The position numbers and the translations under genes are program-made. From Acidimicrobiia bacterium (GTDB lineage: Bacteria > Actinomycetota > Acidimicrobiia > Spongiisociales > ZC4RG35): a stretch of DNA of 64,000 nucleotides. Below are positions 1-64,000 of this stretch, in pieces. The stretch's first letter is position 1, and each line of letters opens with the position of its first letter. The stretch lies in NCBI GenBank assembly GCA_035250485.1, contig DATFFB010000214.1:8197-72196 (forward strand), given 5' to 3'. The notes under the pieces were generated by a model, which had not been told where the DNA came from, ran no database searches, and worked only from the letters and a program-made list of their open reading frames with translations.

Positions 1-1489
1 CCTCGTCGGGGATGATGACGCTTCGCCGGGGATTGGCGAACTTCTCTTTGATCTCTCTGAGGTCGCTCTTGATGATCTCCCGCCGCCGGGCCGGGTCGGC
101 GAGGATTGCCTTGAGGTCGGCGATCAATTCGACCAGGGCGGCGTGTTCCTCGCGGAGCTTGCCGACCTCGAGGGCCGTGAGGCGACGCAGCGGCATGTCG
201 AGGATGGCATTGGCCTGGATCTCAGAAAGCTCGAAACGCTCCTGGAGACGGGAGCGGGCGTCGGCGGTGTCCTTCGAGGCCCTGATCATCGCCACCACCT
301 CGTCGATGTTGTCGACGGCGATGATGAGGCCTTCGAGGATGTGGGCCCTCGCTTGCGCCTCTTCCAGGCGATGCTGGGTACGACGCTCGATGACCTCCAT
401 CTGATGGTCGAGGTAGTAGCCGACCATTCCCGCCAGGTTGAGGGTGCGGGGGATGCCGTCGACCAGGGCGACCATGTTGGCGCCAAAGCTCTCCTGGAGC
501 GGAGTGTTCTTGTAGAGCTGGTTGAGGACGACCTGGGGAACCGCATCCTTCTTCAATTCGATAACGAGACGGATGCCCCGCCGGTTGTCCGACTCGTTGC
601 GCACGTCGGCGACGCCCGCGAGCCTCTTCTCGTCGACCAGGATTCGGATCTTCTCCATCACTCGCTCGATCGACACCTGATATGGCATTTGAGTGACGAT
701 GAGAGCGGTCCTCCCCTTCCTCACCTCCTGGGGCTCGGCCACCGCCCGCATCCGGATTGAGCCCCGACCCGAGGCCAGATACTCCCTGATCCCGGTGCTT
801 CCAACCAGGTATCCGCCGGTGGGGAAGTCTGGCCCCTTGACGAACCGCATGAGTTCTTCGGAGTCGGCGTCGGGATTGTCGATCAAGTGGAGACAAGCGT
901 CGATCATCTCCCCCAGGTTGTGGGGAGGAATGTTTGTGGCCATCCCCACCGCGATGCCCTGGCTGCCATTGACCATGAGGTTCGGGAAGCGGGCGGGGAG
1001 AACCGTTGGCTCTTCGGACTCCCCCGCATAGTTCTCGACGAAGTCGACCGTGGACTCGCCGATCCCCTCCAGCAGTCGCATGGAAAGATGGGTAAGCCGG
1101 CACTCGGTGTAGCGATCGGCCCCGGGAGGATCGTCGATGGTTCCGAAGTTTCCCTGGGGATCGATGAGCTGGTGACGCATCGAGAAGTCTTGACCCATTC
1201 TCACGAGGGCGTCATAGATGGCCTGATTGCCGTGGGGGTGGTAGTTCCCCATCACCTCGCCGACCACCTTGGCGCACTTGCGGTGCGGCGTGGTGGGCCC
1301 GATGTTGTTCTCGAACATCGAGTAGATGATCCGCCTCTGCACCGGCTTCAAGCCGTCGCGCACATCCGGGAGAGCGCGCGAGACGATGACCGACATGGCG
1401 TAGTCGACGAAGGACTGCTCCAGCTCGGCATTGATGTCGATCGCCCCGATGCCGTGGCCGTTTCCGTTGCTGGGGATGCGGTCAGTCAT
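1..1489 (-). CDS. gyrA: DNA gyrase subunit A (N-terminal ~496 aa; C-terminal part lies beyond window start)
   Basis: Reverse-complement translation from ATG at 1489-1487 reads MTDRIPSNGNGHGIGAIDI...YHPHGNQAIYDALVRMGQDF...FPTGG...; the ORF has no stop before position 1. Directly downstream of gyrB on the same strand. Confidence 0.95.
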   Translation of the reverse strand, partial: MTDRIPSNGNGHGIGAIDINAELEQSFVDYAMSVIVSRALPDVRDGLKPVQRRIIYSMFENNIGPTTPHRKCAKVVGEVMGNYHPHGNQAIYDALVRMGQDFSMRHQLIDPQGNFGTIDDPPGADRYTECRLTHLSMRLLEGIGESTVDFVENYAGESEEPTVLPARFPNLMVNGSQGIAVGMATNIPPHNLGEMIDACLHLIDNPDADSEELMRFVKGPDFPTGGYLVGSTGIREYLASGRGSIRMRAVAEPQEVRKGRTALIVTQMPYQVSIERVMEKIRILVDEKRLAGVADVRNESDNRRGIRLVIELKKDAVPQVVLNQLYKNTPLQESFGANMVALVDGIPRTLNLAGMVGYYLDHQMEVIERRTQHRLEEAQARAHILEGLIIAVDNIDEVVAMIRASKDTADARSRLQERFELSEIQANAILDMPLRRLTALEVGKLREEHAALVELIADLKAILADPARRREIIKSDLREIKEKFANPRRSVIIPDE

Positions 1490-1492
1490 GGC

Positions 1493-3439
1493 TCAAATGT
1501 CGAGGAAGCGAACGTCCTTGGCGTTCTGTTGGATGAACAACTTCCGCTGGGCGACATCGTCGCCCATCAGCACCGAGAAGAGCTCGTCGGCGGCCAGAGC
1601 ATCGTCGACGTCCACCCGCAACAGGGTGCGGGTCTCGGGATCCATGGTCGTGACCCGAAGCTCCTCGGCGTCCATCTCTCCCAACCCCTTGAAGCGAGCC
1701 GCCTTCACCTTCGGGTGCTCCTTACGGAACTCGGCCAATTCGGCATCGTCCTTCAGGTAATGGACCTTGGAGCCAACCTTGACCCGATACAGGGGCGGCT
1801 GCGCCAGATAGACATAGCCAGCCTCGATCAGCCCGCGCATATGGCGGAAGAGAAAGGTAAGGAGGAGGGTTCGGATGTGTGACCCGTCGACATCGGCGTC
1901 GGCGAGGATGATCACCTTGTGGTACCTGGCCTTTTGGAGGTCGAACTCGTCTCCGATCCCGGTCCCCACGGCGGTGATGAGGTCGATGATTTCGGTGTTC
2001 TGGAGGGCCTTGGCCAGTCGGGCCTTCTCGACGTTGAGGATCTTTCCGCGGATCGGCAGGACGGCCTGGGTATGTGAATTGCGGCCCTGCTTGGCCGGGC
2101 CGGCGGCCGACTTTCCTTCGACGATGAATAGCTCCGCCTCCTCGGGGTTGCGGGTGGAGCAATCGGCCAGCTTGTCGGGGAGTCCTCCCGATTCGAGCCC
2201 CGACTTGCGGCGGGTGACGTCGCGGGCTTTGCGCGCCGCCTCCCGCGCCTTGGCGGCGGTGATGCACTTGTCGACGATCCGGCGAGCCTCGGACGAGTAG
2301 CGCTCGAGCCATTCGGGGAGATGACGGTTCAAGATCTTCTCGACGTAGGAGCGGATCTCGGTGTTGCCGAGCTTGGTCTTGGTCTGGCCCTCGAACTGGG
2401 GAACCCTCACCCGAACCGAGATGATGGCGGTGAGGCCCTCGCGGATGTCCTCGCCGGTGAGGTTCTCTTCCTTCTCCTTCAACAGGCCCTTGGTGCGGGC
2501 GAAGGCGTTGATGGCATTGGTGAGGGCCTTGCGAAAGCCCTCCTCATGGGTGCCACCTTCGTGGGTGTTGATGTTGTTGGCGAAGGAGTGAATCGATTCG
2601 GTGTAGGTCCCGGTCCACTGCATCGCCAGCTCGAGCTCCGCGTCGGTAGAACGGTCGATGATCTCGATGACGTGAGGATGGACCGGTTCCCTGGTGGAGT
2701 TGAGATGCTTGACGAAATCGAGTAGGCCTCCTTTGAAGAGGTAGGTTTCCGAGCGGGGATCGGGCTGTCCGTCTAAAGCCCGCTCATCGGTCAGCACGAT
2801 CTCGAGGCCGCGGTTGAGATAGGCCAATTCCCGGAGCCGGGTGGAGATGGTGTCGTAGTCGAAATCGGTGGTATCGGTAAAGATCTGTGTGTCGGGCCAG
2901 AAATTGATCGTGGTTCCGCTGTTCTTCTTCCAGGGCTTTAGCTTTTCGACCTTGGACAGCGGCTTGCCACGGGCAAAGCTCTGGCCCCAGACAAATCCGT
3001 CGCGGCGGACCTCGGCATCGAGCTTTTGAGAAAGGGCGTTAACTACCGAGACGCCGACACCATGTAATCCGCCCGAAACGGTGTAGGCCCCCTGCTCGAA
3101 TTTTCCCCCGGCGTGGAGGGTCCCCAGAACCACCGTGAGGGCCGATTGCCGGGTCTTGGGATGGATGTCGACGGGGATGCCGCGGCCGTTGTCGATCACC
3201 CGCACGCCGCCGTCGGCCAAAAGCGTCACCTCGATTCGGGTCGCAAAGCCGGCCATGGCTTCGTCGACGGCGTTGTCGACCACCTCCCAGACCAGGTGGT
3301 GGAGGCCCCGGGGACCGGTCGTGCCGATGTACATGCCCGGCCGTTTGCGTACCGCTTCGAGACCCTCGAGGACGGTGATGTCCCGAGCGTCATACGAGGA
3401 ATTTCCGTTGGTAGCGGCCAAATCAGCTCCTGGCGACAA
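1493..3439 (-). CDS. gyrB: DNA gyrase subunit B
   Basis: 648-aa ORF with GyrB hallmarks (GHKL ATPase segment [20 protein letters not shown], Toprim/EGDSAGG-like region, C-terminal [18 protein letters not shown]). Confidence 0.97.
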
Positions 3440-3654
3440 CGTCTGGTCGGGGGCAATCGGGGCGGCGGCGAAGGCCGGAAAATTGGCCCGATTGCACGCT
3501 TGTAATTATAGCCGTTCGACCCGCCCCCGGACAGCCTCTTGGAGGCTCGAAAAGCTCGTTTCGCGGCGTCGCTTCCCCCCTCCCGGCTTCGCCGGCTCTC
3601 CCGCCTGCGGGGGGAGAAACAAGTCGTGTCAGCGCGCTGGAGTACCGTCCCCTG

Positions 3655-4740
3655 GTGCGTCTCTCCTGGCTCCAACTGCACAGCTTTCGCTCCTACCCCG
3701 CGCTCGAGTGGCGTCCCGATCCCGGGGTCAACATTCTCGTCGGCCGCAACGGAGCGGGAAAGACGAACGTCCTCGAAGCGATTGGGTTCTTGGCGAATCT
3801 GCGCTCCTTTCGCGGCGCTCCTGAGGAAACACTGATTGCCCACAATGCTGAGGCCGCGGTACTCCGTGGTGAAGAGTCTGATGCCGAGGCGCTGGTTGAA
3901 GTGGAGATCACACGCAAGGGTGGAAGGAGAACGCGGATCGGTCAGAAGTCGATTGGGCGCACCTCCGATCTGCGATCGGCATTACGGACGGTTGCCTTCC
4001 TTCCCGACGACCTCGACCTCGTCAAGGGCTCCCCGGCCGGCCGGCGCGAGCTCCTAGACGATGTCGCCACCCAGATCTGGCCCGGAGCGGCCCTCGATCA
4101 AGCCGAGTTCGATCGCACCCTTCGGCAGCGCAACGCCTTCCTCAAGCAGGGCGACCGCGATACAGCCACGCTCGAGGTATGGGACACCCGCCTGGCGCAA
4201 GCTGCCGCCAAGGTCATGGGTCGGCGGGCGCGGGCGGCAGCGGCGCTGGAAGAGACCCTGGTCGAGTCATACGGAAGGATCGCCGGCGAAGAGACCAGCG
4301 TGCGATTCGCCTATCAGTCAGATTGGGGGGGAACCCTCGACCCCACCACTCCGGCCAGCGAGTGGGCGACAAGCTTGACGGGGGCCCTGCGCGAGCGCCG
4401 ACGCCTCGACTTCGAGCTAAGGACAACCGGAAGCGGTCCCCACCGCGACGACCCGGCCATCTCCCTTGGTGGGCAAGGCAGCCGCCATCAGGCCAGCCAG
4501 GGGGAGCAACGAACCCTGGCCCTGGCGCTGCGCCTTGCTACTCACCGCGCCGTTTCCCTGCAAACCGACCGCATGCCGCTGCTGCTTCTTGATGATGTTT
4601 ACTCCGAGCTCGACCCCGAGCGTGCGAAAGCACTCACCGATGCCCTTCCTGAAGCCCAGACCTTCGTCTCCACCACACGCCTCGATGAGGTTCCGGTACC
4701 AGGTCGGGCGTGGCAGGTCTCGGAGGAAGACATCCGATGA
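3655..4740 (+). CDS. recF: DNA replication and repair protein RecF
   Basis: GTG start; N-terminal Walker A segment VGRNGAGKTNVLEAI and a C-terminal SMC/RecF signature. Orientation is opposite to the flanking gyrB and dnaN genes. Confidence 0.93.
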   Translation: MRLSWLQLHSFRSYPALEWRPDPGVNILVGRNGAGKTNVLEAIGFLANLRSFRGAPEETLIAHNAEAAVLRGEESDAEALVEVEITRKGGRRTRIGQKSIGRTSDLRSALRTVAFLPDDLDLVKGSPAGRRELLDDVATQIWPGAALDQAEFDRTLRQRNAFLKQGDRDTATLEVWDTRLAQAAAKVMGRRARAAAALEETLVESYGRIAGEETSVRFAYQSDWGGTLDPTTPASEWATSLTGALRERRRLDFELRTTGSGPHRDDPAISLGGQGSRHQASQGEQRTLALALRLATHRAVSLQTDRMPLLLLDDVYSELDPERAKALTDALPEAQTFVSTTRLDEVPVPGRAWQVSEEDIR

Positions 4741-5036
4741 GCGGTAAGCCTGAGGCCTTGGACTCCGTCCTCTCCCGGATACTCGGAAACCTTGGGCTTC
4801 CGCCGCCCGATCTCCTCCCCCGCCTCCAGCAGTCCTGGGACGATCTCGCCGGACCCCCTTGGGCCGGTCAGTCCTCACCCCTTCTGCTGCGGCGGGGCGA
4901 ATTAGTGGTCGAGTCGGCTTCCTCGCAGCTGGTCTCGATCCTGCGCTATGCCAGCGGCGAGCTCTTACGACGCCTCGACGAGGAGCTGGGGCCAGGGAGA
5001 GTCGACACCATTCGAGTGATCTCGTCGCGGCGGTAG
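4737..5036 (+). CDS. DUF721-domain protein (RecF-associated; Rv0004 / DciA-like family)
   Basis: ATG overlaps the recF stop (ATGA). About 100 aa, small basic protein; this is the conserved position of the DUF721 gene after recF in actinobacterial origin regions. Confidence 0.7.
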   Translation: MSGKPEALDSVLSRILGNLGLPPPDLLPRLQQSWDDLAGPPWAGQSSPLLLRRGELVVESASSQLVSILRYASGELLRRLDEELGPGRVDTIRVISSRR

Positions 5037-5073
5037 ACGCCATCTCCGCGATCCCCCCTTGGAGCTTTGAAGG

Positions 5074-6153
5074 CTAGATCCGGACTGGCATCAGCAGGTA
5101 GAGGAAGCCACCTTCGCCGCCGTCGTCGAGGACGCTGGCCTTCAGGGAGTCGATCATGCGAATACGAACCTTGTCCCCCGCGATCACCGACACCCCATCC
5201 GACAGGTACCGGGGATTGAAGGCGATCAGGATCTCTTCCGGTCCCACGAATTCAGCGTCGAGATGCTCCACCTCGCCGCCCACGTCCTGGCGGGTGACAT
5301 TCACCTCGACCCCACCATTGCCGATCTTGAGACGAACCGGAATGTGATCCTCGGCGACGAGCGTGACCCGTCCGAGGGCCTCGAGAAGCGCCTCTTTCTC
5401 CATCAACACCTGGGCGGGATAGCTCTCCGGGAGAAGGGAGCGATACTTCGGAAAGGACCCCTCGATGAGCCGCAGCCGCAATGATCCGCGGTCAGAGGAG
5501 AAGACAGCCTCCCGACTAGCCATACCTGCTTGCACTTTCGGAGCCCCAATGGTGCGTGCCAGTTCTCGCAAGCCCCGCGCTGGCACCAGACCCGATCCGA
5601 TGGATCCCATCCCCGGTAGGTCTCGCACCGAAAGTCGGTAGGAGTCCGTTGCCACCAGTCGTAGCCCTTCGTCAGAGGGCTCGAACAAGACCCCGGTCAG
5701 GATGGGCCGGGCGCTATCCGACGACGAGGCCACCACTACTTGGTTAAGGCCGTTAACTAATTCCTCACCGTCGACCTCGACGCCATCGACTGGGCTCATG
5801 TCCAGATTCGGATAATCATCGAGGGTGAGCGTGCGAAGGGTGAAGCGAGGTCCTTTGCCTTGAATCTCGGCATCGCCACCGCCGACCGACATGGTCACCA
5901 CCCCGGGCGGCATCTTCCGCACTGACTCGGCCAGGAGTCGCCCCGGGACCACCGCCCGTCCTTCCTCCATCACCTCCACCGGACCCGACGTGGTCACCGT
6001 GACCTCGAGGTCGGTTCCGGTGACGGTCAGGACCCCCCCGCTCGCCTCGCACAAGAGCCCTTGCAGGACCGGAAGCGCCGATCGCGCCGCGACCGCCCGA
6101 TTCGCGCGGCTGAAGATGTCGGCGAGGTCGTCGCGCTCACCCCTGATTTTCAC
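5074..6153 (-). CDS. dnaN: DNA polymerase III beta sliding clamp
   Basis: 359-aa ORF with three-domain beta-clamp architecture and the conserved C-terminal LYLLMPVRI. Lies downstream of dnaA on the same strand. Confidence 0.95.
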   Translation of the reverse strand: MKIRGERDDLADIFSRANRAVAARSALPVLQGLLCEASGGVLTVTGTDLEVTVTTSGPVEVMEEGRAVVPGRLLAESVRKMPPGVVTMSVGGGDAEIQGKGPRFTLRTLTLDDYPNLDMSPVDGVEVDGEELVNGLNQVVVASSSDSARPILTGVLFEPSDEGLRLVATDSYRLSVRDLPGMGSIGSGLVPARGLRELARTIGAPKVQAGMASREAVFSSDRGSLRLRLIEGSFPKYRSLLPESYPAQVLMEKEALLEALGRVTLVAEDHIPVRLKIGNGGVEVNVTRQDVGGEVEHLDAEFVGPEEILIAFNPRYLSDGVSVIAGDKVRIRMIDSLKASVLDDGGEGGFLYLLMPVRI

Positions 6154-6342
6154 AACGGTTTCTTCCTTCCTGGTTCTACTAAAGAATTCTTATAAGAAAC
6201 TTAGAAGAGGTAGTAGGGGTTGGGGAAACCGGGGAAAAAGCCGTTTCGCCTTCTGGCAAGGGGCTTTTGGTGCCAACAGCGCCTGGGGATTGTCTTCCAA
6301 CTTCTCCCCCGGTGCCGGCGACGCATTTCACATGGGGTCAAC
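6154..6342. promoter_or_regulatory. dnaA-dnaN intergenic region, candidate oriC / DNA unwinding element
   Basis: 189-bp non-coding gap containing the most AT-rich stretch in the vicinity (ctactaaagaattcttataagaaacttagaag). Weak DnaA-box-like 9-mers are present (TTATCCCCC, TTGTCTTCC). This is the canonical oriC location in Actinobacteria. Confidence 0.4.
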
Positions 6343-7983
6343 TTATCCCCCTCTTTTCCGCAGCTGCTGGAGGAGGCTGTGGACACGATCGAACACCGCT
6401 CGATCGGATCGGATCACCCGCTTGACCTTGTCTAAGGAGTGGATGACGGTGGTGTGATCGCGTCCCCCAAACACCTCTCCGATCTTGGGGAGAGAGAGAT
6501 CGGTCAGCTCCCGGCAGAGATACATGCCCACCTGACGACACATCACGAGTGGTTGGCGGCGGCTAGGGCCCTGCACCTCCGCCACCGAAAACCCATAGGA
6601 ATCCGCGGCGGCGGCGATGATGTCGAGTGCCTGCAATGGAGCCCCGCTCTTCTTGCCGTGGTCCCCGAGGACCTTCTCGGCCATCGGGAGGTCGATCTCG
6701 CGGTGGGTGAGGGCTGCAAAAGCAGTGACTCTCGTTAAAGCTCCCTCCAGCTCGCGGATGTTGTCTGAGACGGTGCTGGCGATGTACTCGAGCACTTCCT
6801 GCGGCACCCGCTTTGGTGCGAATTCAGCGCCCCGCCTCAGTATCGCAAGGCGAGTCTCGAGAAGTGGGGGCTGAATATCGGTGACCAGACCCCATTCGAA
6901 CCGAGAGCGAAGCCGATCCTCGACGGTGAAATTCCGGGGATGGCGATCTGAGGTGATCACGAGCTGCTTACCGAGTTGGTGAAGGGTGTTGAAGGTGTGG
7001 AAGAACTCCTCGAGGATTTGCTCCTTGCGTTCGAAGAACTGGACATCGTCGAGGAGGAGGACGTCGGTGCTCCGGTAGCGATGCTTGAAATCATCGACCC
7101 GCTTCCGCCGAATGCAATCGATGAAGTCGTTGAGGAACTTCTCTGAGGTGACATAACGGACCAAAAGATTCGGATAGAACTCGTGGACGTGGTGGCCGAC
7201 GGCATGGAGGAGGTGGGTCTTGCCGAGGCCGGCTCCGCCGAAGATGAAAAGGGGGTTGTAGGAGACTCCCGGTTGATCCGCCACCGCTTGGGCGGCCGCC
7301 AGGGCGAATTGGTTTGATTCTCCCTGGATGAAGTTTTCGAAGCGGTATCGCCCAAACAGGGGTGAAGGATTGGTCTCGTATCGAGGTTCGACTTCGGAGG
7401 CGGACGGATGAGAAGGGCTCACGCTGGGCTCGAGCAATGCTGAAGGAGGGTCGGCCTCCTCCTCCGAGCCCGGGAGATAGGGCGACAGACTGACCAGCGA
7501 GAAAGTCATTTCCGAGCCGAAGATCTGGTGAAAGATGGATTCGATCTGCTTTCCGTGCTTCTCCTCGACCCATGTGCGGTGGAACTCATTGGGGGCGATC
7601 AACGTCAGCTGCGTCGCCCCCAGCTCCGGTTGAAGTTTGCCCAGCCATTTCTGCCAGTTGGCAGGAGAGACGGAGCCCCGCAAAGTCGTTTGAAACTCCT
7701 CCCACTGACGCGATGTCGCCTCCTCGAGCGTAAATCCGTGCACTCGTCCCTCCCTCCGGAGACCGGTTTCCCACAAAACCTTCCACAGCTGTGGAAATCG
7801 ATCCCAACCAAAAAAACTCGGCGACCTCGCGGCCGCGAAACGGCTCCTCACTCCCTGCCGGCGAGCCGGCGTTCCCACCGCGGACGCGTCGAACCAAGAC
7901 TCCTCTAGGGGAAGTGAGTCGGTCTGCGTACGCAGCGGCGAGCGATTGTGCAGGGGTTGACAGGAGGCGTCAAGAGCGCGCAA
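6343..7983 (-). CDS. dnaA: Chromosomal replication initiator protein DnaA
   Basis: AAA+ motifs ([13 protein letters not shown]; sensor/box VII), domain I ([10 protein letters not shown]...) and the C-terminal DNA-binding domain. The true start is probably internal, for example the in-frame GTG near 7851; the longest ORF adds about 45 aa of non-conserved N-terminus. Confidence 0.93.
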
Positions 7984-7992
7984 TCCGCGCTT

Positions 7993-8001
7993 GTGGATAC
8001 T
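7993..8001. promoter_or_regulatory. DnaA box (TTGTGGATA, reverse complement of TATCCACAA)
   Basis: 8/9 match to the TTATCCACA consensus, located in the dnaA-rpmH divergent region. It is followed by an AT-rich segment (tcgatcgtatctatatagg) and a putative TTGACA -35 element for rpmH. Confidence 0.5.
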
Positions 8002-8185
8002 GTCAATGCCCTCAATCGATCGTATCTATATAGGTTTTTCAGGCGACGAGATCCCCGGTGTCACGTCTTTTGCCCATGACGGGGAAACTGCTTTTTTTTC
8101 GCGAGAGCCTTGCTTTGACACAAATTCCGTCGGCGCAATATCCTTGACCCGTCCGCCCACCCCGTATGTCGGGGTGATTGCCACT

Positions 8186-8320
8186 ATGAAAAGAACCTTC
8201 CAACCCAAAGTACGCCGCCGGAAAAGGAACCACGGATTTCGTCACCGTATGGCCGATCGAGCCGGGCGGGCGATCCTCAAGGCTCGTAGGGCCAAGGGTC
8301 GCAAGCGGCTCGCCGCCTGA
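8186..8320 (+). CDS. rpmH: 50S ribosomal protein L34
   Basis: [44 protein letters not shown], 44 aa, canonical L34. Divergent from dnaA. Confidence 0.95.
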
Positions 8321-8322
8321 CG

Positions 8323-8649
8323 CGGCCCCCCGTCGTCCGGCCCGTTTCGCTTAAGAACAGGGCCGATTTTCGCCGGGTTCTCGATACCGGTCGGCGTCGC
8401 AAGGTAGGCGGGCTTTTGGTTGTCCGCAGCCCTGGCGAACCCGACCAGATCCGCATCGGGTTGGTGGCAGGGAAACGAATAGGAAATGCAGTGCAGCGAA
8501 ATCGAATCAGGCGCCGCCTTCGGGCGGCGGCAGGCGACGCCGAGGTGCCAGTCGGTTTCGACTATGTGTTGATCCCGGAACGGGAGGCTGCCGACGTCCC
8601 CTACCCGCGGCTGGTCGAATGGGTGACCGCCGCCTGCCGACTCGACTGA
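8323..8649 (+). CDS. rnpA: Ribonuclease P protein component
   Basis: Translation from immediately after rpmH gives ...SLKNRADFRRVLDTGRRRKVGGLLVVRS...RIRRRLRAAAGD... (RnpA RNR motif). No canonical ATG/GTG/TTG lies upstream of the conserved N-terminus; the first in-frame TTG is at 8416. Start is unresolved, hence lower confidence on boundaries. Confidence 0.75.
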   Translation, partial: RPPVVRPVSLKNRADFRRVLDTGRRRKVGGLLVVRSPGEPDQIRIGLVAGKRIGNAVQRNRIRRRLRAAAGDAEVPVGFDYVLIPEREAADVPYPRLVEWVTAACRLD

Positions 8650-8654
8650 CTCAC

Positions 8655-8921
8655 ATGGCAATTTCAGGGACCCGCACATCAACTCAACAGCGCCCCCTTT
8701 CCGCGCTGGCGGTTTTTCTGATCGTTGTCTATCAGCGATTGCTGAGTGTCCGCCTGGGCCGCAATTGTCGCTATTTCCCGAGCTGCTCGCAGTACGCGAT
8801 CGAGGCGATCGATCTTCACGGCGTTTTCCGCGGGGGCCTGATGGGTCTGCGACGCCTGAGCCGGTGCCACCCATTACATCCTGGGGGGCTTGACCCGGTC
8901 CCTCCCGCCAGGACGCGGTAA
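8655..8921 (+). CDS. yidD: Membrane protein insertion efficiency factor YidD
   Basis: Conserved motif CRYFPSCSQYAIEAIDLHG, about 88 aa. Overlaps the rnpA end and abuts yidC. Confidence 0.8.
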   Translation: MAISGTRTSTQQRPLSALAVFLIVVYQRLLSVRLGRNCRYFPSCSQYAIEAIDLHGVFRGGLMGLRRLSRCHPLHPGGLDPVPPARTR

Positions 8922-9773
8922 ATGGGCGAAATCTTCAACGGTCTCCAGAACGCCCTCGGCAGCGCCCTGGCGTTCTTCTACGACCTAGTTCCCTCCTATG
9001 GGCTGGCGATCATTCTCCTGACCGTGGCGGTGAACCTCCTCTTGTTCCCGCTGACGCTCAAGCAAACCCGTTCGACTAGGGCGTTCACCGCGATTCAGCC
9101 TGAGATTCGTCGCATCCAGAAGGAGTACAAGGACCGGCCCGAGGAGATGCAAAAGGAGTTGATGCGCGTCCAGCGGGAGGCCGGTGCCACTCCTGGGGGG
9201 TGTCTCCTTCCACTCATCGTCCAGTTTCCGATCTGGTTGGCGCTTTTCCAGGTCCTCAACGCCCCGGGCCATATCCCGGAGGGATCGGCTCTGGCGAATG
9301 CCATCGCCGCCGGCGAAAACCGCTTCCTAGGCATGAATCTTGGCACCCGCGTCTCTGAGGCGGTCTCGGCGGGCATCGGCTCAGCCCTTCCATATCTGGG
9401 CATGCTGGCGGTGATGGTGGCCAGCCAGTACATCCAGACCTGGCACGCCACCTCCGGCCAGGCCCGTCCCGACAATCCCCAGGCCGCCGCCGGTCAGGCG
9501 GTCAGTCGGATCATGCCGCTCTTCATCGGGATCGTCTCCTACAACTTTCCGGCCGGATTGGTCCTCTATTGGATGACTGGAAATATTTTCCGGCTACTCC
9601 AACAAATTGTGATCTTCAAGATCGACGGCAGGCCGCAGCTTGTGCCCGCCGATACGGGCCGTCAGGTTGCCGGCAAGGAGGCAACGCGGAGCAAGGCGGA
9701 TAACAAGGAGCCGGAGATCCGAAAGGCGCAGCAGGGTGCGGTCGACAAACGGCGTCGCCGCCGGCGGAAATAG
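8922..9773 (+). CDS. yidC: Membrane protein insertase YidC (short Gram-positive/actinobacterial form)
   Basis: 283 aa with multiple TM helices and YidC/Oxa1 core motifs (…NLLLFPLTLKQ…, …YNFPAGLVLYW…). ATG is adjacent to the yidD TAA stop. Confidence 0.93.
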   Translation: MGEIFNGLQNALGSALAFFYDLVPSYGLAIILLTVAVNLLLFPLTLKQTRSTRAFTAIQPEIRRIQKEYKDRPEEMQKELMRVQREAGATPGGCLLPLIVQFPIWLALFQVLNAPGHIPEGSALANAIAAGENRFLGMNLGTRVSEAVSAGIGSALPYLGMLAVMVASQYIQTWHATSGQARPDNPQAAAGQAVSRIMPLFIGIVSYNFPAGLVLYWMTGNIFRLLQQIVIFKIDGRPQLVPADTGRQVAGKEATRSKADNKEPEIRKAQQGAVDKRRRRRRK

Positions 9774-9791
9774 CAAGAACGAGGAAGTGAA

Positions 9792-10676
9792 ATGGTCGAG
9801 TGGGTAGAGGTTCGCGGAAAGAGCATCGAGGTGGCAGTGGCGGCGGCTATGAACGAGCTGGGGGTAACCGACCGCTCGGACGTCGACGTGGAAGTAGTAC
9901 AGGAACCCGAAAAGGGATTTCTCGGTTTGGGGGGTAGAGACGCCATTGTCAGGGTCAAGCCCCGGGCACGGCGGGCCCGGGGTCGGGACCGGGATCGTCG
10001 GCCCCGTACCGGCGCCAGCCGGACTGGTGGTTCGCGTCCCGAAGGTCGGAGTCGGGAGGCCCCTTCCCGCAGTGGCGGTCAACGGGGCAGTAATGCCCCT
10101 CGTTCCCAGGGTCGCAGCGGTGGAAACGCGCGCTCGGGCGCTCCCAGGACCAGAAGTCCAGAGGCGGCCAGCCGCAGCGAGCGGCCCCCGGTCGATGTCA
10201 ACCCCGCCGAGCAGGCGCCCGTGGTAGAGCAGTTCCTCCGGGGATTGGTTGAATCGTTCGGGCTCGAAGGCTCGGTGCGGGTGGAAATCGAGGAAGACGT
10301 CATCATTGCCACGGTCGAGGGAGAACAAACCGAGGCCCTGGTGGGGGTAAGGGGCTCGGTGCTCGACGCCGTCCACGAGATCACGAAAACCACCCTTCAC
10401 CGCCAGTTCAAGGACACCGCCCGGGTCCGCCTCGACATTGCCGGCTATTCGGAACGACGCCGTCAGGCTCTCAGTATCTACGCCGGCCAGCTCATCGAGC
10501 AGGTGATGAGCGAGGGTGGCGAGATCATGCTCGAACCAATGAGCGCGGCCGATCGGAAAGTCATCCACGACTCGGTGGCCGCGGTCGACGGCGTGCGGTC
10601 CTATTCCGAGGGCGAACCGCCACGGCGATATGTGGTGATCTCTCAGGTCGAAGACGAGGCCGACGACGAGGCTTAA
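9792..10676 (+). CDS. jag: Jag/KhpB-family RNA-binding protein (Jag_N, KH and R3H domains, with an Arg/Ser-rich linker)
   Basis: Conserved post-yidC position. The C-terminal KH/R3H region (…ATVEGEQTEALVGVRGSVLDAVHEITKTTLHRQ…) is recognisable. Confidence 0.9.
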   Translation: MVEWVEVRGKSIEVAVAAAMNELGVTDRSDVDVEVVQEPEKGFLGLGGRDAIVRVKPRARRARGRDRDRRPRTGASRTGGSRPEGRSREAPSRSGGQRGSNAPRSQGRSGGNARSGAPRTRSPEAASRSERPPVDVNPAEQAPVVEQFLRGLVESFGLEGSVRVEIEEDVIIATVEGEQTEALVGVRGSVLDAVHEITKTTLHRQFKDTARVRLDIAGYSERRRQALSIYAGQLIEQVMSEGGEIMLEPMSAADRKVIHDSVAAVDGVRSYSEGEPPRRYVVISQVEDEADDEA

Positions 10677-10691
10677 ACCCTCTAGTTTCAC

Positions 10692-11282
10692 GTGAATCCT
10701 CGCCTGGAGGCTGCCGCCAGGGCCGTCGGGGTCACCCTTGATGACGGCATGAGGCAGCGCCTGGCGACCTTGGGAGGGTGGTTGACGACCGAGGCTCTGG
10801 CGGGCGGTGGGGTCGGCCCCAATGAGGCCGCCAAGATCGAGGAGAGGCACCTGGTGGATTCGATCCTCTTCGCGGCCGGGTGGGCGAGTGCCCCTCCGGT
10901 ATGCTGGGATCTGGGTTCGGGCGCCGGGCTCCCGGGGTTGGTGCTGGCTTGCATCTGGCCCGGCACCAGGCTGGTGCTGGTCGACTCTTCTGCCAAGCGC
11001 TGCGAGCTCGCCCGACGTGGAGGCCGTGTGGTGGGCGTCGATGTTGAAGTGCAGCAGTCCCGGATCGAGGATTTGACCGGGCCTTATTCCGCCATTGTCA
11101 GTCGGGCGACGATCCCCGCGGCGCGATTTGGTGGGATACTGAAACGGTTGCTGGCTCCCGGCGGGGTGGCTGTCATCTCGGGAAGTAGCCACGGCCATCC
11201 TCCGGGTTTTGAGCGCCTGCAGTTCCCGGGCGAGGAATTCTTTGATCGAACCTCCCGGCTTCTTATCATGCGCTCACCTTGA
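10692..11282 (+). CDS. rsmG: 16S rRNA (guanine527-N7)-methyltransferase RsmG (GidB)
   Basis: GTG start; SAM-binding motif DLGSGAGLPGLVLA and conserved synteny jag-rsmG-parA. Confidence 0.9.
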   Translation: MNPRLEAAARAVGVTLDDGMRQRLATLGGWLTTEALAGGGVGPNEAAKIEERHLVDSILFAAGWASAPPVCWDLGSGAGLPGLVLACIWPGTRLVLVDSSAKRCELARRGGRVVGVDVEVQQSRIEDLTGPYSAIVSRATIPAARFGGILKRLLAPGGVAVISGSSHGHPPGFERLQFPGEEFFDRTSRLLIMRSP

Positions 11283-12109
11283 ACGGCTCCTCCGCCATTA
11301 GCCCGGTCGAAGTCGGCTCCGAAACCCCGACGTCCGGCGTCGCCACCGTAGTTGCGCTGGCGAATCAAAAGGGTGGGGTGGGGAAGTCGACCACCGCCAT
11401 CAACCTGGCCGCGGCCCTGGCGATGCAGGGTCAGCGCTCGTTGATCGTCGACCTGGATCCGCAGGGCAATGCCACCTCAGGCCTCGGCATTGATCGGAGC
11501 GGGATCGCCGCTTCGATATATGACGTTCTTTTAAAGGACGTAGCAGTCGAGGACGCTATTGAACCGACCTCGGTCAAGAGCCTCTTTGTCCTCCCCGCCA
11601 CGATCGATCTGGCCGGGGCGGAAATCGAGTTGGTCCCGCTTCTGTCCCGAGAACAGCGGCTCCGTCAAGCCTTCGCTCCGATTCTCGAGGACTATCAGGT
11701 CATCTTTATCGACTGCCCTCCCTCACTTGGACTCCTGACGGTGAACGCCCTCACCGCTGCCCACGAGGTCCTTATCCCGATTCAGTGCGAGTACTACGCC
11801 CTCGAGGGCTTGAGCCAGTTGCTCAACAATGTGGACCTGGTCCGGCGGCAGCTGAATCCTCAACTGGTGATCGAAGGTGTGGTACTGACCATGTACGACT
11901 CCCGGACCAACCTTTCTCGCGACGTCGCCACCCAAGTGCGAAGTCACTTCGGGGATAAGACGTACCGGACCGTGATCCCGCGCTCGGTGCGGATTTCGGA
12001 GGCTCCCTCATATGGGGAGCCGATCGAGGCGCTCGACCCCATGGCTCGGGGGGCGATTGCCTATCGCGAGCTAGGTCGAGAGTTTCGGAGGCGTCATGGT
12101 CTCGACTAG
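11279..12109 (+). CDS. parA: Chromosome partitioning ATPase ParA (Soj)
   Basis: TTG start overlaps the rsmG stop by 4 nt. Deviant Walker A KGGVGKSTTAINLAAAL. Confidence 0.93.
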   Translation: MNGSSAISPVEVGSETPTSGVATVVALANQKGGVGKSTTAINLAAALAMQGQRSLIVDLDPQGNATSGLGIDRSGIAASIYDVLLKDVAVEDAIEPTSVKSLFVLPATIDLAGAEIELVPLLSREQRLRQAFAPILEDYQVIFIDCPPSLGLLTVNALTAAHEVLIPIQCEYYALEGLSQLLNNVDLVRRQLNPQLVIEGVVLTMYDSRTNLSRDVATQVRSHFGDKTYRTVIPRSVRISEAPSYGEPIEALDPMARGAIAYRELGREFRRRHGLD

Positions 12110-12118
12110 GAGGTTCCG

Positions 12119-12964
12119 ATGAGTCAGAAGCGCGGCCTGGGCAGAGGACTGGAAGCGCTGATCCCTTCGACCCCCGATCCCGAGCAAGGTTTCGCCGAGA
12201 TCGAGATCGACGAGATCCGGCCTAACCCGCAACAACCCCGGGGAGATTTCGACGACGAAGCGCTCTCCGGTCTGGCGGAGTCGATCAGGAGCCTCGGCCT
12301 TCTCCAGCCGGTGGTGGTCCGCCCCGATCCCGAGGGGGGCTATTTCCTGGTCGCCGGGGAACGCAGATGGCGGGCGGCTCGCAAGGCAGGGCTCAGTCGG
12401 ATTCCGGCCGTGATCCGGACGAGCGATGATCGGGAATGGCTTACCGCTGCCCTGGTCGAGAACCTGCAGCGGGCCGATCTCAATCCGTTGGAAGAGGCGG
12501 CCGCCTTTCAACAACTTCTGGAAGATTTTGGCTTAACGCACGAGGAGGTGGGTCGGAGAGTTGGGCGAAGCCGGGCGGCGATCACCAATTCGATTCGTCT
12601 ACTCGGGCTCCCTGCCTCGATCCAATCCCGGTTGGCGAGCGGAGAGCTCAGTGCCGGCCACGCCCGGGCTTTGGCGGCGATCGACGACCGGGCCTTCGCC
12701 GAGCACGTCGCCAAGCGGGCGGTGGCAGAAGGTTGGAGCGTTCGTCAGGTCGAGGAGGCGGTGCGTCTGCGGCGAGGTGAAGCCACGTCAGCGCCCCGTC
12801 TGCGCGAGGTTCGCCCCGCCGAGATCATCGAACTCGAGATGCGGCTTGCCGAGCGCTTGGGAAGCAAGGTCCGAGTCGACTTCCGCCAGGGCAAGGGGGC
12901 CCTACGAATCGACTATCGATCCCTCGAAGAGCTGGAGAAGATCTACCGAAGACTAATGAGCTGA
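12119..12964 (+). CDS. parB: Chromosome partitioning protein ParB (Spo0J)
   Basis: ParB box GERRWRAA and HTH region, 281 aa. Confidence 0.93.
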   Translation: MSQKRGLGRGLEALIPSTPDPEQGFAEIEIDEIRPNPQQPRGDFDDEALSGLAESIRSLGLLQPVVVRPDPEGGYFLVAGERRWRAARKAGLSRIPAVIRTSDDREWLTAALVENLQRADLNPLEEAAAFQQLLEDFGLTHEEVGRRVGRSRAAITNSIRLLGLPASIQSRLASGELSAGHARALAAIDDRAFAEHVAKRAVAEGWSVRQVEEAVRLRRGEATSAPRLREVRPAEIIELEMRLAERLGSKVRVDFRQGKGALRIDYRSLEELEKIYRRLMS

Positions 12965-12986
12965 GCACTCTCCGGCCCTCCTAACT

Positions 12987-13985
12987 TTGAGGTCACACAT
13001 GAGGCTTTATCGCCGGAGCGACACCGGAGACGCCGTGCGCGACATCCAGGGCCGCCTGCTCGCGCTTGGCTACCACCCCCAGAGCGATCCGGGGGGAGAG
13101 TTCGGGGCCGCCACCGAAGCGGCCGTGCGGGAATTTCAAAGCGATCGCGGCCTCACCGCCGACGGCGAGGTTGGACCCGAGACCTGGCGAGTGCTTTACG
13201 AAGCCGGTTACCGGTTGGGGGATCGGCTGCTTTTTCTGCGGCGCCCAATGTTGCGGGGAGAGGATGTGGCTGAGCTGCAGGGACGCCTCAGCCAACTCGG
13301 ATTCGATCCCGGCAAGGTGGATGGAATCTTTGGCCTCGAGACCGAGCAAGCGGTCCTCGAGTTTCAGCGCAATCGAGTCCTAACCGAGGATGGGATCGCC
13401 GGCCCCGAGGTTCTCACCGAGCTCCGACTGTTGGTCCGCGGAAAGATGCGAGCCGGACGAGAAACGGTGAGGGAGCGGGAATGGCTGCGGAGCTTGCCCG
13501 ACAGTGTCGTCGGGTCCCGGGTGTTCTTTGATGCAGCCTGTCGCACCCCGGAAGAAGCCCGGGCGACGTGGGTGGCGGCGAGCTCGGCGGCGATGGAGCT
13601 GCAGGCGCGAGGTGGCCAGCCGATTCTGGGTCGTGCCGCCGACACGCGGCTCCCGGAACGAGTACGGGCCGGGCGGGCCAATCGCCTGGGGGCGGAACTG
13701 GTGGTGTCATTTCAGGTTCGGGCGGATGGGGGCCCGGCGGCGGTCTTTTACTTCGCCAGCGATCGGGGAGTCTCACGGGCAGGGGAGATGCTCGCCAACC
13801 GAATCGCCGAGACCGCCGGGGGGCTTGTGGAGGGGCGCGCTACCGCCATCCTGCGCGATACCAGGGCGCCGTCGGTGATCGTTTCACATCCCGAGCTCGG
13901 AACCGAAATCGGACGCCTGGTGGTTGACGGCCTGGCGCAGTTCTTCGCTACGGCAGCCTTGGAAACCTCAGATTCGAAGACTTAA
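12987..13985 (+). CDS. cwlM: N-acetylmuramoyl-L-alanine amidase with two peptidoglycan-binding domains (CwlM-like)
   Basis: Two PG_binding_1 repeats (…GDAVRDIQGRLLALGY…, …GEDVAELQGRLSQLGF…) followed by an amidase_3-like C-terminus. Same neighbourhood (parB / trx / sigM) as mycobacterial cwlM. Confidence 0.8.
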   Translation: MRSHMRLYRRSDTGDAVRDIQGRLLALGYHPQSDPGGEFGAATEAAVREFQSDRGLTADGEVGPETWRVLYEAGYRLGDRLLFLRRPMLRGEDVAELQGRLSQLGFDPGKVDGIFGLETEQAVLEFQRNRVLTEDGIAGPEVLTELRLLVRGKMRAGRETVREREWLRSLPDSVVGSRVFFDAACRTPEEARATWVAASSAAMELQARGGQPILGRAADTRLPERVRAGRANRLGAELVVSFQVRADGGPAAVFYFASDRGVSRAGEMLANRIAETAGGLVEGRATAILRDTRAPSVIVSHPELGTEIGRLVVDGLAQFFATAALETSDSKT

Positions 13986-14058
13986 GACAAGAGACAAAAG
14001 ACGAAAGACAAAAGAAAAAAGAGTCTCTGGTCTTTCAGCCCGCCGAAGGCGGGCGATC
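13986..14058. repeat. Dispersed AT-rich heptamer-repeat element, copy A: (RAAAGAC)n tract plus GC hairpin
   Basis: gacaagagacaaaagacgaaagacaaaagaaaaaagag followed by gtctctggtctttcagcccgccgaaggcgggcgatctt. Sits between convergent cwlM and trxA stops; the hairpin GCCCGCC-gaag-GCGGGC could act as a bidirectional terminator. Confidence 0.6.
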
Positions 14059-14385
14059 TTAAGCCAGAAATTCCGACAGTTCGGAGACGAGGTTGTGCTT
14101 AGGGCGGGCGCCGATGATTCGCTTCTTCTCGACTCCATCCTGAAAGAGGATCAGGGTCGGGATGCTCATCACGTCATACTCGCCGGAAATCTGCGGATTC
14201 TCGTCGACATTGAGCTTGCCGATTCGAAGCTTGCCGTCGTACTCGGTGGCCATCTCGTCGAGGATGGGGGCAATCAACCGACAGGGTCCGCACCACTCGG
14301 CCCAAAAATCGACCAGGATGGGAGTTCCTCCCGCAATGGTCTGATCGAAGCTCGACTTGTCGAGGATGACGGTGTTTTCAGTCAT
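14059..14385 (-). CDS. trxA: Thioredoxin
   Basis: WCGPC active site, 108 aa. Confidence 0.93.
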   Translation of the reverse strand: MTENTVILDKSSFDQTIAGGTPILVDFWAEWCGPCRLIAPILDEMATEYDGKLRIGKLNVDENPQISGEYDVMSIPTLILFQDGVEKKRIIGARPKHNLVSELSEFLA

Positions 14386-14444
14386 GTGTTTCCTTTCCTA
14401 CCAAAGGCCAACCCATACCCGGTCGGCCTCATTCCAACACTGGT

Positions 14445-15374
14445 CTATTCCGCCAGCGATTCGAGGTAATGCTGAGCATCCAGGGCCGCCATACAGCCGG
14501 TGCCGGCGGCGCTGACTGCCTGGCGATACCGGGAATCGGCCACGTCACCGGCCGCGAATACACCCGGGACATCGGTAGCCGTGGTTCCGTCCCCTTTCAG
14601 GATCAGGTAGCCGCGCTCGTCGAGGCGGAGGCTGTCGGCGAAGATGGCGGTGTTGGGGATGTGACCGATAGCTACGAACACCCCATCGGCGGCCAGGCGC
14701 TCCTTCTCACCGGTCTCGGTGTTGACCAGCGTGACCGCCTGAACGCCCTTGTCTCCCAGGATCTCTTCGACCAGTGAGTTCCATCGGACTTTGATCTTGG
14801 GGTGGTCGAGCACCCGTTGAGCCATGATCGCCGAGGCCCGGAACTCATCCCGCCGATGGACGACTGTCACTTGAGAGGCGAAGCGGGTGAGGAACAGCGC
14901 CTCCTCCATGGCCGAGTCACCCCCGCCGACCACGACCAGTTCCTTGTCCCGGAAGAAGAATCCATCGCAGGTGGCGCACGAGGAAACCCCGCGGCCGGTG
15001 AGGCGCTCTTCACCGGGAATGCCTAGCCATTTCGCCGCCGCCCCGGTGGCGATGACGACGGATCGAGCTTTATGACCGTTGTCGCCGGTGAAGACCTCGA
15101 AGGGATCGGAGGAAAGGTCCACCGCGGTGACGTCGGTGGCAACGAGGCGCGCCCCAAATCTCTCGGCCTGCTTGCGAAACTGGTCCATGAGCTCAGGCCC
15201 AAGAATGCCGCCCGGGAAACCTGGATAGTTCTCAACGTCGGTGGTGATCATGAGCTGGCCGCCGGGTTGAGTGCCTTCGAAAACGAGCGGCTTCAAGTCG
15301 GCTCGGGCCGCGTAGAGGGCGGCAGTGAGGCCGGCGGGCCCGCTGCCGATGATGATGACGTTTTCGGTTGTCAC
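14445..15374 (-). CDS. trxB: Thioredoxin-disulfide reductase
   Basis: FAD/NADPH motifs (GSGPAG…) and the CATC redox-active site, 309 aa. Confidence 0.95.
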
Positions 15375-15646
15375 GAAGCCTTTTTCCTATTGCCCCACAA
15401 GATGAACCCGAAGATGAGCACGACGAGGCCGAGGACACCGAAGGCCCCATCGGAACCGAGCGGAATGGCCAGGGCGCCGTAAATGGAAAGCACAAGAAAC
15501 ACCAGCGCCAGCAACCCCAGAGTGAGAGCTGCCATTCCCAACGAAGAGAGGCGGATCCAGCGGCTGATTCGATCGACGGTGAGCGACCGAATCCGGGTAG
15601 CGACCATCTCCAGAAAATCGGCAAACCGGGCTGGAAAGTCGTCCAC
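15371..15646 (-). CDS. Small hypothetical membrane protein (2 predicted TM helices)
   Basis: GTG start; 91 aa with two hydrophobic helices. Overlaps the trxB start by 4 nt, suggesting translational coupling. Confidence 0.5.
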
Positions 15647-15654
15647 CTGTTCAG

Positions 15655-15745
15655 ATTAGATCTGAGACAAAAGACGAAAGACAAAAGACGAAAGATCGGA
15701 GATGTCTTGGGGTCCTTCAGCCGCCGGAGGCGGGCGATCTTCTGT
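15655..15745. repeat. Dispersed AT-rich heptamer-repeat element, copy B
   Basis: gagacaaaagacgaaagacaaaagacgaaagat followed by gtcttggggtccttcagccgccggaggcgggcgatctt. The tail is about 85% identical to the tail of copy A. Lies between the anti-sigma stop and the small membrane protein start. Confidence 0.6.
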
Positions 15746-15753
15746 CGGTCGCC

Positions 15754-16473
15754 CTATGGCAACACGATTTCGGAGCAGTCGTCGAGGAAGAACGCGCGCG
15801 GGGAGAGTTCGCCGTCGTCTTCCACCAGGAGCAACAACACCTGCCGGCCCTGATAGGTGCTTTCCCCTCGTTCCTCGATGGCGAGGTCCTCGGTCTCCTC
15901 GACGCAGGAGACCGACGCGTCTCCTGCGGGCGTACCTTCGTCAGCCAGCGCCTCGGCCTCGGCTTTGAGCTCGTCGAGGTCCCCTCCAGCTTCAAGTTGC
16001 GCGAGTGTGGCCGAGGCGGCGGTGGTGGCGGTCGCTCGTTCCGTATTGGTGGCGCCGCCAGCGGCGAACTCGGGAGCGGCCGCGTCGGCGGCCATGGACG
16101 TGGTGGCGGCATTGCCCGATCCCTGCTGGCTAGCGATGGTCGCGCCCACCCCAACCACAACCGCCAGTGCAGCGGCGGCGGCCATCATCCGGCCCCAGAT
16201 CGGGCTCATGGGTTTGGTCTCGGTCTTGCGCCGCATCGGAACCGGCAGGGCGGCGGTGATCGCTGTCGCCATTTGTGACTGCTCGCGCTCGGTCAATTGG
16301 GCGGAGCCGACCCCCGCCAGAAGCGAGCGCAGCTGCAATTGCTCTTCGAACAACACCCGGCACTCCGCGCACCCCGAGATCAGGGCTTCGGCCGCGACTC
16401 GATCGGGTTCATAGCCTGAGGCATGAGCCGCCAAAAGCTCGAGATCGTGCGCGTCGTGATTCATCCTGCTCAT
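15754..16473 (-). CDS. Anti-sigma factor (membrane-spanning, RsmA-like)
   Basis: Immediately downstream of the ECF sigma with a 4-nt overlap. N-terminal cytoplasmic domain with a C-x2-C motif (GCAECRV), a central TM segment (…AAAAALAVVVGVGATIA…) and an Ala/Thr-rich extracytoplasmic tail. Confidence 0.6.
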   Translation of the reverse strand: MSRMNHDAHDLELLAAHASGYEPDRVAAEALISGCAECRVLFEEQLQLRSLLAGVGSAQLTEREQSQMATAITAALPVPMRRKTETKPMSPIWGRMMAAAAALAVVVGVGATIASQQGSGNAATTSMAADAAAPEFAAGGATNTERATATTAASATLAQLEAGGDLDELKAEAEALADEGTPAGDASVSCVEETEDLAIEERGESTYQGRQVLLLLVEDDGELSPRAFFLDDCSEIVLP

Positions 16474-17048
16474 AGTTCGTCGGTAAGACTTTGATGCCCC
16501 GACCCCCCCGAAAGGTTCCCTAACTCGGCCGCCAGTTGGCGCCGGGCCCGAAAAAGGCGCGACTTGACGGTCCCGATCGGCAAGTCGAGACGCTCGGCCA
16601 CCTCCGGAAGGCTGAAGCCCTCGATGTCGGAGAGCACGACGACCGAGCGAAAGTCGACGCTGAGGTTGGCCAGGGCAGCAGCGATCGGGGCGGCCAGCTC
16701 AACGGAAGTGAAGGGATCGGTCGCGGTGGGATCGACGGGGTCGAGGTAGTCGGGCATCGGCTCTGAGGGCCGGCGGCGCTCGCGACGCAGGTGGTCATAG
16801 CAAGTGTTGATGGCGATGCGATAGAGCCACGTTCCGACGGCCGCCCCCGCCCGGTATTGGCCGGCCTTGCGATAAAGAGTGAGAAACGTCTCCTGAGTGG
16901 CGTCAAGGGCGGCAGCTCGGTTCCCCATCATTCGTAGGCAAACCGAGAAGATCCGGTCCTGATGCCGCCGCATGAGGGCGGTGAAGGCATCGTGATCTCC
17001 CCCGACCACTCGCTCGATCAAAACCGCATCGTCGAGTGAAGCGGTCAT
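16470..17048 (-). CDS. ECF RNA polymerase sigma factor (SigM-like)
   Basis: Sigma-70 region 2 and 4 motifs (…FTALMRRHQDRIFSVCLRM…, …TVKSRLFRARRQL…). ATG at 17048 overlaps the stop of the upstream pseudokinase gene (ATGA). Gene order with trxB/trxA matches mycobacterial sigM. Confidence 0.85.
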   Translation of the reverse strand: MTASLDDAVLIERVVGGDHDAFTALMRRHQDRIFSVCLRMMGNRAAALDATQETFLTLYRKAGQYRAGAAVGTWLYRIAINTCYDHLRRERRRPSEPMPDYLDPVDPTATDPFTSVELAAPIAAALANLSVDFRSVVVLSDIEGFSLPEVAERLDLPIGTVKSRLFRARRQLAAELGNLSGGSGHQSLTDEL

Positions 17049-18349
17049 GCGTGAAAGCGTATCTCCCCAATGGTGATCCAATAATCACCGTCTCCGTGGC
17101 GTGGCAGCGACGTGAACCACATGAGCCAGTTGCCGTCGCTGCGCTCGGGCAGCTGAAAGGTCAGGGGCCCTCCCTCCGTTCTGCCGGTGGCGATGACCTC
17201 CCATCCGCTGGGGTCATCGGGTCGTTCCGTCGACCAGCGCACGCTGATGTCTGCTCCGCCGGGGATTCCCACGATCTCGAGCACGTTCGGGGTGCCGGTG
17301 ACGGCGATGGTTAGGCCGACGCCGGGTTTGAGCAGCTCCATGGGATCGCGGTACCGCTCGGTTCGCCACGACGTGTCGATATCCCCATCGATGGTGGCGC
17401 CGACGTTCTGATCGTTCTCGCCTCCCTCTCCGAATGGGTCGAAGGTGGCGACGCCCGTGATCTCCGGCGGCGGGCGATCGGCCGCCGCGCTAACACTGGG
17501 AGCAAGTGTGGTGACGACCACGGTCGGGGTCAGAATGGTGGCGGCCGACCCCGGCACCACCGGAACCCCGGTGTCGCCCGCCAGGACTCGGCCGATGGCG
17601 ATCAGACCGGCCGCGAGCACTGTGAGGACTCCCGCGAGAACCAGGGTTCGCCAGCTGCGGGCAGGTATCTCTGTGGGCGGCCGGGGACGGGGAATGGCCT
17701 CCAACGCATGCGAGAAGGCGTCCGCGTTGAGTTCGCCCTGCTGGGCGGCCTGGAGAGCCCGATCCACCTCGATCGGGACTCCATCGACAACTTCGGAGGG
17801 CGGCGGTCCACCGGGCGCAAAACCGGTCAGGGCCTGTTCCAAAACTCCGGCGAGGTCGGAGACATCGCCCGCGGTTGAAGCCAGATAACGGCGGGCCCGT
17901 CCGAAACCGCCCAGACGGGCGGGGCGAGAAACGGTGTAAAGAATGGCTCCCGGGTCGATGGCGGCGTGAAACACGCCAGCCTCATGCAACGCCGCCAGTG
18001 CTCCTGCCAGACCGGCGGCGTTGGCGCAGAACTCGGGGTAGTCCATGGTCTCGCCGGACTCGAGACGGCTCTGCAGCGTCATTCCGCCGTTCCATTCCGA
18101 GACGAAGTAGGCGCCATCGGTGACCTCCTCGGCCTCAAAGATCGGCTCCAGATGCGGGTGGCGAACCGCGGCCGCCCCCCGCACCGCCTTGAGGAAGTCC
18201 GAGCGCCGCTTCTCACTGGCATCCGGGCCAAGCAGCCGGATCAGGACCGGGCGATCGAGGTGTTCGTCGGTCGCCAGCCACTCTTCGATGTCCTGATCGC
18301 GACCGAGGCGAACCTCGAGGCGATAGCGAGTTGGAAGGGGCGGGGGCAT
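17045..18349 (-). CDS. Membrane-anchored pseudokinase-domain protein (resembles the C-terminal module of mycobacterial MviN/MurJ; no flippase domain)
   Basis: N-terminal protein-kinase-like fold lacking the catalytic HRD / Lys motifs (…AGLAGALAALHEAGVFHAAIDPGAI…), one TM helix (…TLVLAGVLTVLAAGLIAIG…) and a ~150-aa extracytoplasmic C-terminal domain. Confidence 0.7.
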   Translation of the reverse strand: MPPPLPTRYRLEVRLGRDQDIEEWLATDEHLDRPVLIRLLGPDASEKRRSDFLKAVRGAAAVRHPHLEPIFEAEEVTDGAYFVSEWNGGMTLQSRLESGETMDYPEFCANAAGLAGALAALHEAGVFHAAIDPGAILYTVSRPARLGGFGRARRYLASTAGDVSDLAGVLEQALTGFAPGGPPPSEVVDGVPIEVDRALQAAQQGELNADAFSHALEAIPRPRPPTEIPARSWRTLVLAGVLTVLAAGLIAIGRVLAGDTGVPVVPGSAATILTPTVVVTTLAPSVSAAADRPPPEITGVATFDPFGEGGENDQNVGATIDGDIDTSWRTERYRDPMELLKPGVGLTIAVTGTPNVLEIVGIPGGADISVRWSTERPDDPSGWEVIATGRTEGGPLTFQLPERSDGNWLMWFTSLPRHGDGDYWITIGEIRFHA

Positions 18350-19075
18350 TCAGAAAGCGGTGCCGAACGCGGCCATGATCACCAGGCCGTCTCGAACCGG
18401 ATGGAATCCGTTGCGCAGATACAAGGCTTTTGCTCGGTCGTTGTTCTGCTGGGTGTTGACGAGGAGCGTTGCTGCCCCCTGACGGCGGGCCCACAGGAGA
18501 GCTGCCGCCACCAGGGATCCTCCGCCGCCCTGTCCTTGGGCCCGCGGGGAAACGGCGAGGCGCTGCAGGTAGCCGATCCCGAGGCCGACTCCGGCGATGG
18601 CGAACCCGGCGAGACCGGCGTGGTCGCTAAAGGTGTAAATCACGTGGCGAGGGGTGGCTTCGAGGCTCTCTCGCAAACCCAGGAGGCCCATTCTCCATCG
18701 AACTGGAAACGCCTCGCGGTCCAGAAGGTTCAATTCCTCCAAAGCGGCTGACTTCTCGACTGGGATCTGAGGGCGGGCGAGATGTCGCAGGTCGTGCTCG
18801 AAGAGGGCGAGCGGCTCGGCGACTTCGTATCCCGCCTGCCTCCAAAGCTCGCTGCGGTGTCGGAGTACGGCGGGAGAAAGGACGGGCTTGGACCATTCGC
18901 TCACCAGGGAACTGGCCTCGGCGAGAAACTTGGCCCCGCCTCGTTCCAGCCGGAGGGTGGCGGCGACGACGTCATCGTTCCAGGGACGGGCGTGCGCACG
19001 GCCCCAGCCATGCGTAAGCAGCACCGGTTGCGGCCAGCTTCCTCTGGTCCTAACTCCGTAGGAGGTGGCGGTCAC
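18350..19075 (-). CDS. GNAT-family N-acetyltransferase
   Basis: C-terminal acetyl-CoA binding motif (…LAVSPRAQGQGGGGSLV…ALYLRNGF…). Its stop abuts the pseudokinase start. Confidence 0.8.
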   Translation of the reverse strand: MTATSYGVRTRGSWPQPVLLTHGWGRAHARPWNDDVVAATLRLERGGAKFLAEASSLVSEWSKPVLSPAVLRHRSELWRQAGYEVAEPLALFEHDLRHLARPQIPVEKSAALEELNLLDREAFPVRWRMGLLGLRESLEATPRHVIYTFSDHAGLAGFAIAGVGLGIGYLQRLAVSPRAQGQGGGGSLVAAALLWARRQGAATLLVNTQQNNDRAKALYLRNGFHPVRDGLVIMAAFGTAF

Positions 19076-19088
19076 TGTGTGGGAGAGT

Positions 19089-20099
19089 ATGGGTGTGGAG
19101 GTCGTCTACCTGTCGCACGACGTCTTCTACAAGCACTTCGCTGGCGCCCGCCACATCGAGCGTCCCGAACGTCTGCGGGCGGTCGAGGAAGGCGTCTTCC
19201 GCTCGGGACTTGACATCCAGGCGGTAGTCCCGGATCCGGCGGATCGGGCGGCGTTGTCGACGGTGCACGACCCCACCTACATCGACGCCCTGAGGGAATT
19301 CTGCTTGTCGGGGGGTGGGTCGATCGATTCTGACACCCACGCCGTGACAGAGACCTGGGAGGCTTCGATTAGGGCCGCAGGATCGGGCTTGACCGCGATC
19401 CCCTTGCTTGGGGGAGGGGGCGTGGCGATGGCAGCGGTGCGACCACCGGGACACCACGCCACCGCCAACCGGGCGATGGGGTTTTGCTTTCTCAACAACG
19501 TGGCGGTGGCGGTCGCCCATCTGCGAGGTCAGGGTCGGAAGGTGGCTGTCGTTGACTGGGACGTCCATCACGGCAACGGGACCCAGGAGATGTTCGGGGA
19601 TGATCCCGATGTGCTTTACGTCAGCATCCATCAGTCACCGTTCTATCCGTTGACGGGGCACATCGAGGACATCGAGGCGGGAGCGGGAACCATTGTCAAC
19701 CTCCCGGTGCCCATTGGGACCGGTGGCGACCTCTATCGACGCGCCTTCTCCGAATTGATCGAGCCAATCATCACTCAGTTTCAGCCCGATTGGCTCTTGA
19801 TCAGCGCTGGTTACGACGCCCACGCCTCCGATCCTTTGGGAGGGCTCCGGCTTGCGGCCGCGGACTACGGGTACATGTCTGCCCGTCTGCGAGAGCTGCT
19901 TCCCGATGTCCCGGCAATCGTCTTCCTGGAAGGGGGCTACGACCTCGAGGCCCTGGCTTCGGGAGTTGACGCCACGCTTCGGGGACTGCGTGGAGTCGAT
20001 CGGTTCTCCGATGAGACCGACGGCACCAGCTCTCCCGATGCTGCCTTTTGGGCGCTGGAGGTGGCCAAGGAGTACGCCGCTCGCTTCTGGTCGCTGTGA
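19089..20099 (+). CDS. Histone deacetylase-family protein (acetoin utilization AcuC / acetylpolyamine amidohydrolase-like)
   Basis: HDAC motifs (…RPPGHHA…, …VVDWDVHHGNGTQ…, …GGYD…). Likely start is MGVEVVYLSHD at 19089. Confidence 0.88.
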   Translation: MGVEVVYLSHDVFYKHFAGARHIERPERLRAVEEGVFRSGLDIQAVVPDPADRAALSTVHDPTYIDALREFCLSGGGSIDSDTHAVTETWEASIRAAGSGLTAIPLLGGGGVAMAAVRPPGHHATANRAMGFCFLNNVAVAVAHLRGQGRKVAVVDWDVHHGNGTQEMFGDDPDVLYVSIHQSPFYPLTGHIEDIEAGAGTIVNLPVPIGTGGDLYRRAFSELIEPIITQFQPDWLLISAGYDAHASDPLGGLRLAAADYGYMSARLRELLPDVPAIVFLEGGYDLEALASGVDATLRGLRGVDRFSDETDGTSSPDAAFWALEVAKEYAARFWSL

Positions 20100-20101
20100 G
20101 A

Positions 20102-20827
20102 AACCGGGGATACCCAACCTCTTCGAATCGAGCGTCGTCTTTTCATCTCCACTGGCTCCCCCGAGCCGAGCTGGGAAGCCTCGGGGTCACGATCACCATC
20201 CCGCAGAATCCGGTGTCGTCCGACCTTTACTTCTGGGCCCTTCAGGCCAGCTTCGCCGGACGAGAAGGAGTCAGCGGCGGCGCGCATCTCGGACTGCAAT
20301 GGCATAACCAGTACCCGGGTGGAACCGCGGTGAACTGGGGCGGGTACGACGCCAGGGGGATGATCCTCTCGGGGACCGATTCGGATCTCCCCTCCCCGAT
20401 CGGGAATCCGCACACGCGGGCCTATCCCTGGCGGCAGGGAGGCTCATATCGGTTGACGATCGAAGGGGACCGCAACCTGGGACCCGGCTGGTGGAGAGGG
20501 GCAGTCACCGATCTCGAAACCGGAGAGGAGCAAGCGGTCCGCAGCCTCCACAGTCCGGGGGATCGACTGATGGCGGCGATGACCTGGACCGAGGCGTTCT
20601 GCCGCTGCGACGCCGAGCCGGTGGCGGCGATTTGGTCGAACCCGAGCGGCGTCACCACCAACGGAGACCATTACGTGGCCGAGTCCTGCTCGACCACCTA
20701 TCAGCTGGAAGCGGACGGAGGATGCTCCAACACCGACAGTCGCGTCCTGCCGCATGGAATCACCCAGATCACCGGTGTGCCTCGAACCAATCCCCCCGGC
20801 ACGCTTTTGCCGTGGACTTCGATCTAG
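20102..20827 (+). CDS. Hypothetical protein (start unresolved; possibly a truncated remnant)
   Basis: The reading frame looks protein-like (…YFWALQASFAGREGVSGGAHLGLQWHNQYPGG…GSYRLTIEGDRNLGPGWWRGAVTD…). The only ATG making a long ORF (20048) would overlap the deacetylase gene by 52 nt in another frame; the next in-frame ATG is at about 20353. Convergent 4-nt overlap with pilT. Confidence 0.35.
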   Translation, partial: NRGYPTSSNRASSFHLHWLPRAELGSLGVTITIPQNPVSSDLYFWALQASFAGREGVSGGAHLGLQWHNQYPGGTAVNWGGYDARGMILSGTDSDLPSPIGNPHTRAYPWRQGGSYRLTIEGDRNLGPGWWRGAVTDLETGEEQAVRSLHSPGDRLMAAMTWTEAFCRCDAEPVAAIWSNPSGVTTNGDHYVAESCSTTYQLEADGGCSNTDSRVLPHGITQITGVPRTNPPGTLLPWTSI

Positions 20828-21900
20828 AGCTCGAGACCTGCCTCAAGGGCGCGAGCGCGCAGCTCGTGAGGATTGCGGGAGTGGGGGAGAGCCGAGCGGA
20901 CCGAGATCCTCCGGGTAAGAACCAGAGACTGCAGGGTCTGATCAAAGGTGTGCATGCCGCTGAACTCCGACTCCTTCAACACTTCGTCGATAGTCCCGGT
21001 GAGATTTCCGTCGACAATTCGATCGCGCACCCGTTCGTTGTTGGTCAAGAGTTCCGTCGCCAGCGCGCGGGACCCGCCGTCGGCGGTCTCGAGGAGACGT
21101 TGGCTGAGGATGGCTTTGAGGTGGGCAGAGAGCTGGCGGCGGGCAAGCGCCTGCTCGGGCACCGGGTAGTAGCCCACCAGGCGGGTGATGGTGTCGGCGG
21201 GGTCGACGGTGTGCATGGAGGAGATGACGAGGTGTCCCGTCTCGGCGGCACCGATCGCCGCGCGGGCAGTTTCGTAGTCATCGATGTGAGAGATAGCTAT
21301 GACGTCAGCGTCCTGGCGTACCGCTCGCTCGATCGCTTCGGCAAATGTGGCCGTGTCCACTCCTACCTCTCGCTGCGCGACGATTGCCATCTTGTCCGGA
21401 TGAAGCACCTCGATCGGATGTTCCACCGTGACGATCGATACCGGCCGGGTGCTGTTGATGTGATCGATCATGGCCGACATGGTCGATGTCTTTCCCGATC
21501 CAGACGGTCCGGTCACCAGGAGCAAACCCATTTGCTCGTTGGAGAGTCTCCGCAAGATGGGCGGGAGCCCCAACTCCTCGAATGAGATCGTGTCGTTGGG
21601 CACCCGGCGCATGACGAGGCTGATCGAGCCGCGCTGGCGAAATGCCGTGACTCGAAAGCGACCAAGCTCTGGTCGGCCGAAGGCAAAGTCGGCGTCGCCC
21701 TTCTCCTTGAACTCTTTCACCGCCCTTTGGGTGAAGATCGACTGGGCGAAGGTTTCGGTATCGTCGGGCCGCAGGCTGGGGACTCCGTGAAGCCGTCTTA
21801 GTTCGCCGGCCACCCGCACCACGGGCGGGGAACCGACTTTGAGGTGGAGATCGGACGCTCCCGCCGAGACTGCTCGATGCAGTAGTTCCTCTATTGCCAT
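20824..21900 (-). CDS. pilT: Type IV pilus twitching-motility / retraction ATPase PilT
   Basis: Walker A (GPSGSGKTST), Asp box and Walker B, 358 aa from MAIEELLHRAV…. Likely start at 21900; the longer ORF to 22017 adds a non-conserved leader. Confidence 0.9.
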   Translation of the reverse strand: MAIEELLHRAVSAGASDLHLKVGSPPVVRVAGELRRLHGVPSLRPDDTETFAQSIFTQRAVKEFKEKGDADFAFGRPELGRFRVTAFRQRGSISLVMRRVPNDTISFEELGLPPILRRLSNEQMGLLLVTGPSGSGKTSTMSAMIDHINSTRPVSIVTVEHPIEVLHPDKMAIVAQREVGVDTATFAEAIERAVRQDADVIAISHIDDYETARAAIGAAETGHLVISSMHTVDPADTITRLVGYYPVPEQALARRQLSAHLKAILSQRLLETADGGSRALATELLTNNERVRDRIVDGNLTGTIDEVLKESEFSGMHTFDQTLQSLVLTRRISVRSALPHSRNPHELRARALEAGLEL

Positions 21901-22016
21901 GTCCACGATTAACGAGTTCCTTTGATCCGAGGGATGCTGGTTGTATCGGTTCGGGCCGATGCTCCCTTGAGCGGGCCGCCGGACGGTTCCAGAGCCCGCT
22001 CCTAATCTCGACGGCA

Positions 22017-23396
22017 ATGACCCCCAACCGGTTCTTCTGGCTGGTGGAGCCAGGCAGCCCGAGCTTTGAGCTGGCAGAGCGCTTTCGAGCAGCTGGTCAC
22101 TCGCTCTTCCTGGTGGGGGGATCGGTTCGAGACGCTTTGCTGGAGCGACCCCACACCGATCTGGACTTCACCACCGATGCTCGGCCCCACCAGATCAGGG
22201 AAATCGTCGATGCCTGGGCCGATGCGGTTTACCGGGTGGGGGAGGCGTTCGGAACGATTGGGCTGCGGAAGGCAGGCTTGGGGGCGGAGATCACGACCTT
22301 TCGCTCCGAGGTTTATCGCGACGACAGTCGCAAGCCGAAGGTCTCCTTCTCCGACGACCTGGAAGAGGATCTCTCGCGTCGTGACTTCACTATCAATGCC
22401 ATTGCCCTCCGCCTGCCCGAGCTCGAGGCGGTCGACCCCTTTGGAGGCTTGACCCATCTTGCCGCGGGGCGTCTCGATACCCCTCTCGATCCGGAGGTTT
22501 CATTCACCGACGACCCGTTGCGGATGCTGCGTCTGTTCCGCTTTCAGGCCACCTTGGGTTTCGCCATCGAGCCACGGGTCAGGGAGGCCGCTTCGCGCCT
22601 GGCCTCGCGAATCGAGATCGTCTCCGCCGAGAGGATTCGCGATGAGCTCTCGCGACTTCTCGTCGCCCCACTCCCCGGACCAGCTCTGCTCGACGTCGTC
22701 GCCACTGGCCTCTCGGCCTACTTTCTCCCCGAACTCGATTCCCTCGCCATGGCCCAGGACCCGGTCCATCAGCACAAGGACGTGCTCGCCCACACCCTGG
22801 CCGTAGTCGACAAGACCCAGCCCGAGCTCGTGATCCGCCTGGCGGCGTTGTTCCACGACGTCGGCAAGCCCGAGACCCGGGCCATCGGACCTGAGGGGGT
22901 CAGCTTCCACCACCATGAAGTGGTCGGCCAGCGCATGACGCGGGAGCGGCTCCGAGCTCTTCGTTATCCCCGCGAGATAGTGGATGACGTCTCCCGTTTG
23001 GTCTTCCTTCATCTCCGACCTCACACGCTGAAGTTGGGGTGGACCGATGCTGCGGTGCGTCGCTATGTGCGCGATGCTGGCGACCTTCTCGAATCCCTCA
23101 ACGAGTTGGTGCGATGCGACGTCACCACGGCCAACCCCCGCAAGGCGGCCGCCATCAGTGGGGGAATCGATGAGCTGGAGGAGAGGATCACCGAGCTTCG
23201 GGCCCGAGAGGCGCTTGATGCGCTGCGGCCTCCCATCGACGGTCATCGGGTGATGGAATTTCTCGGCATCAAGCCCGGTCCGCTGGTCGGAGAGATCATG
23301 GACCTCCTTTATGAGCGTCGGATCGAGGAGGGACCTTTCAGCGAGGAGGAGGCCCTGGCCATGGTCAAGGAATGGTGGGAGGGGCGGACCAACTGA
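22017..23396 (+). CDS. cca: CCA tRNA nucleotidyltransferase (PcnA/Cca family, with HD domain)
   Basis: PolyA_pol head motif (…LFLVGGSVRDALL…DLDF…), HD domain (…LFHDVGKP…). Start MTPNRFF at 22017. Confidence 0.9.
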   Translation: MTPNRFFWLVEPGSPSFELAERFRAAGHSLFLVGGSVRDALLERPHTDLDFTTDARPHQIREIVDAWADAVYRVGEAFGTIGLRKAGLGAEITTFRSEVYRDDSRKPKVSFSDDLEEDLSRRDFTINAIALRLPELEAVDPFGGLTHLAAGRLDTPLDPEVSFTDDPLRMLRLFRFQATLGFAIEPRVREAASRLASRIEIVSAERIRDELSRLLVAPLPGPALLDVVATGLSAYFLPELDSLAMAQDPVHQHKDVLAHTLAVVDKTQPELVIRLAALFHDVGKPETRAIGPEGVSFHHHEVVGQRMTRERLRALRYPREIVDDVSRLVFLHLRPHTLKLGWTDAAVRRYVRDAGDLLESLNELVRCDVTTANPRKAAAISGGIDELEERITELRAREALDALRPPIDGHRVMEFLGIKPGPLVGEIMDLLYERRIEEGPFSEEEALAMVKEWWEGRTN

Positions 23397-23405
23397 CGGG
23401 AGGTC

Positions 23406-23424
23406 GATGCGCATATGCGTATAC
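23406..23424. promoter_or_regulatory. Palindromic candidate ArgR operator (ARG box-like) upstream of argC
   Basis: gaTGCGCATATGCGTATAc contains the perfect palindrome CGCATATGCG, 10 nt upstream of the argC ATG. It resembles actinobacterial TGCATA-type ARG half sites. argR is encoded within the same operon. Confidence 0.4.
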
Positions 23425-23434
23425 TCCCCTCTCG

Positions 23435-24445
23435 ATGTCGATCAGAACCGCCGTCCTTGGAGCCAGCGGGTATGCGGGTGGCGAGCTCGTTCGTTTGCTC
23501 GACTCGCACGACGGTTTTGACGTCGTCTTCCTCGGAGCTCACTCCCACGCTGGGGGAGTGTTGCGCGATGTTCATCCCCAACTCGAGGGGGGAGACCGCC
23601 CTCTGGGCTCGAATGAGCTGGTGACGGAGGTCGAGTTCGCCTTCCTCGCTCTTCCCCACGGCTCCTCGGCATCGCTTGGTCACCAGCTCCGCCAGCAGGG
23701 GATCAAAGTTGTTGATCTCGGTTCGGACTACCGGCTGGATTCTGCGGCCCGCTATGGCGAGGCCTACCCGAACCCCCACCCTTTTCCCGACGAGTTGGCC
23801 GATTGGCGGTATGGGCTCCCCGAGCTTTTTGACGTCAAAGGGGCGACCGCCGTGGCCAGCCCCGGTTGCTATCCCACCGCGGTCCTGCTGGCAGTGGGCC
23901 CACTGCTCGCTCAAGGACTGATCGAGCCGCAGGGAATCGTCGCCGACTGTCTGTCCGGGGTCTCGGGCGCCGGCCGAGCGCTGGCGGAGGAGTTCCTCTT
24001 CGGCGAGGTGGCCGATGGAGTGCGTGCCTACGCGGTCGGGAAGCACCGCCATGGCCCCGAGATCGAGATGGGCCTGGAACAGCTTGCAGGGAAGCAGGCG
24101 ACCGTGACCTTCACCCCTCATCTGGTCCCCATGCCCCGGGGTCTCCTCGCCACGGTTACCGCCTCCTTGACGGGGGAAGGTGATCCGGGCGAGGCACTCG
24201 CCCACGCCTACCGGGAGTCACCCTTCGTCGAGGTCATCGATCGACCGCCCCAAACTCGATGGACGGTGGGTTCCAACAAGGCCCTGGTGGCAGCGGTGGT
24301 CGATCATCGACAGAATTTTGTGATCGCCCAGTGCGCGATCGACAACCTTCTCAAGGGGGCTGCCGGCCAGGCGGTGCAAGCGGCCAACTTGATGGTTGGT
24401 TACGACGAAGCCGACGGTCTTCCCCGATCGGGCTGGATGCCGTGA
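23435..24445 (+). CDS. argC: N-acetyl-gamma-glutamyl-phosphate reductase
   Basis: MSIRTAVLGASGYAGGEL… NAD-binding N-terminus and catalytic Cys region (…SPGCYPTA…). Confidence 0.95.
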   Translation: MSIRTAVLGASGYAGGELVRLLDSHDGFDVVFLGAHSHAGGVLRDVHPQLEGGDRPLGSNELVTEVEFAFLALPHGSSASLGHQLRQQGIKVVDLGSDYRLDSAARYGEAYPNPHPFPDELADWRYGLPELFDVKGATAVASPGCYPTAVLLAVGPLLAQGLIEPQGIVADCLSGVSGAGRALAEEFLFGEVADGVRAYAVGKHRHGPEIEMGLEQLAGKQATVTFTPHLVPMPRGLLATVTASLTGEGDPGEALAHAYRESPFVEVIDRPPQTRWTVGSNKALVAAVVDHRQNFVIAQCAIDNLLKGAAGQAVQAANLMVGYDEADGLPRSGWMP

Positions 24446-25581
24446 GCGTCACCGCCCCCGCTGGGTTTGTGGCCGCCGGTGTCGATGCCGGGATCAAGGG
24501 ACCCGGCCGCCTCGACCTGGCGGTTGTCGTTGCCGAGGACGGAGCGGTCCCCGCGGCTGGAGTCTTCACCCAGAACCGGGCGGCGGCGGCTCCCGTGCTC
24601 CTTTCCCGCCGTCGACTGGCGGCCGGGAGAGCACGGGCGATCCTCCTCAACTCCGGCTGCGCTAACGCCGCCACGGGCGAACGCGGCTGGAAGGCGGCGG
24701 AGGCCACCACCGGCGCAGTAGCTGCAGCCCTCGGCTGTCCGCCCACCGAAGTCCTGGCGATGTCGACGGGGCCGATCGGTTCCTATCTCGATGTGAATGC
24801 CATCACTGCCCGGGTTCCCGAACTGGTGGGCCAGGCTACGAAGGATGGCGGAACGACTGCCGCCGAAGCGATTCTCACCACCGATTCCCGGACCAAGACC
24901 GTGCTCGTCAACGGCCCGAACTTCATCCTCGGGGGAATGGCCAAAGGGGCGGCGATGCTGCGGCCGGACATGGCCACGATGCTGGCTGTGCTCACCACCG
25001 ATGCCGCCGTTGAGGCACCCACCTTGCAGCGGGTCTTGACCGAGGCGGCGGCAGTGACCTTCAACTCCTTGAACGTCGACGGTTGTGAATCAACCAACGA
25101 CTCTTTGGTGGTACTCGCTTCCGGCCGGGCGGGATCGGTGTCGGAGTCAGAGCTCGGTGAAGGCGTGCTGAAGGCCTGCTCGGCCTTGGCAATAGAGATG
25201 GCCGCCGACGCCGAAGGTGCCAGCAAGACCGTTCGCATCCTGGTTACCGGGGCGGCCGAGGACCTTTTGGCACGCCAAGTTGGGAGGGCGGTCTCGGACT
25301 CGGCCCTGGTTCGAGCCTCGTTCTACGGGGCCGACCCCAACTGGGGCCGGATTCTCGCCGCCATCGGCACATGTCCGGTCGATGTCGATCAGGTATCGAT
25401 TTCGTACCAATCGATCCCCGTCTTCCGCACCGGATCGCCGGTGGCGCATGTCGGGCTCGAAGGGCTTCTCGACTCCGATTTTGTGGTTCAGGTCGATCTT
25501 GGCCCAGGGCCGGGGAGGGCGGAGGTCATTACCACCGATCTCACCCCGGAATATGTGCGCTTCAACGGGGAACGATCTTGA
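24442..25581 (+). CDS. argJ: Bifunctional glutamate N-acetyltransferase / amino-acid acetyltransferase
   Basis: GTG overlaps the argC stop (GTGA). ArgJ self-cleavage region (…ATMLAVLTTDA…) is present. Confidence 0.93.
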   Translation: MSVTAPAGFVAAGVDAGIKGPGRLDLAVVVAEDGAVPAAGVFTQNRAAAAPVLLSRRRLAAGRARAILLNSGCANAATGERGWKAAEATTGAVAAALGCPPTEVLAMSTGPIGSYLDVNAITARVPELVGQATKDGGTTAAEAILTTDSRTKTVLVNGPNFILGGMAKGAAMLRPDMATMLAVLTTDAAVEAPTLQRVLTEAAAVTFNSLNVDGCESTNDSLVVLASGRAGSVSESELGEGVLKACSALAIEMAADAEGASKTVRILVTGAAEDLLARQVGRAVSDSALVRASFYGADPNWGRILAAIGTCPVDVDQVSISYQSIPVFRTGSPVAHVGLEGLLDSDFVVQVDLGPGPGRAEVITTDLTPEYVRFNGERS

Positions 25582-25631
25582 CTACAGGTCATTCGAGCCC
25601 CAACCCGACCAAAGGACGCATAGCCAACTCG

Positions 25632-26471
25632 ATGGGGAAGGCTCGCATCCTCATGGAGGCGCTTCCTTACATCAGGGCGTTTCGGGGGAAGATCGTGGTG
25701 GTCAAGTACGGCGGGGCGTCGATGGATGATCCTTCTTTGCATTCAAGCTTTGCCGGGGATGTCACCCTGCTGGCGATGGTGGGGATAAGGCCGGTCATCG
25801 TGCACGGCGGAGGACCTCAGATCTCGGCAGCCATGAGCTCGGCTGGCATCGAAACCAAGTTTGTCAACGGCCTCCGCGTGAGCGGACCCGAGGCGGTTGC
25901 CGTTGTGCAACGAGTTCTCGCCGGTGACATCAACCCACACATCGTTGCCCTCCTCAACGGCCACGGCTGTCCGGCGGTCGGCCTCACCGGCCTCGACGGG
26001 GCCATGCTGAGCGCCCGCCAACTCGACCCCGACCTCGGTCTGGTCGGTGAAGTCGAGCACGTCCGAACGGATCTCGTTTTCGATTTGCTCGAGTCGGGGA
26101 TGGTGCCGGTGATCGCTCCTATCGCGAGCGGCCCCGGTGGCGAGATCTACAACCTCAACGCCGACACGGCGGCCGCGGAGCTGGCGATCGCCCTCAAGGC
26201 CCAGAAGCTCGTCTACCTGACCGATGTCGAGGGGGTTCGGCGAAGCCGGGAAGACCCGGGGTCGGTGGTGTCGCGGATGGATCTCGACGAGCTGGCTGAG
26301 CTGAACGACTCTGCGGAGATCGGCGGTGGAATGAGACCCAAGCTCGACTCGTGCCAGCGGGCACTCAAGGGCGGGGTGGCACAAGCTCACATTCTCGACG
26401 GGCGGGTCCAGCACGCCCTCCTGCTCGAGATCTTCACGCCTGAAGGAATAGGAACGATGGTGGTGCCATGA
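25632..26471 (+). CDS. argB: Acetylglutamate kinase
   Basis: …ALPYIRAFRGKIVVVKYGG… AAK-family motifs. An alternative in-frame TTG at 25578 overlaps the argJ stop and would add 18 aa. Confidence 0.93.
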   Translation: MGKARILMEALPYIRAFRGKIVVVKYGGASMDDPSLHSSFAGDVTLLAMVGIRPVIVHGGGPQISAAMSSAGIETKFVNGLRVSGPEAVAVVQRVLAGDINPHIVALLNGHGCPAVGLTGLDGAMLSARQLDPDLGLVGEVEHVRTDLVFDLLESGMVPVIAPIASGPGGEIYNLNADTAAAELAIALKAQKLVYLTDVEGVRRSREDPGSVVSRMDLDELAELNDSAEIGGGMRPKLDSCQRALKGGVAQAHILDGRVQHALLLEIFTPEGIGTMVVP

Positions 26472-27658
26472 GCAAGACCCGTGAACTGATCGACCAGCGC
26501 CTGATGTCGACCTACCAACGAACCGAGGTGATCTTCGTTAGGGGTGAAGGTTCCTGGCTATTCGACGACCAGGGTCGAAAATACCTCGACTTCCTAGCCG
26601 GGATCGCGGTGGTGTCGGTCGGGCATGCCAACCCGAGGGTCGCCCGCGCCGTCGCCGATCAGATAGCGACCCTGGGCCACGTTTCCAACCTGTTCGGCAG
26701 CGAACCGATGGCGCAACTGGCGGACCGACTCGTCGGACTTTCGGGGCTCGACCGGGTGTTCTTTGCCAACGACGGCGCCACCGCCAACGAAGCCGCAATC
26801 AAACTTGCTCGCCGCCATGGGCAAAACCTCGGGGGCGTCGATCGCTACCGGGTGGTGTCGCTTCTCGATTCCTTTCACGGCCGCACACTGGCGACCCTGG
26901 CTGCCACCGGTCAACCCCAGAAGCAGGCCACTTTCGCCCCATTGCCTCCTGGATTCAGCCAAGTGCCGGCGGGGAACATCGATGCCCTCGCCGCCGAAGT
27001 CGACGGCAGCACTGCGGCAGTGCTTCTCGAGACAGTTCAGGCCGAAGGCGGCGTTTTCCCGATGACCGATGATTATCTGGCCGAGGTCCGGGCCCTTTGT
27101 AACGCCCGCGGCGCCCTGCTGATCATCGACGACGTCCAAGCCGGCCTCGGCCGCACCGGCCAGTGGTACTCCTGGCAGGACCGGGGGATCAAGCCCGACA
27201 TTGCCACCTCCGCCAAAGCCCTGGCCAACGGACTTCCGATTGGAGTTTGCCTGGCGCGCCAGGAGGTGGCCGGCGCTTTCCAACCCGGCGATCACGGAAC
27301 AACTTTCGGAGGAGGGCCCGTGGTCTGTGCGGCAGCGCTCGCTGTCCTCGAGGAGATCCAAGAGCGCGATCTGCTGACCAACTGCCGCAACCGCTCATCC
27401 CAACTCGCAGCGGGCCTAAGCCAGATTGAAGGTGTCCGCGAGGTGCGCGGTCGGGGCCTTCTCCTGGCGGCGGTGCTGGAAGGAGAATCCGCAGTAGAAG
27501 TAGCGGCGCGGGCGCTAGGCGAGGGTCTGATCGTCAATGCGGTGCGGTCGGATGCGATTCGGCTAACACCGCCTTTGACGGTCAGCGCCGCCGAGGTCGA
27601 CCACGCTCTCGAGCTTCTGTCCAAGGCCATGGCTCCGGTGGCCTCGGTGCATGCCTGA
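26468..27658 (+). CDS. argD: Acetylornithine aminotransferase
   Basis: Class III PLP aminotransferase, 396 aa. ATG overlaps the argB stop. Confidence 0.93.
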   Translation: MSKTRELIDQRLMSTYQRTEVIFVRGEGSWLFDDQGRKYLDFLAGIAVVSVGHANPRVARAVADQIATLGHVSNLFGSEPMAQLADRLVGLSGLDRVFFANDGATANEAAIKLARRHGQNLGGVDRYRVVSLLDSFHGRTLATLAATGQPQKQATFAPLPPGFSQVPAGNIDALAAEVDGSTAAVLLETVQAEGGVFPMTDDYLAEVRALCNARGALLIIDDVQAGLGRTGQWYSWQDRGIKPDIATSAKALANGLPIGVCLARQEVAGAFQPGDHGTTFGGGPVVCAAALAVLEEIQERDLLTNCRNRSSQLAAGLSQIEGVREVRGRGLLLAAVLEGESAVEVAARALGEGLIVNAVRSDAIRLTPPLTVSAAEVDHALELLSKAMAPVASVHA

Positions 27659-28091
27659 CACCGCTGCTCGCCGGCGGGCGATCCGGCGGATCATCGAGGC
27701 GGCTCCGGTTCGAAGCCAGGCGCAACTGGTCGCCGACCTCAGCGGTCAGGGCTTCTCGGTCACCCAGGCCACTGTCTCTCGCGACCTCGGGGCGATGGGA
27801 GCGAAAAAGAACGGCGATCGCTACACGTTCCGTCGCGAGCCGCCGGAGGACCGCGATCTCGCCCGCACCATCGCTGAGTACGCCGAGAGCATTGCTTCTT
27901 CGGCCAATTTGGTGGTGATCAAGACCCCACCGGGAGCGGCGCAAGTGGTGGCGGCCGCAATCGATGCCTTCGACCCTCAAGGTGTGCTGGGAACGGTGGC
28001 CGGCGACGATACGGTGCTCATCGTCACCGCCGCCGTCGATGGGGGAGCCGGCCTGCAGACTCAGTTGGAAGCGATCGGAGCGACATCATGA
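27651..28091 (+). CDS. argR: Arginine repressor
   Basis: Winged-helix N-terminus (…[25 protein letters not shown]…) and C-terminal arginine-binding / oligomerisation domain, 146 aa. Follows argD directly, with no argF in between. Confidence 0.9.
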
Positions 28092-29290
28092 GAGTGGTCC
28101 TGGCCTACTCGGGCGGACTCGACACATCTGTGATTCTGGCCTGGCTGATCGAAGAGAAGGGCGCGGAGGTCGTTTGCTACACGGCCGACGTTGGCCAGGG
28201 AGAGGAGTCCGAGGTCGCCCGCCAAAAGGCGCTCGCCACCGGAGCGGTCGAGGCGGTGGTGGAAGATCTGCGTGAAGAGTTCGTGCGCGATGCCGTTTTC
28301 CCGGCCCTCCGGGCAAGCGCGGTGTACGAGTGGTACTACTTGCTTGGCACCTCCCTCGCCCGCCCGATCATCACTCGGGGGTTGATGAGGACCGTCAAGG
28401 CCACGGGGGCGGATGCGATTGCCCACGGGGCAACCGGGAAAGGAAACGACCAGGTTCGCTTCGAGCTCTCCGCCTTCGCCCTGGACCCCGACATCCGGAT
28501 CATAGCCCCTTGGCGGGAGTGGAAGCTGCGGGGTCGGGCCGACCTGGTCTCCTACGCCGCCGCCCGGGGGATTCCCGTGCCGGTCACCGCCGAGAAGCCC
28601 TATTCGATCGACGCCAATCTCCTCCACATATCTTACGAAGGGGGAGTGCTCGAGGATCCCTGGGTGAGTCCGCCCGCACAGATGTTCCGGCTCACCACCG
28701 ACCCCGAAGAAGCGCCGGACGAATCCGAAGTCGTCACCGTTGCCTTCGAGGCCGGCAATCCGGTGGCGATCGACGGTCGCAAGCTGAGCCCGGTGGAACT
28801 CCTCACCGAGGCCAATCGCCTGGCCGGGCGCAATGGCGTAGGACGAGTGGACATCGTCGAGAACCGGTTCGTCGGCATCAAGAGCCGGGGCGTGTATGAA
28901 ACTCCTGGCGGCACTCTTCTCCATCACGCTCACCGGGCGGTGGAGTCGATCACCCTCGACCGCGAGGTCGCCCATCTTCGCGACGAGCTCGTTCCCCGGT
29001 ACGCCGAGATGGTCTACAACGGCTTCTGGTTCTCGCCCGAACGCCGGGCTCTCCAGGCGTTTATGGACGAGGTGCAAAAGCGGGTCAACGGCGAGGCGCG
29101 GTTGCGCCTCTACAAGGGAAACGTCATCGTTGAAGGTCGGCGATCGGAGAAATACGACCTCTACGACCAGGCCACGGCCACTTTTGAAGAGGATGATGTC
29201 TACGACCAGGCCGACGCCGCCGGGTTCATTCGCTTGAACGCTCTCCGCCTTCGGCGTCTCGGCGAGGAGCGCCTCGGGGAGGGCGAGTGA
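28088..29290 (+). CDS. argG: Argininosuccinate synthase
   Basis: [11 protein letters not shown]-loop and conserved core, 400 aa. Confidence 0.96.
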
Positions 29291-30600
29291 CCCTTTGGGG
29301 CGGCCGCTTCTCTTCGACGCCCAATCAGGAAATGTGGGATTTCACCGTCGATCATGCCGATCGACGGTTGCTCTCCTTTGACATCGAGGGTTCGGCTGCC
29401 CATGTCGAGATGCTGACCAAGGTCGGGCTGCTCGACGCTGACGAAGGAGCGGAGCTGGGGAAAGGGCTGCAGGCAATCGCCGAAGAGGCCACCGCCGGTT
29501 CCTTCCAGTTCTTCGACACCGATGAGGATGTCCACACCGCGGTCGAGCGCCGACTCATTGAGCTGGTGGGCGAGGTCGGTGGCAAGTTGCACACTGGACG
29601 CTCCCGCAACGACCAGATCGCCCTCGACCTCCGCCTTTATCTACGGTCCGCGGTTGGTGCTCGCCGCCACGATCTTGCCGCCGTTATCTCCGTGCTGGCA
29701 GACCAGGCTGCACGACACCGCGAGACAGCCGTAGCCACCTATACCCACCTCCAGCAGGCCCAGCGCTCGACTCTGGGGCATCAGTTGCTGGCTCACGCCT
29801 GGGCAATACGTCGCGACCACGAGCGCCTGGCTGATCTCGAGAAGAGGCTTTTGGTATCACCGCTCGGCGCCGGCGCCTCGGCAGGGTCATCCCTTCCGCT
29901 CGATCCCGCCCAGACAGCCGCCCGGCTCGGGTTTGCCACCGTCTTTGAGAACTCGCTCGACGCGGTTTCGAGCCGTGACCTCGTATCCGAGTTTGGCTTT
30001 GTCGCCACTCAGGCGATGGTCCACTTTTCCCGTCTGGCCGAAGAGCTCGTGCTCTGGTCCTCGCTCGAGTTCGGCTGGGTGCAGCTCGCCGACGAGTTCA
30101 CGACCGGCTCGTCGGCTTTGCCGCAGAAGAAGAATCCGGATGTGGCCGAGCTGGTGCGGGGGCGCGCCGCGGGTGCGATTGGCCAGCTGACCGGATTGCT
30201 TGCATTGCAGAAGGGCCTTCCGCTCTCCTACAACCGAGATCTCCAAGAGGACAAGCCGGCGCTCTTCTGGCTCGACGATACGTTGGGGGCAAGCAGCCGA
30301 GCTCTTGCCCGGCTAATCGCTACCGCTACTTTCGACCCGCCCCCACCCTCGGTTTGGACCGACGCCCTCGGCATCGCCGAGAATCTCGTCCGCCGAGGGA
30401 TTGCCTTCCGCGCTGCTCACGAGATGGTGGGAAAACTCGTCGCTCGTCTGCTGGCGGACGGACACAATCTCGCCGATGTCGATCCCGGCGACCTCGCTGC
30501 CACCGGCTTGCAGCCCTCCGATCTCGAGGTGGTCCGCTCTCACGCAGGACTCTCCATCGACGAGCAGATCGCCCGCCTCCGCCAATCCGTTCTTGCGTAG
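29287..30600 (+). CDS. argH: Argininosuccinate lyase
   Basis: Fumarate-lyase signature (…[12 protein letters not shown]…), 437 aa. Confidence 0.96.
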
Positions 30601-30637
30601 ATTTCGCCGCAAAAACCGGTCCATTTCTACGCAAGAA
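30589..30637. repeat. Palindromic element copy 1 (TTCTTGCGTAGA … TCTACGCAAGAA, 12-13 bp perfect arms, 25-bp spacer)
   Basis: The left arm contains the argH TAG stop and the right arm ends at the azlC ATG. The same arms recur at 47368-47419. Confidence 0.6.
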
Positions 30638-31311
30638 TGATTGAGTCCTCTTATCGGCGGGGGTTTCGCGACACCCTGCCACTGATTCCCCCGCTAATTG
30701 TCTTCGGCTTGGTCTACGGGGCACTCGCCGCTCAGGTGGGATTCAGCCCGCTTGTCACCGGACTGTCATCGCTCTTGATCGTCTCCGGGTCCGCCCAGCT
30801 GGCAATGGTGGGCTTGATTCCCTTCGGCGCCGGCCCGGTGCTGGTGGCCACGACCGGGCTGGCCTTGCGACATATACCGATGGGGATTCATCTTTCCGAT
30901 CTCATCGGGCCGGTGTCACCCTGGCAACGCTTTCACCTGTCGTGGATCCTGGTCGACGAGTCTTATGGATTGACGGTGACCGCGGCCGAAAAGGGAGTTC
31001 CCGATCTCGCCGCCTACAAGACCGCAGCCGACTTCACCCTGTTTCCCTCGTGGGTGGTGACCACCGTGATCGGCGCCGTTCTCGGGGCACAGCTCGATCC
31101 CAGCCGATACGGCCTCGATGCCGTCATTCCCTTGGTTTTTCTGGGGTTGGCGGCGGCGATTATTCGGGGCTGGCGACGCTGGCTTGCGGCGGCGTTGGCG
31201 GTTGGCACCACGTTCCTGGCGGTGGCCTTTCTTCCCCCCGCCTGGCAGTTGACCTCGGCTGCTTTTCTGGCGGCAGCGCTGGCCGCGGCATGGCCGGGCG
31301 TTGCGGAATGA
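30637..31311 (+). CDS. azlC: AzlC-family branched-chain amino acid exporter subunit
   Basis: Polytopic membrane protein with AzlC-family topology, 224 aa. Confidence 0.85.
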   Translation: MIESSYRRGFRDTLPLIPPLIVFGLVYGALAAQVGFSPLVTGLSSLLIVSGSAQLAMVGLIPFGAGPVLVATTGLALRHIPMGIHLSDLIGPVSPWQRFHLSWILVDESYGLTVTAAEKGVPDLAAYKTAADFTLFPSWVVTTVIGAVLGAQLDPSRYGLDAVIPLVFLGLAAAIIRGWRRWLAAALAVGTTFLAVAFLPPAWQLTSAAFLAAALAAAWPGVAE

Positions 31312-31598
31312 CTTATCTCCCTCTGATCCTGGCAGTCGCGGTCATCACCTTCAGCTCCCGGTACTTCTCCTTCGCCCACCGATCCATCAGGTTGGGGCGG
31401 TTTCTCGACGTGTTCGCGGTGGCCCTCTTCGTTGCCATCGGAAGTCAGGGCCTGATCGGGGGCGGCGGCGATACCACCCCTCCCAACGTGGCCGCGTTTG
31501 TCGGAGCCGTCGCCGGCGGTTTGCTGTTTCGTCGCTCGATGCTCGGCGTCGTCATCACCGGTCTCGGGTTCTACTGGGGGGCTCGTCTCCTGCTCTAG
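31308..31598 (+). CDS. azlD: AzlD-family branched-chain amino acid transport protein
   Basis: 96-aa hydrophobic protein. ATG overlaps the azlC stop (ATGA); the AzlC/AzlD pair is typical. Confidence 0.75.
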   Translation: MTYLPLILAVAVITFSSRYFSFAHRSIRLGRFLDVFAVALFVAIGSQGLIGGGGDTTPPNVAAFVGAVAGGLLFRRSMLGVVITGLGFYWGARLLL

Positions 31599-31631
31599 GT
31601 AGGCGCTCGCCCCTGCCAACCTGCCGGTTCC

Positions 31632-32534
31632 ATGTTTCTGGTCGCTCTGGTGGCACTGCTGCTGGCCCTCACGTCCCTCCTCGCTTACTTAGGGCGCTTC
31701 TCGTGGGTGCTCGACAACCTCGCCAGCTTCCGCCCCCAACTGACGGTCGCCTTGCTGGTCTTGCTGTTGTTGCTGCTCTTGGGCCGCTGGCCAAGGACGG
31801 CGGCTGCCGTCGGACTGGTGGCCCTGATCAACATCGCCACCCTGATACCGCTCTTCGTGGCTGCCGAGAACACCGGTGGCGACGCCGACGTTCGGATCCT
31901 CTCTTTCAACCTGCTCTCCGACAACGAGAAGTTCGCCCAGGTGATCGACTACATCCGCCGGACTGAAGCCGACCTGGTTGTGCTTCACGAGGCGAGTCTG
32001 CCGTGGGAGGAGGCGATCGCCGAAGCCGACCTCGGTTATGAGATGACGATCACCAAGCCAGACAACGACATCTTCGGTTCCCTGGTTCTGGCCCCACCTG
32101 GAGCAACCGTCCGGTCCTTTGGGTTCCGCATCGCCGATCCCCGCGCCGTCGAGGTGGTGATGCCAGCTGGATTGACGATTCTCGCCATTCATCCGGTTTC
32201 ACCGTCGAACTCCCGGCGGGCGGACTTGCGCAATCAACAACTTGCCCTCGCCTCCGAATGGGTGAAGCGACAGGAAGGTCCCGTTGTCGTGGTCGGGGAC
32301 TTCAACGCCGGTCCCTTCTCCTATCCCTATCGACGCCTGCGGGCGCAGACCGGCCTGGCCGATTCGATCCGAGGCTACGGACTCGAGAACAGCTATCCCG
32401 CCTCGGCACCGGCCGTCCTCCGGGTGTCGATCGATCATCTGCTCTATTCGGAGGGGGTGAGGGTCATCAAGCGGGACTTGGGCCCGGCCCTCGGCTCGGA
32501 TCACTTTCCGCTCATCGTCGACCTCGCCCTGTGA
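31632..32534 (+). CDS. Endonuclease/exonuclease/phosphatase (EEP) family membrane protein
   Basis: N-terminal TM helices followed by an EEP fold (…RILSFNLL…, …GDFNAGPFS…, …SDHFPLIVDL). Confidence 0.75.
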   Translation: MFLVALVALLLALTSLLAYLGRFSWVLDNLASFRPQLTVALLVLLLLLLLGRWPRTAAAVGLVALINIATLIPLFVAAENTGGDADVRILSFNLLSDNEKFAQVIDYIRRTEADLVVLHEASLPWEEAIAEADLGYEMTITKPDNDIFGSLVLAPPGATVRSFGFRIADPRAVEVVMPAGLTILAIHPVSPSNSRRADLRNQQLALASEWVKRQEGPVVVVGDFNAGPFSYPYRRLRAQTGLADSIRGYGLENSYPASAPAVLRVSIDHLLYSEGVRVIKRDLGPALGSDHFPLIVDLAL

Positions 32535-32556
32535 GGTGGCGGGCTAGCGTCGGAGC

Positions 32557-34002
32557 ATGACCGATCGATTCCGACACCACCGCGCCAGTCTGGCGGCGAC
32601 CATCGGCGCTAACGCGGTCGCGCTCATTCCCGCTGCCGACGAGACCATTCGCAACGACGACGTCACCCACGAATTCCGTCAAGACTCCGAGTTCTTCTAC
32701 CTGACCGGATTCCACGAGCCGGAGGCGCTGGCGGTCATCGTGCCAGGTCATCCCGACGGGGAGTATCACCTCTTCGTCCGTCCCCGCGATCGCGACCTCG
32801 AGATCTGGAATGGCTATCGGGTCGGTGTCGACGGCGCCAAGGAGAGGTTCCAGGCAGATCATGCCTACACCCTCGCCGAGATCGACTCCGTGCTTCCCCG
32901 GCTATTGCTCGGCCGCGACATGCTCTACTACCGCGGCGGCCATCCCGGACACGACGCCCGAGTGCGCGGCCTCCTCGTCAAGGCCCGCAACTATCAAAAC
33001 CGCACCGGCAAGGCCATGCCGAGCGGAATTTGCGACCTCACCCCTCTGGTGGCGGACATGCGGCTTCGCAAGTCGGCCAGTGAGATCGAGAGCCTGCGGG
33101 CCGCCTGCGAGCTTTCCGCCCTCGGGCACATGGAGGCAATGCGCTTTGGCCGTCCCGAACTGGCCGAATATCAGGTGCAGGCCGCCATGGAATATATCTG
33201 GAGAGAAGGCGGGTCACCGCGCAACGGCTATCCGTCGATTGTGGCCTCGGGACCCAACGCCTGCATCCTCCATTACACGGAAAACGATCGCATGATCGAG
33301 GACGGCGACCTCGTCCTCATCGATGCGGCTTGTGAGATCGATTACTTCTCCTCCGATATCACCCGCACCTGGCCCGCCAATGGCGAGTTCAGCGCACCTC
33401 AAGCGGCGGTGTATGAGGTGGTGCTCGCGGCGCAGAAGGCCGCCATCGCCGCCACCCGCCCAGGAGCGACGATTCGCGCCACGAACGAGATCGCCAGCGA
33501 GATTCTGACCGAAGGTTTGGTGGAGCTGGGCCTTCTTCCCCGCGGAGTGGAGGACTCCTTGGCCATGAATCACCATCGGGAGTTCTTCATGCATGGCACG
33601 AGCCATTGGCTGGGAATGGACGTGCACGATGCCGGGACTTATCGGGTGGAGGGAAAACCCCGCAACCTCGAGCCGGGAATGGCTTTCACGGTCGAGCCGG
33701 GCTTGTACATCGATCGCCGGGAGGAGATCGAGTTCGCCCTCTTCCCCTATGACCTCGATGAGCACCTGGAAGCCATGCTCATCGACCCCGCCGGCGCCAA
33801 GAAGCGGTTGCAGGAGGGCAAAGAGAAAGCGGAGAAGGTCACGCACAAGGTTCCGGAAGAGTTTCGGGGGATCGGGGTTCGCATCGAAGACGACATCCTC
33901 ATCACCGAGGATGGGCACGAAAACCTCACTCACCTGGTGCCGCGCAAGCTTGACGAGGTCGAAGCCCTTTGTCGCGAGCAGAGCTGGCTGGCGCGAACCT
34001 AA
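32557..34002 (+). CDS. pepP: Xaa-Pro aminopeptidase (M24 family)
   Basis: AMP_N domain and M24 pita-bread metal ligands (…DLVLIDAAC…, …HGTSHWLGMDVHD…, …EPG…). Confidence 0.9.
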   Translation: MTDRFRHHRASLAATIGANAVALIPAADETIRNDDVTHEFRQDSEFFYLTGFHEPEALAVIVPGHPDGEYHLFVRPRDRDLEIWNGYRVGVDGAKERFQADHAYTLAEIDSVLPRLLLGRDMLYYRGGHPGHDARVRGLLVKARNYQNRTGKAMPSGICDLTPLVADMRLRKSASEIESLRAACELSALGHMEAMRFGRPELAEYQVQAAMEYIWREGGSPRNGYPSIVASGPNACILHYTENDRMIEDGDLVLIDAACEIDYFSSDITRTWPANGEFSAPQAAVYEVVLAAQKAAIAATRPGATIRATNEIASEILTEGLVELGLLPRGVEDSLAMNHHREFFMHGTSHWLGMDVHDAGTYRVEGKPRNLEPGMAFTVEPGLYIDRREEIEFALFPYDLDEHLEAMLIDPAGAKKRLQEGKEKAEKVTHKVPEEFRGIGVRIEDDILITEDGHENLTHLVPRKLDEVEALCREQSWLART

Positions 34003-34003
34003 G

Positions 34004-34666
34004 TCAGGCCGCAGGGAGCGGCATCACGTACCACCAGACGGCCAGAAAGTGGCAGACGGATCCCACTATGACAAGCACATGGAAGAGCTCGTGATGGGAG
34101 AACACTCGGGCCACCAGCCGCGGCCGTTGCAGCGCGAATATCACGGTTCCAGTCGAATAGGCCACGCCACCGGCGAGGAGGAGCCACACCGCTCCTGAGC
34201 CGGCCCGGCTCCAGATCAGGGGCAGGGCGGCGAGCGAGAGCCATCCCATGGTGTGCTGGAGGGCGACCGACAGTCGGGTGCCGACCCGGGACAGCACGAA
34301 CTTGAGCGCGATCCCCACCAGGGCGATCGTCCACACCAGGGTCAAGAGGGCGGTGCGAAGCCAGCCATCGAGCACGACCACTCCGAAAGGGGTGAACGTT
34401 CCAGCCACCAGAAGAAAGATCATCGAATGATCGAGCCGCTGCATGAACGCGCGGCGTCGATCCTGCCAGCCGACCGCGTGATATAGGGCAGAGACGGTAT
34501 ACATCGCAACCAGCGTGAGCGAGTACATCAACCCAGCCAGCAGCTGTCTTCCTCCGGCGGCGCTCCGAGCGAGAAGGGCCGCGCCGATCACGGCCGCCAG
34601 CGCCGCGCCTCCGTGTAGGAGAGCTCGAACGGGGTTCTGAATCCGCCCCCATTCCCACCGATCCAC
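34004..34666 (-). CDS. Hemolysin III / PAQR-family channel protein
   Basis: 7-TM protein with conserved His motifs (…HELFHVLV…), 220 aa. Confidence 0.88.
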   Translation of the reverse strand: MDRWEWGRIQNPVRALLHGGAALAAVIGAALLARSAAGGRQLLAGLMYSLTLVAMYTVSALYHAVGWQDRRRAFMQRLDHSMIFLLVAGTFTPFGVVVLDGWLRTALLTLVWTIALVGIALKFVLSRVGTRLSVALQHTMGWLSLAALPLIWSRAGSGAVWLLLAGGVAYSTGTVIFALQRPRLVARVFSHHELFHVLVIVGSVCHFLAVWWYVMPLPAA

Positions 34667-34685
34667 TCAATCAGACTATCGCTGA

Positions 34686-36464
34686 TTGGTATTTTCCCTC
34701 CCGGTGTTACGCATCGCGAACTGCTCCGGTTTCTACGGTGATCGCCTCGGCGCCGCCCAAGAGATGGTGAGCGGTGGACCAATCGACGTTCTTACCGGCG
34801 ATTACCTAGCCGAGTTGACGATGTCGATCCTCTGGCGATCCCGGAGCCGCGACCCGGATGCCGGCTATGCCACCACGTTCTTCACCCAGATGGAAGAAGT
34901 GCTCGGCACCTGTCTCGATCGGGGGATAAAGATCATCTCGAACGCTGGCGGCCTGAACCCGCGCGGATTGGTGAAGCGACTGGAGAAGTTGGCGGACGAT
35001 CTCGGCCTGGCGCCAAGGATCGCAAGCGTGGAGGGCGACGATCTGATGCCTCGCCTCGACGGACTGATAGACGAGGGTCACGAATTTCTCCATTTCGATC
35101 GCGGCGTCCCGCTTCGGGAAGCGGGAGTCACCCCGCTGACCGCCAACGCCTACCTGGGCGGCTGGGGAATCACGGAGGCGCTCCAGCGCGGAGCCGACGT
35201 CGTCATCTGCGGGCGGGTCACAGATGCGGCCCTGGTGGTGGGCCCGTGCGCGTGGCACTTCGGTTGGCATCGCGACGATTGGGATGCTCTCGCCGGGGCG
35301 GTGGCGGCGGGACACATCCTCGAGTGCGGTCCTCAGGCTACGGGGGGCAACTATTCGTTCTTCCGCGAGCTCGGTGGCCTCGATTCACCGGGCTTTCCGA
35401 TCGCCGAAGTGGAAAGAGACGGCTCGGCGGTCATTACCAAGCATCCCGGCTCCGGGGGGAGGGTGACGGTGGAGACCGTGACTGCGCAGTTGCTCTATGA
35501 GATCGGATCTCCCCGCTACCTCAATCCCGACGTCACTGCTCATTTCGAAACGATTCGGTTATCGGAGGGAGGGGAGGATCGGGTTCGGGTTTCGGGGGTG
35601 AAAGGAAGTGCCCCACCGCCGGATCTGAAAGTGGCTCTCAACTACCTCGGCGGTCACCGGAATGCGATGACCTTCGGCATCTCCGGTCTCGACGTCGAGG
35701 AAAAGGCTTGGTTGCTGGAATCGGCACTCTGGAAGGCAGTGGGAGGTCGTAATCAGTTCGAGACGGCCGAGGTCCAACTCATCAAGTCGGGTCGACCCGA
35801 TCCGCAGACCATCGACGATTCCATGAGTTATCTCCGTTTTACGGTCAAGGACCCGGACCCAAACAAGGTCGGGAGAAGCTTCTCACGGACCGCGGTAGAG
35901 CTCGCTCTCGCGAACTATCCGGGGCTCTTCCTCACCACTCCACCCGGCGATGCCTCGCCTTACGCGATCTATTGGCCTACCACTATTCCGGCCGAATTGG
36001 TGCCCATATCGGTGGTCGTCGACGGCTCTGCCTCTCTGGTCACATCAGTTGCACCTCCAGGACCAAAGGCGGCTGCGCTTCCATCGATGAGTTTCGACTC
36101 CGGCACAGACTCAAAGACGGAGCGGCGGCCGTTGGGGATCTTGGCGGGTGCTCGTTCGGGAGACAAAGGGGGGAACGCCAATCTCGGGGTATGGGTACGC
36201 CACGCCGAGGCGTACCCCTGGCTGGCCTCTTTTCTCACCGTCGACCGGCTCCGCCATCTTTTGCCCGAGGCGGGCTCGCTCTCCATCACCCGCTTCGAGC
36301 TGCCGAATCTCGTGGCGCTCAACTTCGTTATCGAGGGCTTTCTCGGCGACGGTGTCTCGTCGTCGACCAGAACCGACCCGCAGGCGAAGTCGCTCGGCGA
36401 GTTCATACGTGCTCGGATGGTGGATATACCCAGGGATCTCTTGACGAAAATCGACGATCGGTAG
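34686..36464 (+). CDS. AtuA-family protein (acyclic terpene utilization; DUF1446)
   Basis: N-terminal RIANCSGFYGDR…DVLTGDYLAE signature, 592 aa. Confidence 0.85.
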   Translation: MVFSLPVLRIANCSGFYGDRLGAAQEMVSGGPIDVLTGDYLAELTMSILWRSRSRDPDAGYATTFFTQMEEVLGTCLDRGIKIISNAGGLNPRGLVKRLEKLADDLGLAPRIASVEGDDLMPRLDGLIDEGHEFLHFDRGVPLREAGVTPLTANAYLGGWGITEALQRGADVVICGRVTDAALVVGPCAWHFGWHRDDWDALAGAVAAGHILECGPQATGGNYSFFRELGGLDSPGFPIAEVERDGSAVITKHPGSGGRVTVETVTAQLLYEIGSPRYLNPDVTAHFETIRLSEGGEDRVRVSGVKGSAPPPDLKVALNYLGGHRNAMTFGISGLDVEEKAWLLESALWKAVGGRNQFETAEVQLIKSGRPDPQTIDDSMSYLRFTVKDPDPNKVGRSFSRTAVELALANYPGLFLTTPPGDASPYAIYWPTTIPAELVPISVVVDGSASLVTSVAPPGPKAAALPSMSFDSGTDSKTERRPLGILAGARSGDKGGNANLGVWVRHAEAYPWLASFLTVDRLRHLLPEAGSLSITRFELPNLVALNFVIEGFLGDGVSSSTRTDPQAKSLGEFIRARMVDIPRDLLTKIDDR

Positions 36465-36476
36465 CATCTTCGAGCG

Positions 36477-37250
36477 ATGCATGGTCCCCGTTCCCTCGCC
36501 TACTCGATCTACGAGAACCGCCTCTTGCGGAGTCTCGACCGCAGCCGGCTTCCCCATCACATCGGGATCATCCTCGACGGGCATCGCCGGTATGCCCGGG
36601 AATCGGGCCTCGCCTCCTATGTCGACAGCTATCGCGCCGGGATGGCGCGCTTTGAAGATTTCCTGAGCTGGTCGCACGAACTCGACGTCCCGGTGATCAC
36701 TGCCTGGGTGCTCTCGCGCGAGAACCTCGATCGTCCCGAGGCCGAACTGGCCCCCTATTTCGATGTCCTCACCGAGTTGTTCGGCCGACTCCCCGAGAAG
36801 GCCTCCCAACGTCGGCAGCGCATCCGCTTCATCGGGAGCCTCGATCTGCTTCCCGGCGACCTCGTGGGCGCCGCCAAGTCAGCCGAGGCGGCCAGCCCCG
36901 ACGGCGACCATTTGCTCAACATCGCCATGGGCTATGGGGGACGACAGGAGATCGTCGATGCAGCGAAGGACCTTGTCACCAGGCTGGCGGGAGAGGGGGT
37001 CAAAGCCGAAGAGATGGCGGCCCACCTCGATGCGCCCTCGCTGGCGCGACATATGTACTCCGCCGATGTGCCCGATCCGGATCTACTCATCCGCACCAGC
37101 GGCGAGTCACGGCTCTCGGGGTTCCTGCTCTGGCAATCGGCCTACGCCGAGTTTGTCTTCGTGGATGTCTATTGGCCGGCGTTTCGCCGAGTCGACTTCC
37201 TGCGTGCCCTGCGCGATTTCACGCGCCGCAACCGACGCTTCGGCCGCTAG
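36477..37250 (+). CDS. uppS: Isoprenyl transferase (cis-prenyltransferase, UppS family)
   Basis: Motifs …HIGIILDGHRRYA… and …RTSGESRLSGFLLWQSAYAE…. Confidence 0.88.
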   Translation: MHGPRSLAYSIYENRLLRSLDRSRLPHHIGIILDGHRRYARESGLASYVDSYRAGMARFEDFLSWSHELDVPVITAWVLSRENLDRPEAELAPYFDVLTELFGRLPEKASQRRQRIRFIGSLDLLPGDLVGAAKSAEAASPDGDHLLNIAMGYGGRQEIVDAAKDLVTRLAGEGVKAEEMAAHLDAPSLARHMYSADVPDPDLLIRTSGESRLSGFLLWQSAYAEFVFVDVYWPAFRRVDFLRALRDFTRRNRRFGR

Positions 37251-37940
37251 CTATTTCGTAACCATCTCGGGTTCGAGATGGGTCGTCTCGGCAAACGCCC
37301 GCAACGAAAATGCATGGGCATGGGCGATGGGAAGAGTCACGATGCGGGCGACGCCGGTGTGGGGCAGCTCGAAGCGGTCCCACTCCCAGGGGGTCGGGGC
37401 CATCCCCAGAAGATGACCCAGCACCACGGCGTTGGTTCCGCCGTGGGCGACGAGCACGATGCGGTACTCGTCATCGAGATTGTCGATGGTCCAGAGTCGC
37501 GGGTCGGTACCGGCTTCTTTGAGGCCTTTCTCCGCCAGGCTGGCTTCCAGGCCGCCCACCACGCGCTGATGAAAGTCGCGAAAATCCTCCCCGCCCGGCA
37601 TCCCTTCCCAGAGTTCTTTGATCGGTCGCAGGTTGGCGTCGACCCAGGCGCTGCGGATGTCATCGATCGGCATCCCTTCCCAGTCGTCGGGGTTGCGGAT
37701 CTCGTGGGCCCAGTCGAGGGTCTTGATATCGGTCCCGAGGGCCGCCGCCAACGGACTCGCCGTCTCCTGAGAGCGCTTCATCGGCGAAGCCCAGATCTCG
37801 TCGACGTAGCCCCAGGACTCGACGCGGGCCGCCAACCGCTCGGCTTGTTGGCGACCGAGATCGGAGAGGTTGGGGTCGTTGCGGGCGAAGGTGTCGGGGG
37901 CCCAGTCGGGAAGACCGTGCCGGACGAGGATCAGTTCCAC
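37251..37940 (-). CDS. Histidine phosphatase family protein (phosphoglycerate mutase-like)
   Basis: RHG motif (…LILVRHGLPDW…) and catalytic His (…LVAHGGT…). Probable GTG start at 37940; the longer TTG-initiated ORF to 37973 would begin inside the repeat element. Confidence 0.8.
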   Translation of the reverse strand: MELILVRHGLPDWAPDTFARNDPNLSDLGRQQAERLAARVESWGYVDEIWASPMKRSQETASPLAAALGTDIKTLDWAHEIRNPDDWEGMPIDDIRSAWVDANLRPIKELWEGMPGGEDFRDFHQRVVGGLEASLAEKGLKEAGTDPRLWTIDNLDDEYRIVLVAHGGTNAVVLGHLLGMAPTPWEWDRFELPHTGVARIVTLPIAHAHAFSLRAFAETTHLEPEMVTK

Positions 37941-37954
37941 GAGGGGCGACGGTA

Positions 37955-38045
37955 CAAGAAAGACAAAAGACAAAAGACGAAAGACTTCAGATATCAGACA
38001 TCAGAGTGGGAGAAAGGAGTGGCCGCCCGGTAGGGGGCGGCCACT
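37955..38045. repeat. Dispersed AT-rich heptamer-repeat element, copy C (most complete: both heptamer types plus hairpin)
   Basis: aagaaagacaaaagacaaaagacgaaagac + ttcagatatcagacatcagag + hairpin gtggccgcccggtagggggcggccac. Lies in the divergent region between the histidine phosphatase gene and pyrE. Confidence 0.6.
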
Positions 38046-38130
38046 ACTGTCAGCGTCGACCACAGCGGGAGGAGAAACCGACTGTGCGTCGACCTATTAC
38101 ATCGACCGGCGACGCCGAAAAGTTGAGCGC

Positions 38131-38700
38131 ATGAACCAGGCGGACCAGCGACGTGGAGCATCTCTCGAGGGATTGATCCGTCATCTGCGCACCCACTCGC
38201 TGCGAACGGACGGGCCTTTCACCCTCCGCTCGGGTGCCATTTCCTCCTGGTATCTAGACGCCCGCCACACCACCTACGACGGGCGAGGAGCCGTCCTCGC
38301 CGGGACGGCCATCCTCGGTCGCCTGGCGGGCGAGGTGCGAGCCATCGGCGGGATGACCATGGGAGCCGATCCCCTCGCCATTGCCACCGCCGTGCTCGCC
38401 GCCCAGGAGGGTCGTGAGTTGCGAGCCTTCTCAGTCCGGAAGGAAGCGAAGGATCACGGGACCGGCGGACGGCTGGTGGGTCCGGTCGAGGCTGGTGATC
38501 CAGTGGCCATCTGCGACGACACCGTCACCACCGGTGGGGCCGTCTTCGAATCACTCGACGTCCTCGCCGAAGCCGGCATCAATGCCCGGCAGGTGGTGGT
38601 GTTGGTCGATCGCTCGGGAGGTTCGCTCGAACAAGCCTGCCGGGAACGTAACCTTTCCTACGCGGCAATTCTCCGGCCGGCAGATCTTGGAGTCGAATGA
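38131..38700 (+). CDS. pyrE: Orotate phosphoribosyltransferase
   Basis: PRTase PRPP-binding motif (…VAICDDTVTTGGA…) and KEAKDHGTGG segment, 189 aa. Confidence 0.85.
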   Translation: MNQADQRRGASLEGLIRHLRTHSLRTDGPFTLRSGAISSWYLDARHTTYDGRGAVLAGTAILGRLAGEVRAIGGMTMGADPLAIATAVLAAQEGRELRAFSVRKEAKDHGTGGRLVGPVEAGDPVAICDDTVTTGGAVFESLDVLAEAGINARQVVVLVDRSGGSLEQACRERNLSYAAILRPADLGVE

Positions 38701-39278
38701 CCGAGGAAGACAGCCAAGTTGAGGTGCGACGATCTGGCCTGAAAATGTGGCTGTTGTCGCTCGCCGGCGTCCCCTTGCTGGTCCTGGGCGTCGATGTGCT
38801 TCGCAATCGCCGGATCATCTCTTTCTTTCAGAATCTGATCTGGCCAAACGGCAACCCTGAGGTCCTCGAGGCCCGCGACTACATCTGGGCGGTAGCGCTC
38901 GTCATCGTGGGCCTTCTCATCGCCGTTTTCGGGGTAGCCGAACTCATCAACCCGCGCCCGGTGTTGGCGGCATCCGAGGACGGCCTCCGCCTCCGAATCG
39001 GCAATCCGTTCTCATCGCTCGCCTTCATACCCTGGAACGAGGTGACAGACGTTGGTGCAGAGCAGCTCGATGACGAGGGCGACCCGGTTTCGGTCTTCGT
39101 TCTCACCGTTGCCAATCGGGAACGCTTGCCCGCTCACCCCTGGGGGGCACGATGGCTCGACGACAAGACCTTGGCGGTTCTCGCGTCCGATTGGGAGACA
39201 CCGCCCGGCCGCGTGGCGGAACGAGTGGCGGCGGCATCGTTGCGAGCTTCCCGCTACCGCCACCCGGTAGCTACATGA
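38697..39278 (+). CDS. Hypothetical membrane protein (2 TM helices plus soluble domain)
   Basis: ATG overlaps the pyrE stop; 193 aa with no recognisable catalytic motif. Confidence 0.55.
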   Translation: MTEEDSQVEVRRSGLKMWLLSLAGVPLLVLGVDVLRNRRIISFFQNLIWPNGNPEVLEARDYIWAVALVIVGLLIAVFGVAELINPRPVLAASEDGLRLRIGNPFSSLAFIPWNEVTDVGAEQLDDEGDPVSVFVLTVANRERLPAHPWGARWLDDKTLAVLASDWETPPGRVAERVAAASLRASRYRHPVAT

Positions 39279-40066
39279 GCACCGATGGGCTCTTGGTGGG
39301 AGCTCATGTAGATCGCCGGGATCCGCTGCGTGAGGCGCATTCCCGCGCCGCCGACATTGTGCAAATCTTCTTGAGCGATCCCCAAAGCTGGAAGAAGCCT
39401 GACCCGCGTCCGGACGCAGAAGAGCTTCGTCAGCAGTCCCTTCCGCTTTACGTCCATGCTCCCTACTTGATCAATGTCGTGGCGGACGCATCTCGGATCA
39501 GGATTCCCTCGCGGCGTATCTTGAGTGAAACCTGCGAGGCAGCGGTCGAAGTTGGTGCCGCCGCGGTCGTGGTCCACGGCGGTCATATCACCGGAGAGGG
39601 GCCGCTAACGGAGGGCTACTCCCGATGGCGGAAGGCCTTGCTGGAACTCGATACCGAAGTTCCCGTCCTCATCGAGAACACTGCCGGTGGGGACAACGCC
39701 GTTTGTCGGCGCGTGGAATCGATTGCCCGCCTCTGGGAGGTCATTGGCGACCTCGGCCCCGGTTTCGTACTCGACACCTGTCACGCCTGGGCCGGGGGCG
39801 AGCCGGGCGAGGAGCTAGTGGGCCGCGTGCTCCAAGCCACCGGCCGCATCGACCTCGTGCATTGCAACGACTCCCGCGATCCCTTCGATTCGCGTCGCGA
39901 CCGCCATGCCAACCTCGGACACGGGAAGATGCCTACGGAACTCTTGGCGGAAGTGGTTGCCCTGGCTGGCGCACCGGTGATCGTTGAGACCCCGGGCGAC
40001 GCCGTCGAACATCGCGCCGACATGGACTTCGTCCGCCGGGCGGCCAGTCGGGCTCCGGCAGCTTGA
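39275..40066 (+). CDS. nfo: Deoxyribonuclease IV (endonuclease IV, AP endonuclease family 2)
   Basis: …LVGAHV…IVQIFLSDPQSW… and conserved His/Asp/Glu metal ligands. ATG overlaps the upstream stop. Confidence 0.85.
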   Translation: MSTDGLLVGAHVDRRDPLREAHSRAADIVQIFLSDPQSWKKPDPRPDAEELRQQSLPLYVHAPYLINVVADASRIRIPSRRILSETCEAAVEVGAAAVVVHGGHITGEGPLTEGYSRWRKALLELDTEVPVLIENTAGGDNAVCRRVESIARLWEVIGDLGPGFVLDTCHAWAGGEPGEELVGRVLQATGRIDLVHCNDSRDPFDSRRDRHANLGHGKMPTELLAEVVALAGAPVIVETPGDAVEHRADMDFVRRAASRAPAA

Positions 40067-40482
40067 AGCCCCTCACCGGGCTCCTCCTTCTCCTCGCCTT
40101 GAGCTCCTGCTCAATGGCCCAGACCGGGCCCTGGCTCGACGAAAGTGGTCAGCGCCTGGAAGGGAGCCAGCTCATCCAGTATCAGGGGTTCAAGGAATGC
40201 GGTCATGAAGACGTCCAGTTCATCGTCTTCTTCGGTGACATGTATGCCCGCGATCCGGAAGGAGTGCTGGGTCCATTGACCAACACAGCCGGGGAGTCGC
40301 TTTCCTTCGAAATCACCACCGAGATCCCAGAGGGGGTCATGGCCCAAGGTTTCAGTTTTCGGGACCGCGAGATCTATTTCGATCCTGCGACCCGCGAGGA
40401 TTACCTCTACGTTCATTACGAGAACGGAAGCTTGGAGCGCTGGCCACGGGCTGAGTTCGCCTGCGATCGCCCGGGCGCCTGA
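40063..40482 (+). CDS. Hypothetical lipoprotein
   Basis: Signal peptide with lipobox (LLLLLALSSC), 139 aa. Confidence 0.55.
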   Translation: MKPLTGLLLLLALSSCSMAQTGPWLDESGQRLEGSQLIQYQGFKECGHEDVQFIVFFGDMYARDPEGVLGPLTNTAGESLSFEITTEIPEGVMAQGFSFRDREIYFDPATREDYLYVHYENGSLERWPRAEFACDRPGA

Positions 40483-40513
40483 AGAGCTCCTGGCCTAGGC
40501 TGGCTCGGGAGCC

Positions 40514-41137
40514 ATGGATCCGCAGACCTCGAGCACCCTCGACGAACAACGCGTCGAATTCTCCCGGAGCCGGTTCTTGGCGATGCCCATCGCCGGCACT
40601 ATCGCCTGGACGATCATCGGCATCACGGGTGGGTTCGTCTCAGTGGGTCTTGCCTCCTGGATTCTCTTCATCTGTACGGGTTCGATCTTCGGGCTCGGGC
40701 TCATCGTCGCCAGGTTTTTGGGCGAAGACCTCCTTGGAAAAACACGCGACCACAACGAATTTGATCGGCTCTTTTTTGCGTCGGTGCAAATGGCATGGTT
40801 GGTCTTCGCCATTGCGATTCCCTTTTTCATGATCGAGCCCACTTCGCTCCCTCTCAGTGTCGGAATCCTCGCCGGGTTGATGTGGCTTCCGTTCTCCTGG
40901 ATCATTCAGCACTGGGTGGGGATGTTTCACGCCTTCGCCCGTACCGCTTTGGTCACAATCGCCTGGTTCGTGTTTCCCGGCAACCGCTTCGTAGTGATTC
41001 CCGCGGTCATCGTCTTGATCTACCTGATCACCATTTACATTCTCGCCACACGTCCGCTGCCCGAAGGGGTCGGTAGGATGGTTGCACCACGGGCGACCCC
41101 TGATGCGGCGGCCGAGGGACTTTCCGATCCGATTTGA
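40514..41137 (+). CDS. Hypothetical polytopic membrane protein
   Basis: About 6 predicted TM helices, 207 aa. Confidence 0.55.
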   Translation: MDPQTSSTLDEQRVEFSRSRFLAMPIAGTIAWTIIGITGGFVSVGLASWILFICTGSIFGLGLIVARFLGEDLLGKTRDHNEFDRLFFASVQMAWLVFAIAIPFFMIEPTSLPLSVGILAGLMWLPFSWIIQHWVGMFHAFARTALVTIAWFVFPGNRFVVIPAVIVLIYLITIYILATRPLPEGVGRMVAPRATPDAAAEGLSDPI

Positions 41138-41183
41138 CGCTTGAGTTCCCCCTACCCGCGAGGAGGGGAGAGAGGAGCGACTT

Positions 41184-42050
41184 GTGGCCAACGAAGAGAC
41201 CACCGCCGACGCCGAGCGCGTCTCCAAGATCACAGCCCCGATGATCCGCGCCCGCAAGGGCGGGCCTCCCATCACGATGGTCACTGCCTACGACTACTCG
41301 TCGGCTCGCATCGCCGACGAAGGCGGGATGGACATGATCCTGGTGGGTGATTCCGTTGCCAACGTCGTCCACGGACATCCCACCACCATCTCGATCGATC
41401 TCGACACGATGGTGCTCCACACTGCCGCCGTGGCCCGCGCTAAGCCCCGCGCTCTCGTGATTGGCGACATGCCTTGGTTGACGTACCACCTCTCCGAGGA
41501 GACGACCATCAAGAATGCCGGTCGCCTGATACGCGACGGGGGTGCCGAGGCCGTCAAATTGGAAGGGGGCCGCAAGCGATTGCCGATGATCAAAGCGCTG
41601 GTCGAGACGGAAATCCCGGTCATGGGCCATATCGGCCTCACGCCGCAATCGGTCCATGCCATGGGTGGTTATCGAGTGCAGGGGAAGATGGTCGAGGATG
41701 CCCGCGACCTGATCAAGGACGGTCAAGCCCTCGACCAAGCGGGAATCTTCGCTCTCGTACTGGAGGGGATACCGAGCGCCCTGGCCGACATCATCACGAA
41801 GGAGATCTCTGCTCCCACGATCGGAATCGGCGCCGGTCCGGGGACTGACGGGCAGGTGCTCGTCTTCCACGACGTCCTGGGCCTCTCGTATGGTCGCAGT
41901 CCCAAGTTCGTCCGTCGGTTTGCCGACCTCCACGAGGCAGCCGTGGCCGGAATCGACTCCTTCCGGCGGGCAGTGGAGAACGGAAGCTTCCCGAACGAGG
42001 AAGAGAGCTACCACCTTTCCGACGAAGTTGCCCAAGCCTTGCGGGACTAA
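41184..42050 (+). CDS. panB: 3-methyl-2-oxobutanoate hydroxymethyltransferase
   Basis: GTG start; motifs …ITMVTAYDY…, …ILVGDS…, …VKLEGG…. Confidence 0.93.
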   Translation: MANEETTADAERVSKITAPMIRARKGGPPITMVTAYDYSSARIADEGGMDMILVGDSVANVVHGHPTTISIDLDTMVLHTAAVARAKPRALVIGDMPWLTYHLSEETTIKNAGRLIRDGGAEAVKLEGGRKRLPMIKALVETEIPVMGHIGLTPQSVHAMGGYRVQGKMVEDARDLIKDGQALDQAGIFALVLEGIPSALADIITKEISAPTIGIGAGPGTDGQVLVFHDVLGLSYGRSPKFVRRFADLHEAAVAGIDSFRRAVENGSFPNEEESYHLSDEVAQALRD

Positions 42051-42106
42051 ATGCGAACCCTGGGTTGCTGTTCCGAGAAAACCCCCGATGGCGGCCCACA
42101 GAATCA

Positions 42107-42610
42107 ATGAAAGCCCGGCTTTTGGTGCTGATGGTCTCGATGTCGTGCTCGTCGGCGACTCCGTTTGTGTCAGTCGCCTCTACGACGACGGCGAGTTCGG
42201 TCGTTCCCACGACCACCACCGCTCCCGCCTTCGACGCTGGAGATCTCACCTCCTTTGAACCTCACACCATCGCCTTGGGTACGACAGAATTGATCGTCGC
42301 CCTTGCCGACGAGGAGTCTGAGCGCCAGCAGGGTCTGGCGGGGGTCACAGATCTCGGTGGCTTCGAGGGGATGCTGTTCGCTTGGGATGATGAAGTGACG
42401 ACCGGTTTCTGGATGAAAGACACTCCGATCGCCCTCGATCTCATTTTCTTCGATTCTGAAGGTGCCATCGTCGAGCAAACCTCGCTCGAGCCGTGCCTCG
42501 CCGAGCCCTGTCCGGTTTTCGTCGCCGATGGGCTTTTTCGTTGGGTGCTCGAGGCCCCGGCCGGAAGCATCCAGGCCACGGGTAAACTGTCGTTTCCAGA
42601 AGCAGATTGA
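42107..42610 (+). CDS. DUF192-domain lipoprotein
   Basis: MKARLLVLMVSMSC lipoprotein signal followed by a DUF192 core (…GMLFAWD…, …DLIFFD…). Confidence 0.7.
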   Translation: MKARLLVLMVSMSCSSATPFVSVASTTTASSVVPTTTTAPAFDAGDLTSFEPHTIALGTTELIVALADEESERQQGLAGVTDLGGFEGMLFAWDDEVTTGFWMKDTPIALDLIFFDSEGAIVEQTSLEPCLAEPCPVFVADGLFRWVLEAPAGSIQATGKLSFPEAD

Positions 42611-42697
42611 CTGCTTCACACACCCTGCTCCGCAACTCCCCGATGGGTAGAGCGGAGCCTTCCGCGCCGAGAGGCCGGATGTCCACAGGAGGAAAAT

Positions 42698-42994
42698 ATG
42701 CGCACCTACGAGGTGATGACTATCCATCGCCCCGATCTGGGTGAGGACGATGTCGAGAGCCGGGTGGACGGCATCGCAGCGTTCCTCACCGAGCGGGGGG
42801 CCACCGTCAGTGGCAGAGACCTCTGGGGCAAACGCCGGTTTGCCTACGAGATCGACCATCTTCACGACGGCTACTACTCGGTTCTGACTTTTCAGGCGGA
42901 GCCGCCGGCGATCAACGATCTCCATCGGATGCTTACGCTCCAAGACGAGGTGATCAGGCACAAGATCATTCAGCCGGCCGGGGTCAAGCAGTGA
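42698..42994 (+). CDS. rpsF: 30S ribosomal protein S6
   Basis: MRTYEVMTIHRPDL…, 98 aa. Confidence 0.95.
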   Translation: MRTYEVMTIHRPDLGEDDVESRVDGIAAFLTERGATVSGRDLWGKRRFAYEIDHLHDGYYSVLTFQAEPPAINDLHRMLTLQDEVIRHKIIQPAGVKQ

Positions 42995-43058
42995 ACGGGG
43001 GCCTTGATTTGTCCCTCCAGACCTCCATAGTCACGTTATCGATCCAAGGAGGAATTCC

Positions 43059-43505
43059 ATGTCGCTGAACAATGTTGTGCTCGTAGGAAACCTGGTCGAG
43101 GACCCCGAGATGCGGTTCACGCCCTCGGGAGTGCCGATGGTCAAGATCCGCCTGGCGGTGAATCGTCGCTGGCGAGACCAAAACAACGAATGGCAGGAGG
43201 AGACCAGCTTCTTTGGGGGCACCATCTGGCGCGAGCACGCCGAAAACGTCTCTGAGTCGCTCCAGAAGGGCACCCGGGTGATCGTCACCGGTCGTCTCGA
43301 GCAGCGGTCGTGGGAGACGGAGCAGGGCGAGAAGCGCTCAGTGGTCGAGCTGCAGATCGAGGAGATCGGTCCCAGCCTGCGGTGGGCCACCGCCACCGTC
43401 AACAAAACCGCTCGTTCCGGCGGAGAATTCGCCCCGCAAACGAGCGCGGTACCACCAGGACCCGTTGCCCGTGACGACTACGGCCCCGACGAGGCTCCGT
43501 TCTAG
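43059..43505 (+). CDS. ssb: Single-stranded DNA-binding protein
   Basis: OB fold ([24 protein letters not shown]…) and acidic C-terminal tail DEAPF. Confidence 0.95.
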
Positions 43506-43519
43506 AAAGGAATCACGTA

Positions 43520-43792
43520 ATGGCTCGCGCCACCAACCTCGATCGCAAACAAAAAAAGCGCCGACCGGAGGGTCAGTTCCGGCGGATGAAAAAGAAGATC
43601 TGCTACTTCTGCCAGGAGAAGGTCGACTACGTCGACTGGAAGGACGTATCGCTCTTGCGCAAGTACCTGTCAGACCGGGCCAAGATCCGCTCCCGTCGGG
43701 TCAACGGCAATTGCCCTCGCCACCAACGAGAGGTTGCCGTCGCCATCAAGAACGCCCGGGAGATGGCTCTGCTCGGATACATGGGTCGCTGA
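43520..43792 (+). CDS. rpsR: 30S ribosomal protein S18
   Basis: …[33 protein letters not shown]…. Confidence 0.95.
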
Positions 43793-44238
43793 TGAAGCTG
43801 GTGCTCAACGCGGATGTCAGCCCCCTGGGCCAGCGAGGCGACGTCGTCGAGGTGTCCGACGGTTATGCCCGCAATTACCTCCTGCCAAACAAGCTCGCCA
43901 GCAAAGCCACCCCGGCTTCGATTGCCGCCGCCGAGCAGTCGGCGGCCACCCGGGGAGCCGCCGAGCGGAAGCTGCGCCAGGATGCAGAGGATCTTGCTTC
44001 GCAGCTAGGCGGCACCAGAGTGGTGCTGGCTGCGCAGGCAGGTGACGAAGGCCGTCTCTATGGATCGGTGGGAGTCGCCGATGTCGTCGAGGGGATTCGC
44101 AAATTCACTGGCGTCCAGGTTGATCGGAAGCACGTCGAACTCGCCGAGCCGATCAAAGCCATCGGACTTCACGAGATCACCGTCCGCTTTCATCCCGAGG
44201 TGGCTGTACCGGTGACCATCGACGTCATTCCGGCCTGA
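43792..44238 (+). CDS. rplI: 50S ribosomal protein L9
   Basis: [32 protein letters not shown]…. ATG overlaps the rpsR stop by 1 nt. Confidence 0.93.
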   Translation: MKLVLNADVSPLGQRGDVVEVSDGYARNYLLPNKLASKATPASIAAAEQSAATRGAAERKLRQDAEDLASQLGGTRVVLAAQAGDEGRLYGSVGVADVVEGIRKFTGVQVDRKHVELAEPIKAIGLHEITVRFHPEVAVPVTIDVIPA

Positions 44239-44332
44239 ATCGGTGGATATCTCCGTGGAAAGGTATGTGGATTTGCGAGAGCGGTAAATCTCGCTCTTGA
44301 AGTAGCGATTTCTGTCACAGCCGCCTGCCAGA

Positions 44333-45685
44333 TTGCGGGCAATGACAACGCTCACAGAGCGCCCGCGGATCGCAACTCGGGTTCCTCCCCACTCGCGCGA
44401 GGCCGAGGTGTCGGTCCTCGGTGGGATTCTTCTTTCATCCGAAGCGGCGCACGACGTCATGGACGTGCTCGTCCCTGAGGACTTCTACGTCCCCGCCCAT
44501 CAATCGATTTTCGAGGCGATTCTCGCCCTTTACAACAGCAACGAGCCGCTTGACGCGGTGACCGTTTCTGAGGAATTGCGACGACGCGACTATCTCGAGA
44601 AGATCGGGGGCATCGGCTACCTCACCGGCCTCATTGACATGGTGCCGGGAGTATCCAACATCGGCTACTACGCCGCGATCGTCGAAGAGCACGGATTGCG
44701 GCGGTCATTGATCAAGGCCGGCTCGGTGGTATCCGAGCTCGCCTTTCACACCGAAGAAGAGATCGCCACCGTGCTCGATCGAGCCGAGCAGCACGTCTTC
44801 TCGGTGGCGGAGAAGCGTGCAGCCAAAGGCATGGTTTTCATTGGCCCGCTCTTTGGTGAGGTGTTGGGAAAAGTCTCCGAGCTCGACGGCTCCGATCCCG
44901 TCACTGGGCTGGCAACCGGATTCCGCGATCTCGACAAACTGGTGGGAGGCTTGCATTCGGCCAATTTCGTGGTCGTCGCCGCCCGTCCCAGCATGGGCAA
45001 GAGCACCCTGGCGCTGAATATGGCCAGCAATGTCGCCATGAAGGGAAAGACCGTAGCGATTTTCAGCTTGGAAATGTCCAAGGAGGAGATCGTGCAGCGA
45101 ATGCTGTGCTCGGTCGGTGGTGTCGATTCCCGCCAGCTCCGTACCGGCGCCCTCGACGATCGTGGGTGGGAACGGGTTACCAACGCCGCCAACAAGATGT
45201 TCCGCGCCCCGATCTTCGTCGACGACTCTTCCATCGTGAACGTCACCGACATCCGCGCCAAATGCCGCCGGGTCGAAAGGTCGCACAATCTCGATCTGGT
45301 GGTCGTGGACTACCTGCAGCTGATGCAGGGGAACTCCCGCGAGAACCGCCAGCAGGAGATCGCGGAGATCTCCCGGGGTTTGAAGAACCTGGCCATCGAA
45401 CTCGCGGTCCCCATCATCGGTGTATCACAGCTCAACCGTTCGTCCGAGCAGAGGGAGGAGAAACGACCCCGCCTCTCCGACCTCAGGGAGTCGGGAGCGC
45501 TCGAACAGGACGCCGACATCGTCATGTTCATCTACCGCGACGAGTACTACCGCAAGGACACCGATCAGAAGGGTGTGGCCGAGGTGCACGTGGCGAAACA
45601 TCGCTCGGGGGAGACGGGCACCGTGAAGATGACCTTCCAGGCCAACTACACCCGGTTTACCGACATCGGTCGCGACCTCGGCTAG
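44333..45685 (+). CDS. dnaB: Replicative DNA helicase DnaB (no intein)
   Basis: Walker A (GARPSMGKSTLALN), H4 motif and DnaB N-terminal domain, 450 aa. Confidence 0.95.
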   Translation: MRAMTTLTERPRIATRVPPHSREAEVSVLGGILLSSEAAHDVMDVLVPEDFYVPAHQSIFEAILALYNSNEPLDAVTVSEELRRRDYLEKIGGIGYLTGLIDMVPGVSNIGYYAAIVEEHGLRRSLIKAGSVVSELAFHTEEEIATVLDRAEQHVFSVAEKRAAKGMVFIGPLFGEVLGKVSELDGSDPVTGLATGFRDLDKLVGGLHSANFVVVAARPSMGKSTLALNMASNVAMKGKTVAIFSLEMSKEEIVQRMLCSVGGVDSRQLRTGALDDRGWERVTNAANKMFRAPIFVDDSSIVNVTDIRAKCRRVERSHNLDLVVVDYLQLMQGNSRENRQQEIAEISRGLKNLAIELAVPIIGVSQLNRSSEQREEKRPRLSDLRESGALEQDADIVMFIYRDEYYRKDTDQKGVAEVHVAKHRSGETGTVKMTFQANYTRFTDIGRDLG

Positions 45686-45698
45686 TGCCTCTATATGT

Positions 45699-45737
45699 GA
45701 AAAGCGGCCCCGTCGGTGTGGCGGAACCGCTTTTCGG
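45699..45737 (+). terminator. Rho-independent terminator after dnaB
   Basis: gAAAAGCGGccccgtcggtgtggcggaaCCGCTTTTcgg: GC stem flanked by an A-tract and a T-tract, about 15 nt after the dnaB stop. Confidence 0.6.
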
Positions 45738-45927
45738 TCCCTGGCTCCGTCCGATGGAGGATTGGAAGATTCTCTTGGAGGGGGAGAGTCTCGGTCTTCG
45801 CCAGGAGATTCAGTTGTCTGTCTGTTATCGGCGAGGGGCGCAGTAGATAGAGAATCAGAACTTCTCGACACCTAAGAACTAGTCCGCTTGCGTCTGATGG
45901 TGAGCAGACGCTGGTTAAGTTCGGTCC

Positions 45928-46731
45928 ATGACCTGGCGCGAGCTTGCCGACGGAGTCTTCGTCCGTCGATACGACCATCCCTTCGATCACAACGTCGGAC
46001 TGGTCCTCGGGGCCGAGCAGGCCTTGGTGATCGACTCCCGCACGAATCCCCGTGAAGCCGACGAGTTGCTAGCCGAATTGGGCTCGGTGACAAAGCAGCC
46101 GATCGGATGGCTTTTCAACACCCATCATCATTGGGATCACACCTTTGGCAATCAACGCTTTACCGAGTCTCGTATTTGGGGCCATCGTCGATGTGCCGAG
46201 ACCCTGCTCGAATCAGGAGAAGCCACCAAGAAGGAGATCAGCGAGGCCTACCCCGACGAGAAGTCTTATCGAGAAGTGGTCATCACTCCGCCCACGGAGC
46301 TCTTCGAGGAGAGCGCCACCATCGATCTTGGAAACCGCGCGGTCGAGCTCGTCTACTACGGACGTGGGCACACCGACAACGACGCCGTCCTCCATGTCGG
46401 GGAGGTGACCTTTGCCGGCGATTTGGTGGAAGAAGGAAGTCCCCCCTCGTTCGGGGACTCATTTCCGATCGCCTGGGTGGATACGGTCGGGCGCCTCGCT
46501 GAGGCTGCGAGCGAACTGATCGTCCCCGGCCACGGCGCTCCCGTCGATTCCGAGCACCTGGTGGTGGCGCGCTTCGACCTGGCCTGGGTCGGCCGAGCGG
46601 CCAAGGCGGGGAAGGAGGCGGGACTCCGAGTCGAGGAAATCGATCTGGGCGACTCCCCCTATCCCGAGGAGCCGGCGCGGGAGGCGCTGGCGCGCGCCTA
46701 CTCCGAATTGGACTCGAAGTTCTCCCAGTAG
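45928..46731 (+). CDS. MBL-fold metallo-hydrolase
   Basis: HxHxDH motif ([12 protein letters not shown]) and downstream His/Asp ligands, 267 aa. Confidence 0.8.
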
Positions 46732-47273
46732 CGCGACGGCGTCGGCCCTACCTGTTCGAGGTATTTCGACTGCAGTCCGGCGCTCCCATACGGGGAGCGC
46801 GCGGCTGTCGAGAGTCGAAAAAAGCTGATCTGCCCGATTTTCATTCCTGAATAGAGGGTTATCGGGAGGTTGGCCACATTCGACAACTCCAGCGTCAGGT
46901 AACCCCGATAACCGGCATCGACGAAGCCGGCTGTGCTGTGAATCAAGAGTCCGAGACGCCCTAGAGAGCTCTTGCCCTCGAGTCTCCCGACGAGGTCGTT
47001 GGGGAGTTGCACCCGCTCGATCGTGGTGCCGAGTACGAACTCGCCCGGATGGAGAATGAAGGGTTCGTCGCCTTTCGTGGCCACCAGTTCGGTGAGGTCT
47101 TCCATCGGCTGGCGAACATCGATGTACGGATAACGACTGTTGTTGAACACTCGAAACTGATTTCCCACCCTCAGATCGACCGATGAGGGTTGGATGGCGT
47201 TAGGACCGAGTGGCTCGATTATCAGCCGGCCCGAAGCGAGTTCTTTCTCCAGATCGATGTCGGAAAGAATCAT
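46698..47273 (-). CDS. dcd: dCTP deaminase
   Basis: [12 protein letters not shown]… and a dUTPase-like fold, 191 aa. Confidence 0.93.
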
Positions 47274-47275
47274 TG

Positions 47276-47346
47276 AGCGGATGAGGGGAATCGAACCCCC
47301 ACTTCAGGCTTGGGAAGCCCGTGTTCTGCCGTTGAACTACATCCGC
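47276..47346 (-). tRNA. tRNA-Gly (anticodon CCC); CCA not encoded
   Basis: Hand-folded: acceptor stem GCGGATG/CATCCGC, D-arm GTTC-AACGGCA-GAAC, anticodon stem CGGGC/GCCTG with loop TTCCCAA, T-arm GGGGG-TTCGATT-CCCCT. Coordinates +/- 1. Confidence 0.85.
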
Positions 47347-47367
47347 GGGGGCCAGGAGGTTACCAAT

Positions 47368-47419
47368 CCATTCTTGCGTAGAAATGGGCACATTTATGCG
47401 GCCATTTCTACGCAAGAAG
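47368..47419. repeat. Palindromic element copy 2 (CCATTCTTGCGTAGAAATGG … CCATTTCTACGCAAGAAG, 17 bp arms, 14-bp spacer)
   Basis: Same arm sequence as 30589-30637. Lies 22 bp from the 5' end of tRNA-Gly and at the 3' end of a small minus-strand membrane ORF. Confidence 0.6.
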
Positions 47420-47632
47420 CGAGCTCACCCCCCAAATCGTCATCAGGAGGCCCACGACGAGGAGAAATCGCACCCGGCCGGGCCGATAGGAGCCGGACAC
47501 CCCGGCCGGAGTCTCGCCGGCTCGATGCTTGCGCCACGCCAGGAGGTTGCCCACGATCAAGGCCAGACCCAACCCGGTGACCATCTCGGCCACCAGGCTG
47601 TCGAGTCCGAGAATGTCTCTCACCGTTCGCAA
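47408..47632 (-). CDS. Small hypothetical membrane protein (2 TM helices)
   Basis: 74 aa, TTG start; the hydrophobic helices look protein-like, but it competes with an overlapping plus-strand ORF. The palindromic element sits at its 3' end. Confidence 0.4.
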   Translation of the reverse strand: MRTVRDILGLDSLVAEMVTGLGLALIVGNLLAWRKHRAGETPAGVSGSYRPGRVRFLLVVGLLMTIWGVSSLLA

Positions 47633-47663
47633 TTGAACCGCAACGGCCTGGTAAAACCAACCC

Positions 47664-48443
47664 GTGCCCCGTCACTGCTACGTCCTCCGGGTATTCACCC
47701 GCCAAGGCGAGGGGGGCAATTCCCTGGGCGTGGTGACCGACGTCCTCGGACTTGACGACGACAAGATGCAGCGCATCGCTACGGAACTCGGATTCTCGGA
47801 GACGATCTTTCTCCGCTGGTTCGACGAGCCCCGGCCTCACGCCCGGATCTTCACCCCCACCAGCGAGCTTCCCTTTGCAGGACACCCGCTGGTCGGGGCT
47901 GCCTGGCTCTTGCTGAATCTCGGACCTCAAGATCCGGGGGCGATCGAGTGCTCCGTCGGCACGGTTGACATCTCGGCGAGCGGCGACACCACCTGGATCA
48001 GGGCCGCAGGCGGTCAACCGGTGAGCGAGGTGGAGGCCCGGCTCGGTGCCTGGGTGAATCCGAAGGAGACGGTGGTGGTGGAGATGCCACTCCGCTATTT
48101 GCTGGTCGAAGTGGAAACTCCCGCCGAGGTGAGCGCGGCTTCAGTCCCGAGTGACGTCGCCGGTTTCGACTCCATCTACCTATGGGCTTGGTCGGGCCCA
48201 GACAGAGTGAGGGCTCGGTTCTTCATCCCCGATGCCGGTATCCCCGAAGATCCCGCCACAGGGAGTGCGGCGGTGGCACTCGCTTCCTACCTACGCAGCC
48301 AGGGCAGAGCCGAGGGCGAACTCGTCATCGAGCAGGGCGCCGAGATGGGCCACCCCTCGATGATCCAACTGCGCTGGGATCCCTCCCACACCCATCTCGG
48401 TGGCGAGGTGCAAAAGGACGAGGTTCGGTTTCTCAGCATTTGA
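47664..48443 (+). CDS. PhzF-family phenazine-biosynthesis-like isomerase
   Basis: GTG start; N-terminus …VFTRQGEGGNSLGVV… and the PhzF/DapF-like fold, 259 aa. Confidence 0.85.
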   Translation: MPRHCYVLRVFTRQGEGGNSLGVVTDVLGLDDDKMQRIATELGFSETIFLRWFDEPRPHARIFTPTSELPFAGHPLVGAAWLLLNLGPQDPGAIECSVGTVDISASGDTTWIRAAGGQPVSEVEARLGAWVNPKETVVVEMPLRYLLVEVETPAEVSAASVPSDVAGFDSIYLWAWSGPDRVRARFFIPDAGIPEDPATGSAAVALASYLRSQGRAEGELVIEQGAEMGHPSMIQLRWDPSHTHLGGEVQKDEVRFLSI

Positions 48444-49315
48444 CTGCCTCCTCGCCATACCCTCCGCAGGTGGCAGATGCCTCCGCTCCCGCCTCCTCGG
48501 CCAACCTGGGGCCGGGCTTCGACGTGCTGGCACTTGCGCTCGAGCTGCGGTGTCGGGTGCGAGCGGTACCGGCCCCGGAGTGGGCAATCGAACATGTCGG
48601 AGAGGAGCGGCCGGAAGGCTCAGCAGACGCAGTCTTGGTGGCGGCGCAGCGCGCGGTCGGCATCGAACACCCCTTGCGATTGACCGTCGACAACCAGATA
48701 CCGATCGGCAAGGGGCTCGGATCGTCGGCTGCCGCCGCAACCGCCGGCGCAGTCGCCGCGTGGCGGGCGCTCGGAGAGGAACCGGAAGATCGCCAAGTCT
48801 TCGATCTAGTCGCGGCGATGGAGGACCACCCCGATAACGCCGCCGCCTCTGTCTATGGCGGCCTGGTGCTGTGTGCCCACGACGGGTCGGTGCTGCGCCT
48901 TCCGTTGCACCCGGGGCTAATACCGCTGGTGGCGGTTCCCGACTCCACGCTCGCCACCAATGAAGCCCGGGCGGCGCTGCCCGATCGTCTGGAACGAGCG
49001 ACGGTGGTTCGTTCACTCAGCCGGCTGGCGGCTCTGGTGGCCGGGTTGATGAGCGGGGACGAGCATTTGTTGGCTGCTGCGGCCGGCGACGAGATGCACG
49101 AAACCCCCCGCAACTCGCTTCGACCTGAGGCCGGAGAGGCGGTGGCCGCAGCCCGTGCTGCAGGCGCAGCTCATGCTTCCTGGTCCGGTTCGGGGCCGGC
49201 GGTGGTAGCGTTGGTTGATCCAGCAAACGTTGTAAGAGTGGCGCGGGCCCTCGAATCAGCCATCGCCGGTGGCAGGGTGCTGGAGTTGAAAGTGGCCGCT
49301 ACTGGCTACGAGTAA
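48440..49315 (+). CDS. thrB: Homoserine kinase
   Basis: GHMP-kinase motifs (…SSANLGPGFD…, …PIGKGLGSSAAA…). TTG at 48440 overlaps the phzF-like stop; an alternative GTG lies at 48470. Confidence 0.88.
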   Translation: MTASSPYPPQVADASAPASSANLGPGFDVLALALELRCRVRAVPAPEWAIEHVGEERPEGSADAVLVAAQRAVGIEHPLRLTVDNQIPIGKGLGSSAAAATAGAVAAWRALGEEPEDRQVFDLVAAMEDHPDNAAASVYGGLVLCAHDGSVLRLPLHPGLIPLVAVPDSTLATNEARAALPDRLERATVVRSLSRLAALVAGLMSGDEHLLAAAAGDEMHETPRNSLRPEAGEAVAAARAAGAAHASWSGSGPAVVALVDPANVVRVARALESAIAGGRVLELKVAATGYE

Positions 49316-49399
49316 TAACCCAGATGCCTGTTGGTTTTGACCGACTGAGCCTGGGGCGGCCAAGCTAGTTCCGTACTAATCAATCACGTTTGAGGATCC

Positions 49400-49489
49400 A
49401 TGGGTTCATTGATCAAAAAGAGACGCAAGAAGATGTCCAAGCACAAGTATCGCAAGCGTCTCAAGGCCAACCGCCACAAGAAGAAGTAA
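49400..49489 (+). CDS. Ribosomal protein bS22-like micro-protein (29 aa)
   Basis: MGSLIKKRRKKMSKHKYRKRLKANRHKKK: highly basic, MGS(V/L)IKKRRK(R)MSKKK… pattern of actinobacterial bS22. Preceded by gaggatcc (weak RBS). Not in the supplied ORF track because it is under the length cut-off. Confidence 0.6.
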   Translation: MGSLIKKRRKKMSKHKYRKRLKANRHKKK

Positions 49490-49554
49490 CGAATCACCAC
49501 GTTCTCTGGGCGGGAAGGTAGCCAGGGCCGCCCGGCGAGCCCTGGGCTCGGATC

Positions 49555-50289
49555 ATGACGGTGTCGTACCGGCGAGAGGGGCCGGTGGCAATCGTCACCG
49601 TTGATCGGCCGGAGCGGCGGAATGCCATCGATCTGGCGGCTGCCGAGTCGTTGCGGGCTTGTTGGGAGCAATTCGACTCCGACGACGACGCCCAGGTCGG
49701 AATCCTTTATGGCGAGGGGGGTCACTTCTCCGCTGGAGCCGATCTCAAGGCCTTCGATCTGGTCGACAATCCCGATGGTTACCTCGGTTTTACGCGCACC
49801 AACGTGGGCAAGCCCACGATCGCCGCCGTCGAGGGTTATTGCGTTGCCGGGGGCCTGGAGATGGCTCTCTGGTGCGACCTTCGGGTTGCCTCGGAAGCGG
49901 CGGTGTTCGGCTGCTTCGAGCGCCGGTTTGGCGTTCCCTTGATCGACGGAGGAACCCAACGGCTGCCGTTGATCATCGGTCGGGGGCGGGCGCTCGACCT
50001 GGTGCTCACCGGGAGAGAGGTTGATGCCAACGAAGCTTTGGCGATCGGGCTCGTAAATCGCGTGGTGCCGACAGGGAAGGCTCTCGGAGCCAGCATCGCT
50101 TTGGCGGAATCGATCGCTGCTCATCCTCAGATCACAGTTCGCAGCGATCGAGCCGCGCTTTTGCGGGGAGTCGAGCTCCGGCTCGATGTTGAGCGACAGC
50201 TGGGACTCGAAGCGTTAGGGCAACGCGGGGCTGAAGGGATCGAGTGGTTTAGGTCGGGTGATGGTCGGGGCGGGAGACGGGTCGACTAG
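49555..50289 (+). CDS. Enoyl-CoA hydratase/isomerase family protein
   Basis: Crotonase fold motifs (…AIDLAAAESL…, …GEGGHFSAGADL…, …AAVEGYCVAGGLEMAL…). Confidence 0.9.
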   Translation: MTVSYRREGPVAIVTVDRPERRNAIDLAAAESLRACWEQFDSDDDAQVGILYGEGGHFSAGADLKAFDLVDNPDGYLGFTRTNVGKPTIAAVEGYCVAGGLEMALWCDLRVASEAAVFGCFERRFGVPLIDGGTQRLPLIIGRGRALDLVLTGREVDANEALAIGLVNRVVPTGKALGASIALAESIAAHPQITVRSDRAALLRGVELRLDVERQLGLEALGQRGAEGIEWFRSGDGRGGRRVD

Positions 50290-51113
50290 TGGTCTTTGAG
50301 GAACCGCTCGATCTCGTCGACCAGGTCGCCACCGGTGTCCCGCTCGTCTTCGATTTCGGCTTCGAGCTTGCGCACGTACTGGGTTAGCTCTTCGTTACGA
50401 GCCAGAGCCGCATCCACGGAGAGCCGGAACTCGATGCTGGCGGCGGCAAGGTCGGAGGTAGCGATATCTATGCCGAGCACCTCTCCGGCTTTCCGCACCA
50501 GCGCATATGTGGCAGGTGGGTAGTCGGCACCACCTAGGTAATGAGGCACGGCAGCCCAAATTGACATAGTCTCAAAACCGGCTTCGCCGAGTTGCTGGGT
50601 GAGCACTCCGACAATGCCAGTCGGACCTTCGTAGTTGGTCGACGCGATCTCGTGCCCGGCCAGAATCTCTGGGTTAGGGCTTGACCCCACCAGGGGCGTG
50701 GGGCGGCTGTGAGGTACTTGTCCCAAGAAGGCGCCGAGCAGGACGACGCGATCAACACCGATCGACCCCAGGACCTCGGCCACGGCCTCGCCGAATGCTC
50801 GCCACCGCAGGTTGGGCTCTTCTCCCAGGAGGACAACCACGTCGCGGTCGGGAAGGTGCAGGGCGTGAAACTCGTTGCGCGGCCAGTGCACCATGCGCAT
50901 TCCGGAGTCGACAAACTCCACTTGTGGACGGGTGTCGGTGAAGTTATAGAACTCGTCGGGATCGATTAGGGCGAAGGCGTCGCCTTCGATTGTGGCGATC
51001 AAATGAGCAGCTGCTGATGTCGAGCAGTTGCCGGCATCACCCCAGCCGGAAAATGCGATCACCGCTACCGGCGAGCGCAGCTCCGGATGGCGAAACCACT
51101 CGACGCTTGCCAT
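50286..51113 (-). CDS. PAC2-family (proteasome assembly chaperone-like) protein
   Basis: 275 aa resembling the actinobacterial PAC2 family (…VAVIAFSGWGDAGN…). Confidence 0.8.
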   Translation of the reverse strand: MASVEWFRHPELRSPVAVIAFSGWGDAGNCSTSAAAHLIATIEGDAFALIDPDEFYNFTDTRPQVEFVDSGMRMVHWPRNEFHALHLPDRDVVVLLGEEPNLRWRAFGEAVAEVLGSIGVDRVVLLGAFLGQVPHSRPTPLVGSSPNPEILAGHEIASTNYEGPTGIVGVLTQQLGEAGFETMSIWAAVPHYLGGADYPPATYALVRKAGEVLGIDIATSDLAAASIEFRLSVDAALARNEELTQYVRKLEAEIEDERDTGGDLVDEIERFLKDH

Positions 51114-51144
51114 GCGGACACCCTACCGGCCCCGTCGTTTTGCG

Positions 51145-53265
51145 TCACGTGATTGTCGGGTTTGCTCGCCGGAGGCGCAGGCTGTTGATAACCACCGACA
51201 CCGACGACAGCGCCATTGCCCCCGCCGCGATCATTGGATCGAGAAAGCCGAAGGCGGCCAGCGGAATCGCCGCCACGTTGTATGCGAAGGCCCAGAAGAG
51301 GTTCTGGCGAATGACCGCCAGGGTTCTCCGGGCCAACTTCAGCGCCGTGGGGACGAGGGCGGGGTCGCCGGACATCAACACCACGTTGGCGGTCTCAATC
51401 GCGACGTCGGTGCCTGTCCCGATGGCAATTCCGAGATCGGCTGTGATCAGCGCCGGAGCGTCGTTGATGCCGTCGCCGACGAAGGCGACTTGTCCCTGAG
51501 TTTGCCAGCGTCTGATCTCATCAGCTTTCTCGCCCGGCAGGACCTCTGGGACGACGTCGACGATGTCGAGGTCTTCGGCGATGGCGGAGGCAGTTCGGGA
51601 ATTATCACCCGTGAGCATGGCAACCCTCAGGCCCATCGCTCGCAGGGTTGCAACTGCAGCTGTCGAGGTCGGCCTAAGTTCGTCGGCTACTGCCAGAACG
51701 GCTCGCGCCTCACCGCGGTATCCGGCGAGAAACGCCGTCTTTCCCTCCGCTTCGAAGCGGGCCATGGCGTCGAGCCGGTCATCGGAGATCTGGAGCCCAC
51801 GGTCGGCTAGCAGCTTGGGCTTGCCGGCGACGATCTCGATCCCACCGGCCCAACCGATCACTCCCAGGCCGCCCCGGGACTCGACGTCGGTTGCCTCTCC
51901 CACCACCAAGCCCCGCTGCTCCGCGCCCAGAGCGACGGCCTTGCCGATTGGGTGACCGCTGGCGGCCTCGATCGCCGCCACCAGCGGAAGCAGAAAGTCG
52001 GGGTCCTCATCAGTCACCACGTCGGTGAGCGTCATCGCCCCGGTGGTCAAAGTTCCGGTCTTATCGAAGACGAGTGTCTCGATTCGCTGAGCTCGTTCGA
52101 AGACCTCGGGATTCTTGAACAGCACCCCCAGCTCGGCGGCGCGGCCGCTCCCGACCATGATCGCCGTCGGAGTGGCCAATCCGAGAGCACACGGGCAGGC
52201 GATGATCAAAACGGCTACCGCGGCCCGCACAGAGTCTGCGGCCGGATGACCGGTGGCCAGCCAGACAATGAGAGTGATAAGCGCGATTGAGATGACAAGG
52301 GGGACGAAGACCGAAGAGATGCGATCGGCCAGGCGCTGTACTGGAGCCTTTCCTGATTGCGCCTCCTCAACCAGGGCGATGATGCGATGCAGCGCATCTT
52401 CTTCGCCGACCCTGGTGGCCTTGACCAGGACCAGACGTTCTTGGTTGATCGTGGCCCCCAGAACGTCCTCGCCTTCTCCCTTTGAGATGCCGGTGGATTC
52501 GCCGGTGAGCATGGACTCGTCGAACGATGAGTGTCCCTCGATGATGACGCCGTCGGTCGGCACCTTCTCGCCTGGTCGCACCACCATCACGTCTCCGGGA
52601 ATTAGCTCCTCGATGTCCACAATCCGATCGCCCTGGCTGGTGCGGATCGTCGCCTGTTGAGCGCCCAACTCGAGGAGGGCGGTCAAAGCCTGGCCGGCCC
52701 GACCCTTGGCTCGTGCCTCGAGTGCTCGACCGAGCGTGATGAGGGTGACGATGATCGCTGCCGTTTCAAAGAAGACCTCGCCCTGGTTGAAAAGCGCCCA
52801 CACCGACCAGATGAAGGCCACCAGAGAACCGAGCGAGATGAGGGTGTCCATCCCCACCGAAAACGATCGCGCTTGTTTCCAAGCCACACGATGGAATTGA
52901 GCGCCGATGCCAAGCACGACCGGGGCGGTAAGAGCGAGCTGCAGCCAGCGGAGGCCGCTGTCATCCATCCCCCCGACCATGGCGATGATCATCGCCGGAA
53001 AGGAGAGGATGGCCGCGATCCAAAACCGGCGCCACTGAGCCTTCTCCTCGGCGTCGTGTCGCACTCGGGATCGGGTGTGGTCGCCCACGTCGGCCACTGA
53101 GAGGCCGTATCCGATCTTCGAAACCGCTTCGATCAGGTCACCGGGCTGGGATTCCGATAATCGCACCTTGGCTCGGGCGGCGGCCAGGTTGACTGTCGCA
53201 CTCTCCACTCCCGGTTGGCGCGCCAGAACGCGTTCGATACGAGCCGCGCACGAGGCACAGGTCAT
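51145..53265 (-). CDS. copA: Copper-translocating P1B-type ATPase
   Basis: GMTCASC metal-binding site, CPC transmembrane motif, DKTGT phosphorylation site and HP / GDGxND motifs. The first ATG is the Met of GMTCASC; the upstream in-frame region encodes the missing HMA beta-strand but has no canonical start. Confidence 0.93.
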   Translation of the reverse strand: MTCASCAARIERVLARQPGVESATVNLAAARAKVRLSESQPGDLIEAVSKIGYGLSVADVGDHTRSRVRHDAEEKAQWRRFWIAAILSFPAMIIAMVGGMDDSGLRWLQLALTAPVVLGIGAQFHRVAWKQARSFSVGMDTLISLGSLVAFIWSVWALFNQGEVFFETAAIIVTLITLGRALEARAKGRAGQALTALLELGAQQATIRTSQGDRIVDIEELIPGDVMVVRPGEKVPTDGVIIEGHSSFDESMLTGESTGISKGEGEDVLGATINQERLVLVKATRVGEEDALHRIIALVEEAQSGKAPVQRLADRISSVFVPLVISIALITLIVWLATGHPAADSVRAAVAVLIIACPCALGLATPTAIMVGSGRAAELGVLFKNPEVFERAQRIETLVFDKTGTLTTGAMTLTDVVTDEDPDFLLPLVAAIEAASGHPIGKAVALGAEQRGLVVGEATDVESRGGLGVIGWAGGIEIVAGKPKLLADRGLQISDDRLDAMARFEAEGKTAFLAGYRGEARAVLAVADELRPTSTAAVATLRAMGLRVAMLTGDNSRTASAIAEDLDIVDVVPEVLPGEKADEIRRWQTQGQVAFVGDGINDAPALITADLGIAIGTGTDVAIETANVVLMSGDPALVPTALKLARRTLAVIRQNLFWAFAYNVAAIPLAAFGFLDPMIAAGAMALSSVSVVINSLRLRRANPTIT

Positions 53266-53309
53266 CCCCTCGACGTCGAAGGTCAGGGTTTCAGACTGCT
53301 TGGTGTCCG

Positions 53310-53516
53310 TTATGGAGCCACCTCATAGCCGGCTTCGTCGAGGGTGGCGACGATCTCGTTAAGGGTTACCGCGCTGTCGTCGAAGTCGATCGCCACGGTC
53401 CGCTGGTCGATGTCGACTGCAACCGTTCCGATGCCTTGGAGCTGACCCACCGCCCCCTCGATCGTCTTCTTGCAGTGATCGCAGGAGATTCCAGGGACAT
53501 TCAAGGTGGTGTTCAT
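53310..53516 (-). CDS. copZ: Copper chaperone CopZ (HMA domain)
   Basis: MNTTLNVPGISCDHCKKTIE…, 68 aa, CxxC motif. Confidence 0.88.
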   Translation of the reverse strand: MNTTLNVPGISCDHCKKTIEGAVGQLQGIGTVAVDIDQRTVAIDFDDSAVTLNEIVATLDEAGYEVAP

Positions 53517-53806
53517 ATCGCTTCCTTTCCGGGTCCCGTCACGGCCCGGGTGTACTTCAGGGTTTCCATGAGCTCATCGATCATCTCGGCGGACCTGCCA
53601 GAGCGGATCGCCTCGGTGACGCAGGTCTCGAGGTGGTTTTGGAGGACGACCCGGTTCACCTTCTCAAGCGATGCCTGAAGGGCGGAGACCTGTTTCATCA
53701 CCTCCGGGCAGTATCGATCGTCCTCGACCATGCCGATGACGGCGTCGAGGTGGCCCCGCACGGTCCGCAAACGGTTGAGAGCCGAAGTCCGGTGGGAAAC
53801 GTTCAT
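53513..53806 (-). CDS. csoR: CsoR-family copper-sensing transcriptional repressor
   Basis: 97 aa alpha-helical protein with the CsoR/RcnR W-X-Y-Z fingerprint (…YCPEVMKQ…HLETC…). First gene of the cop operon. Confidence 0.88.
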   Translation of the reverse strand: MNVSHRTSALNRLRTVRGHLDAVIGMVEDDRYCPEVMKQVSALQASLEKVNRVVLQNHLETCVTEAIRSGRSAEMIDELMETLKYTRAVTGPGKEAI

Positions 53807-53817
53807 GACCCTTATCC

Positions 53818-53837
53818 TACCCCACCCGGGGTGGGTT
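53818..53837. promoter_or_regulatory. Candidate CsoR operator (GC-rich pseudo-palindrome)
   Basis: taCCCCACCCGGGGTGGGtt lies 12 nt upstream of the csoR start. It resembles known CsoR operators (TACCC-N-GGGGTA-like inverted G/C tracts). Confidence 0.55.
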
Positions 53838-53869
53838 CGGAGAACTCTGGATCCGAGTCTGGCAAAGGC

Positions 53870-53900
53870 GAGGCCCCGGCGGAGGGGACGCCGGGGCCTC
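53870..53900 (-). terminator. Strong hairpin terminator between the small zinc-ribbon gene and the csoR operon
   Basis: GAGGCCCCGGCG-gagggga-CGCCGGGGCCTC: perfect 12-bp stem followed by tctctttct on the plus strand. Confidence 0.55.
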
Positions 53901-53963
53901 TCTTTCTAGGATTCGCAGTGTCGGGGGAGGGGGAGAGAACCTGACCCAGCGCTCCTAGAAGTC

Positions 53964-54158
53964 TCAGGTCCCTTCGGGGAGAATCCGGCCTCGAACCCGA
54001 GGAAAGCGGACGGGGGCATGGGCGTAGCAATAGTCACGACGGTTGTATTGGCTCAGCCTGGTCTCGCACTCCTTGTGGGAGCAGACCCGATCCTGGGCGT
54101 AACGACGCGATGGACGGGTCATCCCCCGTATCGCTGATCCTTTAAGTGTATCTGACAT
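53964..54158 (-). CDS. Small hypothetical protein with Cys/His cluster (possible zinc ribbon)
   Basis: 64 aa, …VCSHKECETRLSQYNRRDYCYAH…. Good RBS (gaaggagg) 8 nt upstream of the ATG. Confidence 0.5.
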   Translation of the reverse strand: MSDTLKGSAIRGMTRPSRRYAQDRVCSHKECETRLSQYNRRDYCYAHAPVRFPRVRGRILPEGT

Positions 54159-54381
54159 AGGTTGGGCCTCCTTCCTGGCGGCCTTAACGGATACAACAGA
54201 TCTATCCGATCAATTCTTCCGCTATGCCAGGTTCCCAACACGCCCCTCTCCCAAACAAAGTGGCCCCTTGTTGGCAGAGGCGCCCACCGGTCCTGGCCCG
54301 GGTCTCCACCAGTCTTACTGCACCTGGTTAAACGCCCCTTAAAGGGCTAAATCCCTTCGGGGAGTTCTCTCCCTTATACGC

Positions 54382-56346
54382 CTAGACCGGGGGTTCGGTT
54401 CCCATCCCGAGTTTGCGGAGAAAGGCTTCGTTGTTGGGTTCGCGGCCGAGAAAGGCCCGTAAGTGCTCCATCCCGTCCCGGCTCCCACCCCGCTCGAGAA
54501 CCTCCCGGCGGTAATCGGCGCCGACCTCGGGATTGGTGACCCCTTCTTTCTCGAACCGGCTCCACATGTCGTCCCCGTACACCTCCGACCAGAGATAGCC
54601 GTAGTAGCCGGCGTCATATCCCCCCAATAGGTGTCCAAAGGACGCCGGATAGAAGGTGTCGGGGTGGACCGGAAAGAGACTGACTTGCGTCGAGCGGACG
54701 TGGATATCGTCGAGGTCCTTTTGCGGTGTCTCGTCGTGCATCCACATGTCGAGCAGCCCGAATTGGGCCTGGCGCAGTGTCAGCAAGGCAATGTTGAGGT
54801 TCTTGGCGGCGGTGAGCTGGGAGACCAGCTCGGGCGGGATCGGTTGACCGGATTGATAGTGACGGGCGAAGCGGGCCAAGACCTGGGGCTGCCAGGTCCA
54901 GTTCTCCATGATCTGGCTGGGGGCCTCGACGAAGTCGCCCTCCGTGGAGGTGCCGGAGAACTTGGTGAGCTCGGCCCTGGTCAGGGTTTGATGGAGAATG
55001 TGGCCGAACTCGTGAAAGAAGGTCTCGACCTCTTGGTGCTGGAGGAGGGAAGGTCGTTCGGTCCCGGGCTTGGTGAAGTTCGCGACGATCGCCGCCATTG
55101 GCTTCTGGTAGCTGCCGTCGGCAAGCCGACGTCCGGGAATCAGCGGGAAGGCGGCGGCATGGCTGAACTTTCCCTCCCGCGGGAAGAGATCCATGAAGAA
55201 ATGGGCGATTTCTTGGCCGGTGGCGTCGTCGTCGATGGCATAGGCGAGAACGTCTGGGTGCCAGGAAGGTCGATCGACCTTCCGATAACGGAGCCCGAAG
55301 ACCTCGCCGGTCAGCTCGAGCATCCCGTCGAGGACTTGCTGGAGAGGGAAGTGAGCCGCCACTTCGGTCGGGTCGACGCCATAGTCGCGCCGGCGAAGCT
55401 GGGTGTCGTAGTAACGGAAGTCGTAGCCCTGGAGCTCGCCGTCGAACCCATCGGCTCGCAGCATCTCGGTGAGCTTTCCGAGCTCGGTTTGGCCGATCTC
55501 GGAAAGACCGGGGAGCAGGGCGGCGTAGAAGGAGCGGACCGCCTCTGGATTCTTGGCCATCTTCTCTTCGAGCTGGTGGTGCGCCCACGAAGGTTGAGAG
55601 AAGATCTCGGCGATCCTCTGACGCGCCGCGATTGCTTCCTCGAGTAGCGGTCGGTTGGGTTCAACTGCTCGACTGTTGAACTTACGGGAGAGCTCCTCGC
55701 GGAGATCGCGGCGGGGTGAGTTCTCCATGAACGGGACCACGTCGGGATACGCCATGGTCACCTTTAACGTGCCCTCGGTGTCTCCGGCTTCAAGTCCCTC
55801 GATATAGGACTCCGGCATCCCCTCGAGATCATCCCGGGTGACCAGTAGGTGGTCTTGATGCTCGTCGATGTTGCGCTGGAAGAGCACTCCCAGCTCAACC
55901 AGTCGCTCGGTGAGCTTTTTGACCTCGGCCCGCGAGTCATCGTCGAGCTCGTGTCCCGCCTTGCGCAGGTCCCGGAGGAGAAACTCGAGCATCCGGCGGC
56001 GCTCACCTGTTAGGCCTGCGGCCTCCGGGGATTCCGAGTAGGACTTGATGGCGCGGTAGAAATCAGGCCGAAAGACCAGCTCCACGGCCCACTTCTGGAT
56101 TCGCTCCTCGGCGGCATTGCCGGCATCGCGGACCTCCTTCTCGGTGTGGACATAACCCATGAATGCTGTCCGGCCATAGGTACGAACCAATAGATCCTCG
56201 ATGTCGTTCAGCGGAGCAAGAACGCTGTCGTAAGTGGCTTCGGCCGTCGGATCCACGACTCCGGCCACGAGTCGATCCGCTTCAGAAAGGGCGGCGTCGA
56301 GATCCTCACTGATCCCCGAAGCGGTCACCTGGGTGTAGTCGAACAT
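54382..56346 (-). CDS. M3-family oligoendopeptidase / peptidyl-dipeptidase
   Basis: HEFGH zinc motif (…FFHEFGHILHQ…) and M3 fold, 654 aa. Confidence 0.9.
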   Translation of the reverse strand: MFDYTQVTASGISEDLDAALSEADRLVAGVVDPTAEATYDSVLAPLNDIEDLLVRTYGRTAFMGYVHTEKEVRDAGNAAEERIQKWAVELVFRPDFYRAIKSYSESPEAAGLTGERRRMLEFLLRDLRKAGHELDDDSRAEVKKLTERLVELGVLFQRNIDEHQDHLLVTRDDLEGMPESYIEGLEAGDTEGTLKVTMAYPDVVPFMENSPRRDLREELSRKFNSRAVEPNRPLLEEAIAARQRIAEIFSQPSWAHHQLEEKMAKNPEAVRSFYAALLPGLSEIGQTELGKLTEMLRADGFDGELQGYDFRYYDTQLRRRDYGVDPTEVAAHFPLQQVLDGMLELTGEVFGLRYRKVDRPSWHPDVLAYAIDDDATGQEIAHFFMDLFPREGKFSHAAAFPLIPGRRLADGSYQKPMAAIVANFTKPGTERPSLLQHQEVETFFHEFGHILHQTLTRAELTKFSGTSTEGDFVEAPSQIMENWTWQPQVLARFARHYQSGQPIPPELVSQLTAAKNLNIALLTLRQAQFGLLDMWMHDETPQKDLDDIHVRSTQVSLFPVHPDTFYPASFGHLLGGYDAGYYGYLWSEVYGDDMWSRFEKEGVTNPEVGADYRREVLERGGSRDGMEHLRAFLGREPNNEAFLRKLGMGTEPPV

Positions 56347-56420
56347 TGCCCGAAGATATCAGACGCCGGATTTCAGAAGACAAAAGCAAAAGACATCAGA
56401 TATCAGATGTCAGACTTCAG
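56347..56420. repeat. Dispersed AT-rich heptamer-repeat element, copy D ((TCAGAY)n-rich, no hairpin)
   Basis: gatatcagacgccggatttcagaagacaaaagcaaaagacatcagatatcagatgtcagacttcagatga. Fills the 70-bp gap between the amidohydrolase stop (which it overlaps) and the M3 peptidase start inside a minus-strand operon. Confidence 0.6.
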
Positions 56421-57868
56421 ATGAAGGTGGGTGGGGTGGTGAGTTCCAGCCGCTGGCCGCGGCGGTACGAGGCGAGGACCCTCGTGCCGGCGACGTCAGC
56501 GGTCCGCAAAGGGTCGCGATCGATGACGATCACGTTGGAAGGTCCGCCCACCTTGAGAGACGGCCCGTAGAGCTCGTAGGCGGATCCGGCGCTGAGGCCA
56601 CCGATTCGCGCCGCCGCCATTCCTTCCCAGGGATTTGGGGTTTCTACCGGGCAGTCCGAGCCTCCCCGCAGCGGTATGCCTTCTTCTTCCATCCGACCCA
56701 GCGCATAGGTGTGTCCGACCCGGCGTCCGAGCCTCTTCTTGAGCCAGGTCACCTCCGATGTGATGAAGCTCGGCTGCACTGAGGCGGTGATGCCGAGGTG
56801 GGCCATGCGCCGGCGGGCGGTGGGGGTGAGCACGGACGCATGCTCGATGCGAAGAGCAGCTTCGTTTGCGCCTGCGACCATCAGGTCACGAAGGAGGTCG
56901 AGAACTGCGTCGTTGGCTCGATCACCAATGGCGTGGATGGCCACCGCCCCGCCGAGGTCGAGAGCCGCTCGTGCCATCTCGTCGGCGTGGGGGCGACGCA
57001 GGCGCATGATGCCCACATTGTCGGGGTCATCGCTGAAGCCTTCATGGAGAGCTGCGGTACGACCACCGAGGGCTCCGTCGGCAAACTCCTTCCACCCGTC
57101 GAACCTCAGGTTGCTGCCTGCACCCTGCAGCGCTGCGGCAGCAGAGCCCAGACTCGGAGGATCGGGTGCCGTCACTAGTACCTCGAAATCAAGAGGCACC
57201 CTGGGGGCCAGGGAGATCAGGGTGGTCAATTCCTCCGGCACCTCGCAAAAGAGCGGGTCGCCCGCCGAAACGATGGCAGTGATCGTCCCCAGCCCCAGGC
57301 TGGCCAGGCCCACGAGCGACTGTTCGACGATTTCAGGGGCCAAGGGGGACTGCCTTGAGCCGACCTCACGCAGAACGGGCGCGATCTCTTCTTCGCGCAG
57401 GATGCCGTCAGGGTGATCGCTGAGGCCGGCCAATGCCAGAGCCGCACTGTTGGCGACGGCGACGTGGACGCAGTAGCGATGGAGCAAGAGCGGCGTCGTC
57501 CCCACCATCTCGTCTAGCTCCCAGCGGTTGGGGAGACGTAGTTCGGAAAGGGCCTCGTCGTCGAGGCGGGTGGCCGTCAATGATTCGCCCGGTTGCAAAC
57601 GCGCTGCCGCCGCCTGCAGCCGCTTTCGGAGGCCATCGAAATCGGGCACATCTTTGAGGGTGAGCCGGGAGACGGCAGCGGCGTAGCCCAGGGGATGGAA
57701 GTGGTGATCGTGACGAGGTGCGCTGAGGAAGCCTTCGTGTTGGCTCACCTCGTAGGTGCCGTCGAACTCGGCGCGACGACCGATGGCCACAATCCGATCA
57801 GCGTCGATCAGGACCGAGTCGGCGTCGGGGATGCCGACGATGCCCGAGGAGGTGAGAAGACGTCTCAT
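56417..57868 (-). CDS. Amidohydrolase-family protein (amidohydrolase_3)
   Basis: Metal-dependent hydrolase motifs (…DHHFHPLG…, …AIHAIGD…, …GSDCP…). Start MRRLLTSSG at 57868 overlaps the upstream stop (ATGA). Confidence 0.85.
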   Translation of the reverse strand: MRRLLTSSGIVGIPDADSVLIDADRIVAIGRRAEFDGTYEVSQHEGFLSAPRHDHHFHPLGYAAAVSRLTLKDVPDFDGLRKRLQAAAARLQPGESLTATRLDDEALSELRLPNRWELDEMVGTTPLLLHRYCVHVAVANSAALALAGLSDHPDGILREEEIAPVLREVGSRQSPLAPEIVEQSLVGLASLGLGTITAIVSAGDPLFCEVPEELTTLISLAPRVPLDFEVLVTAPDPPSLGSAAAALQGAGSNLRFDGWKEFADGALGGRTAALHEGFSDDPDNVGIMRLRRPHADEMARAALDLGGAVAIHAIGDRANDAVLDLLRDLMVAGANEAALRIEHASVLTPTARRRMAHLGITASVQPSFITSEVTWLKKRLGRRVGHTYALGRMEEEGIPLRGGSDCPVETPNPWEGMAAARIGGLSAGSAYELYGPSLKVGGPSNVIVIDRDPLRTADVAGTRVLASYRRGQRLELTTPPTFI

Positions 57869-58659
57869 CGGATGTGTTCCGGAATGGCGAGGCCCACTGC
57901 CGCCACTAAATCGTCGTGGATGCCACCGTTGCTGGCCACGATGCCGCTGTCGTCGAGGCGGTATGGCTTGCCGCGATGATTCGTGACCGTGCCTCCAGCT
58001 TCGGTAATCATCAGTACTCCGGCGCCGGTGTCCCAGGGACTGATCCCGAACTCCCAGTATCCGTCGTATCGACCACACGCGACCCAGGCCAGATCGAGGG
58101 CCGCGCTGCCAAGCCGCCGGATTCCCTGCACCCGGGTGAGTACGTGGCCGAGATTCTCGGCATAAGCCTCTCCATGGACGTTGCGGTCATACGGAAAACC
58201 GGTAGCGATCATGGCGTGCTTGAGGACTCGCTCCTCGGAGACCTTGATCGGATCGGCCTCGATTTCCGATCCCTTCCCGTGTTGGGCGATGAACTCCTCG
58301 TGTCGGGTGACGTCCTCGATCACCCCCACAGCCGGCTGCCCGTCAACCCATAGGGCGACCGAAACCGAGACGTGGGGGATCCCGTGGATGAAGTTGACGG
58401 TCCCATCGAGGGGGTCGACGATCCAGACCCTTCCCTCTTCCCAGCCGGTGCCACCGCTCTCCTCGGCCAGGATGGCGTCGTGAGGCCGGAGCCTCCGCAA
58501 CAATCCGATGATCGCTTCCTCAGCCTGGTTATCGATGTCGGTGACGGGATTGGCGTCGCCCTTGAAACGAGTACCGACAGCCGATCCCAGGGCCGCGAAG
58601 ACGATGGCGGCCCCGGTTCGGGCGGCATCGACGGCAACCTCGAGGTCGGAGGGTCTCAC
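57865..58659 (-). CDS. Inositol monophosphatase family protein (SuhB/CysQ-like)
   Basis: IMPase motifs (…WIVDPLDGT…, …WDTGAG…), 264 aa. Confidence 0.88.
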   Translation of the reverse strand: MRPSDLEVAVDAARTGAAIVFAALGSAVGTRFKGDANPVTDIDNQAEEAIIGLLRRLRPHDAILAEESGGTGWEEGRVWIVDPLDGTVNFIHGIPHVSVSVALWVDGQPAVGVIEDVTRHEEFIAQHGKGSEIEADPIKVSEERVLKHAMIATGFPYDRNVHGEAYAENLGHVLTRVQGIRRLGSAALDLAWVACGRYDGYWEFGISPWDTGAGVLMITEAGGTVTNHRGKPYRLDDSGIVASNGGIHDDLVAAVGLAIPEHIR

Positions 58660-58693
58660 GGGATCAATCTTCGCATTTCGTACACTCCACCTC

Positions 58694-60154
58694 GTGCGGT
58701 CGGTATTGCTCTCTCTGGCCGCGGCTGGGTTGTTGGTCCTGGCGTTTCCCCCGTATGCGATTGCCTTTCTTGTCCCGGTGGCCCTGGCAATTTTTCTTTA
58801 CGCTCTGCGGCGCACTCGCCATCCCTTGCTCTGCGGGGTGATCTTTGGATGGGGATTCTTCGCTGGCCTCGTCTACTGGGTAGGAGAGCTGGGCTTTATC
58901 GCCGTCGCCCCGCTGGTGTTCGTATTCGGGCTTTATCCGGGACTCTATGGGTGGCTCGTCGCCCGGGTCCCCGATGGGCTTCCCTTCTTCGCGGCGGCGG
59001 TGGGAGGGTGGGCGCTACTCGAATTGGTTCGGGTTCGGTTCCCGGTGGGTGGCTTCGAGTGGGGCCTCACCGGCTACCCTATGGGCGAGTACCGCTGGAC
59101 CCGGGCGGCGGCGGCGTTCGTTGGCACCAGCGGTTGGGGAGTGGTGCTCGTGGCGCTGGCGGCGGGATTAGTGCTTACTTGGGAACGACGCCGAATCACA
59201 ACGCCCCTGTTCCTCGCCGGAGGGGCCACCGTAATCCTGGCGCTGTTGGGTGCGTCGGTCCCGGGGCGGGCAACCGGCGATACCGTGCGCGTGGCCATTG
59301 TTCAGGGCTCGACTCCCTGCCCCCTCGAGCACTGCTTTGGTGAGCGCGAGGCGACCTACGAGATGCATCTCGCGCAAACCCGTTCCATCGGAGAAGGGTC
59401 GGTCGATCTCGTCGTTTGGCCGGAGGGATCGACCGGTTCCTTCGATGCCGATCCGGTCTTGGTGCCCGAGGTGGCGGCGGCGATCGGGGCCGAGGCTGCT
59501 CGCATCGGGGCCACGTTCCTCGTGGGAGGCGACCGACCGATCAGCGACACGGAATGGATCAACGCCATTGTCGCCTTCGATGAGGATGGCGAGATTGTCG
59601 GCGAGTATCGCAAGCGGCATCCGGTCCCCTTTGGGGAGTACATCCCGGCTCGGCCGTTGTTCGATTGGATCCCTGCTCTGTCGCAGGTGCCGAGAGACAT
59701 GATCAGAGGTGATCGCAGCGGTGTGTTCGATCTCGCCCGCGGGCGTATCGGCACGGTTATTTCCTTCGAAGGGGCCTTTGCTCGCTATGGCCGCGCTGCG
59801 GCCCGGGCCGGAGCGGAACTCTTGGTGGTGGCCAGCAACGAAGGGAGCTATGAGTTCACGCCAGTCTCGGATCAATTCATTGGCATGACCCGGATGCGGT
59901 CTGCTGAGCTCGGCTTGGACGTCGTCCACGCCGCTGTCACTGGCAAGTCCACATTTATCAAAGGTGGCGGGGTGGTGGGTGACGCCGCCGATTTCCTTGC
60001 GGAAACCGTGATCTATGAGGACCTCGAGCTGGCTACCGGTCCGTTGACTCTGTACACCCGTTGGGGAGAGTGGGTGCAGATCGTCACCGTTTTCGCGGCC
60101 GCCCTTTACTTCTTTTGGAAGCGCCCGTTCTCCAGGCGGGAAATCCCCTCCTAA
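58694..60154 (+). CDS. lnt: Apolipoprotein N-acyltransferase
   Basis: N-terminal polytopic membrane domain plus C-terminal CN-hydrolase domain (…VVWPEGS…, catalytic Cys region). GTG start at 58694, chosen to avoid antisense overlap with the IMPase gene. Confidence 0.88.
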   Translation: MRSVLLSLAAAGLLVLAFPPYAIAFLVPVALAIFLYALRRTRHPLLCGVIFGWGFFAGLVYWVGELGFIAVAPLVFVFGLYPGLYGWLVARVPDGLPFFAAAVGGWALLELVRVRFPVGGFEWGLTGYPMGEYRWTRAAAAFVGTSGWGVVLVALAAGLVLTWERRRITTPLFLAGGATVILALLGASVPGRATGDTVRVAIVQGSTPCPLEHCFGEREATYEMHLAQTRSIGEGSVDLVVWPEGSTGSFDADPVLVPEVAAAIGAEAARIGATFLVGGDRPISDTEWINAIVAFDEDGEIVGEYRKRHPVPFGEYIPARPLFDWIPALSQVPRDMIRGDRSGVFDLARGRIGTVISFEGAFARYGRAAARAGAELLVVASNEGSYEFTPVSDQFIGMTRMRSAELGLDVVHAAVTGKSTFIKGGGVVGDAADFLAETVIYEDLELATGPLTLYTRWGEWVQIVTVFAAALYFFWKRPFSRREIPS

Positions 60155-60163
60155 CGTTGACCG

Positions 60164-61156
60164 ATGCCCAAGTTCGCCTGGCTGGCCTCCCACGAGTCGT
60201 ATCAACCAGAAGTGTTGATCGACCAGGTGATCGCCGCCGACCGCGCTGGATTCGATTGCATCACCGCCTCCGACCATTTCCATCCCTGGGTCGACGATCA
60301 ATCGGCGGCGGGCTTCGTCTGGACGTGGCTAGGAGCGGCTGCGATGCGGGCAGAGCGAATGACGTTCGTGACCTCCGTCACCTGCCCGCTCTTTCATTAC
60401 CACCCTGCCCTGGTGGCCCAGGCTGCCGCCACCGTCTCCCGACTCGCGAAGGGCGGGTTTGTCCTCGGCGTCGGTACCGGGGAAAGCATCAACGAGGGGC
60501 CCTTCGGTTACGAGTTCCCCGGATATGGGGAGCGGATTCGACGCATGAAAGAGGCTCTCGAGATCATCCAACGGCTGCTGAGGGGTGAGAAGCTCGATTA
60601 CGAAGGCACCTACTACCAGGTCCGCAAGGCCAAGCTCTACAGCCCGCCAATCGGTGGGGTCCCGGTGTGGATGGCGGCGGGCGGCGAGCAATCGGCCGCC
60701 TTTGCCGGCAGGAATTGTGTCGGGCTCATCACCTCGGTCAAGGATCCCGCCGAGACCGTGGCCAAAATCATCAAGCCCTTCCTGGCGGAGCGGACCGGCC
60801 CCAGCTCAGTGATGGCGACCCGCTGGCTGGTCCTCGCCGCCTCCAATGACGAGGCCTGGGAGGCACTGGGATCGATGAGAGGCCTGCGCGCCCCCGGTCG
60901 GTCGGAGGCGATCGATCCCATGGTTTTGCGCAAGGCCGCCGACGAGATGGACCCGAAGGAGATCCTCTCTAAATACGCCATCGTCTCCGGTCCCGAAGAG
61001 ATCATCGCCGCCTACCGACCGTTGGTAACAGAGATCGATGCCGACATCATCTCGGTCCAGGTAGCTTCGACCGATGCGCAGCGGGCAATCGACATGATCG
61101 GGTCCGATGTGCTACCCGAGCTGCGCAAGCTCGCGAGCCCCTCGAGACCGGCTTAG
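60164..61156 (+). CDS. LLM-class (luciferase-like) F420/flavin-dependent oxidoreductase
   Basis: TIM-barrel LLM signature (…FDCITASDHFHPW…, …GVGTGESINE…), 330 aa. Confidence 0.85.
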   Translation: MPKFAWLASHESYQPEVLIDQVIAADRAGFDCITASDHFHPWVDDQSAAGFVWTWLGAAAMRAERMTFVTSVTCPLFHYHPALVAQAAATVSRLAKGGFVLGVGTGESINEGPFGYEFPGYGERIRRMKEALEIIQRLLRGEKLDYEGTYYQVRKAKLYSPPIGGVPVWMAAGGEQSAAFAGRNCVGLITSVKDPAETVAKIIKPFLAERTGPSSVMATRWLVLAASNDEAWEALGSMRGLRAPGRSEAIDPMVLRKAADEMDPKEILSKYAIVSGPEEIIAAYRPLVTEIDADIISVQVASTDAQRAIDMIGSDVLPELRKLASPSRPA

Positions 61157-61185
61157 GTCCTTTCTCGGGTCGGAGAGCACTCCGC

Positions 61186-61668
61186 TCAGGTCGGCAGCGC
61201 TCCCATTTGGACCAAGATGCTCAATAGGTTTTCCAGATGCCAGGCTTCCGTAAGCTTGCCATCTTTCACCAGCCAGATGTCGATTGCTTCAAACTCGACT
61301 GGCTGTCCCGTCGGTTCCACGTTCAAGAAGTTGCCATCGTGTGTTCCTCGACCGCGGGAATGGACCGTTACGTAATCGCCGCTAACGAGCACCAGATCGG
61401 GCTCAGATGTCAGATCCGAAAATCCGCTGGCGAACTCTCGCATGGCGGTCTTGAGGCCCCCAAGGCCGGTCGGCTGGCCAGGAACCGCATCGTGATCGAC
61501 GAAGTCAGTGGCTACGAGTTCATCGTATGCGTCGAAGTTGCGAGCGTTCGTCTCCACATAGAATCGTCTGGCAAGCGCTTCTTTGGCATCCACGGGCCCC
61601 TCCTCGGATAGTGCGCGAGAAAATGTTTCATCGTGCGGGGAGGATCGATCATAAGCGGGCATCACCAA
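61186..61668 (-). CDS. SnoaL-like / ester cyclase (NTF2-fold) protein
   Basis: 160 aa with a conserved cyclase-like segment (…NARNFDAYDELVATDFVDHD…). Confidence 0.7.
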   Translation of the reverse strand: MVMPAYDRSSPHDETFSRALSEEGPVDAKEALARRFYVETNARNFDAYDELVATDFVDHDAVPGQPTGLGGLKTAMREFASGFSDLTSEPDLVLVSGDYVTVHSRGRGTHDGNFLNVEPTGQPVEFEAIDIWLVKDGKLTEAWHLENLLSILVQMGALPT

Positions 61669-62283
61669 TCAAGTCTCGGCCGAGGAGACTCCCCGCCTCC
61701 CTGAACTTGTGCCTTTGAGGTACGCGTCACCTCGCGGTGAGAGCCGGTATCCGATCTTGAGGCTGAGCGTCAATCCCATGTTCTTGAGTTTGCGAACGTC
61801 GGTCTTAAAGGGCTGAGTTTCTCGACCGAACCATTCAGCCAGATCGGGCGCTCGCCTGCCCGGATTGGCGGCGATGGCTTGGAGTACCTCTCGCGTCCAG
61901 GGACCGTGCCTCGAAGCACGGTCGAGACGGCCTAGTCGGCGGGAAATTTGAAAGATCTCCTCTGGGGTCAGCTGGTCGTTCTCGGCGAGCAAAGTCCGCG
62001 GGTCCGGTTCGTTCACAAGGTGAAACCGCACCCGGTATAGGGGAAGACCCTCGCGCTCGGGGAGATCGGAAACGAGAGAAGCGGCGTCGGCATGTCCCGC
62101 CGCCCGCGCTTGGTCATCGTCGATATCAGTGGGGTCGATCACGCCCACCTCATCGACTTCGATGATTCCCGCTGCAGTCCGGTAGCGGCGCCCGGCGATG
62201 ACCTGTTGGGTCTTCCAACGTCGAAAAGCCATCGTCACCCGGCCGTCGGCGATTGGCTGCCAGTAGCGCTTGAGAAACCTCAT
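61669..62283 (-). CDS. Hypothetical protein with N-terminal ASCH-like (PUA-fold) domain and C-terminal helical domain
   Basis: N-terminus …KRYWQPIADGRVTMAFRRWKT… resembles ASCH; the C-terminal ~90 aa could form a winged helix. 204 aa. Confidence 0.55.
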   Translation of the reverse strand: MRFLKRYWQPIADGRVTMAFRRWKTQQVIAGRRYRTAAGIIEVDEVGVIDPTDIDDDQARAAGHADAASLVSDLPEREGLPLYRVRFHLVNEPDPRTLLAENDQLTPEEIFQISRRLGRLDRASRHGPWTREVLQAIAANPGRRAPDLAEWFGRETQPFKTDVRKLKNMGLTLSLKIGYRLSPRGDAYLKGTSSGRRGVSSAET

Positions 62284-62299
62284 CTCACCTGGATAAAGG

Positions 62300-63226
62300 T
62301 CAGTCGCCGTAGAGCAGGTCAGCCATCAAATAGGCCGACTTGATTCCGAGATCGGCATAGCAGTTGTTCATCAGCACGGAGACGGTTTCGGCCCGATCGG
62401 ATAGCTCTCGCACCCGCGGCACCCACTCGGCCAGTTCCTTCTTCGAGTAGTCGTAGCGGAAGCGCTCGGCGGCGGAGATTCCCCTCTTCTCCCACGTGTC
62501 CTCATTGCGCCCATGAAACCGTATCTCGGCGATGGGGGCGGTGACGGCCGTCACCGGTGGCACCGAGCTCTTGAAACCCTGGGGCTCGTCGACGCATACA
62601 TAAGCGAGCTGGTGACGCTCCAAGAAGTCAAGGGTGTCCTGGCGGTTCGCTTCGTCGAGCCAGCGCCCATTTCGAAACTCGACTGCAATCTGAAAGTCGG
62701 CTAGGTGCTCGGCGGCCCACTTCAGATATCCGAAGCTCCCCCGGGTGGGATAGACGAAGGGCGGCATTTGGAAGAGCACGACGCCCAGCTTCCCAGCCGA
62801 ATGCAACGGCATGAGTGCCTCTCGAAAGCGCGCCACCGCATCGGCTTGGAGAGTCCTTGGCAGGTCACGCATGTAGATGTTGCGTTTTTCGGAGAGCTCC
62901 GGAGGCAGTTCCTCCCGAAAGTCCTTCCACAACGCTGAAGGGGGCGTGGGATGCTGGGTCAATAGCCGGAACGCCTTGATGTCGAATGTGAAGCCGGGTG
63001 GGGTTCTCTCCACCCATAGGCCGGCGGTCTTCTCGACGGGCGGGGCGTAGTACGTCGAATCCACCTCGACGATGGAGAAATGGTCGGCATAGAAAGAGAG
63101 CCTCTCTTCGGCGGTCATCTTCTCCCGGGGATAGAACGCATCGCTCTTGATCAGCGTCGGATCGGTCCATGAGCAGGTCCCGATGCGGATATTGTCGGAG
63201 CCCAGCGCCTCGATTGATTTCTTCAT
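62300..63226 (-). CDS. DUF72-domain protein (YecE family)
   Basis: Conserved DUF72 segments (…IGTCSWTD…, …FYAPP…), 308 aa. ATG overlaps the stop of the WYL regulator gene. Confidence 0.85.
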   Translation of the reverse strand: MKKSIEALGSDNIRIGTCSWTDPTLIKSDAFYPREKMTAEERLSFYADHFSIVEVDSTYYAPPVEKTAGLWVERTPPGFTFDIKAFRLLTQHPTPPSALWKDFREELPPELSEKRNIYMRDLPRTLQADAVARFREALMPLHSAGKLGVVLFQMPPFVYPTRGSFGYLKWAAEHLADFQIAVEFRNGRWLDEANRQDTLDFLERHQLAYVCVDEPQGFKSSVPPVTAVTAPIAEIRFHGRNEDTWEKRGISAAERFRYDYSKKELAEWVPRVRELSDRAETVSVLMNNCYADLGIKSAYLMADLLYGD

Positions 63227-64000
63227 GATGCCTCCAGCGAACGAGCCAAACGGGAGGTCAGGCCGGCGACATAGTTTCTCAGCTCCGGAGGCTCGTGAAT
63301 CACGAACTCAACACCGAGCCAGGTGATCTGGAATGCGAGCCACTCGAGCTGATCACCCTCGAGTCGTAGCAAGCAATGGCCCTCATCGATGGCCTCGACA
63401 TCGACCTCCCGTAGCTGGCTGGTGACTTCTTCCGCTGGGGCGGCGATGGTGGCCGACACCCGATAGCGAGTGGGAATCGAACGCAGCGACTCGGTGACGT
63501 AGCTGGCGGCATCTCCCCCGGGGATGGCCCGAGGCTTGAAGTCGAACTTGGTGGCATGGGGGGATTTGATGCGATCGAGCCGAAAGGTTCGCCAGTCATC
63601 GCGCTCGCGATCAAAGGCAACGAGATACCAGCGCTGGCGCAGGGAAACGAGCTGGTGCGGCTCGACGTGGCGCTCGGTGTCTTCACCCTGGCGACTGGTG
63701 TATTCGAAACGAAGCCGCTCGTGATCCCGACAGGCCTGGGCAATCGTGGTCAAGACTTCGGCATCGACTTTGACCCAGGCGCGGATCATGGGTACGACTG
63801 CCGACTGCAGCATGTTTATGCGTCGCCGAATTCGGGGAGGTAGGACGTTCTCCAACTTTGAGAGAGCCCGCAGGGACGTTTCCTCGATGCCGATGATGGT
63901 TCCCCCGGCAGCCGTCAAGAGCCCCATGGCGATGGCAACGGCTTCATCGTCGTCGAGGAGAAGGGGTGGGATGTCTCTGCCCGCTTCCAGTTGGTAGCCG
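63223..64000 (-). CDS. WYL-domain transcriptional regulator (5' end / HTH beyond window end)
   Basis: WYL domain (…YTSRQGEDTERHVEPHQLVSLRQRWYLVAFD…) and WCX-like C-terminus. The reading frame stays open to position 64000 (…YQLEAGRDIPPLLLDDDEAVAIAMGLL…), so the N-terminal HTH lies outside the window. Confidence 0.7.
   Translation of the reverse strand, partial: GYQLEAGRDIPPLLLDDDEAVAIAMGLLTAAGGTIIGIEETSLRALSKLENVLPPRIRRRINMLQSAVVPMIRAWVKVDAEVLTTIAQACRDHERLRFEYTSRQGEDTERHVEPHQLVSLRQRWYLVAFDRERDDWRTFRLDRIKSPHATKFDFKPRAIPGGDAASYVTESLRSIPTRYRVSATIAAPAEEVTSQLREVDVEAIDEGHCLLRLEGDQLEWLAFQITWLGVEFVIHEPPELRNYVAGLTSRLARSLEAS

Follow-up and report, generated by a model that had tools for sequence, protein, structure and literature searches.

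Does a short heptamer array that overlaps a stop codon between two co-directional genes represent a mobile element inserted into an operon, a cis-element acting on the coupling of the two cistrons, or a repeat that arose where it now stands? The question was raised by one spacer in a 64-kb stretch of DNA from an Acidimicrobiia bacterium (64,000 nt, hereafter the window), for which the original prediction, made from the letters of the sequence, had put forward the first two readings. Heptanucleotide simple-sequence repeats are a known and fairly ordinary kind of repeat in bacteria. As the work of Mrazek et al. (2007) is summarised in PMC4679880, no class of long simple-sequence repeats (LSSRs) is more abundant in prokaryotes, and their proposed cause is polymerase slippage. 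No description of such repeats in Acidimicrobiia was found in the literature searched.

Gene organisation of the locus

Pfam annotation agreed with the prediction that the genes on both sides of the array, both on the minus strand, encode an amidohydrolase and an M3 peptidase. The Amidohydro_3 gene (56417..57868, minus strand; Pfam E 5.6e-45 on the ORF 56417..58078) encodes 483 aa, and its start was placed at the ATG at 57868, not at the GTG at 58078, based on the translation and on 483-aa orthologues. The protein ends in T-T-P-P-T-F-I followed by TGA, and this stop codon (56417-56419) lies within the first heptamer. The M3 family oligopeptidase gene (54382..56346, minus strand; Peptidase_M3, Pfam E 2.7e-127, and homologues) encodes 654 aa and starts with an ATG (56346→56344) that has no Shine-Dalgarno sequence (SD) upstream. 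The two co-directional genes are separated by 70 nt (56347-56416), and the coding strand between them reads ACC TTC ATC TGA AGTCTGA CATCTGA TATCTGA TGTCTTT TGCTTTT GTCTTCTGAAATCCGGCGTCTGATATCTTCGGGCA ATG.

Structure of the heptamer array

The core tandem array (56381..56422, minus strand), defined from the sequence, TRF and shuffles, consists of six heptamers in a 7-nt register. On the coding strand (56422→56381) these are ATCTGAA GTCTGAC ATCTGAT ATCTGAT GTCTTTT GCTTTTG, and two unit types, RTCTGAY and GTCTTTY, make up the tract. TRF reported a period-7 array of 4.6 copies at 56391-56422. The two-unit motif TCAGAYNTCAGAY, with one mismatch or none, was counted 6 times in the window where 0.88 were expected, a number that 0/100 shuffles reached. 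With its head-to-tail units and a length greater than chance, the tract is a heptanucleotide simple-sequence repeat. The tract and its reach into the end of the amidohydrolase gene were as predicted, and the statement that it fills the 70-bp gap was true of the distal part, whereas the 7-nt register holds for only about 42 nt (56381-56422).

The proximal 28 nt (56353-56380) do not keep this register, and a -10-like box lies there. In a direct-repeat search, 56354..56380 (minus strand) proved to repeat the 27 nt nearest the stop (56398-56424) in diverged form; this internal duplication of the spacer has 81% identity and a spacing of 44 nt. TGA occurs in all three coding-strand frames within three units of the array. 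A search against Rfam 15 gave no match with E ≤ 1 in 56250-56520, and a single tRNA was the only hit in the window at gathering score; a structured RNA was ruled out by this result and by a fold z-score of -1.2 for the whole spacer against shuffles.

Comparison of orthologous spacers

The M3 protein, for which the contig index contained no exact match, placed the window in an uncultured Acidimicrobiia lineage. A homology search gave a ladder of M3 orthologues whose identity fell from 100% to about 60%, and every fetched locus showed the same synteny (Inositol_P, Amidohydro_3, spacer, M3). At the top of the ladder, the spacer of the window (M3 100%, 70 nt) contained the six in-register heptamers and the diverged copy, that of L001 (97%, 79 nt) five to six TCTGA units and then GTCTTTG-like units, and that of L263 (95%, 90 nt) a tiling of RTCTNNN as far as the -10 box. 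Degenerate heptamers were found in L002 (93%, 73 nt) and TTGTCTN units in L003 (89%, 106 nt). Further down, L005 (77%, 42 nt) had small hairpins and no heptamers, L006 (74%, 214 nt) had three copies of the 12-mer repeat GAGCACCGACCT instead of heptamers, and L008 (68%, 61 nt) had a GC hairpin of -25.8 kcal/mol.

When the relatives were checked for presence or absence of the 70-bp insert, the spacer was present in 9/9 of those examined, with lengths of 42-214 nt. Its ends were homologous across relatives (RTC-TGA-A at the stop, GATATCYTCG at the -10 box), and its middle changed by degrees, with heptamers where M3 identity was 95% or more, degenerate heptamers at 93% and 89%, and GC hairpins or other sequence at 77% or less. 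Since the stop-proximal (A/G)TC-TGA-A was found even in L005, which has no array, the unit overlapping the stop codon is an ancestral Val or Ile codon plus TGA, and it plausibly served as the seed of the array. The tract is non-coding, and the spacer lengths in the genus (70, 79, 90, 73 and 106 nt) fit length changes by multiples of the unit.

These results bear directly on the proposal that a small mobile element of MITE, REP or MIRU type had been inserted into an operon spacer. The homologous spacer ends, the unit-sized indels, the graded rather than present-or-absent orthologues and the derivation of the stop-codon unit from coding sequence all stand against it, and copy D, as the array is called below, lacks both terminal inverted repeats and a target-site duplication, its only palindromes being internal and derived from the heptamers. 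MIRU units are 40-100 bp long with small ORFs, lie between co-directional genes and overlap stop or start codons, while MITE and REP elements are palindromic or sharply bounded and occur as many near-identical copies. Compared by description, copy D resembles these elements in lying between co-directional genes, in having one orientation relative to transcription and in overlapping the upstream stop. It differs from them in having a unit of 7 nt, no small ORF, no defined ends and no palindromic unit. An inserted mobile element was therefore considered a very improbable origin for this tract, and the dispersed copies that might still speak for it are treated with the repeat family of the window.

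The spacers of the window and L001 aligned with 53/83 identical columns and an indel block some 14 nt long (about two units); in the M3 gene next to them, 88.7% of third codon positions were identical. The rate of change in the interior is therefore no lower than that of synonymous sites. Such a rate, together with the relatives whose spacers contain no heptamers, is what would be seen if the heptamers were a neutral by-product, that is, filler from a tendency towards 7-nt repeats in AT-rich non-coding DNA whose edges at the stop codon and the -10 box are incidental. This explanation, the main rival of the reading preferred here, was regarded as possible but doubtful. Against it, the window and L002 agreed in all 17 nt around the -10 box, with only 65% identity at third codon positions; further evidence on either side is given with the strains, the repeat family and the wider survey.

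Candidate leaderless promoter of the M3 gene

An extended -10 box, TG-A-TATCTT (56353..56361, minus strand), was recognised from the sequence and its conservation in orthologues as part of a putative leaderless M3 promoter. TATCTT occupies 56358→56353 and TG 56361→56360, and the six bases CGGGCA lie between the box and the ATG. The first T of TATCTT is thus at -12 from the M3 ATG and the TG at -15/-14. In all 8 distinct spacers, a TANNNT was found 6-9 nt 5' of the M3 ATG (9 nt in L001) with no SD.

The same arrangement was frequent nearby. TANNNT-N6-start with no SD was found in 6/23 called genes of L001, against about 0.2 expected from a base-composition estimate, and other genes of L001 have clear SDs. 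At locus B, another site of the repeat family, the 91-aa gene has TAATCT-N6-GTG in the window and in L250 and TAACCT-N6-GTG in L254, kept while the upstream sequence changes. In the L008 spacer, the hairpin of -25.8 kcal/mol is followed by TTGACT-N15-TAATTT-N6-ATG. A sigma-70 consensus scan passed no promoter, although Actinobacteria are not expected to conserve a -35, so the case for a -10-only promoter is built on conservation together with the genome-local TANNNT-N6-start signature.

In Actinobacteria, leaderless genes are marked by a TANNNT that lies about 12 nt upstream of the start codon (PMC3160421, PMC6448022), and a quarter of mycobacterial transcripts are leaderless (PMC6448022). As read from its sequence, the region upstream of M3 carries this signature of a leaderless sigma-A promoter, and it is like known leaderless promoters in the position of TANNNT, the missing SD, the conserved position and the frequency of the arrangement in neighbouring genes. 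It differs from them in that the -10 box of M3 keeps the register of the heptamer repeat, from which it seems to derive.

Most likely, then, M3 is transcribed alone, and the last repeat unit serves as the -10 box of its promoter. Because TANNNT is conserved, no SD is present and L008 has a hairpin and TTGACT-N15-TAATTT between the genes, separate transcription is likelier than an operon, and the amidohydrolase and M3 genes are probably separate transcription units. The supposed intra-operon placement was thus not supported by the relatives. With a promoter of its own for M3, the array would lie upstream of the M3 mRNA, and translational coupling would not be an issue. Of the suggestion that the array is a cis-element modulating the coupling of the cistrons, a cis role at the gene boundary is retained as plausible, but as a transcriptional one (terminator and promoter). 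On this reading, the tract is neither an inserted mobile element nor a translational coupling device.

Candidate terminator of the amidohydrolase gene

A terminator-like scan and ViennaRNA identified a weak hairpin, GACATC-N8-GATGTC (56392..56411, minus strand; -8.0 kcal/mol), formed by two heptamers that pair with each other in a stem of 6 pairs (3 GC) with a loop of 8. The terminator-like scan also showed a T-rich tail, TTTTGCTTTT (56382..56391, minus strand), which belongs to the GTCTTTT units and lies 3' of the hairpin. Hairpin and tail pass a simple terminator scan, yet the predicted fold is weak. The GACATC-N8-GATGTC stem was also found in L263, and an imperfect form with 5/6 pairs in L001. 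Hairpin and T-rich units together look like a weak intrinsic terminator of the amidohydrolase gene as predicted by these programs, and transcription of that gene would end at the hairpin and its U-tract.

The hairpin stands at the position taken by GC hairpins in the spacers of distant relatives.

A repeat-built spacer between two probably separate transcription units

The reading that we hold to be probable, with some reserve, is that an in-situ heptanucleotide repeat forms a terminator-to-promoter spacer between two transcription units. The tract arose, and turns over, in place by unit-sized duplications and deletions within a pre-existing spacer, slippage being the presumed mutational mechanism. 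Its first unit is the last codon and stop of the amidohydrolase (ATC-TGA-A). Two middle units would then pair as the weak hairpin and, with the T-rich GTCTTTT units that follow, would act as a weak terminator for the amidohydrolase. The last recognisable unit (GTCTGAT-ATCTT) would supply the TG-extended -10 of the M3 promoter, and the M3 mRNA would start at its ATG or within 3 nt of it. The use of the -10 box, the M3 transcription start and the 3' end of the amidohydrolase transcript are all deduced here from the arrangement of the bases.

This result corrects an attractive but wrong reading, since what appeared to be a stop-overlapping repeat in an operon is a home-grown simple-sequence repeat at a probable transcription-unit boundary. 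The orthologue series offers a natural example, in a high-GC actinobacterial lineage, of how putative terminator and promoter spacers are rebuilt from repeats, with the GC hairpin of distant relatives giving way to heptamers in close ones and the candidate leaderless -10 box remaining fixed.

Stability of the array among strains

Seven assemblies of one species-level population (L001 and L257-L262; at least 99.5% nucleotide identity in M3) had an identical 79-nt spacer except for one SNP. Strain-level copy-number polymorphism was therefore absent from the seven assemblies of the L001 species, the species of the window being represented by one assembly. The spacer is thus not a hypermutable phase-variation tract, and its constancy also speaks against neutral filler.

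A tract of this kind could have been a contingency switch in which gain and loss of heptamers toggle M3 expression, as at hmw of Haemophilus influenzae. There the (ATCTTTC)n repeat overlaps the -10 of P2 and the -35 of P1 and forms one arm of an RNA hairpin, and copy number and the RNase III-cleaved hairpin tune expression (PMC8262952, PMC12721329). The units are nearly alike (ATCTTTC against GTCTTTC and ATCTGAT), so copy D shares with hmw1A/hmw2A a near-identical unit (RTCTTTC), a position that abuts or overlaps promoter boxes and the capacity to form a hairpin. The hmw repeats, unlike copy D, have 11-24 or more perfect units, vary both between and within strains and give graded phase variation; copy D is a short, imperfect array of about 6 units that is constant between strains. 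M3 is, moreover, a housekeeping-type cytoplasmic oligopeptidase and not a surface antigen. The constancy of the seven assemblies largely refutes a phase-variable switch, which was rated most unlikely.

The heptamer family in the window

The further copies implied in the prediction were confirmed (13968-14022, 15657-15709 and 37955-38005), and together with the array described above they form family A, B, C and D, the top direct-repeat family of the window. Copy A (13968..14054, minus strand) has a GC hairpin (14038-14054) and then GTCTTTY heptamers; the genes on its two sides, trxA and PG_binding, are convergent, and the TAA stop of PG_binding (13983-13985) is in the array. Copy B (15653..15735, minus strand) consists of a GC hairpin (15720-15735), four GTCTTTY units and TAATCT (15658→15653). 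Its hairpin comes after an anti-sigma-like gene, and six bases separate its TAATCT from the GTG (15646) of the 91-aa gene, the first gene of the trxB-trxA operon. Copy C (37955..38045, minus strand), with a GC hairpin, three TCTGA and four GTCTTTY units, lies upstream of a histidine phosphatase gene (His_Phos_1, GTG at about 37942).

The pyrimidine-rich strand was the minus strand, which is the sense strand, in 4/4 arrays, and a TCTGA-to-GTCTTT junction was common to C, D and L001. The recurrence of two unit types across four unlinked loci, always in one orientation, and the shared junction count against neutral filler. Unit type and even strand, on the other hand, flipped between genomes of 97% relatedness at loci A and B, as neutral filler would allow. 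At locus B, the window has GTCTTTY units (107 nt), the 97% relative TCTGA units and two GC hairpins (166 nt), and the 87% relative a GC hairpin only. At locus A, the units of the 97% relative are on the opposite strand, and the 87% relative has an AT-rich hairpin with the arms AAAGACAAGA and TCTTGTCTTT.

Copies A and B of the window have a 37-nt hairpin module in common, matching at 29/32 positions, and an identical 25-nt array segment. Alike over about 75-90 nt, they are recent paralogues. The module at locus A of the 97% relative (L250/L251) repeats one from locus B in inverted orientation, so that modules of hairpin plus heptamers are now and then copied from one spacer to another close by. 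Such copying, and a dispersed family of four copies in 64 kb, are what a mobile element would have in its favour. Copy D, however, has only heptamers in common with A-C and no full-length consensus with them beyond the heptamers, and the A/B hairpin module was absent from all 249 other loci searched. Given like units at four unlinked loci and the A/B paralogy, a purely in-situ origin applies to the locus of copy D and not to the family. The term recombinogenic is thus apt in so far as the tract is repeat-driven and the A/B modules were copied between loci, but copy D itself shows in-situ turnover.

The T-rich arrays were also considered as U-tails of the GC hairpins of A-C, and this was rejected because at A the array starts about 17 nt past the stem and C is in an apparently divergent region.

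Heptamer arrays in other lineages

Four-unit TCTGANN arrays were found in at least 120 species-representative genomes, which belonged to more than 10 phyla among the matches listed. Three-unit GTCTTTN arrays were found on at least 120 metagenome contigs, with GC contents from 27% to 71% among the matches listed; two of these, L159 and L222, join GTCTTT and TCTGA units as in the window. The orientation of the arrays was determined with a heuristic gene caller (ORFs and codon scores) with the arrays masked, which reproduced the known genes of the window. Among the matches listed, the gene downstream of TCTGA arrays in the genomes was on the same strand in 45 cases and on the opposite strand in 60. 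For GTCTTT arrays in the metagenomes, again among the matches listed, the downstream gene was on the same strand in 36 and on the opposite strand in 51, and the upstream gene in 28 and 54, respectively. The idea that the pyrimidine strand is generally the sense strand, as an RNA-level element needs, was rejected, since neither the TCTGA nor the GTCTTT counts are sense-biased. The lack of a consistent gene orientation across phyla argues against any single strand-specific function, and an orientation that is random or weakly reversed among the matches listed favours neutral filler.

A census of tandem periods was made with TRF over 263 loci, more than 400 nt away from the targeted arrays. Period 7 was the commonest (132 arrays), against 20 arrays of period 6, 35 of period 8, 87 of period 9 and 93 of period 12. 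The heptamer units were highly diverse, with TCT on either strand in only 43/132, which ruled out TCTGA or RTCT as a special universal unit. With diverse units and a dominant period 7, the general phenomenon is the 7-nt period and not the RTCTGAY/GTCTTTY sequence. The same observations favour neutral filler, as does the rank of heptanucleotides as the most abundant LSSR class in the account of Mrazek et al. given in PMC4679880. A survey of short tandem repeats (PMC12699852) contained nothing on 7-nt units.

Like LSSRs and the cyanobacterial STRR heptamers, the tract has head-to-tail 7-nt non-coding units with variants within the array, a scattered distribution among lineages and a dominant period 7. 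Unlike them, copy D is short, imperfect and strain-stable, with two unit types joined at a recurrent junction and a placement from stop codon to -10 box. With this locus, Acidimicrobiia join the scattered set of lineages in which 7-nt repeats abound.

A protein reading of the units was also weighed. Bacillus subtilis CspB has the in-vitro consensus 5'-GTCTTTG/T-3', with C at position 3 and T at 2, 4 and 6 preferred (PMC1904285). This is matched by GTCTTTT at D and by GTCTTTC/T at A, B and C, while the TCTGA units match positions 2-4 only. TAACTGA heptamers of marine Beggiatoaceae, Cyanobacteria and Bacteroidetes lie just 5' of SD-less start codons (MacGregor 2015, PMC4679880), and S1, Csp or CsrA have been proposed as their binders in Beggiatoaceae (PMC4679880). 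They resemble copy D in being 2-6 tandem intergenic heptamers in forward orientation before SD-less starts, with a unit one base off TATCTGA, and S1 and Csp are candidate binders for both. They differ in abundance (169 sets per genome, against 4 copies in 64 kb here) and in having a dominant unit, which is lacking here, and copy D, given the leaderless-type -10, is probably upstream of the M3 transcript and not in a 5' UTR.

On this basis, each RTCTNNN in single-stranded RNA or DNA might bind a single protein with a cold-shock domain or S1-like OB fold, and the resulting filament would keep the region unstructured for antitermination, translation or promoter opening. The fit of GTCTTTT, GTCTTTC and GTCTTTG units to the CspB consensus, the retention of T2-C3-T4 in the TCTGA units, the binders proposed for the Beggiatoaceae heptamers and the pyrimidine strand being the sense strand in 4/4 window arrays are in its favour. 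The 4/4 count in a single window is, however, not significant, locus A is flipped in L251, and the array lies outside the M3 mRNA if this is leaderless. In the metagenomes, the GTCTTT arrays listed were oftener antisense (54 against 28 upstream, 51 against 36 downstream), and TCT was absent from most of the 132 untargeted heptamer arrays. The orientation counts and the unit diversity argue against a general role as a Csp platform despite the striking CspB match, and such a platform was judged improbable.

A bolder version, to which slightly less credence still was given, holds that RTCTNNN tracts (GTCTTTY, RTCTGAY and the Haemophilus ATCTTTC) are cross-phylum cis-elements read unit by unit by a conserved OB-fold protein that binds single strands, for example a cold-shock protein. 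They would serve as protein-loaded insulators after hairpins and before promoters, and would spread by array-mediated ectopic copying as at A and B.

Tandem repeats in the window and comparison loci

Outside the targeted arrays (the TCTGANN and GTCTTTN pattern matches), period 7 was by far the commonest tandem-repeat period in the window and the comparison loci L001-L263, with 132 arrays of very diverse unit sequences. For comparison, there were 66 arrays of period 14, 35 of period 8 and 20 of period 6. The amidohydrolase-M3 peptidase spacer of L006, a relative with 74% M3 identity, was 214 nt long (9787-10000) and identical in L007; in place of heptamers it had a different tandem repeat, GAGCACCGACCT, in three copies.

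Among the TCTGANN-array matches listed from species-representative genomes (L010-L129), an inverted partner within 150 nt of the array was found in the order (TCAGA)n...(TCTGA)n in 18 cases, versus 1 in the reverse order. Whichever strand is read, the favoured order would give a hairpin whose 3' arm is the pyrimidine-rich one, resembling a bidirectional terminator. A two-unit TCAGATGTCAGAT match at 61403-61415 of the window was located inside a minus-strand ORF from the heuristic gene caller; it was isolated, lacked flanking repeats and probably arose by chance.

Copies A and B of the heptamer array

Copies A and B (window 13960-14066 and 15647-15756) formed direct repeats on either side of the operon containing a 91-aa gene, trxB and trxA. 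A hairpin module of 37 nt, AAGATCGCCCGCCTYCGGCGG(G)CTGAARGACC, was common to both, as was an array segment of 25 nt that was identical in the two copies. In the 97% relative, the module at locus A (L251 1722-1774) differed from this one and was an inverted copy of a hairpin module found at locus B (L250 3560-3728). The sharing between copies A and B, together with the inverted module in the relative, suggests that nearby spacers undergo concerted evolution or ectopic copying.

The genes at about 11246-16473 of the window followed the order ECF sigma/anti-sigma-like, 91-aa gene, trxB, trxA, PG_binding (cwlM-like), parB and parA, and gidB and jag came next in the relatives. This agrees with the origin-proximal order sigM-trxB-trxC-cwlM-parBA of other Actinobacteria, which probably places the window near oriC.

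Palindromic 56-nt repeats

Two direct repeats of 56 nt with 77% identity were located at 30582-30637 and 47363-47418. Both, of the form TTCTTGCGTAGA...TCTACGCAAGAA, were long palindromes. The first ended at the ATG of a plus-strand gene (30637), and the second was located between tRNA-Gly(CCC) (47275-47346, minus strand) and a minus-strand ORF whose end faced the repeat. An att-bounded island seems unlikely because DnaB and, as synteny with the 89% relative (L003) indicates, probably ribosomal protein genes as well sit between the repeats. A shared operator or a palindromic repeat is possible.

Translation starts and putative inteins

The ATG of the amidohydrolase (57868) and the stop codon of the Inositol_P-type ORF preceding it (57865..58659) overlapped by 4 nt (57865-57868), so translation of these two genes is probably coupled, in contrast to the amidohydrolase-M3 pair. 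In the mechanical ORF list, the amidohydrolase was over-extended to the GTG at 58078.

The leaderless signature TANNNT-N6-start is typical of Actinobacteria, and no published description of it for this lineage was found in the literature searched. Across the whole L001 locus (97% relative), TANNNT-N6-ATG/GTG without a Shine-Dalgarno (SD) sequence preceded 6 of the 23 called genes. It also preceded the 91-aa gene that lies upstream of trxB (window 15644-15658; L250 3729), and clear SDs were observed at other genes.

Two genes in relatives appear to carry inteins: a 514-aa dCTP deaminase gene with a faint LAGLIDADG match in the 93% relative (L002 18891-20435), and a 916-aa DnaB gene with Intein_splicing and LAGLIDADG in L006 (21035-21965). 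Their counterparts in other relatives were apparently intein-free.
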